Shown here one piece after another: positions 1 through 64,000 of a DNA stretch of 64,000 nt (its first letter is position 1; every line of letters begins with the position of its first letter). Location: assembly GCA_963796275.1 (NCBI GenBank), contig CAWCKY010000007.1, positions 224,001 to 288,000 of the forward strand, given 5' to 3'. Source of the stretch: an uncultured Acidobacteriota bacterium. GTDB taxonomy: Bacteria > Acidobacteriota > Blastocatellia > RBC074. The notes under the pieces were generated by a model. It was given only the letters and a program-made list of their open reading frames with translations, did no database searches and was not told the origin of the DNA. The position numbers and the translations under genes are program-made.

Positions 1-591
1 CGATGGTCCGAACTGGCGCAGCGGTCGGGCCGACAGATGCATCCGGAAGTGCAGTACTCTCGCTTCGCCTGGCCGGATCCACCCCATGAAGGGAGCCTCG
101 ACCTACAGGAGGCGACCGCGCTGGTGTCAATGTTCCGTGCCTACACCACGACACCGCACAACTGCTGGTTGGCAATCTGGCACGGATTCGGCTATCTGAC
201 GGGCTCTGTCAGCGTGCACGTCGCGCGTGAGCGCGGGCTTCGAGCCTGGCTTCAGCGGCGCCGCGCCGCGCGCAGTTACCTATTCGAACCGCCGAGCGAT
301 CTCGCCGATGCGCCGACCGTGTCTCTCCCGGCTCGGGAGTACTTCTTGTATCGAGGGCCGATCGACGTCGTTCCGCGATTCGAGCATCTGCCGGGCCACC
401 TTCAGACGCCGAATATGTGGTGGCCGGAGGACCGCGCGTGGTTCGTGGCGACGGAAATCGACTTCGACTCAACGCTCGTGGCATGCGCCCGGGCGTGTGT
501 TGGAGCCTTGCTGGGTAGCGACCTCGAGGTTTTAGAGGTGTCCGTGGAGACCCGGCTCGACATCGATGGCGATACCGTCAACGCCAAATGA
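1..591 (+). CDS. Conserved hypothetical protein, probably 5'-partial
   Basis: Frame open from base 1 (RWSELAQRSGRQMHP...); Trp-rich motifs CWLAIWHGFG and PNMWWPEDRAWFVATEIDFDST look protein-like. Confidence 0.6.
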   Translation, partial: RWSELAQRSGRQMHPEVQYSRFAWPDPPHEGSLDLQEATALVSMFRAYTTTPHNCWLAIWHGFGYLTGSVSVHVARERGLRAWLQRRRAARSYLFEPPSDLADAPTVSLPAREYFLYRGPIDVVPRFEHLPGHLQTPNMWWPEDRAWFVATEIDFDSTLVACARACVGALLGSDLEVLEVSVETRLDIDGDTVNAK

Positions 592-712
592 CGCAGGTCC
601 GCGGTGTGATTCAGATGAAGACCGGACTCTTATTCATCAGGAATCAAACGGTTATGGCTGAGGACGCTATTGATAATTTGGCTTTGCATCTGAGCCACGC
701 TTTTCTCGCTTC

Positions 713-1609
713 CTACTTGTTTGTGAGGAAAGAGCGGATCGGTTTCATATCCGATCCTGTCGCGCGAGAAAGGTCGCTGATCCGGCGAGCGAGCGACTTA
801 CGCAGGCGGAGGACGCGGATTTTCAGCGCGTTGAGCGTGATGCCTAATCGCGCAGCCAGTTCCCGGCGCCCATCGATGCGTTCGCGTTGCTCGCCGCAGT
901 AGTACCTCAGCAGCAGGTCGCGGTGGGCGGGAGGGAGTTGCGCCAGGCAACTTTCCAATTTCTCGAGCCGGCGTTCGTATAGATCGCGAAATTCGGCCCG
1001 CGCGAGCACCTCGACTGGATCGTGACAGGGGTGTTCGGCCTGGCTGATGTCGTCCAGCGAACATGACTGTCTGGCGCGGGACTCCCGATATTCGCGCAGC
1101 ACGTTGCGGGCCACGCCGTAAAAATACCGTACCGGCTCGCCGGCCAGAATCTCCTTGCCTTCCGCGAGTCGGCGCGCCACCCGGTTGATCGTTTCGTCGA
1201 CCATCTCGGCCGGTGTGTGACATCCACGGCGCTCGAAGAACTTCGCCAGCTTTTGCCGGAGCAGCAAATACTTTTCTCCGGCCCGATCTAAGTCGGCGTC
1301 GAGCTGGGCTAGCAGCGCGCGGAAAGCCTCTGCGGTCATTTCCCATGCAGCGCCCTTTTGCCGGCCCTCAGAGCGGCGACCGGTCGTGACCGGCTCGGCC
1401 GCGACCGATCGCCTCAATGGCTGAGGAGTTGCATCCATAATGATTGATTCGAAAGACAACACCCGCTCTTCCTCGATCACGATCGTGGTGGTCATGGTGG
1501 AAAAGGTTAAATCCGAACAGTCGATGTATTCGGCGCGTCGAACGCCGGCTTTCCAGATCAGCCGTCTGGTCTCAGTCAAAAAACTATCCGTCTTTCTGAT
1601 CTTCTTCAT
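713..1609 (-). CDS. ECF-type sigma-70 family RNA polymerase sigma factor (start could be 1438 or 1339)
   Basis: Region-2-like VDETINRV...YFYGVARNVLRE; region-4 HTH LESCLAQLP...ELAARLGITLNALKIRVLRLRKSL; GAGG upstream of ATG 1609. Confidence 0.8.
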   Translation of the reverse strand: MKKIRKTDSFLTETRRLIWKAGVRRAEYIDCSDLTFSTMTTTIVIEEERVLSFESIIMDATPQPLRRSVAAEPVTTGRRSEGRQKGAAWEMTAEAFRALLAQLDADLDRAGEKYLLLRQKLAKFFERRGCHTPAEMVDETINRVARRLAEGKEILAGEPVRYFYGVARNVLREYRESRARQSCSLDDISQAEHPCHDPVEVLARAEFRDLYERRLEKLESCLAQLPPAHRDLLLRYYCGEQRERIDGRRELAARLGITLNALKIRVLRLRKSLARRISDLSRATGSDMKPIRSFLTNK

Positions 1610-1648
1610 AGTGGCCTCTGCTACTTTTCGTCAGTGGGCGTTCTAAAT

Positions 1649-1665
1649 TGACTGATCGTCAGTCA
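1649..1665. promoter_or_regulatory. Perfect palindrome TGACTGA-TCG-TCAGTCA, candidate operator in the divergent promoter region
   Basis: Seen directly between the divergent sigma and wHTH genes. Confidence 0.45.
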
Positions 1666-1768
1666 TTTGGCGTCCGTTTCGCCAACTGCCCGATCACTAT
1701 CGGCCTGGAGAGGGCTAAAAGTACTCAAAGAGGCCATCAAAAAGATCTCAAAGAGTTGTAAAACCAGT

Positions 1769-4204
1769 ATGAACAGACAAATCAGGCTCTTCTACGAATT
1801 CGGCCCGTTCAAACTCGAAGCGACAGAGCGCGTCCTGCTGCGCGAAGACAAACCGCTGCCGCTGACTCCCAGGGGCGTAGAACTTCTCCTGACGCTAGTC
1901 GAAAACCGCGGGCGGCTCATGGAAAAGGACGAGTTGCTGGACAAGGTCTGGGGCGACGCATTTGTCGAACCGGCCAATCTTACGCAGACCATCTCGGTGC
2001 TGAGAAAACTTCTGGAGGACGATTCCCAGACGCCCCAATATATTCAAACTGTGGCTAGACGCGGCTACCGCTTCATCGCCGAGGTGAATGTGGTCACCAT
2101 CGAGGAACGGCAGGTCGCCGTCGAAGAACAGACGCAATCCACAATCATCATCGATTATAAAGATGAGATAAAAAAGCCGGCACTCTGGCGACGAATGCTG
2201 GCGAGCGCTTTGCTATCACACAATCGCGCGCTGATCTCAACAGCGGTGGCTTTTGGGCTGGGCGGGCTTGGACTGTCGACCTGGCTGATCCTAAACTTGA
2301 CGCCTTGGCCCTGGACATCAAAGTCGGGCAATTGGCGAATCACGCCTTTAATAACGGAGCGGGGGCGAAACATCGACGCGCTGGCGGGCGCGCGCTTCTC
2401 GCCCCATGGCCGACTCATCGCTTTCGTTTCAGACGGAAATAACATTTGGGTTATGCAGGTCAACGGCACTCGGCCCATTCAGGCGACGCGGGGGCAATGG
2501 CGCGATTTCCCCCCCATCTGGTCGGCGAACAGCGAACGCCTCGCCTTTATTTCCAACAGGGGCAATCAAATAGGCGTCTGGACGGTCCCGTTTCTCGGGG
2601 GCGAGGTCGAATTATTGAAGGTCTTGGGCGACCCATCGCTCAACCCTTCGCTCAACATTAGAGACAGCCCGCCGAAACTCACGGCCTGGACCAGAGACGG
2701 ACGGAGCATCTATTACGAATGGAACCGTAACCTCTTCCGCCTGGACCTTCAATCAAAAGAAATCGTGAAGGGCGTCAGTTTCGGCGATCAGGTTAAAACA
2801 CCCAGCCAATTCTCGCTCTCGCCGGACGAGAGATGGCTGGCTTTTGTAGACGAACGCGGCGGCCAGTTCGACATCTGGAAGATGGAGCTGGCCGGCGGCG
2901 CCCCGGTACAGGTAACAAATGATGCGGACTTTGACCTCAATCCTATCTGGAGCCCCGACGGGCAACATTTGGTTTACAACTCCGTGCGCGACGGCCGGCG
3001 CCAGATTTACCGCGTCTCCGCGGCGGGCGGCGCCCCGGAGCCGCTGACGACCGGCGATTACGAGGGATCTATCTCTGACATTTCTCCCGACGGCGCAAAG
3101 ATTCTGAGCCACAGCCTAGGTGGCGAATCCGATCTGTTCGCCGTCAACATCGAGAGCGGTGGGGAACGGCAACTCACCGGGGATCTCGGCGTCGAATTCT
3201 GGCCAAACGTCTCTCCCAACGGCTCGGCCATCGTCTACCAGGCCATTTTCGGCGAACGATTCGAGTGGGACCCGCGCCGTGGAGCGCTCTTTATCCGGAA
3301 TTTGATCGACGGAACACAGTCGCGCCGAATCGTGGCAGATGGGTTTTCCGCACAGTGGTCGCCCAACAGCGAGCAGATCGCTTTCCTACGCTGGCCGGCG
3401 CCGGACAGGAAATCACATAGCCTTTGGTTGACGCCGTCGGCCGGCGGCGCGGAAAAGCGGCTGGTCGGCGAAGGCGTGAATTACGCGGGACAGACCAAAT
3501 TCCCAACATACAACCGGCTGCAAGTCGCCGATTACAGTTGGTCGCCTGACAGCGCGCAAATCGCCTATTGCGCCAAAAATGATGGCATGGCCAACATCTG
3601 GAGCATTACCGTTGAGAGCGGGCGCGCTATTCGGATTTCGTCCAACGCCGACATCGGCCAGCGGCTCTATTGTCCGCTTTGGTCGCCGCGCGGAGAACAA
3701 CTGGCCTTCATCTCTGAATCTCCCCCGCAGCCGACGCCGGGGAAGCAGGTTTGGGGCTTATGGGTGTATAGACAGGGCAAGCTGGAGATGGTCTATCGGA
3801 CTGAATCCATCCTTCGCCTGCTCGGCTGGACTGCGGATGATGAATTGATAGTCGCCCTGGACGCCAACAAAGACCTGAATCGGAGACTGCCCACCGAAGT
3901 GCAAATCGTGACTGTGTCCGCGAAGGGAACCCGCCCTCGCTTCATTCAACGCGTCCCTTCTGTCTACCTGGCCAACGTTCACCTGTCGCCGGACAGGCGA
4001 AACCTTTCTTTCGTTACGGCACAAGATGGTAGGGAGAGTATTCAGATTCTCCCGATGAGCGGCGGCCCGATGAGACAGGTAACCATCAACGTGGATGAGA
4101 ATCTGCGCTATTCCAGCCTCACATGGGCTCCCGACGGAAAGACGATTTATTTCAGCAAGCAATCCAAATGGAACTTGCTTACCTTGATTGAGAACCTGAA
4201 TTGA
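1769..4204 (+). CDS. CadC/ToxR-like transmembrane regulator: OmpR-type winged helix, one TM helix, TolB/PD40 beta-propeller repeats
   Basis: N-terminal YEFGPFKL...LTPRGVELL...DELLDKVWGD...YIQTVARRGYRF; hydrophobic AVAFGLGGLGLSTWLIL; many (W/F)SPDG repeats. Confidence 0.9.
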   Translation: MNRQIRLFYEFGPFKLEATERVLLREDKPLPLTPRGVELLLTLVENRGRLMEKDELLDKVWGDAFVEPANLTQTISVLRKLLEDDSQTPQYIQTVARRGYRFIAEVNVVTIEERQVAVEEQTQSTIIIDYKDEIKKPALWRRMLASALLSHNRALISTAVAFGLGGLGLSTWLILNLTPWPWTSKSGNWRITPLITERGRNIDALAGARFSPHGRLIAFVSDGNNIWVMQVNGTRPIQATRGQWRDFPPIWSANSERLAFISNRGNQIGVWTVPFLGGEVELLKVLGDPSLNPSLNIRDSPPKLTAWTRDGRSIYYEWNRNLFRLDLQSKEIVKGVSFGDQVKTPSQFSLSPDERWLAFVDERGGQFDIWKMELAGGAPVQVTNDADFDLNPIWSPDGQHLVYNSVRDGRRQIYRVSAAGGAPEPLTTGDYEGSISDISPDGAKILSHSLGGESDLFAVNIESGGERQLTGDLGVEFWPNVSPNGSAIVYQAIFGERFEWDPRRGALFIRNLIDGTQSRRIVADGFSAQWSPNSEQIAFLRWPAPDRKSHSLWLTPSAGGAEKRLVGEGVNYAGQTKFPTYNRLQVADYSWSPDSAQIAYCAKNDGMANIWSITVESGRAIRISSNADIGQRLYCPLWSPRGEQLAFISESPPQPTPGKQVWGLWVYRQGKLEMVYRTESILRLLGWTADDELIVALDANKDLNRRLPTEVQIVTVSAKGTRPRFIQRVPSVYLANVHLSPDRRNLSFVTAQDGRESIQILPMSGGPMRQVTINVDENLRYSSLTWAPDGKTIYFSKQSKWNLLTLIENLN

Positions 4205-4217
4205 AAGGAGCACGAGT

Positions 4218-4538
4218 ATGGCTTTTAGTCCTGATGAGATGAGAAACTACTCTTTTCTCAACGTCCTGCTTGATAGATTTCGCAAACTGGCTTTCGATTA
4301 TTGTGCTGAAGGAGATACTCCCCAAGCCCGCTTCGAGCGGGTTAAGGAGATAAGGAAGGCCCTTACCGAAGAGGGGCGTTTGCCCAAGGCCCTCACCGGA
4401 GATGGGCCTCCGCCCAATAAAACAGACCAATTGCAAGGCTGCCCTTCCGGACAACACTGCGAGGGCGGCGCCTGCGTGCCCGACGATGTTTTCACCGGTT
4501 GGCCCGGAGGGGGTGACCCGCCTGCCTGGAATAAGTAG
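4218..4538 (+). CDS. Small hypothetical protein with Cys-rich C-terminal motif (CPSGQHCEGGACVP)
   Basis: Strong RBS AAGGAG just after the upstream stop; 106-aa ORF. Confidence 0.7.
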   Translation: MAFSPDEMRNYSFLNVLLDRFRKLAFDYCAEGDTPQARFERVKEIRKALTEEGRLPKALTGDGPPPNKTDQLQGCPSGQHCEGGACVPDDVFTGWPGGGDPPAWNK

Positions 4539-4680
4539 CCGTAATCGCATAGGGCCGGAGGCGTGACGCAGGTTTCTTATAACGTTTTGGTGAGCGGCTC
4601 GGTAAGAAGTGTACCACGTCATATAATTCACTGGTGCGACAGGAGTAAGTGCGATCCGTTCATCCGAAATGACTATGGAG

Positions 4681-5226
4681 TTAGGGATGGAGGACGAAGA
4701 CAGCGAGGACTTTGATAACTTGTGCATCAAAGGTCGATCCGCTCCAGGCTCTTCGACACGAATGATACGGCTTCAAACGATTGCTTTGTCGTTTGTCTCT
4801 TGATCGACATTAGAGTCCAAATAGACGAGACGATCGAGTCTGTGTCAGGGAAAGCGATGACACAGTCCTGATGGAGCTTGGCAGGGAAACTGCCGAGCTC
4901 GTCAGGACGCTCGGTCACTGCTCCTATATGCGGCTCCTTCTCCTACACTGGGGTTCGCTGCGCCGGCAGAAGCCGCTCCCGCACTACCCGACAGACGATG
5001 ATGTGCAGGAACGAGTTCAACGTTCATATCTCGGCAGTGTCCACCAGTGATCAAGACATCCTCCTCGTTCGGCTTCCGCTCCATCGAGAGCCAATTTGTA
5101 CAGCGTCAGCAGCCGCACGAGCATGACATCGGCCATCGGACCGGAGTGGTGTGGAATATTGTCGAGGAAACCGCACACTCTTCGATGTAATCGTCGAGAG
5201 TCATTGTTCCTTAGTAAGGAATCCAA
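4681..5226 (-). pseudogene. Possible heavily degraded HD-GYP phosphodiesterase remnant
   Basis: Fragments in different frames: ERPDELGSFP (cf. HERxDGxGYP) and WSGSTFDAQVIKVL (cf. SGTQFDPxVV); multiple frameshifts. Confidence 0.3.
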
Positions 5227-5574
5227 CCCAACTTACTATGCAGGGAATCAATTCTTCGTCTATGTCTTTGATTTACGAACCATCATCGCGCTGGTTTACT
5301 TCCGATGATTTGAGCGAATGGAATTGGGAATTCTGATCATAGTATCTGATGATGATCCGGCAATACCGGCGCGAGACAGAGCCCTTGCTCAGAAGAACGT
5401 ATCCTCAAGGCTCAGGAGTACACCTTCCGCGATGCGGGTCACGCATTATCCAATCTAAAGCGCGAAGACTTCTTTTTAATCGTTAGAAGTTTTTTCAATA
5501 GGGTTGTTCAGGGGGGCTCTGATCATTCGACCAGTCGAGAAAAAAGAAATCGATGCCGTTCGGTCACGATCTTT

Positions 5575-5618
5575 CATAAAGTTATATGACAAAGATAGTG
5601 CATAAAGTTATGTGACAA
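5575..5618. repeat. 18-bp direct repeat CATAAAGTTAT(A/G)TGACAA, possible regulator site
   Basis: Copies at 5575-5592 and 5601-5618 in AT-rich intergenic DNA. Confidence 0.5.
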
Positions 5619-6144
5619 GAATGAGATTTACGTCACCTATTTACAAGAGGTGTCAATTCGGTAAAGGACGAAACCTCTTCGGTATACGTGAGAAGAAGGG
5701 GCTATTGAGAACAAAGGAGTTAGCAGTAGTCCAGGAGGGTATCCGAAGTGGGGGGCATTCCCATGTCGAACCGGGATCGCGAAACGAGTTGGAAAATTAT
5801 GTCTAAGAGGAGGGGGTAAGAGAGAAGAAAACCAACATTGCGAAAACCGCCAGAGGATTCAAACAACCCGGGAGTGCTCACGCGCGGACGACACATTTGG
5901 CTGTGTCCGATTTTCAGGCGATGCTATGGAATGGAAAGACAGGGAGTTAAGGATTTATGAGGGAAGCGGCTACCATTCAAAGGGTTGTATACAGTCTTGC
6001 AAAGTGATGTGTGGTAGCGCATATTTTAATCAACCTCGAGACGGTGCGGTGATATTCGTGAGAGAATTTTTGCCGTTCTCGTTGGATCAGGTGGGAAGTG
6101 CCCACGTTTTATCAAGTTTTGTTACGCAAAAAGAGATAGCCAAG

Positions 6145-7776
6145 ATGATTTTTTCTTTCCTCCTGAGAAGATTTTTCCTGTTGCTGTTGTTTGCGGTTGT
6201 CTCAGCCTTCCCGGACAACGCCAACGCACAATGCCCTGAAGGCAAGCCCCCGAACAGCGATGGGAGTTGCGGTAAAGCAGTTAAAAACAAACCAGCTAAA
6301 GACAAACCAGCCGCCTCCCGCGCCAAACCGGTACGTACGCGAGAGGTATCGCCTCGACCGAATAACAGTGTCATTGCGGCGGGATCGCGCAACAACGCCG
6401 TCACCAACAGCTGTTCGATCGATGTACGTGTGACCAAACTGGGCGGCGAACCTTTGGCGGCCGTCAATTTGATGCTGGATAATTCGATACTGAACATCGG
6501 TGTTACGGATGCGGAGGGTGGGTACAAGTTTAAAAACCTGCCGTGCAAACGTAGTTATAAGATTACGCCGGGGCATGCGAAGTTCATATTCAACGTTCCA
6601 GCCGCTACCATCACGAACCTGACGAATAACGAGTCAACTACTTTCGTTGCGTCCACGCGTGAAAAGATCGTCCCCGAGGCTATCATCGCGTCCACTCGTG
6701 AAAAGATCGTGGCTAAGGAAGAAATTCGCTCCTGCAACCCGCCACCGACATATCTTCAACCTCCGAAGATCAAGTTCGGCGAATCATTGACCGGCAAGCT
6801 GAACACGAAAACTTCGTTTTGTGACGAGAAGACGAAACTATATTTTCAGTCTTATCAGCTCGATGGTGCTCTCGGTGGCGACATCATTCAGTTCGAACTG
6901 CAATCAGCATCGGACATGATAATTCAAGTTACCGATCAAACGGGAAGACCCATTACGATCGGGCCCGAAGGCGAATCGGATGACCCCGCAAGTCGACAGT
7001 TGGTCCTTCCCATAGCCGGAGATTACTCGTTCCGCGTTATCGACAGATCAAATCGACCGAGCGATTATCGTTTGAGTGTGACCCGCAAAGGACTGACAGA
7101 TGAAGGCTATCACAGTCAGCTGAATCGCGCTTATACCTTCATCGCCGAACCTGGCAATCCAACTTTTTTCAGTTCGTTAAATCGACACCTCGAGCGCATC
7201 ACTCCATTTACTGGAAAAACTTCGGAACAGAAGATCAATGATGCCATCGCGATCCTCGAGCGTATGCGAGAGATGGCTCCCAACAAACCGGAGGCTATTT
7301 CGATGTTGGCAGCGATTCAACTCTACTTACGCAAAGACCTGGTAACTGCACGAGAGCTGGCAATCAAAGCGATTGAGCTCGGGGGCGAAGCTAGGTTCAG
7401 GGTCAATTACGGAGTGAAACTGGATAAAGATTTGCGGCGCATCACTGATGGCAACCACCCTTGTTGGCTGATCATCAGTAAAGACAAGATCGCCTGCGAG
7501 AGCTTCAATCCGAAAGAAGGCGAAGTATTCACCAGTAACCCGGATTTGATGGCGAACAAAAGTATCGATGTCCCCAATTATTATCTAGGCTTGTCGATCT
7601 ACGGCAAAGGAAGAAAAATGAGTAAGATCGAAAAGCGGGTAATCGAGGTCGATGAAGTAGATTCTTTTTACTTTATTCCGCTGTCCTTGTCGGATATGAA
7701 TACCAAATTTTCTTTGACCGAATCTACCACGATCAAAAACTTAATCAAGCAATTCGTTCCAATAAAACAACAATAA
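6145..7776 (+). CDS. Secreted hypothetical protein: carboxypeptidase-regulatory-like domain, PPC-like domain, TPR-like helix
   Basis: Signal peptide MIFSFLLRRFFLLLLFAVV..; GEPLAAVNL..TDAEGGYKFKNL; start placed at ATG 6145 in ORF 5926..7776. Confidence 0.7.
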   Translation: MIFSFLLRRFFLLLLFAVVSAFPDNANAQCPEGKPPNSDGSCGKAVKNKPAKDKPAASRAKPVRTREVSPRPNNSVIAAGSRNNAVTNSCSIDVRVTKLGGEPLAAVNLMLDNSILNIGVTDAEGGYKFKNLPCKRSYKITPGHAKFIFNVPAATITNLTNNESTTFVASTREKIVPEAIIASTREKIVAKEEIRSCNPPPTYLQPPKIKFGESLTGKLNTKTSFCDEKTKLYFQSYQLDGALGGDIIQFELQSASDMIIQVTDQTGRPITIGPEGESDDPASRQLVLPIAGDYSFRVIDRSNRPSDYRLSVTRKGLTDEGYHSQLNRAYTFIAEPGNPTFFSSLNRHLERITPFTGKTSEQKINDAIAILERMREMAPNKPEAISMLAAIQLYLRKDLVTARELAIKAIELGGEARFRVNYGVKLDKDLRRITDGNHPCWLIISKDKIACESFNPKEGEVFTSNPDLMANKSIDVPNYYLGLSIYGKGRKMSKIEKRVIEVDEVDSFYFIPLSLSDMNTKFSLTESTTIKNLIKQFVPIKQQ

Positions 7777-7995
7777 AAAAACACAGGAAAGGCGACATTG
7801 GCATCCAGGTGCGTGCGTGTCGCAGCCACCAACTTCCCTCAAGCCAGTTTCTGACTCGACGACGATCTGGCGTTGAAGGATTGTTCCTTTTTGCCTTCAA
7901 GAGTCGGAAGCGGTATCATCGCGCGGATTTCCGCACGTGCTACCAGTGTCCGCTACACACTTTCAAGTCAAATTGGCAAAACGGAGATAATCGAA

Positions 7996-8625
7996 ATGGC
8001 CGATCGTTACCTCATCAGCTTGCTCGGCGAAAATGAGCAGATACTCTTTGTCACCCGCCAACACTTGCTCGTTCTGCTGGGTGAAATCCTGTCCGAACTG
8101 GTACTAGCTACCGCTCTCTGCTTTCTCATAACCCTGATCTGGATGTTCTGGCTACCCAATCCGCTCGTCCCGCTCGGGTATCTTTTGCTGTTATTACCGA
8201 TGGTAAGTCTGCTGCGTGATCTGCTGATCTGGAAGAACCGCCGATACATCGTCACAAATTGGCGTGTCATTCAAATTGCCGGCGTCTTCAATAAAGAAGT
8301 ATCCGATTCCTCGCTTGAGAAGGTAAATGATGTCAGGCTGGAACAATCCTTTTGGGGAAGAATGTTGAATTACGGGAACATTGAAATACTCACTGCCAGT
8401 GAGTTGGGTGTTAGTATGTTTAGAAAGGTCGGACGCCCGATTAGCCTGAAGACAGCAATGCTCAATGCCAAAGAAAATCTGAATCAAGGCATAACTGATT
8501 TGGGAGCCCGCTCAGATGGAAATCTTGTCGACCTGATCGCCCAACTCGACAGCCTGAGGAAGCACGGAATATTAAGCGAAGCAGAATTCCAACAGAAGAA
8601 AGCTAATATACTCGCAAGGATTTGA
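7996..8625 (+). CDS. Membrane-flanked bacterial PH-domain protein with C-terminal SHOCT domain
   Basis: YIVTNWRVI..GVF..QSFWGRMLNYGNIEI; LDSLRKHGILSEAEFQQKKANIL; GGAG RBS. Confidence 0.85.
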   Translation: MADRYLISLLGENEQILFVTRQHLLVLLGEILSELVLATALCFLITLIWMFWLPNPLVPLGYLLLLLPMVSLLRDLLIWKNRRYIVTNWRVIQIAGVFNKEVSDSSLEKVNDVRLEQSFWGRMLNYGNIEILTASELGVSMFRKVGRPISLKTAMLNAKENLNQGITDLGARSDGNLVDLIAQLDSLRKHGILSEAEFQQKKANILARI

Positions 8626-8645
8626 CCCGCCATCATTATCTTGAC

Positions 8646-8778
8646 TGGTAGTGGATTTATCCGACGCGCTCGGTCCCCCCAAGCCGAATATCGTTCCGCG
8701 GGTAATCTGCAAGGTCAGGTCACGCACTGCCGTCACGGCGCCGATGGTCTTACTCAGTTTGCGTGCCTCGATTACCAT
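8646..8778 (-). pseudogene. N-terminal remnant of an ABC transporter ATP-binding protein
   Basis: IEARKLSKTIGAVTAVRDLTLQI..IFGLGGPSASDKSTT is a decayed Walker A; rest of domain absent. Confidence 0.65.
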
Positions 8779-8853
8779 TATTTTTTCGTGCCGCCTTTCT
8801 TATTTCTGGCTTTTCGTGCTTTCTTTGTGTATTGGACGCGGCCGCTATCACTA

Positions 8854-10470
8854 TCACTTATTTTTTTTCTGGCTCGATTGTTCCATCACGCAATTGAAAT
8901 TCGCCGCTTCATCAGTACTGCCGCTACCTTTGTAACGGGCTACTTGCGGATAGGGGCAGAGCGGGCGAGTGCGCAGCACTGTAGATTGTGGGCCAGCCCC
9001 CTGCCGTTTTGTGGCGATGACCTTTTCCGGCGCGACGCCCTGTTCCACCCATCGTTCGAGCGCCAGCGTCAGATCATTTTGCGGGTCGGATTGCGTTCCG
9101 GTTACCGTCTGGCCGAAGTTGTCCGGGCCGGGGCCTCCGGCACAATGCTGTACGCCCGGCGCCATAAACAATCGCACGAAGCTGTCCGTCTGCCGCTGCC
9201 CGAGTTTAGCCATTACGCTCTTGAAATAGTTGACGGTGTTCATCGGCGGCAGCGCCGCATCGTTCCAGCCGTGATAGATGATCAACTTACCGCCGCGCGC
9301 GCTGAACGCTTTCAGATTTGGATCGGTCGCATTCAGAATGCGCGCCAGTTTTTCATCCGACAGTTTCCCGTCGCGTTCCAGATCGAAGGATTTATAGTCC
9401 CAGTTCGGGTTGTTATAAACCATATGCTTGAATATTTGCGTGGAGAAAAAGAATTGCAGGGATGAAGCGGGAGTCAGGCCCGTGATCCAGGGAGCCCAAC
9501 CGCCCGGCCCCGTTTCGCCCCCCGGCGTAAAACCGGGAACGATTTGTTCTCTTTTGGCATTGCGCGGCCCTGCATAAATTTTCGTCAGCGCTGCGATCTG
9601 CTTTTCGGTCAGGCACTCGTCGGTTTCCGCACCTTTGCACAACAGGACAGAAGGGGCGAATTCGCATTTCGTCGGATCATCAAGCACTCCATCGGTCACC
9701 CCGTCGCGCGCGTCGCAATTCGCAAGCACGGCGCCCTCGAGTGCTTTCAATTTTTTCGCCGGGATGTAGCTGGCCGGGTCGCTCAGCGTTATCTGCATAT
9801 TCCAGGCAAACCCAGAGAGTATCTGAGTGAACGCATTCGCCGGCGCGCCGGCAATGATCCCATCGTAATCGTTGGGATAGCGTTGCGCCTCCATCAACGC
9901 CTGTCGCCCGCCGTTCGAGCAACTGGCAAAATAAGAACGCTTCGGGCCCTCGCCGTAGAAGGCCTTGACGATCAGCTTGGCTTTGTCGGTCATCTCATGA
10001 ATTCCGCGGTAGCCGTAATCCACCACCTTTTCGGGATGTCCCCCCGCCCAGCTCGCATCGTTCCCCCCGTGCCCCGTGTCGGTTGATGCAGATGCGTATC
10101 CGCGCGCCAACGCGCCGGCGAGACCCGTGTAAGAGATCGAACCGGCGAAGCCGCCGTTTCCTATGCCTTGAAATTTGCCGTTCCAATTCTCGCTCGGCAA
10201 CCAGACTTCGAACTTTATCTCCGAATCTTTCGTCGGTTTGATAATGCCAGCCACGCGGCAAAAGGCCGGCAATTCCTTGTACGGTGCGGCGGAACCCGTT
10301 GCGGGCGTGTATCCCCCCATCACCACTGATTGCGCGGTCGTTATCGTCGTATCCGGCAGTTTCAACTCAGCCAGCCCTTCGCAAGTGGCGGCGGAGACCT
10401 CGCCGAACGCCAGCGCGGCGACCATGGGAGCCAGACAGAACGCAAATAATCGAAGCAGCGGTTTTTTCAT
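8854..10470 (-). CDS. Tannase/feruloyl esterase family alpha/beta hydrolase, secreted
   Basis: [35 protein letters not shown] motif, RPLCPYP. Confidence 0.92.
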
Positions 10471-10670
10471 TGATTGATCTCCTTAGAAATTGCATGTGCA
10501 GCCCCGCCAACAGGCGGTTGATGTCTTGTTTGGAGGTCCGTCTTGAGGCGGTCAGAGTAAAGCGCCTTTAGACATCCGGAAGATAAAACTCCATGCCATT
10601 CTCCATATGTTTATTGTTTCCGGGTGTCGCGCAGTTTAAATTGGAATAGCGGTCAGAGCGTGCTGAGTAT

Positions 10671-12263
10671 TTACTCGGCCGCGCGCAGCTTCAATACTTT
10701 CAACACCCATTCATCCGGGTCGAGCGCCAGACCCTGCGGTTTGGCGGCGAGCTTGAATGTGAAGCTCTGCGAACGTTCGCTCAAATTTATTATTTCGCGT
10801 TGCGCTGTATTGCCATATTTGAATTCCACTTCGAGCGGCAGTCTGAATACTGTCTGCGCCTGCATCTGCTCGACGTGTAATGTCACCCCTTTTTCATTCC
10901 AGCGCCAGACGGCGTCAAGTTGCGGATAGCCCGGCTCGTAAATCCATTGCTTGAAAAACCAGCCGAGAGGCTGGCCATAATGAAATTCCATCACACGCTG
11001 AAAATCCTCGGTCAGCGCGTTGCCGTTGCGGTAAGTTTTATAATAATCACGAATACCCGAGAAAAATTTTTCATCGCCCAAAATGCGCCTCAGCATATGC
11101 AGCACCCATCCGCCTTTCTGGTAGTTGTTCGCATTGAGCAACTTCATCAGATCGGTGATGGCCGGATCGTATACCGGGCGCGGGTCCTTTGCATATTGAT
11201 TCAGGTAATCCTCTTTGTCCTTCAACATCAACTGCACAAACTTATCCCGGCCATCGAACCGTTCGGCGAACAGATTAGCGAAGTAGGTCGCAAATCCTTC
11301 GCTCAGCCAGAGATGATGCCAGTCTGCTTCGGTCACCGAATCGCCGAACCATTGATGCGCGATCTCGTGCGCGTTCAGGAGCTCGTCGAAGGCGTTCTCT
11401 GCCAGAAAGATGTTGCTCGCATTCTCCATCCCGCCATAGCGCGTCGAGGATTGCACGAGCGCGAGTTTTTCATAGGGATACGGTCCGACCAGATTGGAGA
11501 AGAACTCGATGATCTCGCGCACTCGCCCGTAGCCTGACGCGCCTTTATCGCGGTCCTTCGGAAACAGGTAATAGAACACCGGCACATCAGGGCCGTCTCG
11601 CTGAACTTCGCCGACGTTGATAATGGCGAACTGCGCCGCGCCGATGACCATGCAATAGGTCGGGATCGGCGTCTCTTCGCGCCAATGCGTCAGCTCAGTG
11701 CCGTTCTGCAAGCTGCGTTTTTCGATCAGCCGCCCGTTGGCGATCACATCGTAATCGGCGGGTCCGATGACGATGAATTCGGCCGTCGCTTTATCATAGG
11801 GGTGGTCGATCGCGGGGAACCAGTGGTGCGCTCGGTTCGGCCAGTTATCGGCGAAGAAGGCGAAATCGCCGTATTTGTTTTTACGGATTATCAAACCGTC
11901 GCCAGGTCGCCCGTGGTATTTGATGGAAATGCGGCAGCGGTCGCCGCGCCGGTAACCGCCGCCGAGGGTTACCTTCAGCTTATCGTTCACGTGTGTGAAC
12001 CTGGCCGCGCGCTGCTCTTCCATCACCTGGTCGGTCGTCAGCCCGGCAAAATCGAGCGCGATCTCGCGCACTCCGTCCGCGTTGAACTGGAAGAGAATTT
12101 CGGTCTCGCCCCGCACCTCGTTGCTGTTGGCGGTGAGCGTTAGTTGCAAACGATAATGAATGGCATCGAGAGCGGCGGCGCGCGGATAGGTATCGCCGGC
12201 CGCGGTTGGCGCGGCAATCAAGCAGGAGAGCAAGATCGTCAGCAATCGGAAACGGTATCGCAT
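10671..12263 (-). CDS. M1 family zinc aminopeptidase
   Basis: GGMEN, HEIAHQWFG...WLSEGFATY, YQKGGWVLHMLR; signal peptide. Confidence 0.93.
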   Translation of the reverse strand: MRYRFRLLTILLSCLIAAPTAAGDTYPRAAALDAIHYRLQLTLTANSNEVRGETEILFQFNADGVREIALDFAGLTTDQVMEEQRAARFTHVNDKLKVTLGGGYRRGDRCRISIKYHGRPGDGLIIRKNKYGDFAFFADNWPNRAHHWFPAIDHPYDKATAEFIVIGPADYDVIANGRLIEKRSLQNGTELTHWREETPIPTYCMVIGAAQFAIINVGEVQRDGPDVPVFYYLFPKDRDKGASGYGRVREIIEFFSNLVGPYPYEKLALVQSSTRYGGMENASNIFLAENAFDELLNAHEIAHQWFGDSVTEADWHHLWLSEGFATYFANLFAERFDGRDKFVQLMLKDKEDYLNQYAKDPRPVYDPAITDLMKLLNANNYQKGGWVLHMLRRILGDEKFFSGIRDYYKTYRNGNALTEDFQRVMEFHYGQPLGWFFKQWIYEPGYPQLDAVWRWNEKGVTLHVEQMQAQTVFRLPLEVEFKYGNTAQREIINLSERSQSFTFKLAAKPQGLALDPDEWVLKVLKLRAAE

Positions 12264-12271
12264 AGGCTTTG

Positions 12272-12301
12272 TTCAGTTTTCAGTTAACAGTTTTCAGTTT
12301 T
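12272..12301. repeat. Degenerate TTTTCAG heptamer array (left arm)
   Basis: ttcagttttcagttaacagttttcagtttt; reverse complement of the array at 13024-13097. Confidence 0.7.
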
Positions 12302-12418
12302 CGATCGTGACTGCCTAATCCTACTGTGTAACAAAATTCTCGAATTTCTTGGGAAATTCGCATATGCGATTTGCATACTGCGTCGGGATGACGGAGCCTT
12401 TGGATTGCGGTAGCTTGG

Positions 12419-12639
12419 GATGCCGCTGGCGAATTCGTTTATTCTGGAGCGCCAGAGGCGCGATATGTTTATAGAATTTTTCATAATAGTGCTCCAGCTT
12501 CGGAGGAGCGGCATATGAAGGCATCATATTTCGCTCCTCCTCCAGAGCTGGAGATATTTACTTGCCATAATCTATAAGCATCTCGCTCCTCCGGAGCTAA
12601 GAGCCGATAATCTTATCTTCTGAATTCGCCCGCGGCATC
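12419..12639. mobile_element. MITE (TIR GATGCCGCTGGCGAATTC) carrying GCTCCGGAGGAGCG-type REP palindromes
   Basis: GCTTGG direct repeat at 12413-12418 and 12640-12645; inverted homolog at 61419-61636. Confidence 0.75.
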
Positions 12640-12782
12640 GCTTGGTACGCTTTGGTAGTCAATTCCTCGTCCCACGCAGTCGCTTAAACTCATCCAGTAG
12701 CCTGCACAACCACTGATTGAGGATTGCTCAGTTGTCCATGAGACAGCCAATAAAGCAATGGACTACCAAAGCGGTACCAAGC

Positions 12783-12912
12783 GATACTGCTGGCGAATCA
12801 GTACCGCGAGCGGTAGCGAGCGTGACTTCCGGCGTAAATCCTTTGCGAGAGCCACGCTCGCTACCGCTCGCGGTACTGATTTGCTGTCCAAAACGAATTC
12901 ACCAGCGGCATC
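12783..12912. mobile_element. MITE of the same TIR family carrying a different palindrome (GTACCGCGAGCGGTAGCGAGCG pair)
   Basis: TIRs GATACTGCTGGCGAAT and GAATTCACCAGCGGCATC; CCAAGC direct repeat at 12777-12782 and 12913-12918. Confidence 0.7.
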
Positions 12913-13023
12913 CCAAGCCAAGCCAAGCTACCGCACTCCAAAAAGGCTCCGCCACCTCTGAAAATCAGTTGAACATGTCTCGATTTCCGAAGAAATCGAG
13001 GAGTTTTGTGACACAGTAGCGCT

Positions 13024-13097
13024 AACTGAATACTGAATACTGAATACTGAATACTGAATACTGAATACTAAAAACTGAAAACTGAAAACTGAAAACT
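13024..13097. repeat. Tandem heptamer array (ACTGAAT)n(ACTGAAA)n
   Basis: About ten consecutive 7-bp units. Confidence 0.9.
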
Positions 13098-13106
13098 ATT
13101 TTTGCA

Positions 13107-14474
13107 TCAACGCGTGTATCTGCCGCTGGGCATCCTGACCGGACCGGGATTGAAAAATTTCTCTGGCGCCATCGCCCCATCCTTTTTAAACACCATGCCA
13201 TTCTTCATGACAAACTGCACATTGCGCAGGGCGTCGATATCCGTGAGCGGATCGCCCGTTACGCCTATCAAATCGGCGAAGAGGCCGGGTTTGATGGGGC
13301 CGCGCTCTTTGATGATGTCGGCGGCCCTGTAACCGTTGATTGTGATTGCTCGCAGGATGTCGGCTGGAGGAATTCTCGCCGCTTTCCAAGTGTCCAAAAA
13401 AGCGATGGTCAGATCGCCGCGGGTCATCCATTCGCCGGTCTTCTCGTCCTTCATCCGCTCGTTCCAATAATCGAGGTCGGTCGAGAAGGTCAGCGGAACC
13501 TTCTTCTCCCAGGCGTCGCGCAGCTTGGCCACCGTTTGTTTGAAGGCGCTCTCGCTGCCGCGATATTTGGTGAATGGGGTGTCGGTGCCCGCAAGAAAGA
13601 TGCCCTTCTCGGCCATCTGGCGGTGGTGCTCGGGCGTCAGCGCATTGCCGTGACCGATGATGTGTATGCCCGCGTCGATCGCCCGCTGCGCTCCTTCGGG
13701 AGTCTGCACGTGTCCTTCGACTTTGCAGCCGCCTTTGGCTGCCTCGCCGATGGCCAGCTTGATGTCTTCGACCGAATATCCCCACGGCTTGCAATCGATG
13801 CAGAGCTTGATGGTCCGTGCGCCAAACAACATGTTCTCCCGAACGGCGCGGACGATCTCGTCGCGGCTGTTGGCGTCAATATATTCCGGGTAGACGATGT
13901 TGTGCTGTTTGTACATTTCCGGCGTAGGCCAGAACTGTCCGCCCGTTCCTCCGATGATTATGCCCGATGGAATCACGGTCGGCCCCGGCAACCAGCCCTG
14001 CTCGATGGCTTGACGCAGCGCAGTATCGGAATAAAGCGCATTGTTGCCCACATCGCGTATCACGGTGAAACCAGAATTGAGCAGTTGAATGCCGTTTGAC
14101 GCGGCCTGGATCGCGCGCAACGGCGTCGAATCCATCACGTAGGTCAGGTAATAGTAATTGTTCTCCGGCTGCTCCTTGTAGGTTATCGCCATGTGCGTGT
14201 GCGCATCGACGAGACCGGGCAGAATCGTGAGCCCCGACAGATCGATGACCTTCGCCTCAGCGGGGATGGTCAGATTTGCGCCGACCGCCCTGATCCTTTC
14301 GCCTTCGACTAGAATGATTTGATTGGTGGACGCCGTCCCGGTCTCCGGATCTACGAGGCGGCCTGCCTTGATGGCGGTGACGGCAGCGGTTTGCGTGGGC
14401 GTCTGTGCGGCGGTTACTCCTGCCAATAGACCCACCATTAACAGACATAAAGCGACCGTTCGTTTCTTCATCAA
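13107..14474 (-). CDS. Metal-dependent amidohydrolase (Xaa-Pro dipeptidase-like), secreted
   Basis: IDLSGLTILPGLVDAHTH, GFTVIRDVG, GLFADLIGVTGDPL..FVMKNG. Confidence 0.9.
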   Translation of the reverse strand: MMKKRTVALCLLMVGLLAGVTAAQTPTQTAAVTAIKAGRLVDPETGTASTNQIILVEGERIRAVGANLTIPAEAKVIDLSGLTILPGLVDAHTHMAITYKEQPENNYYYLTYVMDSTPLRAIQAASNGIQLLNSGFTVIRDVGNNALYSDTALRQAIEQGWLPGPTVIPSGIIIGGTGGQFWPTPEMYKQHNIVYPEYIDANSRDEIVRAVRENMLFGARTIKLCIDCKPWGYSVEDIKLAIGEAAKGGCKVEGHVQTPEGAQRAIDAGIHIIGHGNALTPEHHRQMAEKGIFLAGTDTPFTKYRGSESAFKQTVAKLRDAWEKKVPLTFSTDLDYWNERMKDEKTGEWMTRGDLTIAFLDTWKAARIPPADILRAITINGYRAADIIKERGPIKPGLFADLIGVTGDPLTDIDALRNVQFVMKNGMVFKKDGAMAPEKFFNPGPVRMPSGRYTR

Positions 14475-14563
14475 TTCATCCTCTCTATAAAATGGGGAGC
14501 ACGCGGTGAGTCTTTTTTATCGCCTTTCCTCGTGTTCCCCAGTCTCCTCGCCGTCGAATGGGC

Positions 14564-15682
14564 TTAGACCTTCTCCCATTGGCGCGATTTCGCCGAACGC
14601 TCGATGGCGTCGAGCACGCGTTGGTTCTTCACGCCGTCGTCGAAGTTGGGCGCCGGCGTTTTGCGCTCGGCGACAGCCCTGAGCAGGTCATAAACCGTAT
14701 GAGTGAACGTGTGCTCGTAGCCGATGATGTGACCCGGCGGCCACCACGCGCCCAGGTACGGGTGCGCCGCATCGGTCGCCAGAACCGTTTTGAATCCGCT
14801 GTTAGCGCCTTCCTCTTTATAAACCTCCAATTCGTTCATCCGTTCGAGATCGAATACGATGCTTCCTTTGCTGCCGTTGATCTCGAAGCGGTTGTAGTTT
14901 TTGCGTCCCGTGGCGAAGCGCGTGCCTTCTATCGAACCGATTGCGCCGCTGCGGAACTTGACGAGCGAGAGCGCGGCGTCATCCACGTCGACTTTTCCCA
15001 TCAGTTTTTTGTTATCGGGCATCGGGCGTTCTTTGATAAATGTCTTGAGCAACCCCGAGACTTCAGTGATCTCACCCACCAGATACCGCGCCAGATCGAT
15101 CGAATGAGATGCGATGTCGCCGAGCGCGCCGGAGCCCGCCACCGATTTTTGCAAGCGCCAGACGCGGGGGAACTTCGGATCGACGATCCAATCCTGCAGG
15201 TATGTGCCGCGATAATGATATATCTCGCCGATCTCGCCCGCTTCGATCATCTGTTTGGCGAGCGCGACGGCGGGGGCGCGGCGGTAGTTGTGACAGACCA
15301 TGTGAACGACGCGATTCTTTTTGACCGCATCGAGCATCGACTCGGCCTCTTTCAGCGTATTGGCCAGCGGCTTTTCGCAGAAGACCGTCTTTTTGGCTTC
15401 CGCCGCGGCGATTGCCTGCGACTTGTGAGCATCGCCAGGTGAGCAGATGTCGATCAGGTCAATGTCATCGCGCTCTATAATCCGCTGCCAATCGGTCTCA
15501 TGCTCTTCCCAGCCGAGCGCATCGGCGGCCCTTTTGACCGCATTTTTATTGCGGCCGCAGATGACTTTCATCACCGGCTCGACGGGCGTGTCGAAGAAAC
15601 GCGTGACCTGCCGCCACGCGTTGCTATGGGCGCGGCCCATAAATTGATAACCGATCATCGCAACGTTGATCTTCTTTTTCAT
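14564..15682 (-). CDS. Gfo/Idh/MocA family oxidoreductase
   Basis: [41 protein letters not shown]. Confidence 0.93.
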
Positions 15683-15736
15683 AGCTAATTTCAGATTGTC
15701 CGAAGCAGAGCGCAGTTCGGTTTTGGCAATGTTCAT

Positions 15737-18406
15737 TTACCACCCGATCTGCAATGTGAATCGGAAAGTTCTCCCTTCGTTCAGTGTATTGGTAATTGCC
15801 CCGAAGTTCGGGTTCGCCAACTCGAACCCCGGCTCTGCGAATTGGGGCGTATTGAAGAGGTTGATGGATTCGGCGCGGAAGGTGAGCCGCAAATCTTTTT
15901 TGATCCCCCACGAACGCTGGAGCGACGCGTTGACATTGCGGATCGGGCCTTTGCGAAAGATATTGCGGCCCAGGGTCCCGCGCGCATCGGCCGGATTGAT
16001 GAATTGAAATGCCGAACGCGGCAGTAATTGTTTCGAGGTGTCGGGATTGGCGATTGTACGACCGAGAATCGAGGGGTCGAGCAGGTTCGGGCGATCACCC
16101 CCGTTGCCGTCGACGTTGCCGAAGCCGGGGCCGTCTGAGCCGCTGGCGATGCTGAATGGAATGCCGCTCTTTACCAGAACCACCGTTGAAACATTCCATC
16201 CATCAATGAGAGTCGACATCGAGCGCGGCAATTTCGAGGTGCGGATCAGGTAACTCGCGCGCCACAAAAACGCATGCGTCTGGTCGAAATCGCTCGGCCC
16301 TTTCATATCGCGTTGCGTTTCATACTCGTCCTGGCTGCGCCCTTTGCGCGAATCGATTTCGTTGGCTGTGTTGGTATAACTGCTGCCCAGGTCGATCGCC
16401 TTGCTGAACCAATACGAGGCGTCAACACTCAAGCCCTTCCAACCCGGCAGAACGAGCGAAATTCGCGCCGCGTCGAAATAGCCGCGTGAGGCGTTCATCA
16501 CGAGGCGATAATCGGCGATGTTCGGGTCGGGTCGGCGTTGATTGATCGTCGCCGTCGTCTGGGGAATGCCCTGTGCCGGGTGCGCGCGGTTCAGGTACCA
16601 CATAGAAAACAATTTGTGCGAACGGCTGCCGACGTAGCCGAATTGTAAACGAGCGCTCTTGTTCCATTCCGGCTCCCAACTCAGGTTGTACTGATGCGAA
16701 TAAGGCGTGGCCAGCTCCGGGTCGAGCGCATAGATGGTCGGGCGGGCCAATGAAACCGCGGATCCCGCTCCGTCTCCGGTACCGAGAGGATCGAGCAGAT
16801 CCGGCGCAGTGACGACGATCTTATTGTTGAGCGGAGGGCTGAAGCGAATCTGTTGATACGTGACGAAAAAAATCTCGCCGAAATGCGCACCGTAGGCTCC
16901 GCGCAGGACGCCGAGGTTTTTCGCCAACCGGAACGCGAATCCGAAGGACGGCGCGAGATTGTTCCAGTCGCCGTCGTAAGGAATCACATTACGATTGTTG
17001 ACTTCGGTCGGTTTGGTCGCCGGCTGCCAGCGCAGGCTGAATAGCAGATTTAGCCGCGGTGTAACCTGGAACCTGTCGCCCGCATATAACTGGGGTTCCC
17101 ACAACCGGAAGCCGCGATGAACATCGCCGATGGAAACGATGTATTGCGACGGCCGGCCCCGCCGCAGATTGGTAACGGCGTCTACGCCGAAATCGTTGGC
17201 AAATGAGAAAAATCCGCGATGCACGTCCGTCTCTCTCCCGTTAATCTGACGCCGCGTGAGGCCGAATCCGGCCGACCATTCGTGCGATCCCTGCGTGCGG
17301 CGAATGTTCGCGGCCGTTCGAATCTGATTCTGTGCGCGGTCGAGCGGGATGGTCCCATCCGGCCCCAGACTGGTCAGCCCCGAAGGAGAGACGAATGGAC
17401 CGACGGCGTTCTCATCGGGCAGCAGTAAAGAGGTCAATCGGTCATAGCCGATGGAGAAGGTTGTGATCGTCCTGGCGTCCCAACTTCGCGTCCAGACGAT
17501 TCGCGCCAGGTGCGATTTCGTATCGGTGTCGGGGTTCTGTCCGGCTACAAGCTGGAACGCGTTGACGCTCTGCGAAGTGAACTGGTATTGCAGCGCGATG
17601 GCGTCCTTGCCTCCGATGTTCTGATCGAGACGAAGATTCGCCTGATTGTTGTTGATCGATTGGGGAGCATTGGTGTTCAATGCGCGCGGGTCGATATCGG
17701 TGCGGTTCGGCAGATCCTTCGGGTACGCGTTAAGAAATCTGGCGACCAGGGCGCGTGTCGCCGGATCGGTCGCAAGCGGCGTGAGTTCGTCCGGCCTCGG
17801 GACGAGTACATTGCCATTGACGCTGCCGCGAATTTTTAGTTGAGAAGCATCGATGAAGAGTTTGGCGCTGCGCCAGGGGCTGATACCGAAATTAAACCCG
17901 TAATCGTTTTCGCGCGCCGGTTTCACGCCGCCGGCTTGAAAGAACGATCGTGCGCTGGTGACGCTATTGAGATGCGATAAGTACAGCCGGCCGTGAAATC
18001 CTGATTTGATCGGCCCCGGAATAACAATTGATGATTTCGGGGCGTTGCCGAATTCGGCTCCGAAATAGCTGTTGGCCGGATCGAACTCGCGAACGATGGT
18101 GGCTGTCGTGCCGAGCCTGACGTTCAAGTCTTTGAGTGCGTTGTTATTGACCAGGTTGAACTGGATATTTTCATTGCGGCGGCTTTCACCCTCAGCGGCG
18201 TCTGTCTTGCCGAGCAGGTTCAACTCGATGCGCTTGTTCGATTCGGGTTGTTTGTTTTCGATCTCGGCCGCTTTTTCGCCGTTGGGTTTTTTCTGTAGTG
18301 GTCGCGCGGGTTTCTGTCGCGCGCCGGCCGAGAGGGCGAGCAGCCCAATCGCGGTGGAAACAAACGCCGTGCGCACGAGCCCCCTATAAAATGAAGTTGA
18401 AGACAT
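15737..18406 (-). CDS. TonB-dependent receptor-like beta-barrel protein with shortened N-terminus
   Basis: [32 protein letters not shown]-terminal aromatic residue. Confidence 0.8.
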
Positions 18407-18871
18407 TGAGTGACTATATCTTTCAAGAAAAATAAAACCGCGAAGAGACGAAGAAGATCGGGGCTCGAGGATCGCCAGGGCGCGCTTATCATTCCATTAA
18501 CTTCGATCTTTGAATCCGCTTCGTCCTTTGGTTGTCCATAATCGTGATATGCAAAAAAAAGATATGCGTTGCATACTCTCCCCGAAAATCCCAATGCTGT
18601 CAATCTTTCATTGATTTGCACTCTTCAGATAATAAAACCACGAGGAATCGAACAGGTGACTTCGCGCTCCACTCCTTGCTATTTTCTTTGCGCTACGTTG
18701 GGGGGGAGCTGCCTACCAAACTACTTACAAAATCCGCGGTAGTCAGGAGATTTGAATTAGACTCGACATTCGATCAGCAAATCTCAAATCGAACATCTCA
18801 AATCCCGGAAGCGCCTCTGCGGTGAATAAGCATTACGCCATTCGTACTCCGGACTACTTCTCTCCTATATT

Positions 18872-21800
18872 TCAAAACTCCAATTTCAATCCGAACTGAA
18901 TCTCGCGCGGACGGCCTGCCGTCGTGATCGTTCCGAACTGCGGCATATTCACATTGAAGCTCCGGTTCGGCTGCCCGAAGTTGACATTATTGAGGGCGTT
19001 GAAGAATTCGGCGCGGAGCTGCAAATTGACCCTCTCGCTCAATCTGTTGTTCTTCGACAGGCTGATGTCCCACGACTTGTAACCTGGACCGGAGAGGATA
19101 TTACGCCCCGCGCTGCCGTATCGCAGATTGTCGGCCGGCACGAGTGCGAAGGTAGCAGTCCCGCCGCCGCAGGCCGGATTGCGTGGGTCGACGATGTAGC
19201 AGTTCGGATTCCCCGGATTGATCTGCGGCTGACCAATCAAGTCCGGGCGGTCGCCGGCCAACCCATCGCCGTTTTGATCGCCCGACATCAACACGCTGAC
19301 CGGAAAGCCGCTCTGGAATTGCGTGATGCCGCTCACATCCCAGCCGCCGACAATCCAGTTGGCCGCGGAGGGCAGACCGTTGAGAAACGCCTTGTTCTTG
19401 CCGAACGGCAACTCATAGACGTAGCTGACGACGAAGCGATGCCGGATGTCGAAGCCCGAACGGCCGCGGAAGTAGCCGATCAGATCGCGCGGATTGCCGC
19501 CTTCGAAGCCTCCGCCGCGATCACCGTTGCCGCGTTCGCTCGATATGTCGATTGCCTTCGACCAGGTGTAAGAAGCCAGGAACTGAAGGCCTGACGAAAA
19601 CCTCTTCTGGGCTTTCGTCAGCAGCGCGTGGTAGTTCGACGTGACGAAGGAGTTCAAGCTCAAGGCCGTGCCCCAGCGAGGGAAGGGGCGCCGCGCTGCC
19701 ACCGTCGTCGCCGGTCCGGGTGTCGGGATGTTGAAGAAGATCAATTCAGTCAGCTTTGTGCCTTTGTTGCCGACGTAACTTACGTCAACCCCGATCCCGC
19801 CTGGCAGTTGGCGCTGCACGGACAGGTTCCACTGCTGCACATAACCTTCGCGGAATTTCGAGTCGATGTTCTGCGTGCCGATGACCGATGGAGCCGTGGC
19901 ATTACTGAACGGATCTGCGAGATCGATCGGCGCAGCCGACGAGATGATCTGCTGCGTCTCGGCGAACGGCGGCTGGCGGCGGTTGATCACGAAGTTGTTG
20001 ATGAAGTTTTGCGAGTTGGTGAAGAATATGCCGTACCCGCCGCGAACGACCGTCTTATCGTTCGCGCTGTAGGCGAATCCAACGCGCGGCGCGAAGTTAT
20101 TACGGTCCGCTTCGTACAGCGCGCGTGCCGCTACGCCGTCCAATCCGAGAATGCTTTCGGCCTCATCGCTGTTGGCGACGATGATCTGCCCCTGCTGCCC
20201 CTGCTGCCCCTGCCCCGTGCCATATGCGTTGGTCAGCGGGTAGAAGGTCGAGCGCCGATCGAGATTGTCGACGAGCGGGCTGACGTACTCGTAGCGCAGC
20301 CCCAGAGTGAGAGATAACTTGGGCGAGATTTTCCAATCGTCGTTGAAGTAGTAGGAATGCCACCACGAGCGTCCCGTCTCGACTCCATTGCCGACCACCC
20401 GTTGCCCCGAGAACGGCAATCCCAGCAGGAAATCGGCGAATGGGTGGCCGGTGAAATCGCCGCGAAAGACGAACTGGCCGCGGCGAAAACCGGTGATCGG
20501 CCCCGGTGTATTCTGCTGGAATCGCGTCAGACTGAAGCCCTGCTTGAGCGAATGATCGCCCTTCGTCCAGGTGATTGCACCGGCGTAGTTGAATTCATTC
20601 GACACGTCTTTCTGCGGTACGAAATCGCCGTCGCCGTAGGGCGTCAGCGTTATGCCCTGGAACGCGAAGGTCGGCGCGCCCTCGAATCGCGATCCGGGGA
20701 TGGGATTGTTTATCCCGAATTGTCGGTAAAAGCCTTCATCGCCGGTGTTAACGCTCTCGGCTACGAAGAGCGAACGCGTGAACGAGAAGCGAAACTCGCC
20801 CAGCAGATTCGGCTTGAAGATGTGCGTGTGATTGATCGCCGCGACCTCATTGATCGGAGGATTGATGTTCTCGAAGCCCGGCAGCAGCGGCGTCACTGTG
20901 AATGCGCCGGTCGCCGCGACGAACTCGGTCCGCGCCGACCGCGTGTAGCGGACGTTGATACGGTCTTTCTCCGAAAATTGATGATCCACTTTCGCCGTGT
21001 ACTGATCATCGTCGACCTCGTTCGGATGCGTCACCAGCAGGTTGTTGACCGCGAGCCCCGGCGTGCCGGCGTTCGGTTTGGCCCATAAACCCAGTGCTGC
21101 CCTGGCCGTCTGATGAATACGCTCGACGGGGATCCGATTGCCTGAGAATTGAAGGTCGGGGTTTTGCGGATCTCGCAATATCAATCCGTCTATGCCTGAA
21201 AAGTCGCCCTCCCGCCACGATTCGGGCGGCACGCTGGCGAATGCCTCGACTCCGCGCCGCTCGCGCAAACCTTCATAGTTGAAGAGGAAGAATGTGCGGT
21301 TCTTGATGATGGGACCGCCGATAGTGCCGCCGAACTGATTACGGTTGAGCTGGCCGCGTTTGGGCAGAAAGAAATTGCGCGCGTCGAGCTCGTCGTTGCG
21401 AAGGAATTCGAAGACCGAGCCGTGGAACTGGTTAGTCCCGGATTTGGTGACGAGCGTGATCTGTCCGAACGCGGCCTGGCCGAATTCGGCGGAGTACGAA
21501 TTGGTCTGAACTTTGAATTCCTGGATCACGTCGATCGAGGGGCGCAGCGCGACGTTGCCGAATTGGCGCGCGTTGTTGGCAGCGCCGTCAATCGTGAAGT
21601 TGTTGTGTGCGTCGCGCCCACCGATCGCCACGCCGGAGCCGAGGCTGCCGCTGGCCGCGCCGGTCGTTAAATCGAAGCCGCCCGGCCGCGTCACCGCGCC
21701 GGGCGTCAACAAGATCAACTGGGAGAAGTCGCGGCCGTTGAGGGGAATCTGAGTCGTATAGCGATTGTCGATCACCTGTCCGACCGACGCGCTTTCTGTC

Positions 21801-22174
21801 TGCAGCAGCGGCGTCTGGCTATCGATGGTCACCGTCTCGGTGACCTCACCGATTTCGAGTGTGACGTCTATGCGCGGCTCTTCATTCACTTGCAGCGTGA
21901 TCCCGGTTACGCTCTTGCGTTTGAACCCTTTCACCTCGACCGCCATCGTGTACGTGCCCACCGGGAGCGAGTGCACTACATAAGAACCGCGGTTACCGGT
22001 CGTAACTTGCCGCTTCAGGCCGGTCTCTTTCTGCGTGACTGTGACATTGGCGTTGGCGATGGCATTTCCGCTCGAGTCCACCACCATACCGATAATTGTG
22101 GCAGTGGCTTGCGCCCATACATTTATCGCCGTCAATACTACGATACAGATGAGCAAAGTAATCTTGTGGTTCAA
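18872..22174 (-). CDS. TonB-dependent receptor with carboxypeptidase-regulatory-like N-domain (Oar-like)
   Basis: IPLNGRDF, TKSGTNQFHGS..FLRN, NNFAPRVGFAY, QFGLKLEF; TTG start after AGGAGG. Confidence 0.93.
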   Translation of the reverse strand: MNHKITLLICIVVLTAINVWAQATATIIGMVVDSSGNAIANANVTVTQKETGLKRQVTTGNRGSYVVHSLPVGTYTMAVEVKGFKRKSVTGITLQVNEEPRIDVTLEIGEVTETVTIDSQTPLLQTESASVGQVIDNRYTTQIPLNGRDFSQLILLTPGAVTRPGGFDLTTGAASGSLGSGVAIGGRDAHNNFTIDGAANNARQFGNVALRPSIDVIQEFKVQTNSYSAEFGQAAFGQITLVTKSGTNQFHGSVFEFLRNDELDARNFFLPKRGQLNRNQFGGTIGGPIIKNRTFFLFNYEGLRERRGVEAFASVPPESWREGDFSGIDGLILRDPQNPDLQFSGNRIPVERIHQTARAALGLWAKPNAGTPGLAVNNLLVTHPNEVDDDQYTAKVDHQFSEKDRINVRYTRSARTEFVAATGAFTVTPLLPGFENINPPINEVAAINHTHIFKPNLLGEFRFSFTRSLFVAESVNTGDEGFYRQFGINNPIPGSRFEGAPTFAFQGITLTPYGDGDFVPQKDVSNEFNYAGAITWTKGDHSLKQGFSLTRFQQNTPGPITGFRRGQFVFRGDFTGHPFADFLLGLPFSGQRVVGNGVETGRSWWHSYYFNDDWKISPKLSLTLGLRYEYVSPLVDNLDRRSTFYPLTNAYGTGQGQQGQQGQIIVANSDEAESILGLDGVAARALYEADRNNFAPRVGFAYSANDKTVVRGGYGIFFTNSQNFINNFVINRRQPPFAETQQIISSAAPIDLADPFSNATAPSVIGTQNIDSKFREGYVQQWNLSVQRQLPGGIGVDVSYVGNKGTKLTELIFFNIPTPGPATTVAARRPFPRWGTALSLNSFVTSNYHALLTKAQKRFSSGLQFLASYTWSKAIDISSERGNGDRGGGFEGGNPRDLIGYFRGRSGFDIRHRFVVSYVYELPFGKNKAFLNGLPSAANWIVGGWDVSGITQFQSGFPVSVLMSGDQNGDGLAGDRPDLIGQPQINPGNPNCYIVDPRNPACGGGTATFALVPADNLRYGSAGRNILSGPGYKSWDISLSKNNRLSERVNLQLRAEFFNALNNVNFGQPNRSFNVNMPQFGTITTAGRPREIQFGLKLEF

Positions 22175-22576
22175 GGTGACCTCCTGTAGGGCGGGCTTCT
22201 AACTTGCCTTGTCTCCTGGATAGAGGGCAGGGAAGAATACCTGCCCTAAACTCATTGCCGACCGAGGAAGGACTGTACCATACTAAATCTATTGTTCAGA
22301 GGAATCGCCCGTGTTACAGTCCATCCCCCCAATGAATTTAAGTAACATCAACACACCTATAAGCTAGAGCTGTATTTCATAAATTACTAATCGATAGAGT
22401 TAACGGCGAGATCGGCGAGTCTATTCCGCCGCAGAAAGCCGGGAATTCGCGGAATCCGAGCGCAGAAGTCGAACCTATGACGGGTCTGCGTTCGCTATTG
22501 CATTGTAATGTCACGCATCTTTACGTCGACATTAAATTAAATTATCGAGAACATACCTAAAAGGAGAAAGGACATC

Positions 22577-25500
22577 ATGCTACATCCGCATCGGATCCTA
22601 TTGTTATTGGTTCTCATGATTCTGCCGGGTGGTACGTCTTTAGCGCAAACATTTCGGGGCGTGATCTCGGGCAGCGTGACCGATATCTCTGGAGCCGCCA
22701 TTGCAGGCGCCAGGGTGCAGCTGGTCAATGAATCCACAGGGCTGAGCCGCAATCAGGAGACCACCTCTTCCGGTGATTTTTCTTTCTCCGAGTTACCGGT
22801 GGGCTTTTACACAATAACCATCAACAAGGAGGGATTCGAGGTCCGTAAGCTTCAGAAAGTTGAAGTGGCCGTCGGCAAGGTGACCAATCAGGCGATCACG
22901 CTCGGTTTGGGGCAAACCAGGGAGACTGTCGAGGTCCAGGCTACGGCTGCCACGTTGGAGACGACATCCTCCACGCTCAACGCGGTGGTGAATCAGCGCG
23001 CGGTGCAAGAGATTCCACTCAACGGGCGCGATTTTCGCACGCTGCTCTACCTTGCTCCAGGCTACACGCAGAGTAGATCGATGAATGGTAATCGCGCAAA
23101 TCAGAACAACTGGCAGATCGATGGCACGGATAACAACGATTTCTGGCAGAACTCCGAGGCCGTTAACCAGGGAAGCATCTCCGGCATTGCCGGGGTAACT
23201 CTGCCGATAGAATCGATCGACCAGTTCAACCAGCAATCGGCGGGGGGCGGCGACTTCGGACGCAACCCGGGGTCGATGGTCAACGTCGCACTCAAGTCCG
23301 GAACCAACCAATTTCACGGATCGACCTACTATTTCAATCGCAACGAATTTTTCGCCGCCAGGTCGCCGTTTGCCGCGGGCGATTCTTCCGGCAAACTTCG
23401 CAATGAACAGTATGGATTCTCGGTGGGCGGGCCGATCATCAAGAACCGGTTCTTCTTTTTCACCAATTACGAGAGACAGAAGTATGTTATCGGAAATCGA
23501 GTGCTGGCGACGGTGCCCTCAGATGCATGGTTCGACACGGCGCGGGGAATATTGTCGAGGTACAATGTGCCGGAGAATCCAGTGATGCTCACCACCTATT
23601 CGAATTTGTGGCCGTCGCGCAGCCGCTTGGCGCCAGCAACTGTCTCGAACTTCTTCTCGAACGACGACAATACGGGCGAGAGCAACAACGGCGTGATCAA
23701 GCTGGACTACAATCTCAGCGCGAACCACACGATCTCGGGGCGCGCATTTCTGGGGACAGGCGAAGCAGCACAGTATGCCGGTGGCTCGGTCTACCGGGAG
23801 TATTTTCAGGTGGTGCCCAGCCGGCAACACAACTATGCCGCGACGTTGACCAGCACACTTACGCCGCGCCTGGTCAACCAGGTGCTGGTTGGATTGAACT
23901 ACTTCAAACAGACTTTTGATGACGCCGATCATAGCGCCAATCCGCCCGCATGGGGCTTCAACACCGGCGTAACCGGTCCCTCAAACCTGGGCTCACCTAA
24001 CATCAATCTAACAGGCTTCGATAACGGCAGCGTCGGCATCACAGCGCAGCTCGGACGAACCGATGTTACCGGCCATGTAACCAACAACCTCTCATATAAC
24101 TTCGGCAGCCACGCGTTAAAGTTAGGCGGCGAGTTCCGGCGAGCCAAGCTCGATGTCGCTTATCTCCGCGAGGCGCGCGGGGCATTCACCTTCGACGGAA
24201 CCGCCGGACCATGGGCCTCTGATGTCACGCTCAGTGTGGCTGAGAGATCGATTGCGGATTATCTCGCCGGTTATCTCAAGCCCGGCTTCGGCTCAATCGC
24301 CACCGGCGATCCGCAGCGCGTTTACTACGTTAATTCATACGAAGGGTGGGCGCAGGACAACTGGCAGATAACGCCTCGCCTGAACATCAATTATGGCGTT
24401 CGTTATGCTTACAACGGGCGGTTTCATACGACGGGCAGCAAACCAATTGCGATCTTCGATCCCAACGCGCCGGGGGGCCTGTCGGTCGTCGGCCAGGATA
24501 TAGACGCGCTCTATCCCGCGGATTACAACAATTTCGCTCCGCGCTTCGGATTTGCGTTCACACCCAGCCGCGACAGCAAGTTGGTGATTCGCGGCCATTA
24601 TGGCGTCTATTACGACATCATCAATGGCAACCTCTTCGTCGACAACCGCGCCGGCTCGGATGGCGGGCGAGGCGTTTCGCGCCAACCGATAGGACCCGCT
24701 CCTGTCTTCAGCGTGAGCAGCCCGGGTACGGGTCCCGATGGTCTGGGCCCATTGGTTATCACACAAGGCCAATACATCTTCGGAAGCGCGGCAGGGCAGT
24801 CGGCATTCGCCGTCTATACCGTCAATCAGAATCTGAGTGCGCCTTACGTGCAGAATTTTGGGGTGGACACGCAGTATCAGCTGACCCGGAACGTGCTGCT
24901 GCATGCTGCCTACGTAGGGAACCAGGCGCGGAAGTTGGTATATACGCGCAACATCAATCAGATAGCGCCAAGCGCGGCGCTGGCGGACAACGCGCGGCGG
25001 CCGTTCTTCAGCCAGTTCCCGCAATTTATCGGCATCACAGAAATCGAGACTGCGGCCAATTCACATTACAACTCGTTGCAGGTCTCTTTCCGAACGACCA
25101 ATTGGCGCAACCTTAGCTCGCAATTCTCCTATACGCTCGGCCACGCCGTGGACGAAATGTCCGACCCACGTAATACCCGTCCAACTGACAACTTCAACCG
25201 AGGTTTCGACCGGGGCAACGCCAATTTCGACTACCGCCATATTTTCTCCGGCTATGTGCTCTATGACGTCCCGCAACTGGGAAGAAGGGTTCCGTTGTTA
25301 ACCAAGGGCTGGCAGATCAATACCTATATCACAGCTGACTCCGGCAGCCCTTTCACTGTCCTGGCTTCCGCCGATTTGAGTCACACGAGAAACGGTGCTG
25401 ACCGTGCTGATCAGACGGGCGATCCATTCCGGGGCATCACGCAACCGATGAGAGGCGTGCAGTGGTTCAATCCGAACGCTTTTACCAACCCAACGCCTGG

Positions 25501-25777
25501 CACCTATGGGACGACCAGGCGTAATGGCTTTTATGGGCCCAGTTTCACATCGGTAGACTTCTCGATCTTCAAAAATTTCGCGATCAAGGAGAATTACTCG
25601 CTTCAGTTCCGCGCAGAGATATTTAACGTCTTTAATCGAATGAACCTGGCGAATCCCAGCACGGCCATCGGGAATAACTTCGGGACAATTCTCTCGACTC
25701 GGCGGGGCGTGGATGCGCCCGGTATCGGTTTAGGTGAGCCTCGCAACGTTCAGTTCGCTCTCAAGTTCCTCTTCTAG
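22577..25777 (+). CDS. TonB-dependent receptor (Oar-like)
   Basis: IPLNGRDF, KSGTNQFHGS, NNFAPRFGFA, QFALKFLF; AAGGAG RBS. Confidence 0.93.
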   Translation: MLHPHRILLLLVLMILPGGTSLAQTFRGVISGSVTDISGAAIAGARVQLVNESTGLSRNQETTSSGDFSFSELPVGFYTITINKEGFEVRKLQKVEVAVGKVTNQAITLGLGQTRETVEVQATAATLETTSSTLNAVVNQRAVQEIPLNGRDFRTLLYLAPGYTQSRSMNGNRANQNNWQIDGTDNNDFWQNSEAVNQGSISGIAGVTLPIESIDQFNQQSAGGGDFGRNPGSMVNVALKSGTNQFHGSTYYFNRNEFFAARSPFAAGDSSGKLRNEQYGFSVGGPIIKNRFFFFTNYERQKYVIGNRVLATVPSDAWFDTARGILSRYNVPENPVMLTTYSNLWPSRSRLAPATVSNFFSNDDNTGESNNGVIKLDYNLSANHTISGRAFLGTGEAAQYAGGSVYREYFQVVPSRQHNYAATLTSTLTPRLVNQVLVGLNYFKQTFDDADHSANPPAWGFNTGVTGPSNLGSPNINLTGFDNGSVGITAQLGRTDVTGHVTNNLSYNFGSHALKLGGEFRRAKLDVAYLREARGAFTFDGTAGPWASDVTLSVAERSIADYLAGYLKPGFGSIATGDPQRVYYVNSYEGWAQDNWQITPRLNINYGVRYAYNGRFHTTGSKPIAIFDPNAPGGLSVVGQDIDALYPADYNNFAPRFGFAFTPSRDSKLVIRGHYGVYYDIINGNLFVDNRAGSDGGRGVSRQPIGPAPVFSVSSPGTGPDGLGPLVITQGQYIFGSAAGQSAFAVYTVNQNLSAPYVQNFGVDTQYQLTRNVLLHAAYVGNQARKLVYTRNINQIAPSAALADNARRPFFSQFPQFIGITEIETAANSHYNSLQVSFRTTNWRNLSSQFSYTLGHAVDEMSDPRNTRPTDNFNRGFDRGNANFDYRHIFSGYVLYDVPQLGRRVPLLTKGWQINTYITADSGSPFTVLASADLSHTRNGADRADQTGDPFRGITQPMRGVQWFNPNAFTNPTPGTYGTTRRNGFYGPSFTSVDFSIFKNFAIKENYSLQFRAEIFNVFNRMNLANPSTAIGNNFGTILSTRRGVDAPGIGLGEPRNVQFALKFLF

Positions 25778-25978
25778 AAAGGCGGCGACGGTATGTCTCG
25801 ATAGTGTTGGTGAAGTTAGAAGGAAGGTTCGCCGCGTAAGAGGCGAAGAAGGGGACATCGGTGCGTCTCAAGTGAGGGAGAAAATATTGGTCACCACCGG
25901 ATGCGACGGATATATGCGGATTAGATCCGACTTTCATCCGCCGCATCCGTGGGTTGATCGCCTAAATGACGATAGTGC

Positions 25979-27176
25979 CTAAGCCACCTTCACCAGACCG
26001 TGCGGATCTAGAACGAATTTCTTTGCCGCACCTTTGTCAAAGTCTTTGTATCCCTTGGGCGCATCATCCAGCTTGATGACTGTGGCGTTGACTGCCTTCG
26101 CGATCTTCACTTTTTCGTGCAAGATCGCCATCATCAATTGGCGGTGATACCGCATCACCGGGCACTGACCGGTGGTGAATGAGTGGGACTTCGCCCAGCC
26201 TAAACCGATCCTGATGCCCAATTGCCCGATCTTGGCATTCTCGTCGATTCCTCCGGGGTCTCCAGTAACGTATAGCCCCGGAATACCGATCTGACCGCCG
26301 GCGCGAGCAATTGTCATGACATCGTTCAACACCGTCGCCGGCGCCTCTCCTGCTCCCGAGCCGTGCCCGCGAGCTTCGAAGCCGACGCAATCGACGGCGG
26401 CATCGACTACCGGTTCCCCCGCGATCTTTTCGATCTGGTCGGCCAGGCTCGCTCCGGATTTGCAGATCCACCGTCTCACAACCGAAGCTCCGCGCCTGCG
26501 CTAATCGCTCGGGAATCATGTCGCCGACAATCACTAGCGCCGCTCCGAGCAATTGCGCGGAAGCAGCGCAGGCGAGTCCAACCGGGCCGGCGCCGGCGAC
26601 GTAGACCGTCGATCCGGGACCAACTCCGGCCGTAACCGCCCCGTGATAACCGGTGGGGAAGATATCTGAGAGCATGGTCAAGTCGAGAATCTTTTCCATC
26701 GCCTGATCCCGATCCGGAAATTTAAGCAGATTGAAATCAGCGTAAGGAATCATCACGTACTCGGCTTGCCCGCCTTTCCACCCACCCATGTCGACGTAGC
26801 CGTAAGCGGCTCCCGGCCGAGCAGGGTTGACGTTGAGACAAATGCCGGTCTTTCCCTCTTTACACATTCGACAGCGTCCGCAGGCGATGTTGAACGGCAC
26901 CGAGCAGAGATCGCCCACCTTGATGAACTCCACGTCGCGGCCGGCTTCGATCACCTCGCCGGTGATCTCATGGCCGAGAGTCTGCCCGACTGGTGCGGTA
27001 GTGCGTCCGCGCACCATATGCTGGTCGCTGCCGCAAATATTGGTCGAGACGACCTTGAGGATGACTCCGTGTTCGCATTTGCGATTCTGTTCCGGCAAAG
27101 TCAATTTGGGATACCCGATGTCCTGGACATCGACCTTTCCCGGTCCCTGGTAAACAACACATCGATTTCCTGCCAT
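25979..27176 (-). pseudogene. fdhA: Glutathione-independent formaldehyde dehydrogenase, frameshifted near 26462
   Basis: TNICGSDQHMVRGRT, GHEITGEV, ACGRCRMC, LSDIFPTG in one frame; DCVGFEARG..GLGWAKSH..KKFVLDPH in another. Confidence 0.88.
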
Positions 27177-27431
27177 CGTATCGCTCCTTTCAGAAATTGT
27201 GCCTCAGCTTAGTTGATTTGATACCTCCACAAAAACGGTGTAATGGTCTGGCCAGGCGAGAAACCGGATTACGCGATAAATAAAAATAAACGAAGCATGC
27301 GAAAATACCCGAATTTCCTCATGTTTCGTTTACTTAGTTTGTATTCTATTTCTCTTCTGCCTCAGATATTAGATAGCACGGTTGATTGCAGAGGTACCGT
27401 TGAACTTACCTTGAAATCAATTTGCGAAGAT

Positions 27432-27827
27432 TTAAAATACTGCTGCTCCGGCTTCGGCGACCGCGTGATCCTGTTCACCTGAACCGCCGCTTACCCCAAT
27501 TGCTCCCACCACCGCTCCATTCTTTTTCAAAGGGATACCGCCAGCAAAGATCATCACACGTCCATCATTGGAAGCATGAATCCCGAAGAACTGGCTACCC
27601 GATTGGGCGTGCGGCGCCAGATCTTTGGTCGCAATATCGAAAGCGCGCGAGGTCCATGCTTTCTTGATTGAAATATCGACGCTGCCGATCCAGGCCCCGT
27701 CCATCCGAACGTGAGCCACCAGATTGCCGCCGGCATCAGCCACCGCAATATTCATCGGTTGGCCGATCTCTCCGGCCTTCTTTTCCGCCGCGGCGATAAT
27801 CCGACGAGCGTCATTAAGCGTGATCAT
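27432..27827 (-). CDS. GlcG/HbpS family heme-binding protein
   Basis: NIAVADAGGNLV..RMDGA..KKAWTS..GGIPL..GAIGVSGG. Confidence 0.92.
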   Translation of the reverse strand: MITLNDARRIIAAAEKKAGEIGQPMNIAVADAGGNLVAHVRMDGAWIGSVDISIKKAWTSRAFDIATKDLAPHAQSGSQFFGIHASNDGRVMIFAGGIPLKKNGAVVGAIGVSGGSGEQDHAVAEAGAAVF

Positions 27828-27871
27828 AAAAACTCTCCTTCCAAAGTAAAATGTTTATTTCAGTTTATAAT

Positions 27872-28885
27872 TTAGCGCAATTGCGCCAGGTACGAAACGA
27901 GATATTGCAGTTCCTCGCCAGAAAATTGCATTACATTCGGCATTTTTACCCCGGGTTTGAGACCCTGGGCGTGTGTCACCCAGGCAGCGAGGTTTGCTTT
28001 GTCGTTTGTAAGAATATTGGCAGCCAGTCCTCGCCTGCTGGCTAAGTGTGTGAGATCGGGCGCTACACCGACTCCCGGAAGAGTCCCCCGGATAGTGTGA
28101 AAAAGAACGCAGGCCCGCGACATAAACAATTCCTGACCGCGGACCTCCTGGGGGGAACTGGGTATCGCGGCCGGCTCGAGCTGCTTTGCGCGCCAGGCCT
28201 CGAATTCGCTCGCGGTCTCGGCCACGACGACGATCCTCATGGCGGCATGCTGCGTTCCGCAGAACTCCGCGCACTTGCCCTGATACACACCCGGTTTGTC
28301 CGCCCGCAACAGCATCTTGTTCAATTGGCCTGGTATGAGGTCCACTTTCCCGCTCAGGTTCGGCACCCAGAAGGAATGTATCACATCGGCCGATGCGAGC
28401 TCGAGATGCACCGTCTGCCCCACGGGAATATGGATCTCGTTGGCTGTTGCAAAATAGTTATCTGGCGTGCCTTTGACGTATTTGACTTCCCACCACCATT
28501 GGTGCCCGATGAGGCGAATATCCGGAGCAGAGTTTTCTGCGTGATGGAGCGGGGATTCCTTCATCGCCCTCTGTCCCATAAAAAAGATGGTGGCGAGAAC
28601 TACCAAAGGGATGCCCAACCCTCCGATCAAAATCCACGGCCGCCCTCCTCCGGCATCTACCGGCTCGTGCTCATCGAACGTTCCACGCCTCCGAACGGCT
28701 ACCCACCAGAGCAGCACCCACATCACCAGAGCTACGGCGCTGAATACCGCGTAGACGAACCAGCTCAGGTTGGAGATGGATTCGGCCGCCGGGCCGGCCG
28801 GCTCGAGCGTTGATTGTGCCTGTGCGCATCCGGAGAAGGCGACCCAGAATAGAGTTGTGATGAATGTATATCTTGATGTTTTCAT
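27872..28885 (-). CDS. coxB: Cytochrome c oxidase subunit II (caa3 type), orphan, with degenerate heme c motif
   Basis: GHQWWW, DVIHSFWVP, CAEFCGTQHAAM; C-terminal CVLFH in place of CxxCH. Confidence 0.85.
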   Translation of the reverse strand: MKTSRYTFITTLFWVAFSGCAQAQSTLEPAGPAAESISNLSWFVYAVFSAVALVMWVLLWWVAVRRRGTFDEHEPVDAGGGRPWILIGGLGIPLVVLATIFFMGQRAMKESPLHHAENSAPDIRLIGHQWWWEVKYVKGTPDNYFATANEIHIPVGQTVHLELASADVIHSFWVPNLSGKVDLIPGQLNKMLLRADKPGVYQGKCAEFCGTQHAAMRIVVVAETASEFEAWRAKQLEPAAIPSSPQEVRGQELFMSRACVLFHTIRGTLPGVGVAPDLTHLASRRGLAANILTNDKANLAAWVTHAQGLKPGVKMPNVMQFSGEELQYLVSYLAQLR

Positions 28886-28903
28886 GGTGTTGGTGGTTCA
28901 GGC

Positions 28904-29007
28904 TCAAGCGGTGTGCGCATCGATTTCGGCGATTGCATTCCTGTCCTGCGCGTATGGGTTCGCGCTCAAAGTCACCTGCTTTTGATTATCAGAACTCGTT
29001 GATGCAT
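28904..29007 (-). pseudogene. Short cytochrome c remnant
   Basis: NPYAQDRNAIAE resembles the NPY...AI.EG segment before CxxCH in quinoprotein-associated cytochromes; frameshifted and truncated. Confidence 0.4.
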
Positions 29008-29009
29008 GC

Positions 29010-29298
29010 CTAATGCCCCACTGTCTGTTCACTGACATGTTTTTCGATGGGCACACCAAAGTTTCGCAGAAGCCGATCTATCTCCGATTTTCGGTGTTCC
29101 AGAACGGCATTCAGTTCGTCTCGCAAAGCCGTATCTTCTCGGCGAACTCCCATGCTGATGTCGAAGACGAACGAGAGAGATGGCGGATCCGTTGGTGGAG
29201 TGACGGGCGCCAGCTTCAACGGCACCCGCGAGCGCTTTGCCAAATATCCTGCGAGCGGTCCCCACGCGATAGCGATGTCGATATATCGACCGGTGCTT
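29010..29298 (-). pseudogene. C-terminal remnant of a MoxJ/XoxJ-like substrate-binding protein
   Basis: IDIAIAWGPLAGY...FVFDISMGVRREDTALRDELN; no start codon or N-terminal part. Confidence 0.75.
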
Positions 29299-29764
29299 CA
29301 GCTCTTGCCTCACATCTCTAAAATAGTCACTATGACGATATAAATCTTTAAACGGCTATCAAAATTTTTCCAAATCTGTCTCAAAACGTATTTTCGTCAG
29401 CTTCTGCGGCCATTTTTTTTCAAAAATATGGCTGGTTAACTACTCGTGATCTGTCGCGAGCAGTCGGCGATATATCGTCATTCTCGTTATATATCGCAAC
29501 CGTTTTTCTTCTTCCTCGGCGACAATTTGGGCGGGGAAAATATTCTTATTTTTTGCAAAGCGTAGAAGTTACATACATATTGGGCTGCTATTGCCAACCG
29601 CGGCAGAGCATTTGCTCGCAATGCTTGTGTTACCGGTGCTAAAGGATTACTGGTTCGGAAGGTCTATCATCCCGACACGATGGTATACCCGCGGGGCGAG
29701 CGGCTGCCGCGATCAAAAACGCGATCAAGACCGCGATCAAGACAATGATACAGGAGAGCACGAG

Positions 29765-30337
29765 ATGACCTGGATTCGCACTATACCGATGGAAGAAGCC
29801 GGCGAAACGCTGCGCAGCTTGATGGAGCGGCAGCGTGCGTTATATCCGGTGGAGTACGCGTCGCCGGCCTCGCCCGGCGGCGACAGCATCGTCTCAGCGC
29901 ATACCTTGATGCCGGAGACGCTCTATCACATCTTCTCCGCGTTCGGCGAGATGATGTCGCCCAATCTGCCATTGAGCCGGGCTCAGCACGAAATGATCGC
30001 GACGATTGTTTCGGTCGAAAACCGCTGTTTTTATTGAGTGGAGTCGCACGCAGAGTTTCTGCGTATGGTAACGTTGGATGATTCGTTGATCGCTGCGCTG
30101 CGCGAAGATTATACGAAAGCCTCCCTCACCGAAGCCGATCGCGCCATGTTGGATTACGTAGTGCAACTGACCCGGGACGCAACTCGCCTGACGCCGCAAG
30201 ACCATGATAAATTGCGTGCAGCTGGTTTTGACGAACTGGCAATCTTGCAAATTACACTGATTGCATCCTGGTTCAATTACATCAACCGCGTCGCCGACGC
30301 GCTGGGCGTTGGTCGCGGGAAGAGAGAAGACTGGTAA
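29765..30337 (+). CDS. AhpD/carboxymuconolactone decarboxylase-like peroxidase, probable selenoprotein (Sec at TGA 30035-30037)
   Basis: Two in-frame ORFs join as [19 protein letters not shown] (CxxU); hairpin starts 11 nt after the TGA; GGAG RBS before ATG 29765. Confidence 0.85.
30048..30064 (+). promoter_or_regulatory. Putative bacterial SECIS hairpin
   Basis: ACGCAGA-GTT-TCTGCGT perfect stem with G in the loop, at +11 from the UGA. Confidence 0.6.
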
Positions 30338-30603
30338 TCTACTAAACCCTGGAAGACCTCTCATTTCATAAGAGCGTCCACGGTTTCCGCTGCGCTCCAA
30401 ACCTTCTTCATCGCAGCATGGGGAAGAAATTGGAGCTTAGGTGCACAGTTCCTGGTAATAGTAAGCCAACCGACTCCAACCAACCCTGGATACCAGCTGT
30501 AACCACTCCAGGTAAAAGCGATAGTTTAATGCGATTGGCTTACAGGGCGTCATAGAACCTTAAAACAAACAGTAAGCTACGATGCCAACGTAGGAGATGA
30601 TAG

Positions 30604-31203
30604 ATGTCAACATTGAGTAAACAGAGTCTACTTTCTGAATCAATAGACGCTCCCGGCTTTTATGAAAGAATCAATCGGGAATTGCACAAACCCGCCCTTC
30701 AGCTCTTTATGTTAATTGTGCTCGCGCATTGGGCTGAACATCTGGTTCAAGCAGTTCAGGTCTACCTTCTCAATTGGCCGCTACCGGAAGCCCGCGGGGT
30801 TCTCGGAATGTGGTTCCCGTGGTTGATCAAATCAGAGGCGCTCCATTATTTCTACGCCCTGGTGATGCTCATCGGTATCTGGACGCTTCGCAGGGGATTT
30901 CAGGGCAGGGCATATAAATGGTGGATTATCTCCTTCGGTATACAATTCTGGCATCATATCGAGCATGGATTGCTTCAGGGACAGGCCATCGCCGGGCACA
31001 ATCTCTTCGGTTCTCCGGTTCCGATCAGTATCGCGCAACTTTGGATCCCCCGCGTTGAGCTGCACCTTTTTTACAACACCATAGTTTTCATCCCGATGAT
31101 CCTGGGGATGTACTACCACATGTTCCCTCTTCAGGGAGAAACGACCGGGCACGGTTGTTCCTGCGCCTGGCGGGAGAAATCAGCCGACGCATGTTCCGTT
31201 TAA
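30604..31203 (+). CDS. Hypothetical integral membrane protein with intramembrane His motifs
   Basis: About four TM helices; HWAEH, LHY, WHHIEH, ELHLFYN; GGAG RBS. Confidence 0.8.
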   Translation: MSTLSKQSLLSESIDAPGFYERINRELHKPALQLFMLIVLAHWAEHLVQAVQVYLLNWPLPEARGVLGMWFPWLIKSEALHYFYALVMLIGIWTLRRGFQGRAYKWWIISFGIQFWHHIEHGLLQGQAIAGHNLFGSPVPISIAQLWIPRVELHLFYNTIVFIPMILGMYYHMFPLQGETTGHGCSCAWREKSADACSV

Positions 31204-31390
31204 ATGACGCAAACAGATGACAGAAAATGGTGGCCGGTCGCCGATTCATTGCAGTTTAAATGTCGAATTAATCTGGTGTCGCCAACCTTGATGTGATGTC
31301 AGTTTATCGCTACCGCTTCATCGGTTATTCGATTTATGAAACTCGTTCTCAGCAATTCCGCAGTGCCCGAAACCTTTATCCCTGAAATCA

Positions 31391-31789
31391 ATGATCGCTT
31401 CCTCTTGTAAATTGACTTTTCTGGGACTGGCGCTTTGCGTCGCTATCTTCTCGATTGGATGTCGTGAGGGTGAAGCACAACCCGACATAGCCTTTGAATA
31501 CAAATTCATGCCAGACCCTCCGAGAACAGGTTTCGCGACGTTTAGCTTGAGGCTGGCGGATGCTGCAGGTAAGCCGATTAACGGCGCCCGCATCGATCTG
31601 GAAGGCAATATGTCACATGCCGGAATGCGCCCCGTATTCAGTGAGGCACGAGAATTGGAAACGGGGCGATACGAAGCGGCTCTTGAATTCACGATGAGAG
31701 GAGATTGGATTATCCTCGTTCATATCACCTTGCCGGACGGGCGAAGACTACAAAAAGAACTGTTTATAAATGGAGTCCAATCAGGGTGA
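31391..31789 (+). CDS. FixH/YtkA-like lipoprotein
   Basis: Lipobox-like SIGC; DAAGKPINGA, MSHAGM, GRYEA..FTMRGDW. Confidence 0.8.
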   Translation: MIASSCKLTFLGLALCVAIFSIGCREGEAQPDIAFEYKFMPDPPRTGFATFSLRLADAAGKPINGARIDLEGNMSHAGMRPVFSEARELETGRYEAALEFTMRGDWIILVHITLPDGRRLQKELFINGVQSG

Positions 31790-33264
31790 GGAACCAGCAG
31801 TCTGAGCAATCATCGCAGCCTTATGCCGCAGACGATTCACGCGCTGTCGATTTGGCGGATGTGCCTTTCCTTGGACGATTTCTTCACTGGCGTCATAACA
31901 GAACAGCATTACAGATTCCGGCCTTGATCATCAGTATTTTGATGGTGCTGCACGGGCTTTTCGGGCCCACACTGGCTCCTAAAAATCTTGCCACAACGTT
32001 GAGCTGGGTCCATTTTCGGGGAGCTCTCGTGTTCGTATTGCTCCTCGCGGGCAACTTCTTCTGTCTGGCCTGTCCCTTTATGCTCCCGCGGCAACTGGCG
32101 CGGCGTTTATTGCGGCCGCGATACAACTGGCCTCAGAGGCTACGCAATAAATGGGTATCGATCGCCCTCTTCATATTGATCCTCTTCCTTTATGAATTGT
32201 TCGATCTTTGGGCGTCCCCCTGGTGGACGGCCTGGTTGATACTCGGTTATTTCCTCGCGATCCTGGTTGTCGACGGGGCTTTCAAACACGCGTCTTTTTG
32301 TAAGTTCGTTTGCCCGATCGGGCAGTTCAACTTTGTCGCATCTGCCATCTCTCCGCTGGAAGTGCGCGTGCGAGATCAGGAAGTTTGCACTGGGTGCCGA
32401 ACGAAGGATTGCATTCGCGGAAGGCGGGATCAATCGAGCGATTTGATAGTGATCCAGCGAGGATGCGAACTGGCGCTCTTTCAACCAGAAAAGGTGGGCA
32501 ATATGGATTGCACATTTTGCCTGGATTGTGTGCACGCCTGTCCACATAACAACGTTGGAATAATGAGCCGCCTCCCCGCCCGTGAATTGACGATCGACAC
32601 ACGACGATCCGGAATCGGTTATTTCTCTCGCCGCAGAGATCTGGCGGCATTATCCGTAGTGTTTACTTTCGGAGCTCTTCTGAATGCCTTCGGAATGGTC
32701 AGCCCGGTTTATGCCGCGCAAAGATGGCTCGCCGGCGTGTTACAGATCGAGCAGGAAGCGCCGATCCTGGGCGTTATATTCGCAGTGGCTTTGGTTGTGG
32801 AACCGATTCTCCTACTTGTTCTGGCCGGCTGGTTGACGAAAAGATGGGGAGGCAGCCGGAAAACAATTCTCCCGTTGATCATCAGGCATAGTTATGCGCT
32901 GGTTCCGCTCGGATTCGGAATCTGGCTCTCGCACTACGGATTTCATTTTTTAACGGGGCTCTACACTATCGTTCCCGTATTTCAGAGCGTTCTGGCGAGT
33001 ACCGGATGGCCGATTTTGGGCGAGCCGTTTTGGAGGCTGGGAGGCTTGCCCGAGAATGTTATCTATCCGATAGAGCTGGGATTTCTGGGGCTCGGATTAC
33101 TGGGCTCACTGCTTGTAGTCTATCGTCAGGCGGAGGAAGACGCCGAGGCGCATACGGGAAGATTATTTTCGGTGTGGGGAGGCCTCTGTCTTCTTCTCTG
33201 GGTCTCCGCGCTGTGGCTGCTTTCTCAGCCGATGGAAATGCGCGGCACATTTCTGGGCGGGTAG
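31786..33264 (+). CDS. Membrane polyferredoxin (NapH/MauN/FixG-like 4Fe-4S protein)
   Basis: CLACPF, FCKFVCPIG, CTGC..C, CTFCLDCVHACP; many TM helices; GTG start overlaps upstream TGA. Confidence 0.85.
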   Translation: MRNQQSEQSSQPYAADDSRAVDLADVPFLGRFLHWRHNRTALQIPALIISILMVLHGLFGPTLAPKNLATTLSWVHFRGALVFVLLLAGNFFCLACPFMLPRQLARRLLRPRYNWPQRLRNKWVSIALFILILFLYELFDLWASPWWTAWLILGYFLAILVVDGAFKHASFCKFVCPIGQFNFVASAISPLEVRVRDQEVCTGCRTKDCIRGRRDQSSDLIVIQRGCELALFQPEKVGNMDCTFCLDCVHACPHNNVGIMSRLPARELTIDTRRSGIGYFSRRRDLAALSVVFTFGALLNAFGMVSPVYAAQRWLAGVLQIEQEAPILGVIFAVALVVEPILLLVLAGWLTKRWGGSRKTILPLIIRHSYALVPLGFGIWLSHYGFHFLTGLYTIVPVFQSVLASTGWPILGEPFWRLGGLPENVIYPIELGFLGLGLLGSLLVVYRQAEEDAEAHTGRLFSVWGGLCLLLWVSALWLLSQPMEMRGTFLGG

Positions 33265-33302
33265 AGTAAATCGCTACCATTCCGCCCTTGCCAATAGTGG
33301 CC

Positions 33303-33854
33303 ATGGTCGATTGTCTCAAACACAATAGATTAGCGTGGCTTGCCAGTGTCATCCTGGTGTTCGGATCAGTTCTGGCCTATGGAAGGCGGGTGAGCGCACA
33401 CGAGGGACCGCCCTATCCTATTCTGGTCGACCAAATGATCGGCCCGTGTCTTGTCTCGGTATGGGCCGACCCTGACGTCGGCATCGGCTCCTTCTTTATT
33501 ATTCTGGAGCCACCTCGAGGCGCTGCGCTGCCCGAAGACGTCACCATTGAGATTGGCGCGCAACCGATCAGCGGTAGACTTGCTGAATCTCGTTATAAGG
33601 CAGTGCGAGAAAATTTGAACAGTCGCGTACAGTTTAAAGCTGAGATACCATTCGACGCACAAGAGCGCTGGCTGACACGAATCTTCCTGAAAAGCTCAAA
33701 GGGCGGCGGAGAGACGAGTGTCGAAGTAGAAGTGACTCCACCAGGATACGGTCGCTGGGATCTGCTCTTGTACCTCTTTCCTTTTCTGGCTGTGGGCTCA
33801 CTCTGGCTCAAAGCATTTCTTCGCCGGCGGGATCGCAAAAAAACTTCAACATAG
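33303..33854 (+). CDS. Exported, C-terminally anchored hypothetical protein with predicted N-terminal His
   Basis: Signal peptide ending VSA|HEG; C-terminal TM helix followed by RRRDRKK. Confidence 0.75.
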   Translation: MVDCLKHNRLAWLASVILVFGSVLAYGRRVSAHEGPPYPILVDQMIGPCLVSVWADPDVGIGSFFIILEPPRGAALPEDVTIEIGAQPISGRLAESRYKAVRENLNSRVQFKAEIPFDAQERWLTRIFLKSSKGGGETSVEVEVTPPGYGRWDLLLYLFPFLAVGSLWLKAFLRRRDRKKTST

Positions 33855-34006
33855 CGAAGCTGCCAGGTGAAATGCCGATTTCAGCTTTACGCTCATCCCG
33901 ATGCTGATTTAAGCTGCAATGCTGCCCGATTGTCGATTGCCCTGAACGCGTTAGCGAACTTCAATGCGAATAAAACAATTTTAGACAGGCCTCAAATAAA
34001 CCGGCT

Positions 34007-36232
34007 ATGACCACACGAAGAGAATTCATTCAAAGATCCGGCCTTGTGCTGGCTTCTGCCGCCGCATCAAAAATCAATCCGGCGGCGCAACCGACCACAT
34101 GGTACGACCGTCCGATGCGTTGGGCGCAACTCACGCTGGTCGAAGACGATCCCGGCAAATACGATCCGGCTTTCTGGCTCGATTATTTCCGGCGCACGCA
34201 TTCAGATGCGGCATGCCTGTCTGCGGGCGGCTGCGTCGCTTATTATCCGACCAAAGTTCCTTTGCATTACCGCAGCCGATTTCTGGGCGACCGCGATTCA
34301 TTCGGTGAACTGGTGGCGGGCTGTCGCAAGCTGGGCATGAATGTAGTCGCGCGTACCGATCCGCACGCGGCGCATCAGGATGTTTACGACGCGCATCCGG
34401 ACTGGATCGCCGTCACCGCCGACGGCAAGAAGCTCAGGCATTGGGCCGACCCCGAGCTATGGGTGACGTGCGGGCTCGGCCCCTACAACTTCGAGTTCAT
34501 GACCGAGATTACGCGCGAGATTGTGCGGATGTATAAGGTCGACGGAATCTTCTCCAATCGCTGGGACGGCTCGGGCATGTGTTATTGCGAACACTGCCAG
34601 CAGAACTTTAAAAAGTTTTCCGGACTCGAGCTGCCCCGCACCAACAACCCGCTCGACGAAACGCGACGGCAATACATCGTCTGGCGCCAGGCACGGCTTT
34701 TCGAGTTGTGGCGGTTGTGGGACGGCGAGATCAAAAAAATCAATCCGAACGCGGGCTACATCGCGAACGCGGGCGGAGGCGCGCTCAGCAGTCTCGACAT
34801 GAAGACAATCGGGGAGCTGGCGCCCACATTGTTCGCCGATCGCCAGGCGAGGCGCGGCTTGATGCCGCCGTGGGCGAACGGCAAGAACGGCAAGGAGTAC
34901 GGCGCGACGCTCGGACGCAAGGCAATCGCCGGCATCTTCAGCGTGGGCGTAGAAGAGCCTTATCGCTGGAAAGATTCAGTCCAGAGCAGCGACGAGATCA
35001 GACTCTGGGTGGTCGACGGCATCGCGCATAACCTGCGCCCCTGGTTCACGAAATTCAACGGCAAGGTGATCGACAGGCGCTGGCTGAAAGTGGTTGAGGA
35101 TCTGTATGGCTGGCATCACAGAAACGAACGTTATCTACGTAACGAACGTTCGCTGGCCCGCCTGGCGATCGTTTATTCGCAGCAGACGGCCGCTTTTTAC
35201 GGCGGCGAACAGGCGCGAGCTCGCGTCGAAGATCACGCTTTGGGGTTTTATCAGGCATTGATCGAAGCGCGCGTGCCGTTCGATATGGTGCACGACCAGT
35301 TGCTCGATGCGGCCCACATTCGCCAGTACCGGACGCTGATTCTGCCGAATATCGCCGCTCTTTCATCGGCGCAATGCGCACAGCTCAAAGAGTTTGTCGC
35401 GAACGGCGGCAATCTGATCGCCACTCACGAGACTTCGCTATACGATGAATGGGGAGTGCGGCGCAGCGATTTCGGGCTGGCATCTCTGTTCGGCGCTTCG
35501 TTCGCGGGACGTGTCGAGCACAATATCCATAACTCTTATCTCAACGTAGACAAAGACCCGCGCACCGGCCAATTTCATCCGATCGTTCGCGGCCTGGAGG
35601 ATGCTACCCGCATCATAAATGGCGTCCACTGGGTGCACGTCAAATCTCACGCGGAATCTGATGCTCCGGCCAATGTCCCGAATGACCTGCGCGCCTCGTA
35701 TGCACCGTTGACGCTGGTGCCTTCTTATCCCGATTTGCCGATGGAGCAGGTATGGCCGCGGGTGCCGCGCACCGATACGCCGGGCGTTTATGCGCGACAG
35801 ACGGGGCACCCGGAGCGTGGGCGCGTGGTCTATTTCCCCTTCGACATCGATCGCACGTTCTGGGAAGTGTTGTCGGTCGATCACGGCAAGGTCCTGCAAA
35901 ACGCCGTCGCATGGGCGCATAACGAAGAGCAGCCGCTGGAGGTAAAGGGTCGCGGTATGCTGGACGTTTCCCTGTGGATGCAGAAGGAATCGGTGACCGC
36001 GCATCTGGTAAACCTGACCAATCCGATGATGATGAAGGGGCCGGTGCGCGAGATCATCCCACTGTCAGAGCAACAGGTGCGCATTCGCGTGCCGGAAGGT
36101 CGCGGGGTTAAAAAAGCGCATCTGCTCGTCAGCGGTAAGCAGCCGGTCTGGCGTCAGGCGGGGGAATTCGTGAGTCTGAGCGTTCCATCTATCGATCTAC
36201 ACGAAGTCATCGCGCTGGACCTTGCAATTTGA
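34007..36232 (+). CDS. Tat-exported glycoside hydrolase-like protein with beta-galactosidase trimerization-type domain
   Basis: TRREFI Tat motif; YYPT, DGIFSN, CYCEHC; LILPNIAALS..FVANGGNLIATHETS. Confidence 0.8.
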   Translation: MTTRREFIQRSGLVLASAAASKINPAAQPTTWYDRPMRWAQLTLVEDDPGKYDPAFWLDYFRRTHSDAACLSAGGCVAYYPTKVPLHYRSRFLGDRDSFGELVAGCRKLGMNVVARTDPHAAHQDVYDAHPDWIAVTADGKKLRHWADPELWVTCGLGPYNFEFMTEITREIVRMYKVDGIFSNRWDGSGMCYCEHCQQNFKKFSGLELPRTNNPLDETRRQYIVWRQARLFELWRLWDGEIKKINPNAGYIANAGGGALSSLDMKTIGELAPTLFADRQARRGLMPPWANGKNGKEYGATLGRKAIAGIFSVGVEEPYRWKDSVQSSDEIRLWVVDGIAHNLRPWFTKFNGKVIDRRWLKVVEDLYGWHHRNERYLRNERSLARLAIVYSQQTAAFYGGEQARARVEDHALGFYQALIEARVPFDMVHDQLLDAAHIRQYRTLILPNIAALSSAQCAQLKEFVANGGNLIATHETSLYDEWGVRRSDFGLASLFGASFAGRVEHNIHNSYLNVDKDPRTGQFHPIVRGLEDATRIINGVHWVHVKSHAESDAPANVPNDLRASYAPLTLVPSYPDLPMEQVWPRVPRTDTPGVYARQTGHPERGRVVYFPFDIDRTFWEVLSVDHGKVLQNAVAWAHNEEQPLEVKGRGMLDVSLWMQKESVTAHLVNLTNPMMMKGPVREIIPLSEQQVRIRVPEGRGVKKAHLLVSGKQPVWRQAGEFVSLSVPSIDLHEVIALDLAI

Positions 36233-36516
36233 TGACCTGGTGACGAGGCCGGCATTCCCATTGGATGACGCGCTCATCTTTGCCGTCGATAAGCCGGGAA
36301 CAGATAATCCTTGTATAGAAGAATTTATCAAACAAATGATGCCGTGGGCACACGGCTATCAGTTCATGTTCATTCTTTTATTGTTTCATTTTTGCGCGCC
36401 ACTAGGCGACACGCGTTCTTCCTCTAATATAAAAATTTTCGTTGGCAAATCGTTAAGATCGTTGAGATGTTTATCAATAATAACCACACTATTCGAAAAC
36501 TAATCCTCACCCACGG

Positions 36517-36585
36517 CTCCAGAGGAGCCTAATGTTTATAGTTCGCGGCATCTAACTATATTTTTGAGCGCCGGAGGAGCGACAT
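36517..36585. repeat. REP-like palindrome pair (GCTCCAGAGGAGC / GCGCCGGAGGAGCG) flanking the Y1 transposase
   Basis: Same core plus ATGTTTATAG as in the MITEs at 12.4 kb and 61.4 kb. Confidence 0.7.
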
Positions 36586-36665
36586 ATCGGACTATTCGCT
36601 CATGCCGAAATTGGCATTACCTGCTCGAGCTTGGATTGTCACACCACCTCTCGAAATTATCATTG

Positions 36666-37130
36666 TTAGTCTTCGATGAAATCGAAAACATATTTGTCCT
36701 CAAAGGCGATATCGAACTTCCTCAACAATCCCAGGTATTCGCCTTTGAATGAGCTCTTGCCGTGATGCTCCTCTTGATTTCGAAGGTAGCGGATCACATT
36801 CCCCAATTGTGAATGTGAGTATGAGAATGCACCGAACCCTTCCTGCCAATGGAATCTGCCTTTCACCCAACGCCGCTCATTGATGAACTTCGAGGAGCTG
36901 GCTTTAACATCCCGTACCATATCTGACAGAGCGATATTCGGTTTCATACCGATCAACACGTGCAGATGATCGGGCATTCCGTTAATCGCAATCAGCTTCT
37001 GACCCTTATTGCGAATAATGCCGGTGATATATTGGTATAGCTCTTCTTTATAGTTAGGCTTGATCAGATTTTGCCACCCCTGCATGGCAAAGACCACTTG
37101 AATGTAGATTTGTGTGTACGTGTCAGCCAT
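36666..37130 (-). mobile_element. tnpA: IS200/IS605-family Y1 HUH transposase, RAYT-like (no tnpB)
   Basis: YTQIYIQVVF, PDHLH (HUH), FHWQEGFGAFS, RYLRNQEEHH. Confidence 0.9.
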
Positions 37131-37255
37131 GTGTCCCTCCATTGTTGTTGAACCAAGTGTTCGTAAGGAGTGGCCGACAGTCTGTAAGATTTACAGAAAT
37201 GGGATGAACGAGTCAAACCAAAATCCAGAGGGGGCAAATTCCGCACATTCCGCTC

Positions 37256-37616
37256 CTCCGCCGGAGCTTGGGGAAGGGGGCAGATTTGAACTATATACAT
37301 CTGGCCCCTCTGGGGCTAAAGATTATAAGTCGATCAGCGAATTCGGCGACCGGTTAATGGTGACTCAGTTCCTTTCCGATTGGATAGCGCGCCGCTGTGT
37401 TTTTATTACCGCTGTCCCGGAAAATTGCGACCCTGTCCTCCGGGGCTTTGGAAAGGGGTTCAGGTTTGAACTATATACATCTGGCCCCTCTGGGGCTAAA
37501 AGATTATAAGTCGATCAGCGAATTCGGCGACCGGTTAATGGTGACTCAGTCCCTGTCCGATTGTATAGTGCGTCGCTGTGTTTTTATTACCGCTGTCCCG
37601 GAAAATTGCGACCCTG
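37256..37616. repeat. Imperfect tandem duplication (period about 180 bp) of a REP half plus the 3' end of the TPR gene
   Basis: 37285-37435 matches 37465-37616 with five substitutions and one indel. Confidence 0.9.
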
Positions 37617-38612
37617 CACCGCTTCCAGCACGGTCGGGTTTTCCCGCCTCAGTTTCAGCGACAGCTCTTTTTCTTTGCGCGCCTGCTCTTCGTCGCCTAG
37701 CCGGAAATAGACTTGTGACAGCAGCAGGTGCGGCTGTGGATGATGCGGGTCGAGCCGCGCGGCCTCGTTGAGCTCTTTCACCGCCTGTTCCCATCGCTTG
37801 AGCCCCATCAGTGCCCGGGAGAGCGCGACGCGTGCGGGAACATAATCTGTCCTGATTTTGATAGCACGTTCCAAATATGGAATTGCTTCCTCATAACGGC
37901 CAAATTGCTGCATCAGGTCGCCGTAAAAAAATGGCGGCTCCTCATAGGATGGATCTAGCGACATCGCCTTTTCCAATTCCTTGAGCGCCTCATCGGTCTG
38001 GCCGACCTTCTGCAGATGGAACCCGTACTCGAAATGGGCCCGCGCTGACTGCGGGAACCGCTTCACGGCGCGGCCCGCGAGCTCGAGCGCCTCCGCGTAC
38101 AATCCGGCATCCTGGTGCGACTTGATAGCAAGGTAGTAAGCATTCGCGTCATCCGGGGCAAGTTCCACAGCCCTTCGAGCAGCATCAGCCGCCTCTTGAA
38201 AATAACGGCCCTTGCCATACTCCACCGCCATGACTTGCAGAAGCTTGACGTTCTTCGGGTTCAGCTTCAGCGCGGTTCTCCAGGCGAGCAGCGCATCCTC
38301 GCGCCGCTCAGCAGCCTGATAACACGCGCCCCGCAGGTAATGAGTATTGAAGTCTTGCGGGGATATCTTAGCCGCTCTTTCAAGGAGAGGAATCGCTTCG
38401 TTGATCTGTTTGCGCGAGAAGTAGAAGTAACCGAGATTGAAAAGGGCAGGAAAATATCGCGGCGACAGGTCAATCGCCTTTAGCCACAGGCGCTCCGCTT
38501 CCTCGTATCGCCGGGCTTGCGCTGCCTGTTGCGCAGATTCCGAAAGCGCCGACGGATCCTGCGCGTACAAGGTTGCCGAGATCATCGTCGCAATAACTAC
38601 AATCTTTATCAT
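37587..38612 (-). CDS. Secreted tetratricopeptide repeat protein
   Basis: Signal peptide; repeated TPR patterns. Confidence 0.9.
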   Translation of the reverse strand: MIKIVVIATMISATLYAQDPSALSESAQQAAQARRYEEAERLWLKAIDLSPRYFPALFNLGYFYFSRKQINEAIPLLERAAKISPQDFNTHYLRGACYQAAERREDALLAWRTALKLNPKNVKLLQVMAVEYGKGRYFQEAADAARRAVELAPDDANAYYLAIKSHQDAGLYAEALELAGRAVKRFPQSARAHFEYGFHLQKVGQTDEALKELEKAMSLDPSYEEPPFFYGDLMQQFGRYEEAIPYLERAIKIRTDYVPARVALSRALMGLKRWEQAVKELNEAARLDPHHPQPHLLLSQVYFRLGDEEQARKEKELSLKLRRENPTVLEAVQGRNFPGQR

Positions 38613-38635
38613 AGGTAAGCAGTCAGCAAAGACTT

Positions 38636-38740
38636 ATTTTCATTTTACATTTTACATTTGTCATTTAAGTCGCTCCCCAGGATGCAATCAATGACAAATG
38701 ACAAATGACAAATGTAAAATGACAAATGTAAAATGAAAAT
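38636..38740. repeat. Inverted heptamer arrays (CATTTTA/CATTTGT versus ATGACAA/ATGTAAA)
   Basis: Left arm 38636-38666 is complementary to right arm 38690-38740. Confidence 0.85.
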
Positions 38741-38766
38741 CAATTACCCGTCAGCGCTTTTATCTT

Positions 38767-40602
38767 TCATTTCTGCGTCGCTAACCGCTTCGCCGTTCCG
38801 CTGCCTTCGACAAGCAGCAGAAATGCGTCGGCCGGCGCACCCGGAAACTCCTCGATCCGGCCGGAGGGCCATTTAACCTTCATACGGTCGATACGGTTTG
38901 CGCGGCCCAGGCCGAAATGCAGGCGAAGATCGTTCTGCGAAACATAGCTCGACTGGCTGAGAACCGGCTTGGTCTGGATCTGTCCTGCCGCCTCAACTTG
39001 GACGATGGCCCCGATCGCGCTCCGGTTGGATTTCGTGCCCTCAAGCCGAAGTTGTATCCAATGACCGGAACCCGCCGGTGCCTTGAGTTCGTTACGCAGA
39101 AGCGATGGGGCCTCACCCATATTCATTACGAGTACATCGATGTCACCGTCATTATCGACGTCTCCGAACGCTGCGCCCCGGCTCGACTTCAGCTCCATCA
39201 CTCCAGGCCCCGCTTGGGCGCTCACATCTTCGAAGCGGCAATCGCCGAGATTGCGATAGATCAACCGGGGATTGCGATATGATTCTCCCGTTTTTCGAGG
39301 CGCGGCGTCGAGCTCCGGATAGACATGGCCATTCACCTGAAAGATATCGGTCAGTCCGTCATTATCCATATCCGCGAAGGCCACTCCCCAGCCCACATAT
39401 TGCGGGTTGACGGCTAATCCCGCACGTACGACTACATCTTCGAAGATGCCATCGCCGGTGTTGCGAAAGAGATTGGGATAGTCGCCGGCGAAGTTGGTCT
39501 TGACCAGGTCCAGCAGGCCGTCGTTATCGAAGTCCGCAACGCCGACTCCCATGCCGCCCTGTTCGAACCCATGTTCGCTGAATGCCACGCCGGCTTCCGC
39601 GCCAATATCGGTGAATGTCCCATTCCGGTTGTTCCGTAAGAGAATGCTGGGAGTCGAGTCGCAGGCGATGTAGATATCCGTCCATCCGTCGCCGTTGAAA
39701 TCAGCAGCCACCGGCGTGAAAGCGTAAAAACCTTTGACCGATCCTACACCTGAATCCGCGGTGGCCTCTTCGAATGTCAGGTTGCCGCGATTGCGGTAAA
39801 GCGTCACGGAGCCGTATGGCAAACCCCTGGGGCCGCAGAACACGGGCATGCCTTTCCATTCGCAGTTGGATGCCTTCCCGGGCAGCGGCGCGGTTGCGAG
39901 GTCGAAATCCTGATAACTCGTCACTAAAAGGTCCAGATTACCGTCACGGTCGTAATCCAGAAATGTGCAGCCGGAACTCCACTCTTTTGCAGGTCCGGCT
40001 GTCCCGCTCCGGGATGTGAGCTCCTCGAAGACGCCGTCACCACGATTGCGGTAAAGGGCATTCGGCCCCCAATAGGTGAGATAGAGGTCCAGATTACCGT
40101 CATTGTCGACATCTCCGGCACACACGCCCGAACCCCAGCCCGAGCGAGCCAGCCCCGACTTCTTCGTCACGTCCTCAAAGCCACGCGCGCCGGTATTGCG
40201 ATAGAGATGATTAGTCGGTGGCTGTCCATTGCTGTACCCTTCAAGGCGCGATCCGTTTACCATGAAAAGGTCCAGCCTGCCGTCTTTATCATAGTCGATG
40301 AAGGCGACGCCCGTTCCATTTGCCTCGATGATGTACTTCTTGCTCGTCTCATTCCCCGCGGTAAAGCGCATAGAAAGCCCATATTGCGCAGCGATGTCCG
40401 TAAATTTTGCGAGGAAAGGTTTCCCTGAAACGGGAGCGCGAGTCGCAGGCGTGGCGTTTCGGGTCGCGACTCCTTGCGCCTCGATTGTCTCGATTTCCCC
40501 GTCTGTGTAGATGTATAACCCGCCCGCGAGGAACCCAAGCATAAAGAGCACTGCCGTTCGCCATTGGGCGACGCGCTTTTCCATCCTTTGTTTATTTGCC
40601 AT
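38767..40602 (-). CDS. CRTAC1 family protein (FG-GAP repeats + ASPIC/UnbV)
   Basis: DxDxDGxxD repeats; RGAAFGDVDNDGDID; SNRSAIGA..SQNDLRLHFGLG..WPSG. Confidence 0.93.
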   Translation of the reverse strand: MANKQRMEKRVAQWRTAVLFMLGFLAGGLYIYTDGEIETIEAQGVATRNATPATRAPVSGKPFLAKFTDIAAQYGLSMRFTAGNETSKKYIIEANGTGVAFIDYDKDGRLDLFMVNGSRLEGYSNGQPPTNHLYRNTGARGFEDVTKKSGLARSGWGSGVCAGDVDNDGNLDLYLTYWGPNALYRNRGDGVFEELTSRSGTAGPAKEWSSGCTFLDYDRDGNLDLLVTSYQDFDLATAPLPGKASNCEWKGMPVFCGPRGLPYGSVTLYRNRGNLTFEEATADSGVGSVKGFYAFTPVAADFNGDGWTDIYIACDSTPSILLRNNRNGTFTDIGAEAGVAFSEHGFEQGGMGVGVADFDNDGLLDLVKTNFAGDYPNLFRNTGDGIFEDVVVRAGLAVNPQYVGWGVAFADMDNDGLTDIFQVNGHVYPELDAAPRKTGESYRNPRLIYRNLGDCRFEDVSAQAGPGVMELKSSRGAAFGDVDNDGDIDVLVMNMGEAPSLLRNELKAPAGSGHWIQLRLEGTKSNRSAIGAIVQVEAAGQIQTKPVLSQSSYVSQNDLRLHFGLGRANRIDRMKVKWPSGRIEEFPGAPADAFLLLVEGSGTAKRLATQK

Positions 40603-40703
40603 AGGCTTTAGTTATTGAGGCGTCAAATAGCACCAAAACCACTAGATACAAAATCTAAGCCGGGAAATTACCCGCAATATTCCGAGCTTATATTTCTTAT
40701 CTT

Positions 40704-40770
40704 TATACCTCTAAGATACTGCCTGAATCGGTTTCCATATACCTTTAAGATACTGCCTGAATCGGTTCCA
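40704..40770. repeat. 34-bp tandem duplication containing a GAATCGGTT(T)C near-palindrome
   Basis: TATACCT.TAAGATACTGCCTGAATCGGTT(T)CCA twice, between divergent genes. Confidence 0.8.
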
Positions 40771-40816
40771 TTCGGATTACATAATGTGGAGACAATCATA
40801 TTATTTGTATTTTTTC

Positions 40817-40846
40817 TTGACAAGTTGATGAGAGCATATTTATAGT
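40817..40846 (+). promoter_or_regulatory. Putative sigma70 promoter of the TonB-dependent receptor
   Basis: TTGACA-18 bp-TATAGT. Confidence 0.55.
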
Positions 40847-41073
40847 GCTCGTATCTACTCTATTCTGTACATTTAGAGAAAATTCAGAGCTGGTTAAAAA
40901 GCTTACGATATAGCTTAGCTGGGCTTGCTATTCATTGCAGTACTGGGGGAAGCAAGCGACTGAGTCTCCACATCTAATAATTTGCTGACAATTCGTGTGC
41001 TTTCGGTCCCGCACTGCTACCGGTTGGTTTCTCAATAATCGACCTGATTGAGAGAGAAAAGGAGGAGAAGTTT

Positions 41074-44000
41074 ATGCAAGTTCGACTGAGTCGCCTATAT
41101 ATCTGCTTGGTCGTGGGGCTTTTAGTTTGTCTATGGTATGGAGAAGGCGTGCGTGGGCAAACTGCCGCGACGATTGTCGGTGACGTCATTGATTCCGTTG
41201 GCGCGGTGGCGCCCAACGTAATCATTACTGTAATTCACGAAGGGACGAAAATTGAGCGCAAGGTGCAGACCAATGAGGCGGGGCAATACCGTGTGACTCC
41301 ACTCAACCCTGGCACGTATACCATTCAGGTGGAAGCGGCGGGCTTCAAGAAGGAGGTACGTACGGGGGTTGTTCTCGAAGTCGCCGCCGTTCTAGAGGTC
41401 GACTTCAGCCTGCAGATCGGAGAGGTAACGGAGACGATCGGTATCACAGGCGTTACGCCGACCTTGCAGACGGAGAGTGCATCGGTCGGCAGCGTCGTCG
41501 ATTCGCGTGAGCTGCAGCATCTGCCTGTGAATCAGCGGAACTATACGCGCCTGATCCTGCTGATGCCGGGAACCAGTTCGGTCTCCCGCAGCCAGCAGCA
41601 AGGCGTCAGTCAATCCGGCACGTCGTTATTCTCCGTCAACGGCGGTCGTCCGCAGGATAACAACTTTACGCTGGACGGCGTCGATTCGAACATGCAGATG
41701 ATGAACTCGCCGGGCATCTCGCCGCCGATGGATGCGATTCAGGAGTTCAAGGTCGCCACCAACACCGGCTCGGAGTTCGGGCGCTCGATGGGCGCCAATG
41801 TCAGTATGGTTATGAAGTCCGGCACGCGCGATTTGCACGGAACGGTCTATGAGTACCTGCGCAATGATGTCTTCGATGCCAACGAATTCTTCGCCAATCG
41901 AAGCGGATTGGGTAAGACCCCGTTTCGTTTGAACCAATACGGCGTTTCGCTAGGTGGACCGGTGCTGTTGCCGAAAGTCGACTTGCGCGACAAGATGTTC
42001 TGGTTCTTCTCCTGGGAAGGTTTTCGTCGCCGCCGCGGTAGCACGCTGGTGGCGAGCGTGCCGACGGAGGACTTCCGCAACGGCAACTTCTCCAGCCTGC
42101 TCAACCGAAGCACCCCGATCTATCTGAAGGATCCGTTGCTGACGGGGAGGTGCGATTCCGGCGACCAGACAGCTTGTTTCGAGAACAACATCATTCCGCA
42201 GGACCGCATCAATGCGTCCATCCAAAACGCCATGGCGGCAATTGTCCCGCTGCCGAATCGGCCAGGAGAGACCAACAACCTGGTCTCAAACCGCAGTGTG
42301 GCCAACGATCGCGACCTTTTCAATGTGCGTTGGGATTACAACCTCAGTTCGAACGATAGCTTCAACTTCCGTTACAGCCGTCAAAACGCAGATTTGAGGG
42401 AGCCTCAATCCAATCCGTCATTCACTCGGCTCAGCCAGTTTGACGTGACCAACTTAGGGGGGAACTGGATTCATGTATTCAGTCCGACCACGACCCTCGA
42501 AGTCGGGTTCGGTTTCAATCATCCTGACGGCGGTGGCGGCATATTGGATAAGCCGATTACGCGCGCCGAGTTCTTGGACCTCACCGGCATGCAGATGTAT
42601 CAGCGCGAGGTCTTCGGCGACCCGCTGGTCAACATCGGCTTCGCTCCTTATTCAACGGGCGGCGGCGGGGCCGAGGTGATCGGCGACCGCATCTACCAGA
42701 GCCGGGCAAATATGACAATGGTTCGTGGCCGGCATTCGTGGAAATTCGGCGGCCAGTACCATTATCGCAAGTTCTACACCAACACGGGAAATCCTATGGA
42801 CGGCAACGCCGACTTCAGCGGCTTAATTACATCGAGCGAGATTCGAGATTCCGCGGGAAATCTGGTGAGTAGCGGAAGTCCGGGGTTTCCGATGGCCGAC
42901 GCGCTGTTGGGTTACCCCACGGAGATACGCCGCGGTCAGGGCAACACTTTGACGGACGGCATCGGACATTTCATGCTCGGCTATGTAAGCGATGACTGGC
43001 GGGTCAGCAAGAATCTGACGATCAATCTTGGCTTGATGTACCAGGTTTCCACTCGTCCGTATGACTCTACCGGGCAATTGGGCAATCTGTGGGTTCATCA
43101 GGATGAGTCGGGCAGAATCGTCGGCGATTTGATGTGGGCGACGACCAACCCGGAGATTGACCCTGTAACCAAAAACCGCAATGAGCCTGCGCGCACCTTC
43201 GGGTTCGGCAATTCATTAATCCAGAACGACTATAATGACTTCGCTCCGCGCATCGGCATCGCCTACAAACTCGGTTCGAAGACAGTTATACGATCGGGCT
43301 TCGGCATATTCTACAATTCAACTTTTGTGCAAGAGTTGCAGGACATGCGGAAGTTCTGGCCCTTCACCATTCAGCAGGTCTTCAGTCCTAACCGCGGGAC
43401 GCTGGACAAACTGTCGATTACTGACCCGGGCCCGAGCTTCTCGAACACCGCGGAGATCGGCGGCTGGCCACAGAATCCGGAGAATCGCTCGCCCTATTCG
43501 ATGCAGTGGAACTTCTTCATCCAGCGCGAACTCATGAACGACCTATCGCTCGACATCGGCTACGTCGGCTCAGGCAGCCGTAAGCAGATCGGCTACTCGC
43601 CCTTCAACAATGCGCTGACGCCCGGTCCCGGGGACATCAACCCGCGGCGTCTGTTGCCGCAGTTCGGCGACCTCGACGGCGGTTCGAACCAGTACAACGG
43701 ATCTTACAACAGTCTACAGGTATCGCTGCTCAAGCGATTCTCGGGCGGATTTCTGCTCAACACGAACTACACCTGGCAGAAATCGCTCGACGGCCAGTCC
43801 TCACTGGCAGAGGTAAAGGTCCAGAATCCGTTCGATCGCCGGCAAGACTATTCGCGATCGAGCTGGGACATCAACCACGTCTTCAATGTCTCCTATGTCT
43901 ACGAACTGCCGTTCGGCAAAGGCCGTAAGTTCGGCGCGAACTGGGCCAAACCGGCCGACTTGCTATTGGGAGGATGGTCGTTACAGGGGATCACGCGGCT

Positions 44001-44406
44001 CGAATCAGGGCCGCCGATAAACGTCATTACCGGACAGGACATCGCCAATACGGGCCGTTCGAGCCAGCGCCCCAACCTGGTGGGAGATCCGAACGCGGGC
44101 GCCAAGACGCCGGATGAGTGGTTCAACACTCAGGCGTTCGTAAGACCGGCGCAATATACTTTTGGGAATGCGGGTGCATTTATTACCAATGCAGACGGCA
44201 TCGTGGTCGTCGACATTGCGCTGGAGAAGAAATTCGCGATTCGTGAAAACCACGCCCTGGAATTCAAGACCGAGTTCTTCAATATTCCAAACAACGTCAA
44301 TTTCGGCGACCCGGTGGGCGCGATGAACAACCAGAACTTCGGACAGATCACCAGCCAGCGGGGAAACCCGAGGCAAATCCAGTTCAGTCTGCGATACCGC
44401 TTCTGA
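41074..44406 (+). CDS. TonB-dependent receptor (Oar-like)
   Basis: LPVNQRNY, KSGTRDLHG..YLRN, NDFAPRIGIAY, QFSLRYRF; AGGAGG RBS. Confidence 0.93.
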   Translation: MQVRLSRLYICLVVGLLVCLWYGEGVRGQTAATIVGDVIDSVGAVAPNVIITVIHEGTKIERKVQTNEAGQYRVTPLNPGTYTIQVEAAGFKKEVRTGVVLEVAAVLEVDFSLQIGEVTETIGITGVTPTLQTESASVGSVVDSRELQHLPVNQRNYTRLILLMPGTSSVSRSQQQGVSQSGTSLFSVNGGRPQDNNFTLDGVDSNMQMMNSPGISPPMDAIQEFKVATNTGSEFGRSMGANVSMVMKSGTRDLHGTVYEYLRNDVFDANEFFANRSGLGKTPFRLNQYGVSLGGPVLLPKVDLRDKMFWFFSWEGFRRRRGSTLVASVPTEDFRNGNFSSLLNRSTPIYLKDPLLTGRCDSGDQTACFENNIIPQDRINASIQNAMAAIVPLPNRPGETNNLVSNRSVANDRDLFNVRWDYNLSSNDSFNFRYSRQNADLREPQSNPSFTRLSQFDVTNLGGNWIHVFSPTTTLEVGFGFNHPDGGGGILDKPITRAEFLDLTGMQMYQREVFGDPLVNIGFAPYSTGGGGAEVIGDRIYQSRANMTMVRGRHSWKFGGQYHYRKFYTNTGNPMDGNADFSGLITSSEIRDSAGNLVSSGSPGFPMADALLGYPTEIRRGQGNTLTDGIGHFMLGYVSDDWRVSKNLTINLGLMYQVSTRPYDSTGQLGNLWVHQDESGRIVGDLMWATTNPEIDPVTKNRNEPARTFGFGNSLIQNDYNDFAPRIGIAYKLGSKTVIRSGFGIFYNSTFVQELQDMRKFWPFTIQQVFSPNRGTLDKLSITDPGPSFSNTAEIGGWPQNPENRSPYSMQWNFFIQRELMNDLSLDIGYVGSGSRKQIGYSPFNNALTPGPGDINPRRLLPQFGDLDGGSNQYNGSYNSLQVSLLKRFSGGFLLNTNYTWQKSLDGQSSLAEVKVQNPFDRRQDYSRSSWDINHVFNVSYVYELPFGKGRKFGANWAKPADLLLGGWSLQGITRLESGPPINVITGQDIANTGRSSQRPNLVGDPNAGAKTPDEWFNTQAFVRPAQYTFGNAGAFITNADGIVVVDIALEKKFAIRENHALEFKTEFFNIPNNVNFGDPVGAMNNQNFGQITSQRGNPRQIQFSLRYRF

Positions 44407-44432
44407 TCTGCATAGGAAGTCTCACGCAACGT

Positions 44433-44509
44433 CGCCAGGGCGAAAAGAAAGGAAGAATAAAGGAAAGAGGATATTCCTTACATCTTTTCCTTCAATTTGC
44501 GCCCTGGCG
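44433..44509. repeat. Imperfect inverted repeat downstream of the receptor (REP-like or terminator)
   Basis: CGCCAGGGCG ... CGCCCTGGCG enclosing complementary purine- and pyrimidine-rich arms. Confidence 0.5.
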
Positions 44510-44845
44510 CTTTGCTTGGGGAAGATGCCCGATGGATTTGTCACTCACCGATAGACCATCGATGCGGAAACCTATGACCGATGATGTATTGGTCACCGTT
44601 CGCCTTACCGCGCGAAACGCGCCGCCGCACTATCTACTGTTGCTCTTAGCTTGACCGTATCGGCAAGCGGTCGCCTCAGCCTTTTCACGCAAAAGGATCA
44701 GCCCGGCGAACGGAGTCAAATGATATGGACAATGGCCGGAATTCGCTTATTATCACCAGAGAATTTTAGAGCAGCATGTAATAAGAAGATGGTTTCAAGC
44801 GACAGTAATCGCCTTCAATTTAATACGAGGTAGGACAGCTATAGC

Positions 44846-45829
44846 ATGAAGGTCTTGGTCACAGGCAGCGCCGGCCATCTGGGCGAGGCGCTTGTTCGCA
44901 CGTTGAGAAAGACAAGCCACGAGGTCATCGGCATCGACCTCCTTCACTCGGACTTCACCGACAGGATCGGTTCGATTACCGATCGGGATTTTGTCAGGGG
45001 ATGCCTGGAAGATGTAGACGCAGTTCTACACGCGGCGACCCTGCATAAACCACATCTCTTCACGCACAGCCGGCAGAGCTTCGTTGACACGAATATCGCA
45101 GGCACGCTCAATCTCCTGGAAGAGACCGCGTCCGCCGGCATCGGCTCGTTTATCTTCACCAGCACGACCAGCACCTTTGGCAACGCGATGAGGCCGCCCG
45201 CCGGGGCCCCGGCTGCCTGGGTGACCGAGGATGTCACGCCTATTCCCAGAAACATCTATGGTGTGACAAAGACCGCGGCGGAGAACATGTGCGAATTATT
45301 TCACCGAAATCACCGGATGGCGTGCCTAATTTTGAGAACCTCGCGCTTCTTTCCGGAGGACGACGACCACAAGGAGACGCGGGAAGCCTACGACGGTGGC
45401 AACCTTAAAGCGAACGAGTTTCTCTACCGGCGCGTGGATCTCGAGGATGTCGTGAGCGCTCATCTCCTCGCCCTCGAGAAGGCTCCTGAACTCGGCTTCG
45501 GCCGTTACATCATCAGCGCGACCACGCCTTTCACCCGTGACGATCTGTACGATTTGCGCGCCAACGCGCCTCTGGCGCTTAAGCGAAAGTACCCCGCCTA
45601 TGAAGAAGTGTACGCGCGTCACAGCTGGAAGATGTTCCCCAGCATTGACAGAGTGTATGTCAACCAGCGAGCAAGGAACGATCTCGGCTGGCGCCCGCGG
45701 TATGACTTCGAGTACGTGCTTGAGAAGCTGAGATCGGGTGGTGATCCGCGCAGCCCTTTGTCGCTTGCAGTAGGATCGAAGGGGTACCATGCACAAAAGT
45801 TCACAGAAGGGCCTTACCCCGTGGGTTGA
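44846..45829 (+). CDS. NAD-dependent epimerase/dehydratase
   Basis: VTGSAGHLG, YGVTK. Confidence 0.9.
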   Translation: MKVLVTGSAGHLGEALVRTLRKTSHEVIGIDLLHSDFTDRIGSITDRDFVRGCLEDVDAVLHAATLHKPHLFTHSRQSFVDTNIAGTLNLLEETASAGIGSFIFTSTTSTFGNAMRPPAGAPAAWVTEDVTPIPRNIYGVTKTAAENMCELFHRNHRMACLILRTSRFFPEDDDHKETREAYDGGNLKANEFLYRRVDLEDVVSAHLLALEKAPELGFGRYIISATTPFTRDDLYDLRANAPLALKRKYPAYEEVYARHSWKMFPSIDRVYVNQRARNDLGWRPRYDFEYVLEKLRSGGDPRSPLSLAVGSKGYHAQKFTEGPYPVG

Positions 45830-46119
45830 TATTGAATCCGATACTCACTGTCCCCCAGTCATAGATTCACTTTCCGGGTTTTAATCCGATCAGGCATATC
45901 AGTCGCCATTTTTCACGAAGACTATCGGGCCCTTTGTGATCTTGGACATATGCGTCATCCATTGACATTCAGCCTGAAGCTCAATAGTACGTATTTATCC
46001 ATCTGATAACCGCAGCAGGTGGTAGCACGTCGCTTTCGAATACTTCGGAGTTATAATAGCTCACGCGGTAAAGGTTGTAACAGAAATCTCACGCAAAGAA
46101 ATCAACAGGAGCACACACG

Positions 46120-47592
46120 ATGAAGCCCGTAACATTGCTGAACGCGCTTTGCGTCATCGGTCTGGTGGCGCTGGGATTGAGCTACCCTCTCAAGTCCACC
46201 ACGAAGGCGCAGCTCAAACGTCCGAACGTCCTCTGGCTGATCGCCGAGGATTTCGGGGTCGAGCTGGGGTGCTATGGAACGCGGGAAGTCTGGACGCCGA
46301 ACCTCGATAAGCTGGCGGCTGATGGAATGCGCTTCACGCGCGCTTATTCAACCGCGCCGGTCTGCTCGCCATCTCGCTCGGCACTCATGACCGGCATGTA
46401 TCAAACGACCATCGGCGCGCACAACCATCGGTCGCATCGCGACGACGGCTACCAGCTGCCGGCTGGCGTGCGCTTGCTGAACGATTGGCTGCGCGACGCG
46501 GGGTACTTCACCGCGAACCTGCGCCAGTTGCCGCAGGAGTTCGGCTTCAAAGGCGCGGGCAAGAACGATTGGAACTTTACCTATGAAGGTCAGCCCTGGG
46601 ATTCGGCTAACTGGGACGATCTCAAAGCGCATCAGCCCTTCTACGCTCAAATCAATTTCAAAGAGACGCATCGCACGTTCGTCTCGCCGCGCCGCGCCGA
46701 TCCAAGTAAGGTCGTCATCCCGCCTTACTACCCGGATCATCCGATCACGCGCGAGGATTGGGCCAAGTATCTGGACGCGGCGACCGAGCTCGATGAGAAG
46801 ATCGGCAGTGTGTTGCGGCAGCTCGAGGCCGATGGAATGGCGGATAATACTGTCATCATCTTCTTCGGCGATAACGGCCAGGCGCACGTGCGCGGAAAGC
46901 AGTTCGTCTATGAGAGCGGGCTGCATATCCCATTGCTGATTCGCTGGCCGAAGAATTTTCCCGCGCCGAAGAACTTCGAGCCCGGGACGGTGAGCGATCA
47001 GCTCATCCTGTCGATCGACCTGACGGCTACGACGCTGGCAGTTGCCGGTGCGACAAAGCCGCCGAAGATGGAGGGACGCGTGTTGTTCGGCGAGATGGCT
47101 GAAGCTCCGCGACCATATGCTTTTGGTGCACGAGACCGTTGTGACGAGACGGTCTTCCGCCTGCGCACCGTGCGGGATAAGCAGTATCGCTACATCCGTA
47201 ACTTCACGCCCGACCGCCCCTTCCTGCAGCCGAACGAGTACAAAAAGAGACAGTACCCGGTCTGGACCTTGTTGCCGGAACTGGCGGCCCAGGGCAAGCT
47301 GACGGCGGTGCAGTCCGCGCTCGTCGCGCCGTCCATGCCTGCCGAAGAGTTGTACGATCTCAACGCCGACCCATATGAGATCGACAATATAGCCGATTCG
47401 CCGAAGCCCGAGCACAAAGCGACGATGAAGCGATTGCGTGCGGCGCTCAGCAAATGGATCGAGGAGACGAACGATCAGGGCCGCGTGCTCGAGCCGCCCG
47501 CGCTGGCTGCTGCGAAGGGTGCGACAAAACCCGGCGGTAATCCGAATGCAGAGGCGATCCGCCCGGCGCAAGTTGTAAAACCGGAAAAGTGA
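46120..47592 (+). CDS. Cys-type sulfatase, secreted
   Basis: PNVLW, TPNLD, CSPSRSALMTG, GDNG, ELYDL..DPYE. Confidence 0.93.
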   Translation: MKPVTLLNALCVIGLVALGLSYPLKSTTKAQLKRPNVLWLIAEDFGVELGCYGTREVWTPNLDKLAADGMRFTRAYSTAPVCSPSRSALMTGMYQTTIGAHNHRSHRDDGYQLPAGVRLLNDWLRDAGYFTANLRQLPQEFGFKGAGKNDWNFTYEGQPWDSANWDDLKAHQPFYAQINFKETHRTFVSPRRADPSKVVIPPYYPDHPITREDWAKYLDAATELDEKIGSVLRQLEADGMADNTVIIFFGDNGQAHVRGKQFVYESGLHIPLLIRWPKNFPAPKNFEPGTVSDQLILSIDLTATTLAVAGATKPPKMEGRVLFGEMAEAPRPYAFGARDRCDETVFRLRTVRDKQYRYIRNFTPDRPFLQPNEYKKRQYPVWTLLPELAAQGKLTAVQSALVAPSMPAEELYDLNADPYEIDNIADSPKPEHKATMKRLRAALSKWIEETNDQGRVLEPPALAAAKGATKPGGNPNAEAIRPAQVVKPEK

Positions 47593-47866
47593 GTGCGGAT
47601 CAGACGATGTCGTATACCGACTTCTGATTCAACCCGGTTTTTCATAGCGTTGTCATTACCCCATATTATTCCGCTTTTGCCATATTTGCCCCTTTGCCCC
47701 TTTGCCCCGGGAGGCCCTTTCAGGGCAAATCAATGAGCGCTCGCAAATGAAAAAATCTGGTTAACGACAGGCTTTCATAGCCGACGGCATTAAGCTAAGC
47801 TGCTGGGCAACTATAAAACATCGCAACGAGATGGCACACATGGCACATATGGCACACAAGACACAA

Positions 47867-48952
47867 ATGAAGCAATTATCTCTGGTTCTGTTGTTGGCCG
47901 CCCTCGCTTTCACCGGCGCGTGCCAAAGCGAACATGCCGGAAACGGCAGTTCGCATCAGCACAGCGCGGACGGCGCGCAGCCGAGCGCTGAATCGGCAGC
48001 CGCCGTGAGCATAAACAAGACGCCGCCCCCCGGCCCAGCGCCGGACGGAATGGTTTGGATTCCGGGCGGGACCTTCTGGATGGGTTGCGATGATTGCGAG
48101 ATGCCCGATGCTGCGCCCGCGCATCTGGTATCCGTAGACGGCTACTGGATGGACCGGACGCCGGTGACCAACGCTGAGTTTGCGAAGTTCGTCCAGGCCA
48201 CGGGTTACGCGACCATTGCTGAGCGCAAACCTGACCCGAAGGATTTTCCGGGTGCGCCGCCCGAGAATCTGGTCGCCGGCTGTGCTGTTTTTTCGCCGCC
48301 ATCCGAGGATATTCCGCTCGACAATCCTTACGCGTGGTGGCGCTACGTGCCAGGTGCGAATTGGAAAAATCCGGAAGGACCGGGCAGCTCGATCAAGGGC
48401 CGGGAAGATCATCCGGCAGTGCATATCGCCTGGGATGACGCCGTAGCCTATGCCAAGTGGGCTGGGAAGCGCTTACCGACCGAAGCGGAGTTCGAATTCG
48501 CTGCCCGCGGCGGGCTCGATCGCAACCACTACGTCTGGGGCAATGAATTGAAACCTGGGGGTAAGTGGCCGGCCAACATCTGGCAGGGCCGCTTTCCGTC
48601 GCAGAACACCAATGAAGACGGCTACCCGCGCACGGCGCCGGTGACCGCGTTTGCAAAGAACAACTTCGATCTGTATGACATGGGAGGGAACGTCTGGCAG
48701 TGGTGTTCGGATTGGTATCGGCCGGACTATTTCGAGCAGCAGGCGGGACAGGGAACTATTCGCAATCCGCAAGGGCCGTCAGACAGCTACGACCCGCAGG
48801 AACCGGGAATACCCAAGCGCGTGCAGAAGAGCGGCTCATTCCTCTGCAGCGATCAGTATTGTTCGCGCTACCTTGTCGGTAGCCGCGGCAAGGGCGCGGC
48901 AGACAGCGGAAGCTCCAATACAGGGTTCCGTTGCATCAAGCCGGCCGCTTAA
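47867..48952 (+). CDS. Formylglycine-generating enzyme family lipoprotein
   Basis: VTNAEF, KRLPTEAEFEFAARGG, DMGGNVWQW, GSFLCSDQYCSRY, GFRC. Confidence 0.92.
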   Translation: MKQLSLVLLLAALAFTGACQSEHAGNGSSHQHSADGAQPSAESAAAVSINKTPPPGPAPDGMVWIPGGTFWMGCDDCEMPDAAPAHLVSVDGYWMDRTPVTNAEFAKFVQATGYATIAERKPDPKDFPGAPPENLVAGCAVFSPPSEDIPLDNPYAWWRYVPGANWKNPEGPGSSIKGREDHPAVHIAWDDAVAYAKWAGKRLPTEAEFEFAARGGLDRNHYVWGNELKPGGKWPANIWQGRFPSQNTNEDGYPRTAPVTAFAKNNFDLYDMGGNVWQWCSDWYRPDYFEQQAGQGTIRNPQGPSDSYDPQEPGIPKRVQKSGSFLCSDQYCSRYLVGSRGKGAADSGSSNTGFRCIKPAA

Positions 48953-49189
48953 AATAGAAAGGATTCACTCGATACTACAATAAACTCCTTCCGATCGATC
49001 CTTCGAACTAGCAATCCGTTTGGGGTAGCTATCAGACTGATTTTTCTTTGGAGCAAACTAATTGCGCGATTGACTGAGTTAGTCCAAAGGCTTAAGATCA
49101 AAACCTCCCGCATAAATTTACCCAACAAATAAATTACCCAGCAGAATTCGAACATAATCCATGCGAAAGCGCGTTTTCGGGGGTCCAGA

Positions 49190-50242
49190 GTGTGGCGACC
49201 CACGTGGCGATTGATTATGGACAGTTACAGGTGGGATTTAATTGGTAGGGAGCGTGGTCAAGCCCTGCCGGTTCTGCTCGCGGGAGTTCCCGAACAGGTG
49301 ACCAATATTTTTCAGCCGTATTCAACGCCGGGTGAGTTGATCTATCAACTCTCGCTGCTGACGTTGGCTATCTGTGGGACCATATTTCTGATAGTTGCCG
49401 GCATATTGTTCTATACCATCATCCGTTTCAGAAAGCGGCCGAATGACGAGCAGAGTGAGCCTCCGCAGATCTATGGGAGCAACCAGATAGAACTGGCCTG
49501 GACCGTTCTTCCGATTCTGATCGTCTCCGTGCTGTTTCTGGTGACCGCGCGGACGATCGGTGACGTGCAGAACGCCGTACACCCCCCGGATTCGCTCAAG
49601 GTAAATGTGGTCGGCCACCAATGGTGGTGGGAGATACGCTATCCCGATCTGGGGATCGTGACGGCGAACGAACTACACGTGCCGGTCAGCGATTCAGAGC
49701 GGCCGCGGCGAACTGTTCTGAAGTTGCAGTCGGCCGATGTCGCACATAGTTTCTGGGTTCCCCAGCTCGGCGGGAAGACTGACCTGATTCCAAACCGCGA
49801 CAACTATATGTGGTTCGATCCCAGGGAGACGGGAGTCTATCGGGGTAACTGCGCAGAGTATTGCGGCACTCAGCACGCGCACATGCTCATTCGCGTGATC
49901 GTCCATCGACAAGACGAGTTCGACCGATGGGTGGCCGAACAGCAGAAGCCGGCGGTTGAAGACGCACAGGTAGCGACAGGACGGAAAGTTTTCCTCTCGA
50001 CCTCGTGCGTCAACTGCCACACGATCCGCGGAACGACCGCCAGTGGGATGTTCGGCCCCGACCTGACTCATCTGATGAGCCGGGAGACGCTGGGTTCCGG
50101 TGCGATTAAGAATACGCCCGAATTGTTGCGGGATTGGGTGAGCGATCCGCAAAAGATGAAAGAGGGTTGTTTGATGCCCGATATGCAGCTTTCACAGCAG
50201 GAGCTGGATCAAATCGTGGCCTATCTCATGATGTTGAAATAG
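49190..50242 (+). CDS. coxB: Cytochrome c oxidase subunit II, caa3 type (CuA + cytochrome c); start may be 49217
   Basis: ELAWT, GHQWWW, DVAHSFWVP, CAEYCGTQHAHM, CVNCH. Confidence 0.95.
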   Translation: MWRPTWRLIMDSYRWDLIGRERGQALPVLLAGVPEQVTNIFQPYSTPGELIYQLSLLTLAICGTIFLIVAGILFYTIIRFRKRPNDEQSEPPQIYGSNQIELAWTVLPILIVSVLFLVTARTIGDVQNAVHPPDSLKVNVVGHQWWWEIRYPDLGIVTANELHVPVSDSERPRRTVLKLQSADVAHSFWVPQLGGKTDLIPNRDNYMWFDPRETGVYRGNCAEYCGTQHAHMLIRVIVHRQDEFDRWVAEQQKPAVEDAQVATGRKVFLSTSCVNCHTIRGTTASGMFGPDLTHLMSRETLGSGAIKNTPELLRDWVSDPQKMKEGCLMPDMQLSQQELDQIVAYLMMLK

Positions 50243-50323
50243 TTTTCAGTTTTTAGTTTTAAGTTTTCGGTTGACTGAAATGCCAATGATCTCCGCAGGG
50301 GAAAAACTGAAAACTGAAAACTG
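50241..50323. repeat. Inverted heptamer arrays between coxB and coxA
   Basis: AGTTTT(C/T/A) units facing AAAACTG units. Confidence 0.75.
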
Positions 50324-50339
50324 ATTTTGAGGAGTAGCA

Positions 50340-52016
50340 ATGGCCACAAAAGCGATTGCGTTAGAGGGTGCGCCGGGAGCCCGTCTTCCCATCACGACTC
50401 GGCTAAACGATCTGGTTTTCACGGTAGACCACAAGAAGCTCGGCCTGATGTATATCGCTTCGGCACTGTTCTTCTTTGCGGTGGCGGGCTCGATGGCCGC
50501 AGTCATGCGATTGCAACTTGTCGTTCCGAATAACGACCTCGTCTCCCCACAAGTCTTCAATCGTTTCTTCACGATGCACGGGACCGCAATGGTCTTCCTG
50601 GTCGGCATGCCGATTCTGGCCGGGTTAGGGAACTATCTGGTGCCGCTGATGATTGGGGCGCGCGATATGGCCTTTCCCAGACTCAACGCCTTTGGCTTCT
50701 GGATGTTCTTCTTCGGCGGGCTGATGCTCTATTTCAGCTATCTCGCGGCGCCCGGACTGACGGGCATCGGCTCGGCTCCGGACGTCGGCTGGTTCGCCTA
50801 TGCGCCGTTGACCGCCCGTGCCTTCTCCCCCGGGCAGAGCACCGACTTCTGGATTTTGAGCATTATGCTTGGCGGCGTCGGGAGCATCGTCACAGCGATC
50901 AATCTCATCGCGACTATTGTCAGTATGCGATGCAAGGGAATGACGCTCATGCATATGCCGCTGCTCGTCTGGATGATGCTGATCGTGGCGGGAATGATCC
51001 TGCTCGCCATGCCTCCGCTGTCGGCGGCGCAAATCATGCTCTTGCTCGACCGGTATCTCGGAGCGATGTTCTTCGACACCCAGTCTGGCGGATCGGCGGT
51101 GTTGTGGCAGCACTTCTTCTGGATCTTCGGTCACCCTGAAGTCTACATATTGATTATCCCGGGTTTCGCCTGTATCTCGGAGATCATTCCCGTCTTTTCC
51201 CGCAAGCCGATCTTCGGATACCCGTTTATGGTGGCTGCAGTTGTCATGCTCGGCTTCATAAGTCTGGGCGTCTGGGCGCATCACATGTTCACAGTAGGGA
51301 TGAGTTCGATTGGCAACACCTTCTTCGCTATCACGACGATGCTGGTGGCAGTTCCCACGGGTATCAAAATCTTCAATTGGCTGGGAACGATGTATGGAGG
51401 CAAGATTCGCTTTGAACCCCCGATGCTCTTTTGCATTGGGTTCCTCTTTCAGTTTCTCATCGCGGGACTGACTGGCGTTATGCTGGCAGCAGCCCCGTTC
51501 GATTGGCAGTTGAGCGACTCCACCTTCGTGGTGGCCCACTTCCACTTTGTGCTGATCGGCGGCCTCCTCTATGCAGTTTTTGCAGGAATCTATTACTGGT
51601 ATCCGAAAGCCATCGGCAGAATGCTCAACAAGAAGCTGGGTCTCTGGCATTTCTGGCTCTTCACCATCGGGTTCCATCTCACCTTCGACACCATGCACCT
51701 CCCGGGACTTCTGGGAATGCCGCGACGAATTTATACCTACGATGACGGGCGAGGGTGGGAGATCTTCAACCAGATTTCGACGATCGGAGTTGCCTTTCAG
51801 GGCGCGGCTGTCCTCTGTTTCGTTATCAACCTGATCCGGTCCGCGCGGAATGGCGAGGAAGCGGGTGATGATCCCTGGGATGCTTGGACGCTCGAATGGT
51901 CCACGACTTCACCACCTCCACCGTATAACTTCGAAGTTTTGCCGAAAGTGAGGAGCACGCGCCCGTTATGGGACCTTAAGCATCCGGAAGATCCGGACTG
52001 GCGATACGAAGGCTAA
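50340..52016 (+). CDS. coxA: Cytochrome c oxidase subunit I, A1 type
   Basis: TMHG, DMAFPRLN, FGHPEVY, WAHHM, TGIK, VAHFH, GMPRR. Confidence 0.97.
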   Translation: MATKAIALEGAPGARLPITTRLNDLVFTVDHKKLGLMYIASALFFFAVAGSMAAVMRLQLVVPNNDLVSPQVFNRFFTMHGTAMVFLVGMPILAGLGNYLVPLMIGARDMAFPRLNAFGFWMFFFGGLMLYFSYLAAPGLTGIGSAPDVGWFAYAPLTARAFSPGQSTDFWILSIMLGGVGSIVTAINLIATIVSMRCKGMTLMHMPLLVWMMLIVAGMILLAMPPLSAAQIMLLLDRYLGAMFFDTQSGGSAVLWQHFFWIFGHPEVYILIIPGFACISEIIPVFSRKPIFGYPFMVAAVVMLGFISLGVWAHHMFTVGMSSIGNTFFAITTMLVAVPTGIKIFNWLGTMYGGKIRFEPPMLFCIGFLFQFLIAGLTGVMLAAAPFDWQLSDSTFVVAHFHFVLIGGLLYAVFAGIYYWYPKAIGRMLNKKLGLWHFWLFTIGFHLTFDTMHLPGLLGMPRRIYTYDDGRGWEIFNQISTIGVAFQGAAVLCFVINLIRSARNGEEAGDDPWDAWTLEWSTTSPPPPYNFEVLPKVRSTRPLWDLKHPEDPDWRYEG

Positions 52017-52039
52017 AGGGCAGGAGAGAGGGAATATCT

Positions 52040-52639
52040 ATGACTGGTGGCGATGCGTTGTCTTTAGGAATTGAATCCACCGAGTGGAAACTGCCGTCAC
52101 GGCGCAAGACCGCTCTGCTCATGTTAATCCTGACGGAGACCACTCTCTTCTCGATTTTCATCGCCGCATATGTCTATTACATAGGCAAGAGTTTAACAGG
52201 ACCCTATCCGAAAGACGTACTGGAATTGCCGGTCATCGCCACGATTTGTTTGCTTTCGAGCAGCGTGACGGTCGTCCTTGCCGAACGCGCCTTCGCGCGG
52301 AATAACAGTTCCGGTTTCAGGTTGTGGTGGTTAATCACTATTGTCCTGGCTCTGATTTTCCTTTCTTCGACTGCAAGGGAATGGTATGGGCTGATCACAA
52401 AACATGGGCTGACGATCAGCACCAATCTGTTCGGAACTACCTATTACGCGTTGGTTGGTTTACACGCGTCTCACGTGATCATTGGTCTGATCCTCCTCGT
52501 TTTGGTTATGTTACTGAGTTTGCGCGGCTATGTGAGGCAAAGAAACGCCGAACATCTGCAGATGATCTCCTGGTACTGGCATTTTGTGGATGCAGTCTGG
52601 GTCGTTGTCTTCACGTTGGTATACGTAATAGGGCGTTAA
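52040..52639 (+). CDS. coxC: Heme-copper oxidase subunit III (short type)
   Basis: TICLLSSS, GLHASHV, YWHFVDAVW. Confidence 0.93.
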   Translation: MTGGDALSLGIESTEWKLPSRRKTALLMLILTETTLFSIFIAAYVYYIGKSLTGPYPKDVLELPVIATICLLSSSVTVVLAERAFARNNSSGFRLWWLITIVLALIFLSSTAREWYGLITKHGLTISTNLFGTTYYALVGLHASHVIIGLILLVLVMLLSLRGYVRQRNAEHLQMISWYWHFVDAVWVVVFTLVYVIGR

Positions 52640-52643
52640 AAAT

Positions 52644-53043
52644 AGTTTTAAGTTTTAAGTTTTAAGTTTGCTGATGCAAATTACAGTATTTCCGAAAACC
52701 ACAAACTAAAACTGAAAACTCAAAAACTGAAGAACTAGAACTAAGAACTAAGAACTAAAAACTAAAAACTAAAAGTGACCGCTCAACCTCTTCGCCGCGT
52801 TAGCGGCGGATGATTGTAGCCGTGGGTTTTAACCCACGGAAGGCTTGAAGGAAATTCCCGCGTCGCGTTAGCGACGCCTGAATTCAACCGTCGCTGACGC
52901 GACGTGAAAAAATCTACCGCCACCGTGGGTTAAAACCCACGGCTACAATCAACCGCCGCTAACGCGGCGAAGAGGCTGAGCAGTTAATTTCAGTTTTTAG
53001 TTTTAGCTGAGCTGTCTCGATCAGCAACTAAAAACCAAAAACT
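52644..53043. repeat. REPIN-like long inverted repeat (CCGTGGGTT..AACCCACGG cores) inside heptamer arrays
   Basis: 52781-52839 is a near-perfect reverse complement of 52923-52981; inner GTCGCGTTAGCGACG palindromes; flanking AAAACTA/TAGTTTT units. Confidence 0.9.
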
Positions 53044-53602
53044 ATATATGTTATCCGATAAGAATAAAGAACAAGTTCCTGCCGCCATCGAGATGCCGGC
53101 GCCAACCTACTGGCCGCTGGTCCTGGCATTCGGGATCACGTTGTTATCAACCGCCACCGTGGGCGGCTACAATCAACCGCCGCTAACGCGGCGAAGAGGC
53201 TGAGCAGTTAATTTCAGTTTTTAGTTTTAGCTGAGCTGTCTCGATCAGCAACTAAAAACCAAAAACTATATATGTTATCCGATAAGAATAAAGAACAAGT
53301 TCCTGCCGCCATCGAGATGCCGGCGCCAACCTACTGGCCGCTGGTCCTGGCATTCGGGATCACGTTGTTATCAACCGCCACCGTGGGCGGCTACAATCAA
53401 CGCCGCTAACGCGGCGAAGAGGCTGAGCAGTTAATTTCAGTTTTTAGTTTTAGCTGAGCTGTCTCGATCAGCAACTTAAAACTTAAAACTTAAAACTATA
53501 TATGTTATCCGATAAGAATAAAGAGCAAGTTCCTGCAGCCATTGAAATGCCGGCGCCGACCTACTGGCCGCTCGTCCTGGCCTTCGGGATAACGTTGTTA
53601 TC
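52916..53602 (+). repeat. Three tandem units (224-234 bp) of REP arm + heptamers + first 34 codons of the 53502 gene
   Basis: ATG TTA TCC GAT AAG at 53048, 53272 and 53502. Confidence 0.95.
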
Positions 53603-54359
53603 GGCCGGGCTGGTCACCCACATTGCCGTCAGCGCGATCGGGTTGCTGCTTACGCTGCGGGCTGCGGTTGGTTGGTTCAAGGATATCTTTCCGGTTGAGA
53701 AGCATGAGCCGGTCCCTGTGGTTCCGGAGTCCCAGCGTGCCGAGCCCATAAAAACCTCTTCGCGTTCGGTGGCTCGACTGCAGGCAGGTGTGGCAAATCA
53801 TCGAGTGCGCATCCCGGCGACGTTCCATCCATATTCGACCGGGATCAGAGGAGGTCTCGCAGGCGGGGTTGCGATGGCCATAGTCGCCTGTCTTTATGGA
53901 CTCATCGCGCACGGCAGCATCTGGTATCCGGTCAACCTGCTTGCCGCAGTCGCGCTGCCCTCGCTGGCTAAGGCAGATTTGGAGCAGTTGAAGGCTTTCA
54001 ATGGTATGGCCTTCATCCTCGCCATACTCTGCCACGCGGCGATCTCAAGCCTTGTGGGATTACTCTTTGCCGTCCTGCTTCCGATGTTGCCCTCGCGCCG
54101 CGCTGCTTTCTGGGGGAGTTTTTTCAGCCCAATTCTATGGTCGGCTCTGGTCGGGGCGACCCTCAACTTGATCAATCCTGTACTGAATGCGCGCATTGAT
54201 TGGGTCTGGTTTGTTGCCTCGCAGATCGCTTTTGGAATGGTCACAGGCTACATCGTTCACCACTCGAAGATGGTCGAGACGATGCAAACGTGGCCGCTGG
54301 CTGCGAGGGCCGGGCTGGAGACTCGAGGCGATGTCCATGGGAATAAAGGAGAGGAATGA
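53502..54359 (+). CDS. Multi-pass membrane protein, N-terminus resembling oxidase subunit IV/CoxA tail
   Basis: MPAPTYWPLVLAFG; about six TM helices; inside the cox-qcr operon. Confidence 0.8.
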   Translation: MLSDKNKEQVPAAIEMPAPTYWPLVLAFGITLLSAGLVTHIAVSAIGLLLTLRAAVGWFKDIFPVEKHEPVPVVPESQRAEPIKTSSRSVARLQAGVANHRVRIPATFHPYSTGIRGGLAGGVAMAIVACLYGLIAHGSIWYPVNLLAAVALPSLAKADLEQLKAFNGMAFILAILCHAAISSLVGLLFAVLLPMLPSRRAAFWGSFFSPILWSALVGATLNLINPVLNARIDWVWFVASQIAFGMVTGYIVHHSKMVETMQTWPLAARAGLETRGDVHGNKGEE

Positions 54360-55096
54360 GACGGAGGCGACTGATTGCTGCGAATCTATTAGCCCTTGCC
54401 ATATTCGGTCTTATCCCCGCGTGTGATTGGATGCCAGGAAGACCGAACCCGGAGGATCGATGGAAGCGACCGACGGAGATCAAGGGTTTCAACCAGCTAT
54501 TTAGCCAGAATTGTTCCGGATGCCATGGAGCGAATGGACGCCAGGGGGCTGCCCAGCCGCTCAATGATCCGCTCTATCTGGCGGTGGTTACTGAGGAGAC
54601 ATTGCGACAGACAATTGCGCAGGGCGTGCCTGGCAGCCTCATGCCGGCCTTCGCTGAGAGTGCCGGGAGGAATCTCACCGGCGCTCAGATCGAGGTGTTG
54701 GTGGGAGGGATGAGATCACTATGGGCTCGCCCCAATGAATTCTATAACGTGGAGCTTCCGCCTTACAGCCTGCAGGACGCAATAGCGAAAGGCTCCGGAC
54801 CTGGCGACCCACAACGCGGGACGACGGTCTACCAAACTTATTGTGCGCAGTGTCACGGCGAGGGAGGCATCGGAGGGGAAAAGGCCGGCTCCATCGTCGA
54901 TCCGAACTTCCTGGCGCTGGTCAGCGATCAATCTATTCGCACAACTGTGATTACCGGGAGGCCGGATCTGAAAAAACCGGATTGGCGATCTAATCTGGAT
55001 GGTCAGGCGATGACTCCGCAGGAACTATCTGACGTCGTAGCGTGGTTATCGTCATTGCGCCGGGGTTCGGGAGCACAGGTGTCTTTGAAGCCCTGA
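54356..55096 (+). CDS. Dihaem cytochrome c lipoprotein (QcrC-like)
   Basis: CSGCH and CAQCH; lipobox-like IPAC; ATGA overlap. Confidence 0.92.
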   Translation: MRRRRLIAANLLALAIFGLIPACDWMPGRPNPEDRWKRPTEIKGFNQLFSQNCSGCHGANGRQGAAQPLNDPLYLAVVTEETLRQTIAQGVPGSLMPAFAESAGRNLTGAQIEVLVGGMRSLWARPNEFYNVELPPYSLQDAIAKGSGPGDPQRGTTVYQTYCAQCHGEGGIGGEKAGSIVDPNFLALVSDQSIRTTVITGRPDLKKPDWRSNLDGQAMTPQELSDVVAWLSSLRRGSGAQVSLKP

Positions 55097-55136
55097 ATCG
55101 GCTTCATGCATGTTTAACCGAGGAGGCGAATAACCT

Positions 55137-55670
55137 ATGAACACAAAAGAATCCGCGTCGCAAGAGCCAGATAACCCGAGAGCTTCTCGTCGTGGCTTTT
55201 TACTGAAGATTGGTACAGCGCTCAACGTGATTGCCGCTACGCTGATAACTATTCCTCTCATCGGTTATGTCTTCTCCAGTTTCACACGAAAGGGGCCGTA
55301 TCAATCGTGGATTTCACTCGGCCCCATGGATGGCTTCCCCGAGGGACAGACTCGATTGGCGAAGTATCGCAACCCGTTCACGCGCCCGTGGGATGGAGCG
55401 ACCGGCGATATACCGTGCTGGGTCAGGCGGATTGAGGGAAGGGAGTTCCAGGTCTTTGCGATCAACTGTACGCACCTCGGCTGTCCGGTGCGCTGGTTCC
55501 GGGACTCGCGCCTGTTTATGTGCCCGTGTCACGGCGGCGCGTATTATGAAGACGGCTCACGCGCCGCCGGGCCGCCACCGCGCGGTCTGTATGAATACGA
55601 GTACAAAATTGAGAACGGCGAACTCATGGTCAGGGGCGGTCAGCTTCCGACACTATCTGAGCCGCTTTGA
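55137..55670 (+). CDS. qcrA: Rieske iron-sulfur subunit of a quinol:cytochrome c reductase
   Basis: Tat motif SRRGFL; CTHLGC and CPCHG. Confidence 0.93.
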   Translation: MNTKESASQEPDNPRASRRGFLLKIGTALNVIAATLITIPLIGYVFSSFTRKGPYQSWISLGPMDGFPEGQTRLAKYRNPFTRPWDGATGDIPCWVRRIEGREFQVFAINCTHLGCPVRWFRDSRLFMCPCHGGAYYEDGSRAAGPPPRGLYEYEYKIENGELMVRGGQLPTLSEPL

Positions 55671-55680
55671 GGAGACAGGA

Positions 55681-57132
55681 ATGCTTAGAAAGATCGCGCG
55701 TTGGATCGATGATAGACTACACGTGAGCAGTCTATATGCCTCTACCGCAGGGCATCATGTGCCTGCGAGCGCGGAAAGCTGGTTCTACGTTTTCGGCAGC
55801 GGGACATTACTCTGCTTTATCATCCAGATCATGACGGGCATCTGCCTCGCATTCGTTTACGTGCCATCAGCCAACGAAGCCTACGCCAGTCTGGAATACT
55901 TGAATTTCCATCAGCCGCTCGGCTGGTTCCTTCGTGCTATGCACGATTGGGGTTCCAACTTCATGGTTGGAATAATGATCCTGCATATGACCCAGGTGTT
56001 CTTATTCGGGGCTTACAAATATCCGCGTGAGATGACTTGGATCTCGGGCGTCGTGTTGCTGCTCTGCACTCTGGGCATGGCTTTCACCGGCCAGATAATG
56101 AGATTCGATCAGGATGCTTACTGGGGGTTGGGCATCGGGGCTGCGATGATGGGGCGGGTCCCGCTATTCGGCGCCAATATCGTGCACCTGATGCTGGGCG
56201 GGCCGATCATAGCAGGAGAAACGCTGTCACGCTTCTTCACCCTGCACGTTTTTATTCTCCCCGGACTGATCATTGCTGTCGTCAGTATGCACCTGAGATT
56301 GGTGCTTACCAAAGGCATCAATGAATATCCGGAGCCGGGCAAACCGGTCGATAAACAGACGTATGAGAAAGAGTATAAGGATTTGATTGAGAAGCAAGGA
56401 GTTCCTTTCGTGCCGAATGCGATCGGCAAGGATCTCATCTTCAGCGGATTGGTGGTGCTGGGCATTCTCTTCTGTGCCGCTTACTTCGGCCCAACGGGCC
56501 CGGCGGGCGCGCCTGACCCGACGCAGATCGATACAGTCCCCAGGCCGGATTTCTTTTTCCTCTGGATCTTTGCCGTCCTCGCGTTACTGCCTGAATACCT
56601 GGAGACTATTCTTATTCTCACCGCTCCCATCATAGGCATTGCTTTCCTTTTTGCCCTGCCGTTTCTCTTCGGGACCGGCGAGAAGAGTTACAAGGTGCGG
56701 CCGGTAGCTTTTCTGAGCGTGGTTGTTATCTTCCTGGTTGTTGGCGTGCTGACATATCTGGGCACGTACTCGCCCTGGTCCCCACAAATGGAAGCGTGGA
56801 GCGGCGACCCTGTGCCCTTTAAATATTTGCAGGGGCGTACGCCGCTCGAGTTGAACGGCGCTTTGGTACTTCAGAGTAAACAATGCCGGAACTGTCATAG
56901 TCTGGATGGGATAGGAGGACAGCGAGGCCCGGCGCTGGACCGAATCTCGACCATTATGACCAGCGACCAGATGGTACGACAGGTTATACAGGGAGGGGGC
57001 AATATGCCCGCCTTCGGCAAGAATCTGAGTCCGCCCGAAATCACCGCGCTCGTCGCGTTCATGCGGACTCTCCGTGCGCCGCACGAATCTCCTGCCCGTG
57101 ATTCAGCTGAGCCGGCACAGCCTGGCCGGTAG
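55681..57132 (+). CDS. qcrB: Cytochrome b (b6 + subunit IV fused) with C-terminal cytochrome c
   Basis: Four heme His, AYKYPREMTWISG, TLSRFFTLH, PDFF, CRNCH; GAGGAG RBS before ATG 55681. Confidence 0.93.
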   Translation: MLRKIARWIDDRLHVSSLYASTAGHHVPASAESWFYVFGSGTLLCFIIQIMTGICLAFVYVPSANEAYASLEYLNFHQPLGWFLRAMHDWGSNFMVGIMILHMTQVFLFGAYKYPREMTWISGVVLLLCTLGMAFTGQIMRFDQDAYWGLGIGAAMMGRVPLFGANIVHLMLGGPIIAGETLSRFFTLHVFILPGLIIAVVSMHLRLVLTKGINEYPEPGKPVDKQTYEKEYKDLIEKQGVPFVPNAIGKDLIFSGLVVLGILFCAAYFGPTGPAGAPDPTQIDTVPRPDFFFLWIFAVLALLPEYLETILILTAPIIGIAFLFALPFLFGTGEKSYKVRPVAFLSVVVIFLVVGVLTYLGTYSPWSPQMEAWSGDPVPFKYLQGRTPLELNGALVLQSKQCRNCHSLDGIGGQRGPALDRISTIMTSDQMVRQVIQGGGNMPAFGKNLSPPEITALVAFMRTLRAPHESPARDSAEPAQPGR

Positions 57133-57175
57133 GATGAACTGTCAAAGAGCGAGCAGATTTGAGTAGGAACATGCT

Positions 57176-59485
57176 GTGAATTCGTTTGTAGAAGAAGCAA
57201 TCTACCAATCCTGGAATGTAGATCGAGGAGTGGTGGCCTTCCTGCTCCTGATAGCTTGGATCTATACGCGTGGTTGGCGACGTTTGCATCTACAATCTCC
57301 GCAGCGGTTCGGTGTAGTGCGCCTTTTATGCTTCTTCGCTGGTTTAACCGTCTTCTTTCTCGCTGTTGCCTCGCCGCTCGATGCCTTTGCCGGCTTGTTG
57401 CTTATTGTCCATATGAATCAGCACCTGCTGCTGACAATGGTGGCACCGCCCTTGATTCTGTTGGGCGCTCCATATCTTCCGTTGCTGCGTGGGCTGCCGC
57501 CAAAAGTCTTAAAACACGGCGCCGGGCCATTTCTTGCCTGGCCCGCCTTACAAAGATTCGGGCGACTTGTAACACATCCCGCAGTCTGTTGGATCGCATT
57601 CTCTCTGACCGTAGTGTTATGGCACATCCCTCTATTCTATGAACTGGCGCTACGATCGGAGTTCTGGCACCAAGTCGAGCACCTTTGCTTCTTCGGCTCC
57701 GCGATCCTCTTCTGGTGGCCGGTGATTCAGCCCGAGCCGGTCAGACAGCATTGGGCGCAATGGGCGATAATCCTCTATCTGTTCTTGGCCGATCTTCAGA
57801 ATACGGCTCTTTCGGCTCTCCTGTGTTTTTACGAACGAGTTATTTATCAAACTTATACTACCGTTCCGCGCATATCGAAATTATCGGCACTCGAAGATCA
57901 GATAGGCGCGGGCGCCTTGATGTGGGTCATTGGATCTCTCGCTTATTTGATCCCGGCAGGGCTGCTGACCATTAAGGTGCTAAGTTCCCGGCAAGGAGTG
58001 CGACCATCCAGTCTCACATCTCGAACCCTGGCCCAAAAAGGCAGAGGTGTATCGGTTCGCCTGGCGCCTCGGCGCAAAGCCTGGGACCTTCTTTCAACTC
58101 CACTCGTTGGAACGGCTTTGCGCTGGCGACATTTTCGGCGAGCGGCACAGTCGGTCATGTTTCTCATGGCGATGATAGTGATCGCGGACGGTTTGTTCGG
58201 ACATCAGATGGGCTCTATGAACCTGGCAGGGATTCTTCCCTGGACCCACTGGCGCGGACTTGTGGTAATCGCGCTATTAGCTGCCGGAAACCTCTTCTGC
58301 ATGGCCTGTCCCTTTATGTTTGCACGCGATCTGGGCCGGCGAGTAATGCCAGTCCGGTGGAACTGGCCCGGACGACTGCGTTCAAAATGGTTCGCTGTAG
58401 CGCTGCTGGCCGTTTACCTGTGGGCTTACGAAGCATTCGATCTATGGGATAGCCCATGGTGGACCGCCTGGATCGTCATCGGGTATTTTGTTGCCTCGTC
58501 TGTCATCGACGGTCTGTTTAAAGGCGCAAGCTTCTGCAAATACGTCTGCCCCATCGGCCAATTCAATTTCGTTCAGTCGCTGGCCTCTCCCCTGGAGGTG
58601 AAAGTCCGCGATCCTGATCGATGCCTGACCTGTACGACTTACGAATGTATTCGCGGCGACTCTGTGCAGCGCGGTTGCGAGTTGCTACTTTTCCAGCCGA
58701 AGAAGGCCGGCAACATGGATTGCACGTTCTGTCTGGACTGCGTCCATGCTTGCCCGCACAGCAACGTTGGGCTATTGGCGTTTGTGCCAGCGAGCCAGCT
58801 CATCGACGATCCTTATCGATCGTCGATGGGACGATTTTCTCAGAGGCCTGATATTGCCGCGCTGATTCTGGTGCTGGTTTTCGGCGCATTTGTAAATGCG
58901 GCGGGGATGCTGAAACCGGTAGCTGCCTGGGAGGAAGCATTGCGGGGCTGGTTCGATATCGGCACCCTGATGCCCATCGAAATAATTCTGACTATTTTCT
59001 CTCTGCTTGTTCTTCCGCTCATTCTTGCCAGCTTGTGCGGGAAGCTATCTCGTGCTCTGGGCCGCATCCAGCTTGGCTGGAGAGATTTGACCTGTAGCTT
59101 TGCGGTGGCCTTCGTCCCCCTCGGGTTCAGTATGTGGCTGGCTCACCTGGTCTTTCATTTCCTCACCGGAAGTTATGCCGCGGTGCCTGCGGCGCAGCGT
59201 GCGGCAGGAGACCTGGGGATCGGTCTTCTGGGCAAGCCAGACTGGAGTTCATTATCTATCGCGCCTTCATTCGATTGGCTGCCGTCATTTCAGATACTTC
59301 TTCTCGACTTGGGCTTTTTGCTCACGCTCTACACGGCCTGGCGCATCGCGAACCGATACAGGTCGCGTGAAACCGGCGCTTTCGGATTGTTTGCGCCCTG
59401 GGCAGTATTAGCAATTGTGCTTTATGTCGTTGGCATATGGATTATTTTTCAGCCGATGCAGATGCGCGGACTGATGGTGCATTAA
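57176..59485 (+). CDS. CtaG (caa3 assembly factor) fused to a membrane 4Fe-4S polyferredoxin
   Basis: SPLD..HMNQHLLL..APPL, WHIP..YE, HQVEH, DQIGAG..MW; then CMACPF, FCKYVCPIG, CTFCLDCVHACP. Confidence 0.9.
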   Translation: MNSFVEEAIYQSWNVDRGVVAFLLLIAWIYTRGWRRLHLQSPQRFGVVRLLCFFAGLTVFFLAVASPLDAFAGLLLIVHMNQHLLLTMVAPPLILLGAPYLPLLRGLPPKVLKHGAGPFLAWPALQRFGRLVTHPAVCWIAFSLTVVLWHIPLFYELALRSEFWHQVEHLCFFGSAILFWWPVIQPEPVRQHWAQWAIILYLFLADLQNTALSALLCFYERVIYQTYTTVPRISKLSALEDQIGAGALMWVIGSLAYLIPAGLLTIKVLSSRQGVRPSSLTSRTLAQKGRGVSVRLAPRRKAWDLLSTPLVGTALRWRHFRRAAQSVMFLMAMIVIADGLFGHQMGSMNLAGILPWTHWRGLVVIALLAAGNLFCMACPFMFARDLGRRVMPVRWNWPGRLRSKWFAVALLAVYLWAYEAFDLWDSPWWTAWIVIGYFVASSVIDGLFKGASFCKYVCPIGQFNFVQSLASPLEVKVRDPDRCLTCTTYECIRGDSVQRGCELLLFQPKKAGNMDCTFCLDCVHACPHSNVGLLAFVPASQLIDDPYRSSMGRFSQRPDIAALILVLVFGAFVNAAGMLKPVAAWEEALRGWFDIGTLMPIEIILTIFSLLVLPLILASLCGKLSRALGRIQLGWRDLTCSFAVAFVPLGFSMWLAHLVFHFLTGSYAAVPAAQRAAGDLGIGLLGKPDWSSLSIAPSFDWLPSFQILLLDLGFLLTLYTAWRIANRYRSRETGAFGLFAPWAVLAIVLYVVGIWIIFQPMQMRGLMVH

Positions 59486-59487
59486 TT

Positions 59488-60054
59488 GTGTTACGCGTTC
59501 TCTTTCATCTAAGCCTGGTGGTTGTCGCTCTTTTCGCGCAAGCTCATCCCGCCCTAGCTGATGGCGGGATCGTGCAGATGCAACGGTCTTCTGGTCCATT
59601 CGTCATCACAGTATTTACCGCGCCGGTTCCGCTACGCGCCGGACCGGCCGACATCAGCATCCTCATTCAGGATAGTAGTAATCATCCCATTCTGGATGCC
59701 CAGGTCTGGGTAATCCTTCATAAAGAAGGTGGGGAAGCTATCAAAGCTGAGGCCAGGCGTGGGCGATCGAAGAATAGATTGCTATATGCTGCACTCTTGA
59801 ATCTACCCGAAGCCGGCCGATGGGAGATTGAAGTGGCCGTTGTGAAAAACTCTGAAGAGACCGGGATCAGTGGAGTAATGATGGTAGCGCCGCCGCGATC
59901 CTTTCTACTCATTTATTGGTGGACGCTGGCCATACCGCCGGTAGCTATCGGTTTGTTCGTCATAAACCAATGGCTTAAGGGGAAGCTTCACCACAAAAAA
60001 CACAAATCCCCCCTTTTGTGTGTTTTATTTTTTATGTTGTGGTTTTTGTGGTGA
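59488..60054 (+). CDS. Exported YtkA/FixH-like protein with C-terminal TM anchor
   Basis: Signal peptide ..ALA|DGG; PILDAQV, YAALLNLPEAGRWEIEV. Confidence 0.7.
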   Translation: MLRVLFHLSLVVVALFAQAHPALADGGIVQMQRSSGPFVITVFTAPVPLRAGPADISILIQDSSNHPILDAQVWVILHKEGGEAIKAEARRGRSKNRLLYAALLNLPEAGRWEIEVAVVKNSEETGISGVMMVAPPRSFLLIYWWTLAIPPVAIGLFVINQWLKGKLHHKKHKSPLLCVLFFMLWFLW

Positions 60055-60055
60055 A
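59988..60055. repeat. Inverted repeat TTCACCACAAAAAACACAA ... TTGTGGTTTTTGTGGTGAA overlapping two convergent gene ends
   Basis: Seen directly. Confidence 0.7.
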
Positions 60056-61378
60056 TTTCAGGTTCTGATTTGAAGACTGTTCCGCCTGCGATATGGTTGT
60101 CTCCCGTAAAGTCGGCAACTCGACGATATCCTTCGAAAAAATCATGTCGAGAATCCAGTCGAGCGTCACGCGAACCTTCTTTTGCAAGCCGGGAAGTTTA
60201 CTCAGATAGATACAACGCCAGAGCCACCAGGCAATGAGCCCGGAGAATCGTACGCCGAAAATCTCTGCCACGCCCGTGCGTCGTCCGATGGTGGCCAGCA
60301 GGCCGATAATCTTGAACTTGAACGGCTTCGGAGCCTGCCCGCGCATAGAGGCCACGATGTTGTGGGCGAGCACGGCGGCCTCTCGGGTGGCGTGTTGCGC
60401 TGTGGGCGGATAGAACTTGCCCGGGTTGAGCGGATCCGGCACTAGCGCGCAGTCACCGAGGGCCCAAACTCCGGGCCAGTTCGGCACTTGAAGACATTCG
60501 TTGGCGAGGACGCGACCCCGTTCGATGGCACACGGCAGAGTTGACAACAGAGGCGGTGGTGTAATGCCCGCGGTCCAAACGAGCATGCGGGTGGCGATCT
60601 TTGTGCCATCGCTGAATGTCACTTCCTTTCCGTCGTAACCGGTGACTTTGGTCTTCAGGAGAACCTCGACGCCGCGCCGGGCTAGCTGTTTTTCGGCATA
60701 GCGGCCGAGGCTTTCGCTCAACTCCGGAAGCAGAGCATCACCGGCATGCACCACGACGATACGGAGCATATTCTCCTGCAAGTTGGGATAGAACTTCATC
60801 GCTTCACGCATGAGATCGTTCACAGCCCCAGCGGTCTCTACCCCGGCGAAGCCGCCGCCGGTAACCACCATCGTCAGCAACTTCTTGCGCTCGGTTTCAT
60901 CCGGCTGGTTGTCCGCCAGTCCTAGCGCATCAATGGCGCGATTTCGCACGAGAATGGCATCTCCCAGCGTCTTCATCGTGAGGGCGTGCTTTTCGAGACC
61001 TGAGTTTCCATAGAAGTTCGTCACCGCGCCGAGCGCCAGGACGAGCTGGTCGTAGCTCACATCGTTGGCATTTGACGACCCGCTTTGCACGATGCGAACC
61101 TGCTTCCTGACGAGATCGACCGCTTCGACTTCAGCAATCGTCACCTGAGTATGTCGCAGCATCATACGCAGCGAATAGACTATATCCGTCACCTCCACGT
61201 CACCCCCGGCGACCTCGCTGAGCATCGGGGTGAAAAGTACGAAATTCTCTTTAGCTATCAGTTTGACCTCGATGTCCGTCCTGTCGCCTAGCTGCTTCTC
61301 GAGGTGCAACGCGGTATAGGCGCCGGCAAATCCGCCGCCGAGAATCAAAATGCGCTTCTTCGTTGTTGAAGGCTCCAT
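60032..61378 (-). CDS. ndh: Type II NADH dehydrogenase
   Basis: ILGGGFAG, FTPML, YDQLVLALG, GGGFAGVE, WTAG, ALGD, PTAQHA. Confidence 0.9.
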   Translation of the reverse strand: MEPSTTKKRILILGGGFAGAYTALHLEKQLGDRTDIEVKLIAKENFVLFTPMLSEVAGGDVEVTDIVYSLRMMLRHTQVTIAEVEAVDLVRKQVRIVQSGSSNANDVSYDQLVLALGAVTNFYGNSGLEKHALTMKTLGDAILVRNRAIDALGLADNQPDETERKKLLTMVVTGGGFAGVETAGAVNDLMREAMKFYPNLQENMLRIVVVHAGDALLPELSESLGRYAEKQLARRGVEVLLKTKVTGYDGKEVTFSDGTKIATRMLVWTAGITPPPLLSTLPCAIERGRVLANECLQVPNWPGVWALGDCALVPDPLNPGKFYPPTAQHATREAAVLAHNIVASMRGQAPKPFKFKIIGLLATIGRRTGVAEIFGVRFSGLIAWWLWRCIYLSKLPGLQKKVRVTLDWILDMIFSKDIVELPTLRETTISQAEQSSNQNLKFTTKTTT

Positions 61379-61418
61379 GGTATCTCCTCTGGAAATCACC
61401 TGGGTATGCACGCTTCCA

Positions 61419-61636
61419 GATTCTGCTGGCGAATTCAGAAAATGAAATTATCGGCTCTTAGCTCCGGAGGAGCGTTATGTTTATAGAACATGGCTAGTAA
61501 ATATCTCCAGCTCCGGATGAGCGACATATGATGCCGTTTATATGCCGCTCCTCCGGAGCTTGGGCACTATTACGAAAAAATCTATAAACATATCGCGCCT
61601 CTGGCGCTCCCGGATAAACGATTCGCCAGCAGAATC
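61419..61636. mobile_element. MITE with perfect 16-bp TIR GATTCTGCTGGCGAAT, inserted in a GCACGCTTCCAGCGTGC-type REP
   Basis: TTCCA duplicated at 61414-61418 and 61637-61641; body homologous to 12419-12639; partner REP arm at 61682-61704. Confidence 0.8.
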
Positions 61637-61763
61637 TTCCAGCGTGCTGGGGTTCCATCAAAGGTCGATAGATTAAGCCCGGCACGCTGGAAGCGTGTGT
61701 ACCCAGGCGCTTTTCATTGTTTCAGTGAGTCGGAAAGCGACATGAAAAACTCCTCTGTCTCTA

Positions 61764-63857
61764 TCACTCTCCTCCGAAGAGCATAACTACAGAACGCGCC
61801 TCGGCCCGGTACGTCTGGTCTGGAACCGGCGGTGCTGTCTGCCACTCGACAATATCAGAGGGCGGATCGAGAGCGGTGTCGATCCAGCGACGCCACGAAT
61901 ATCCCTTTTTCACCGGCGGCAACTCAAAGTCGAGGGGCTCCCAATACGCGTTCAAGATTACGTGCAAGAGCAGCTCATCTTTCGTGACCTCCGCGGTGAA
62001 CGCCACGCTGTGAGAAGAGTCGCTCCAATCAGGTTGATGAAGTTTTACGCCGTGCCAGGTTATATGCGCCGCTTTGAGCAGAAGGCTCAGGCTTTCGCGC
62101 TGGCGCTCTGGTTCCAGGTCCTGCAACAGACGCCGTGCGATAAGCAGTTTGACGAACCGATGCACATCCGCATGCTTCGCGGCCAGCGTCCAGTCGAACC
62201 AACTTGTCTCATTGTCCTGGCAGTAAGCATTGTTGTTGCCGCGCTGGGTGCGCCGCATTTCGTCGCCCATCAATATCATAGGCACACCGAGCGAGAGCAT
62301 CGTGACGGTCAGAAAGTTTTTCACCTGCCGGTTGCGCAGCCTCTCCACGGCCGGATCATCAGTGGGGCCTTCAATGCCGCAATTCCAACTGCGGTTGTCG
62401 CTGGCGCCGTCGCGGTTCTCTCCGCCGTTCGCCTCATTATGTTTCTGGTTGTAGGAGACGAGATCGTTGAGTGTGAATCCGTCATGACACGTAACGAAGT
62501 TAACGCTCGCCTCAGCTTCGCGGTCCTTGTGACCGTAAATCTGCGGGCTGCCAAGTAACCGATCGGCAAGACGTGACACCACCCCCTCTTCGCTACGGAA
62601 GAAGCTGCGCACATCGTCGCGAAACCGCCCGTTCCACTCTTTCCAACTGTCGCCGATGAAGCTGCCGACCTGGTACAGCCCTGCCGCATCCCACGCTTCA
62701 GCGATGAGTTTGGTGCCCGCGAGCACAGGGTCCGACTCGATATCCCACAACACTGGCGGGTTCGTCATCAATTGGCCCGACTCGTCGCGCGCAAGGATCG
62801 AGGCGAGATCGAACCGGAACCCGTCCACATGCATCTCCTCGACCCAATAACGGAGACTGTCCACGATCATGCGGCGGACGATGGGTTGATTGGCGTTCAA
62901 CGTGTTCCCCGTGCCGCTGTAATCGGCATAGCGCGAGCGTTCTTGTTTAAGGATGTAATAAGTGATGTTGTCCAATCCGCGGAAACTCATGGTCGGCCCG
63001 AGCTGGTCGTCTTCGGCTGTGTGATTGAACACCACATCGAGAAGAACCTCGATGCCAGCCCGGTGCAGCGCCTTGACCATGTCGCGAAATTCGTCCAATG
63101 GGCCGAGCATATCCTGGCGCGAACTGTATGCCTGGTTCGGTGCGAAAAACGAGACCGGCGAATAGCCCCAGTAGTTGACCAGCCCCGGAGGGCAATCCTG
63201 AGCATCGAATTGGAAGACCGGCAGCAGTTCGACCGCGGTGACCCCAAGTTGATGGAGATACGGAATCTTCTCGATCAAACCGGCAAACGTGCCGCGCTTC
63301 TTCTCTGCGACCCCTGAACTGGGATGGATGGTGAAGCCGCGCACGTGCATCTCGTACACGATGGTTCGCGATGCGGGCCGTTCGAGCGGTTTGTCGCCTT
63401 CCCAATCGTAGGCGCGCGGATCCACCACTACGCTCTTCATCGCTGTTGCGGTGTTATCGCCCTCCTTTTGAGCGGCCTCGCGACTGTAGTTCTTGGGAAT
63501 ACACACCCGACGGCTGTAGGGGTCGAGCAGGACTTTGGCGGAGTCGAAGCGCATTCCGCTGGCGGGATCGGACGGTCCCTCGACTCGGTAACCGTAGATC
63601 TGACCATGCCGTACGCGTGGCACGAACGCGTGCCAATAGTGATAGGAGAGGTTGGTTGAAGAATCGAAGCGAATAACGCGGGCCGGTCGAGCATCGTCGA
63701 CGCTATCGAAGAGAAGCAGCTCGATCGCCGTTGCGTATTTGGAGAAGACGCTGAAGTTAACCCCTTCGGGCGAGACGGTCGCTCCCAGTGGAGAGCTCTT
63801 TCCTTCCCGGGTTTCGACTTCCGATGCTTGCGCCGATTTTTCTTTGGGTGAAAACAT
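61764..63857 (-). CDS. glgX: Glycogen debranching enzyme (isoamylase, GH13)
   Basis: YEMHVRGFT, NYWGY, DVVFNHTAE, DGFRFDLA, IAEAWD, HDGFTL. Confidence 0.96.
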   Translation of the reverse strand: MFSPKEKSAQASEVETREGKSSPLGATVSPEGVNFSVFSKYATAIELLLFDSVDDARPARVIRFDSSTNLSYHYWHAFVPRVRHGQIYGYRVEGPSDPASGMRFDSAKVLLDPYSRRVCIPKNYSREAAQKEGDNTATAMKSVVVDPRAYDWEGDKPLERPASRTIVYEMHVRGFTIHPSSGVAEKKRGTFAGLIEKIPYLHQLGVTAVELLPVFQFDAQDCPPGLVNYWGYSPVSFFAPNQAYSSRQDMLGPLDEFRDMVKALHRAGIEVLLDVVFNHTAEDDQLGPTMSFRGLDNITYYILKQERSRYADYSGTGNTLNANQPIVRRMIVDSLRYWVEEMHVDGFRFDLASILARDESGQLMTNPPVLWDIESDPVLAGTKLIAEAWDAAGLYQVGSFIGDSWKEWNGRFRDDVRSFFRSEEGVVSRLADRLLGSPQIYGHKDREAEASVNFVTCHDGFTLNDLVSYNQKHNEANGGENRDGASDNRSWNCGIEGPTDDPAVERLRNRQVKNFLTVTMLSLGVPMILMGDEMRRTQRGNNNAYCQDNETSWFDWTLAAKHADVHRFVKLLIARRLLQDLEPERQRESLSLLLKAAHITWHGVKLHQPDWSDSSHSVAFTAEVTKDELLLHVILNAYWEPLDFELPPVKKGYSWRRWIDTALDPPSDIVEWQTAPPVPDQTYRAEARSVVMLFGGE

Positions 63858-63862
63858 AAATC

Positions 63863-64000
63863 CTAAAGCCCCGGGCTGCTGTGCATTAGTCCACCGTCGG
63901 CGAAGACCGTCGTCGCCGTCAGATAGCTCGCGCCGTCCCCGGCCAGGAACGCGACGACATTAGCGATCTCTTCCGGCCTGGCCATGCGGCCCAGCGGGAT
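63863..64000 (-). CDS. C-terminus of an SDR oxidoreductase (glucose 1-dehydrogenase-like), 5'-partial
   Basis: IPLGRMARPEEIANVVAFLAGDGASYLTATTVFADGG. Confidence 0.85.
   Translation of the reverse strand: MPLGRMARPEEIANVVAFLAGDGASYLTATTVFADGGLMHSSPGL

Follow-up and report, generated by a model that had tools for sequence, protein, structure and literature searches.

Gene context of the array

The stretch of DNA analysed here, called the window, comprises 64,000 nt (positions 224001-288000 of contig C7 of genome G000). The genome spans 9.46 Mb in 7 contigs and is 94.7% complete with 5.2% contamination. The window carries a cox operon in the order COX2, COX1, COX3, a long intergenic region, a gene for a 285-aa protein, cytochrome c, Rieske, an overlapping ORF and CtaG; judging from its position only, we take the overlapping ORF after Rieske to be cytochrome b. 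The genes next to the intergenic region are given below, in window coordinates, as are all positions cited without a contig.

49190-50242: COX2, upstream of coxIII
50340-52016: COX1, upstream of coxIII
52040-52639, plus strand: cytochrome c oxidase subunit III gene (coxIII, COX3), the upstream neighbour; Pfam PF00510, E 6e-20
53502-54359, plus strand: intact gene of the cox/bc operon for the 285-aa membrane protein, no candidate function assigned; its start is kept in relatives

A gap of 862 nt separates the COX3 stop (52639) from the 285-aa gene. The 285-aa protein has 2986 homologous proteins at E<=1e-40; its Pfam matches are all weak and below the cut-off (DUF6789, 22 bits; Cyt_c_ox_IV, 17.6 bits), and searches of PDB and NCBIfam gave no match. 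Among 10 related loci inspected, coxIII lies upstream in 8, at 14-113 nt before the ATG and usually with a GGAGG, and a different gene lies upstream in the other 2. No Shine-Dalgarno sequence precedes the 285-aa gene here, in contrast to the GGAGG of the relatives. The hairpin of the element described below was absent from all 10 of these loci, and the palindromic element at the junction between coxIII and the 285-aa gene appears to be lineage-specific. In the closest relative for which DNA is available (82% aa identity), the same junction holds another palindromic insert of ~113 nt with AAATAAACGAAA-type repeats (L014:430-542); insertion at this site has therefore happened more than once.

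The operon recurs in part on contig C2 (746593-749663 and 656434-658045), where cytochrome c and Rieske accompany a fragment of coxIII and a 64% paralogue of the 285-aa gene. Several genes of this copy, as well as a COX1 gene, are broken across different frames, and these frame-split genes are either pseudogenes or the result of assembly indel errors.

The repeat element and its family

The intergenic region holds an element of roughly 400 nt, delimited by the depth of repeat matches along the region and composed of two inverted arms with two hairpins each, an 83-nt centre, and arrays of AAAACTR-type heptamers on both sides. Its left part and centre, and the start of its right arm, are as follows.

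52642-52668, unstranded: left outer heptamer array (AGTTTTA x3.7, TRF), the left end of the element
52695-52775, plus strand: inner left heptamer array (AAAACTA-type; TRF period 7, 11.4 copies)
52776-52839, minus strand: left arm with two hairpins, CGCCGCGTTAGCGGCG and CCGTGGGTTTTAACCCACGG; part of an 82-nt inverted repeat with 52923-53004, 93% complementary
52840-52922, unstranded: element centre with two small hairpins; 48 HSPs in the genome, of which 31 are near full length, the focal one included
52923-52942, plus strand: hairpin CCGTGGGTTAAAACCCACGG in its intact form, opening the right arm

The two arms (82 nt, 93% complementary, 83 nt apart) can pair into a long hairpin of the REPIN type, and folded as DNA the element forms one long hairpin of -131.5 kcal/mol (z -21). 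The first 129 nt of the feature belong to a dispersed family, with at least 100 matches listed in the genome, and 30 full right arms occur among 140 HSPs. Arm complementarity at the focal copy, 60/64, is among the highest of the 31 copies and gives no hint of a foreign left half of the element.

A candidate source of this family lies on contig C4 (611677-612021, minus strand), where a gene encodes a Y1 transposase of 150 aa (PF01797, 95.6 bits) whose translation carries an HLH and a C-terminal Y..Q..HH, as in HUH enzymes. The protein scores 74 bits with NCBIfam transpos_IS200 against a cut-off of 55, and falls outside the RAYT family proper (REP_Tyr_transpos, 17.5 bits against a cut-off of 80). 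The gene is flanked by 4 and 3 copies of the two hairpins found in the element centre, and also by tandem arm arrays (180 nt x3.3 and 148 nt x7). Because centre hairpins and arm arrays also flank this gene, the repeat is a REPIN-like derivative, without the gene, of a Y1 transposase unit of IS200 type. What the sequence-only reading, made before this analysis, had called a REP is better described as one arm of such a derivative.

Both arms match the full 46-position model of Rfam RF01687 at 28.6 and 28.2 bits (E 2e-4; the left-arm match at 52793-52839, minus strand), and neither reaches its gathering score of 37. RF01687 has been described as the Acido-Lenti-1 RNA motif (Weinberg et al. 2010, PMC2864571). 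The arms share with it the two-hairpin layout, loop and linker letters, and the phylum; they differ in that their scores of 28 bits fall short of the gathering score, in that the sequence is here the arm of a mobile repeat and no stand-alone RNA gene, and in that units 2 and 3 of the array described below, which have lost 10 nt of the hairpin, do not match. Of 36 genomes from the same family (a tally including G004), 24 have related arms at 73-80% identity; G002, a genome of the same genus, gives a weak match, and none was found in G001 (87% complete).

Several further features of the family and of its company were observed. The genome has nine Y1_Tnp matches, several of which adjoin tandem arrays; a second Y1_Tnp gene within the window (36774-37118, minus strand, 81.8 bits) adjoins a 181-nt x2 tandem array (37257-37616) of another palindromic repeat. 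The arm's second hairpin (CGCCGCTAACGCGGCG plus linker) is itself repeated in tandem with a 24-nt period at C6:687454-687548, and further 24-nt-period hairpin arrays lie at C3:949237, C4:1081096 and C6:380761. The AAAACTR-type heptamer arrays at element ends frequently adjoin start codons, here at 53473-53501 and at other loci too; the heptamer type varies between loci and tends to agree at both ends of one element. Finally, the family's hairpin GTGGGTTxxAACCCAC is interrupted by a 1382-bp IS encoding a 429-aa DDE_Tnp_1 transposase (27.4 bits, cut-off 23), at L109:766-2148, which equals C6:639865-641247, with ten further pairs of ends in the genome. The IS is present in 11 complete copies (23 end matches, that is 11 pairs 1382 bp apart and one single end), and is a repeat-targeting IS; ISPpu9 of Pseudomonas putida is described as repeat-targeting too (PMC8450116).

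A tandem array that includes the start of a gene

To the right of the centre, the element continues into three head-to-tail units (TRF: period 224, 2.9 copies, score 1186), each with a right arm, heptamers and the first 34 codons of the 285-aa gene.

52940-53163, plus strand: unit 1, right arm (52940-53025), heptamers AACTAAAAACCAAAAACTAT, 34 gene codons (copy allele) and joint ACCGCCACCGTGGG; from repeat search, TRF and alignment
53164-53387, plus strand: unit 2, same as unit 1 (100% over 224 nt)
53388-53603, plus strand: unit 3, composed of an arm lacking 1 nt, the heptamer AACTTAA three times, and the intact gene's own codons 1-34 (gene allele)
53146-53170, plus strand: joint 1, where codon 34 (TCA) meets the element's ACCGCCACCGTGGG, followed by CGGCTAC with the hairpin loop deleted
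53370-53394, plus strand: joint 2, sequence as joint 1
53048-53203, plus strand: 51-aa ORF, 34 N-terminal residues of the gene product (one hydrophobic helix) and a 17-residue tail from the repeat
53272-53409, plus strand: 45-aa ORF, the same 34 residues with a shorter tail

The triplicated gene start reported in the sequence-only reading is thus present as described, with ATGs at 53048, 53272 and 53502 and two copies identical to each other, and the 51-aa ORF that it had pointed out exists. The alignment also bore out the loss of 10 bp of the hairpin from units 2 and 3: TTAAAACCCA, which belongs to hairpin CCGTGGGTTAAAACCCACGG and lies before unit 1 (52930-52939), is missing from both. It is the 1-nt deletion of the unit 3 arm that shortens the tail of the 45-aa ORF.

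Over codons 1-34, the copies differ from the gene at nine codons (8, 12, 14, 15, 19, 24, 27, 30 and 34), and all nine differences are third-position and synonymous, at the sites listed in the sequence-only reading. Past codon 34 the homology with the gene stops and the copies run into repeat sequence. The 86-nt arm of unit 2 differs from that of unit 3 by no substitution and one 1-nt deletion. Just before the ATG, the copies have the heptamers AACTAAA AACCAAA, against three AACTTAA in the gene unit, which amounts to three substitutions and one heptamer difference. The left outer heptamers of the element (52642-52668) are complementary at 27/27 positions to the heptamers of unit 3 (53473-53499), and have no complementarity to those of units 1 and 2.

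The 34 codons contain 23.8 synonymous sites, giving a pS of 0.38 and a dS of ~0.53. The probability that nine of nine random substitutions are synonymous is 2e-6 to 2e-5, and a chance origin of the pattern is excluded. If the gene is allowed silent changes only and the copies drift neutrally, the probability of no non-synonymous change among nine is still 2e-4 to 8e-4, and neutral decay of a dead copy formed in situ is rejected, as the sequence-only reading had argued. Diversity-generating retroelement style mutagenesis was ruled out, the changes not being adenine-specific, and so were silent cassettes for antigenic-type variation, the copies encoding identical residues. The idea of a recoding that limits recombination between the repeats, put forward in the same reading, found no support.

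At the joints (53144-53173 and 53368-53397), the 10-nt hairpin loss places TTATCA 18 nt before TACAAT, a sigma-70-like pair (9/12) directed toward the next unit. Scans for promoters and terminators gave counts not above those of shuffled sequences (2 versus 1.4 and 5 versus 1.7).

How the array may have been built

The joints carry the trace of a short-homology event. The gene (..ATCAGCCG.., copy allele) and the element (..ATCTACCG..) have the patch ATCNNCCG in common at this point; the parental sequences read ..TTATCA/GCCGGG in the gene and ..AAATCT/ACCGCC in the element, and the product reads ATCAACCGCC, as in joining at short homology. This product needs TCA, the copy allele, at codon 34 and not TCG; therefore the duplicated gene bore the copy allele at the time of joining.

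A sequence of steps may then be proposed. A REPIN-like element lies between coxIII and the 285-aa gene, with its end 4 nt before the ATG. A microhomology join may have linked codon 34/35 to the sequence directly 5' of the right-arm hairpin, which would duplicate the right arm, the heptamers and 34 codons, and slippage or unequal exchange between the identical arms would have added the third unit. Unit 2 has its joint and deleted hairpin as in unit 3 and is in everything else as unit 1, a composition that is expected from slippage or unequal exchange in a two-unit array. Since no substitution separates the three arms from one another, the duplication steps are young.

Tandem arraying is a habit of this repeat family. 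We screened 39 arrays (period >=100, >=85% matches) against long ORFs and examined two others that include a gene end. Arrays consisting of arms only are found at C7:609831-610717 (153 nt x5.8, stopping just before an ATG) and at C3:263661-264022 (126 nt x2.9); their unit border lies within the hairpin and comes with a 10-11-nt duplication, where the focal array has a 10-nt loss instead. At C6:639144-639869, a gene for a sigma-54-type response regulator has its last 54 codons repeated together with a left arm (x3, 244-nt period); the extra copies show ordinary decay, in the form of 3 synonymous changes and 2 that are non-synonymous, namely a stop and a Pro-to-Leu. At C3:1303197-1303469, ~25 codons of a gene end are included and, read off the sequence by eye, there are 2 differences, one of them apparently non-synonymous. 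Both arrays behave as expected of in-situ duplicates, and the focal array is the outlier. The array at C6:639144-639869 serves as an internal control that backs the rejection of neutral decay for the focal copies. The last hairpin of the array at C6:639144-639869 is the one that carries the 1382-bp IS.

Probably two alleles side by side

The substitutions are unevenly spread over the repeated unit, with 0/86 in the arm and 9/102 in the coding part (Fisher p = 0.004). None of the 27 other full-length right arms in the genome is identical to the focal one; most show 3-6 differences, and even the closest has 1 mismatch. As the focal arms are identical and the 27 others are not, the three focal arms are recent copies of each other. 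The array is a mosaic, in which a young duplication with one allele stands beside a gene with another, and a young duplication adjoining an old divergence implies a recombination breakpoint at the arm/heptamer border. Nine silent differences with no replacement have the look of two functional versions of the gene from different lineages, and the synonymous-only pattern is best explained by two alleles standing side by side. One side of the array would then have been exchanged by homologous recombination with its breakpoint at that border; that this exchange took place, with a relative ~9% diverged, has in our judgement about an even chance of being right. It is also the account to which the sequence-only reading came nearest with its allele from a relative anchored at the REP; the foreign allele would have been added beside the gene or exchanged, and not simply have replaced it.

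The same reading had suggested that orthologues could tell which version is ancestral. Polarisation used the two closest relatives (L014 and G002) out of 59 loci with an N-terminal match, the other 57 having <=67% identity over the first 60 residues and saturated silent sites. Taken as the outgroup, these two relatives agree with the copy at codons 15, 24, 27 and 30 and with the gene at codon 19; at codon 14, one of them agrees with the gene. Measured against them, both alleles have derived states. In a soil contig ~85% alike, the copy states are found at 53546, 53573 and 53591, and contigs of one soil run fall on the copy version, from which they depart by 3 and 9 letters; Logan contigs of four runs from other samples cover mainly the repeat arms.

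Two directions of exchange are possible. The array may have formed in one lineage and been imported before the resident gene via the conserved arms, which needs either a crossover at the arm's extreme right edge or arms that were the same in both lineages. The 27/27 agreement of the left outer heptamers with unit 3 favours this course, with a resident gene allele and an imported array. Alternatively, the 5' part of the gene may have been overwritten after the duplication, and the copies would be fossils of the earlier allele; this course is less demanding of the crossover, but the match of the heptamers then takes an event of its own.

A number of points weigh against such an exchange. No amino-acid change at a dS of ~0.5 is slightly fewer than expected. 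The closest candidate donors are distant: no donor with the full-length second allele was found in metagenome contigs (76 loci, best 82% aa), in species genomes (9 loci, best 79% aa) or in the protein collection, where the best match, at 89% aa, is too distant. This 89% relative differs at 6/34 N-terminal residues, the N-terminus being the less conserved part, and among sixty relatives searched one genome has the gene besides the window's own. The paralogue on contig C2 (64-65% aa) was rejected as the source of the allele, being too divergent. No read or independent assembly with both alleles on one molecule was found among the sequencing runs, none of which had half of the sampled words (the best had 13%); no RNA run is listed. 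Both alleles would have to lie on one molecule for the exchange to hold.

This last point leads to the assembly, since the same letters could come from a consensus of two strains in the sample. Strain A would carry a young three-unit array with the copy allele throughout, and a commoner strain B would carry the gene allele and no array; the array structure would have been kept in the assembly and polished to the letters of strain B wherever these gave coverage, so that the 448 extra bases keep the letters of strain A. Such a mixture explains without any extra assumption why the extra units alone differ, as well as the 27/27 agreement of the left outer heptamers with unit 3 and the identity of units 1 and 2. 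It also fits with a genome that is a metagenome-type bin (with the contig number, completeness and contamination given above) and whose relatives are MAGs, with the splitting of some genes elsewhere over several frames, and with the position of the 1-nt deletion of the unit 3 arm in a CC run. On the other hand, the joint must still exist in some molecule, and the pattern is seen in the focal array alone among the arrays with gene ends. Strains 9% apart would, moreover, not normally end up merged in a single contig; hence the contrast between 0/86 and 9/102 would still call for a local import in one of them. Comparisons of contig ends and of contig C5 settled the question of strain mixing in the bin neither way. 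We consider a strain-mixed consensus unlikely, and still probable enough to be weighed seriously. Altogether, the pattern speaks for recombination across lineages, or else for an assembly of mixed strains, and not for a new mechanism.

Selection on the copies themselves is a further explanation. The duplication could be old and have arisen in situ, with the 51- and 45-aa ORFs translated and under purifying selection, and with units 1 and 2 as the result of a recent re-duplication. The start context of the ORFs is the same as that of the gene, all 9 differences are synonymous, and derived states occur on both sides, all of which would agree with a translated micro-protein. Yet the arms are identical even though neutral sites are ~38% different, and the arms alone would need homogenising. 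In a large collection, where small ORFs are often uncalled, no protein of 28-90 aa has three 5-residue words in common with the ORFs; the 51-aa ORF belongs to no Pfam family, the tails of the two ORFs are unlike each other, and the element is absent at this site in 10/10 of the relatives' loci inspected. The micro-protein offered as an option in the sequence-only reading has accordingly gained little support from the protein search, and the identical arms oppose an old duplication; we see little chance that it is the explanation.

The chance is smaller still for a young duplication in situ after which the expressed gene alone changed, adaptively and quickly, at synonymous sites, for instance so as to open the mRNA around a start codon which lost its Shine-Dalgarno sequence when the element landed. 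In its favour, relatives have GGAGG before the ATG and the gene here has none, and the gene is derived at 4 of 5-6 polarised sites. With the same upstream context, the gene version is also less stable over -30..+102 (MFE -23.8 versus -27.9 kcal/mol; ensemble energy -27.55 versus -31.57), the MFEs in the own contexts being -23.8 for the gene and -30.9 for the copy. However, folding of all 512 allele mixtures lent no support to an opening of the start site: 52 of the 512 fold as weakly as the gene or weaker, and in start-proximal windows the gene is not the weaker version (10/16 mixtures over -30..+45; the most structured of 4 over -20..+40). The changes are, besides, evenly spread up to codon 34 and have no common base direction. 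We know of no precedent for ~8 adaptive silent changes before any decay of a copy.

Perhaps the arms do more than provide homology. If they were portable landing pads, the resident IS200-type Y1 transposase would cut incoming ssDNA at the hairpin and paste it into the resident hairpin; we see only a slim chance of this. The incoming piece would have to be the relative's arm together with its heptamers and gene start, for which the chance is likewise slim, and it is just as doubtful that the repeat family captures gene starts in this way and carries them across lineages. Touching on this idea, the borders of the units lie inside the hairpin, with 10 nt lost here and 10-11 nt duplicated elsewhere.

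Comparison with known systems

In Pseudomonas fluorescens SBW25, REPINs have been reported to form tandem clusters of near-identical units that include flanking sequence, with clusters beside a Y1 transposase gene (Bertels and Rainey 2011, PMC3116915). The focal family resembles the REPINs of that report in its two inverted palindromic repeats that form a long hairpin, in its dispersed and extragenic distribution, and in its tandem clusters with flanks, some of them at a Y1 transposase gene. It differs by its longer arms (two hairpins plus heptamer arrays, ~400 nt in all), by a transposase that scores as IS200/IS605 TnpA and not as RAYT, and by a duplicated flank that is here the coding start of a gene with a second allele.

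The 150-aa Y1 HUH transposase and the hairpins flanking its gene are as in IS200/IS605. Elements of that group have asymmetric ends, whereas the ends of the focal element are symmetric, long and tandemly repeated, and in this more REP/REPIN-like.

REP sequences were reportedly found by Shyamala et al. in 1990 as join-points of tandem duplications in enterobacteria. The focal joints are similar in lying in or beside extragenic palindromes and in using less than full-length homology; those duplications span many kilobases, whereas the focal one measures 224-234 nt. In E. coli, REP sequences have been described at some amplification junctions, a minority of them, where the homology was less than full (PMC1428787).

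Homology-facilitated illegitimate recombination offers another parallel, as do the arrays of orphan genes that arise from sequential displacement and leave relic genes behind, as far as these are set out in the two reports concerned (PMC3240628, PMC5361080). Common to those cases, as described there, and to ours are a foreign allele beside a resident one, a conserved anchor with a short-homology joint, and a truncated relic. The focal relic differs in being a 5' fragment upstream of an intact gene, with no donor identified, and the focal joint may equally be a tandem duplication in cis. In a limited search of main texts on REPIN/RAYT tandems, REP join-points, Acido-Lenti-1 and illegitimate recombination, the combination of a duplicated coding start with a second allele was not found.

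Implications

The feature is real in the sequence and ordinary in kind; the only unusual thing about it is that the duplicated flank is a coding start that preserves a second allele. Whichever of the two accounts of that allele is right, an exchange between lineages or a mixture of strains, the understanding of these repeats and of the cox operon is unchanged. Should the differences be an assembly artefact, the locus would be a compact case of a strain mixture that shows up in the repeats of a long-read bin as 'ghost' differences resembling alleles, a point of importance for anyone inferring selection from such data. The locus shows how a REPIN-like repeat can duplicate the coding start of the adjoining gene, and a young duplicate of this kind can keep a second allele, by which one locus would record an exchange between lineages ~9% apart. 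If the mosaic is real, the conserved arms would be candidate anchors for exchange between diverged soil acidobacteria.
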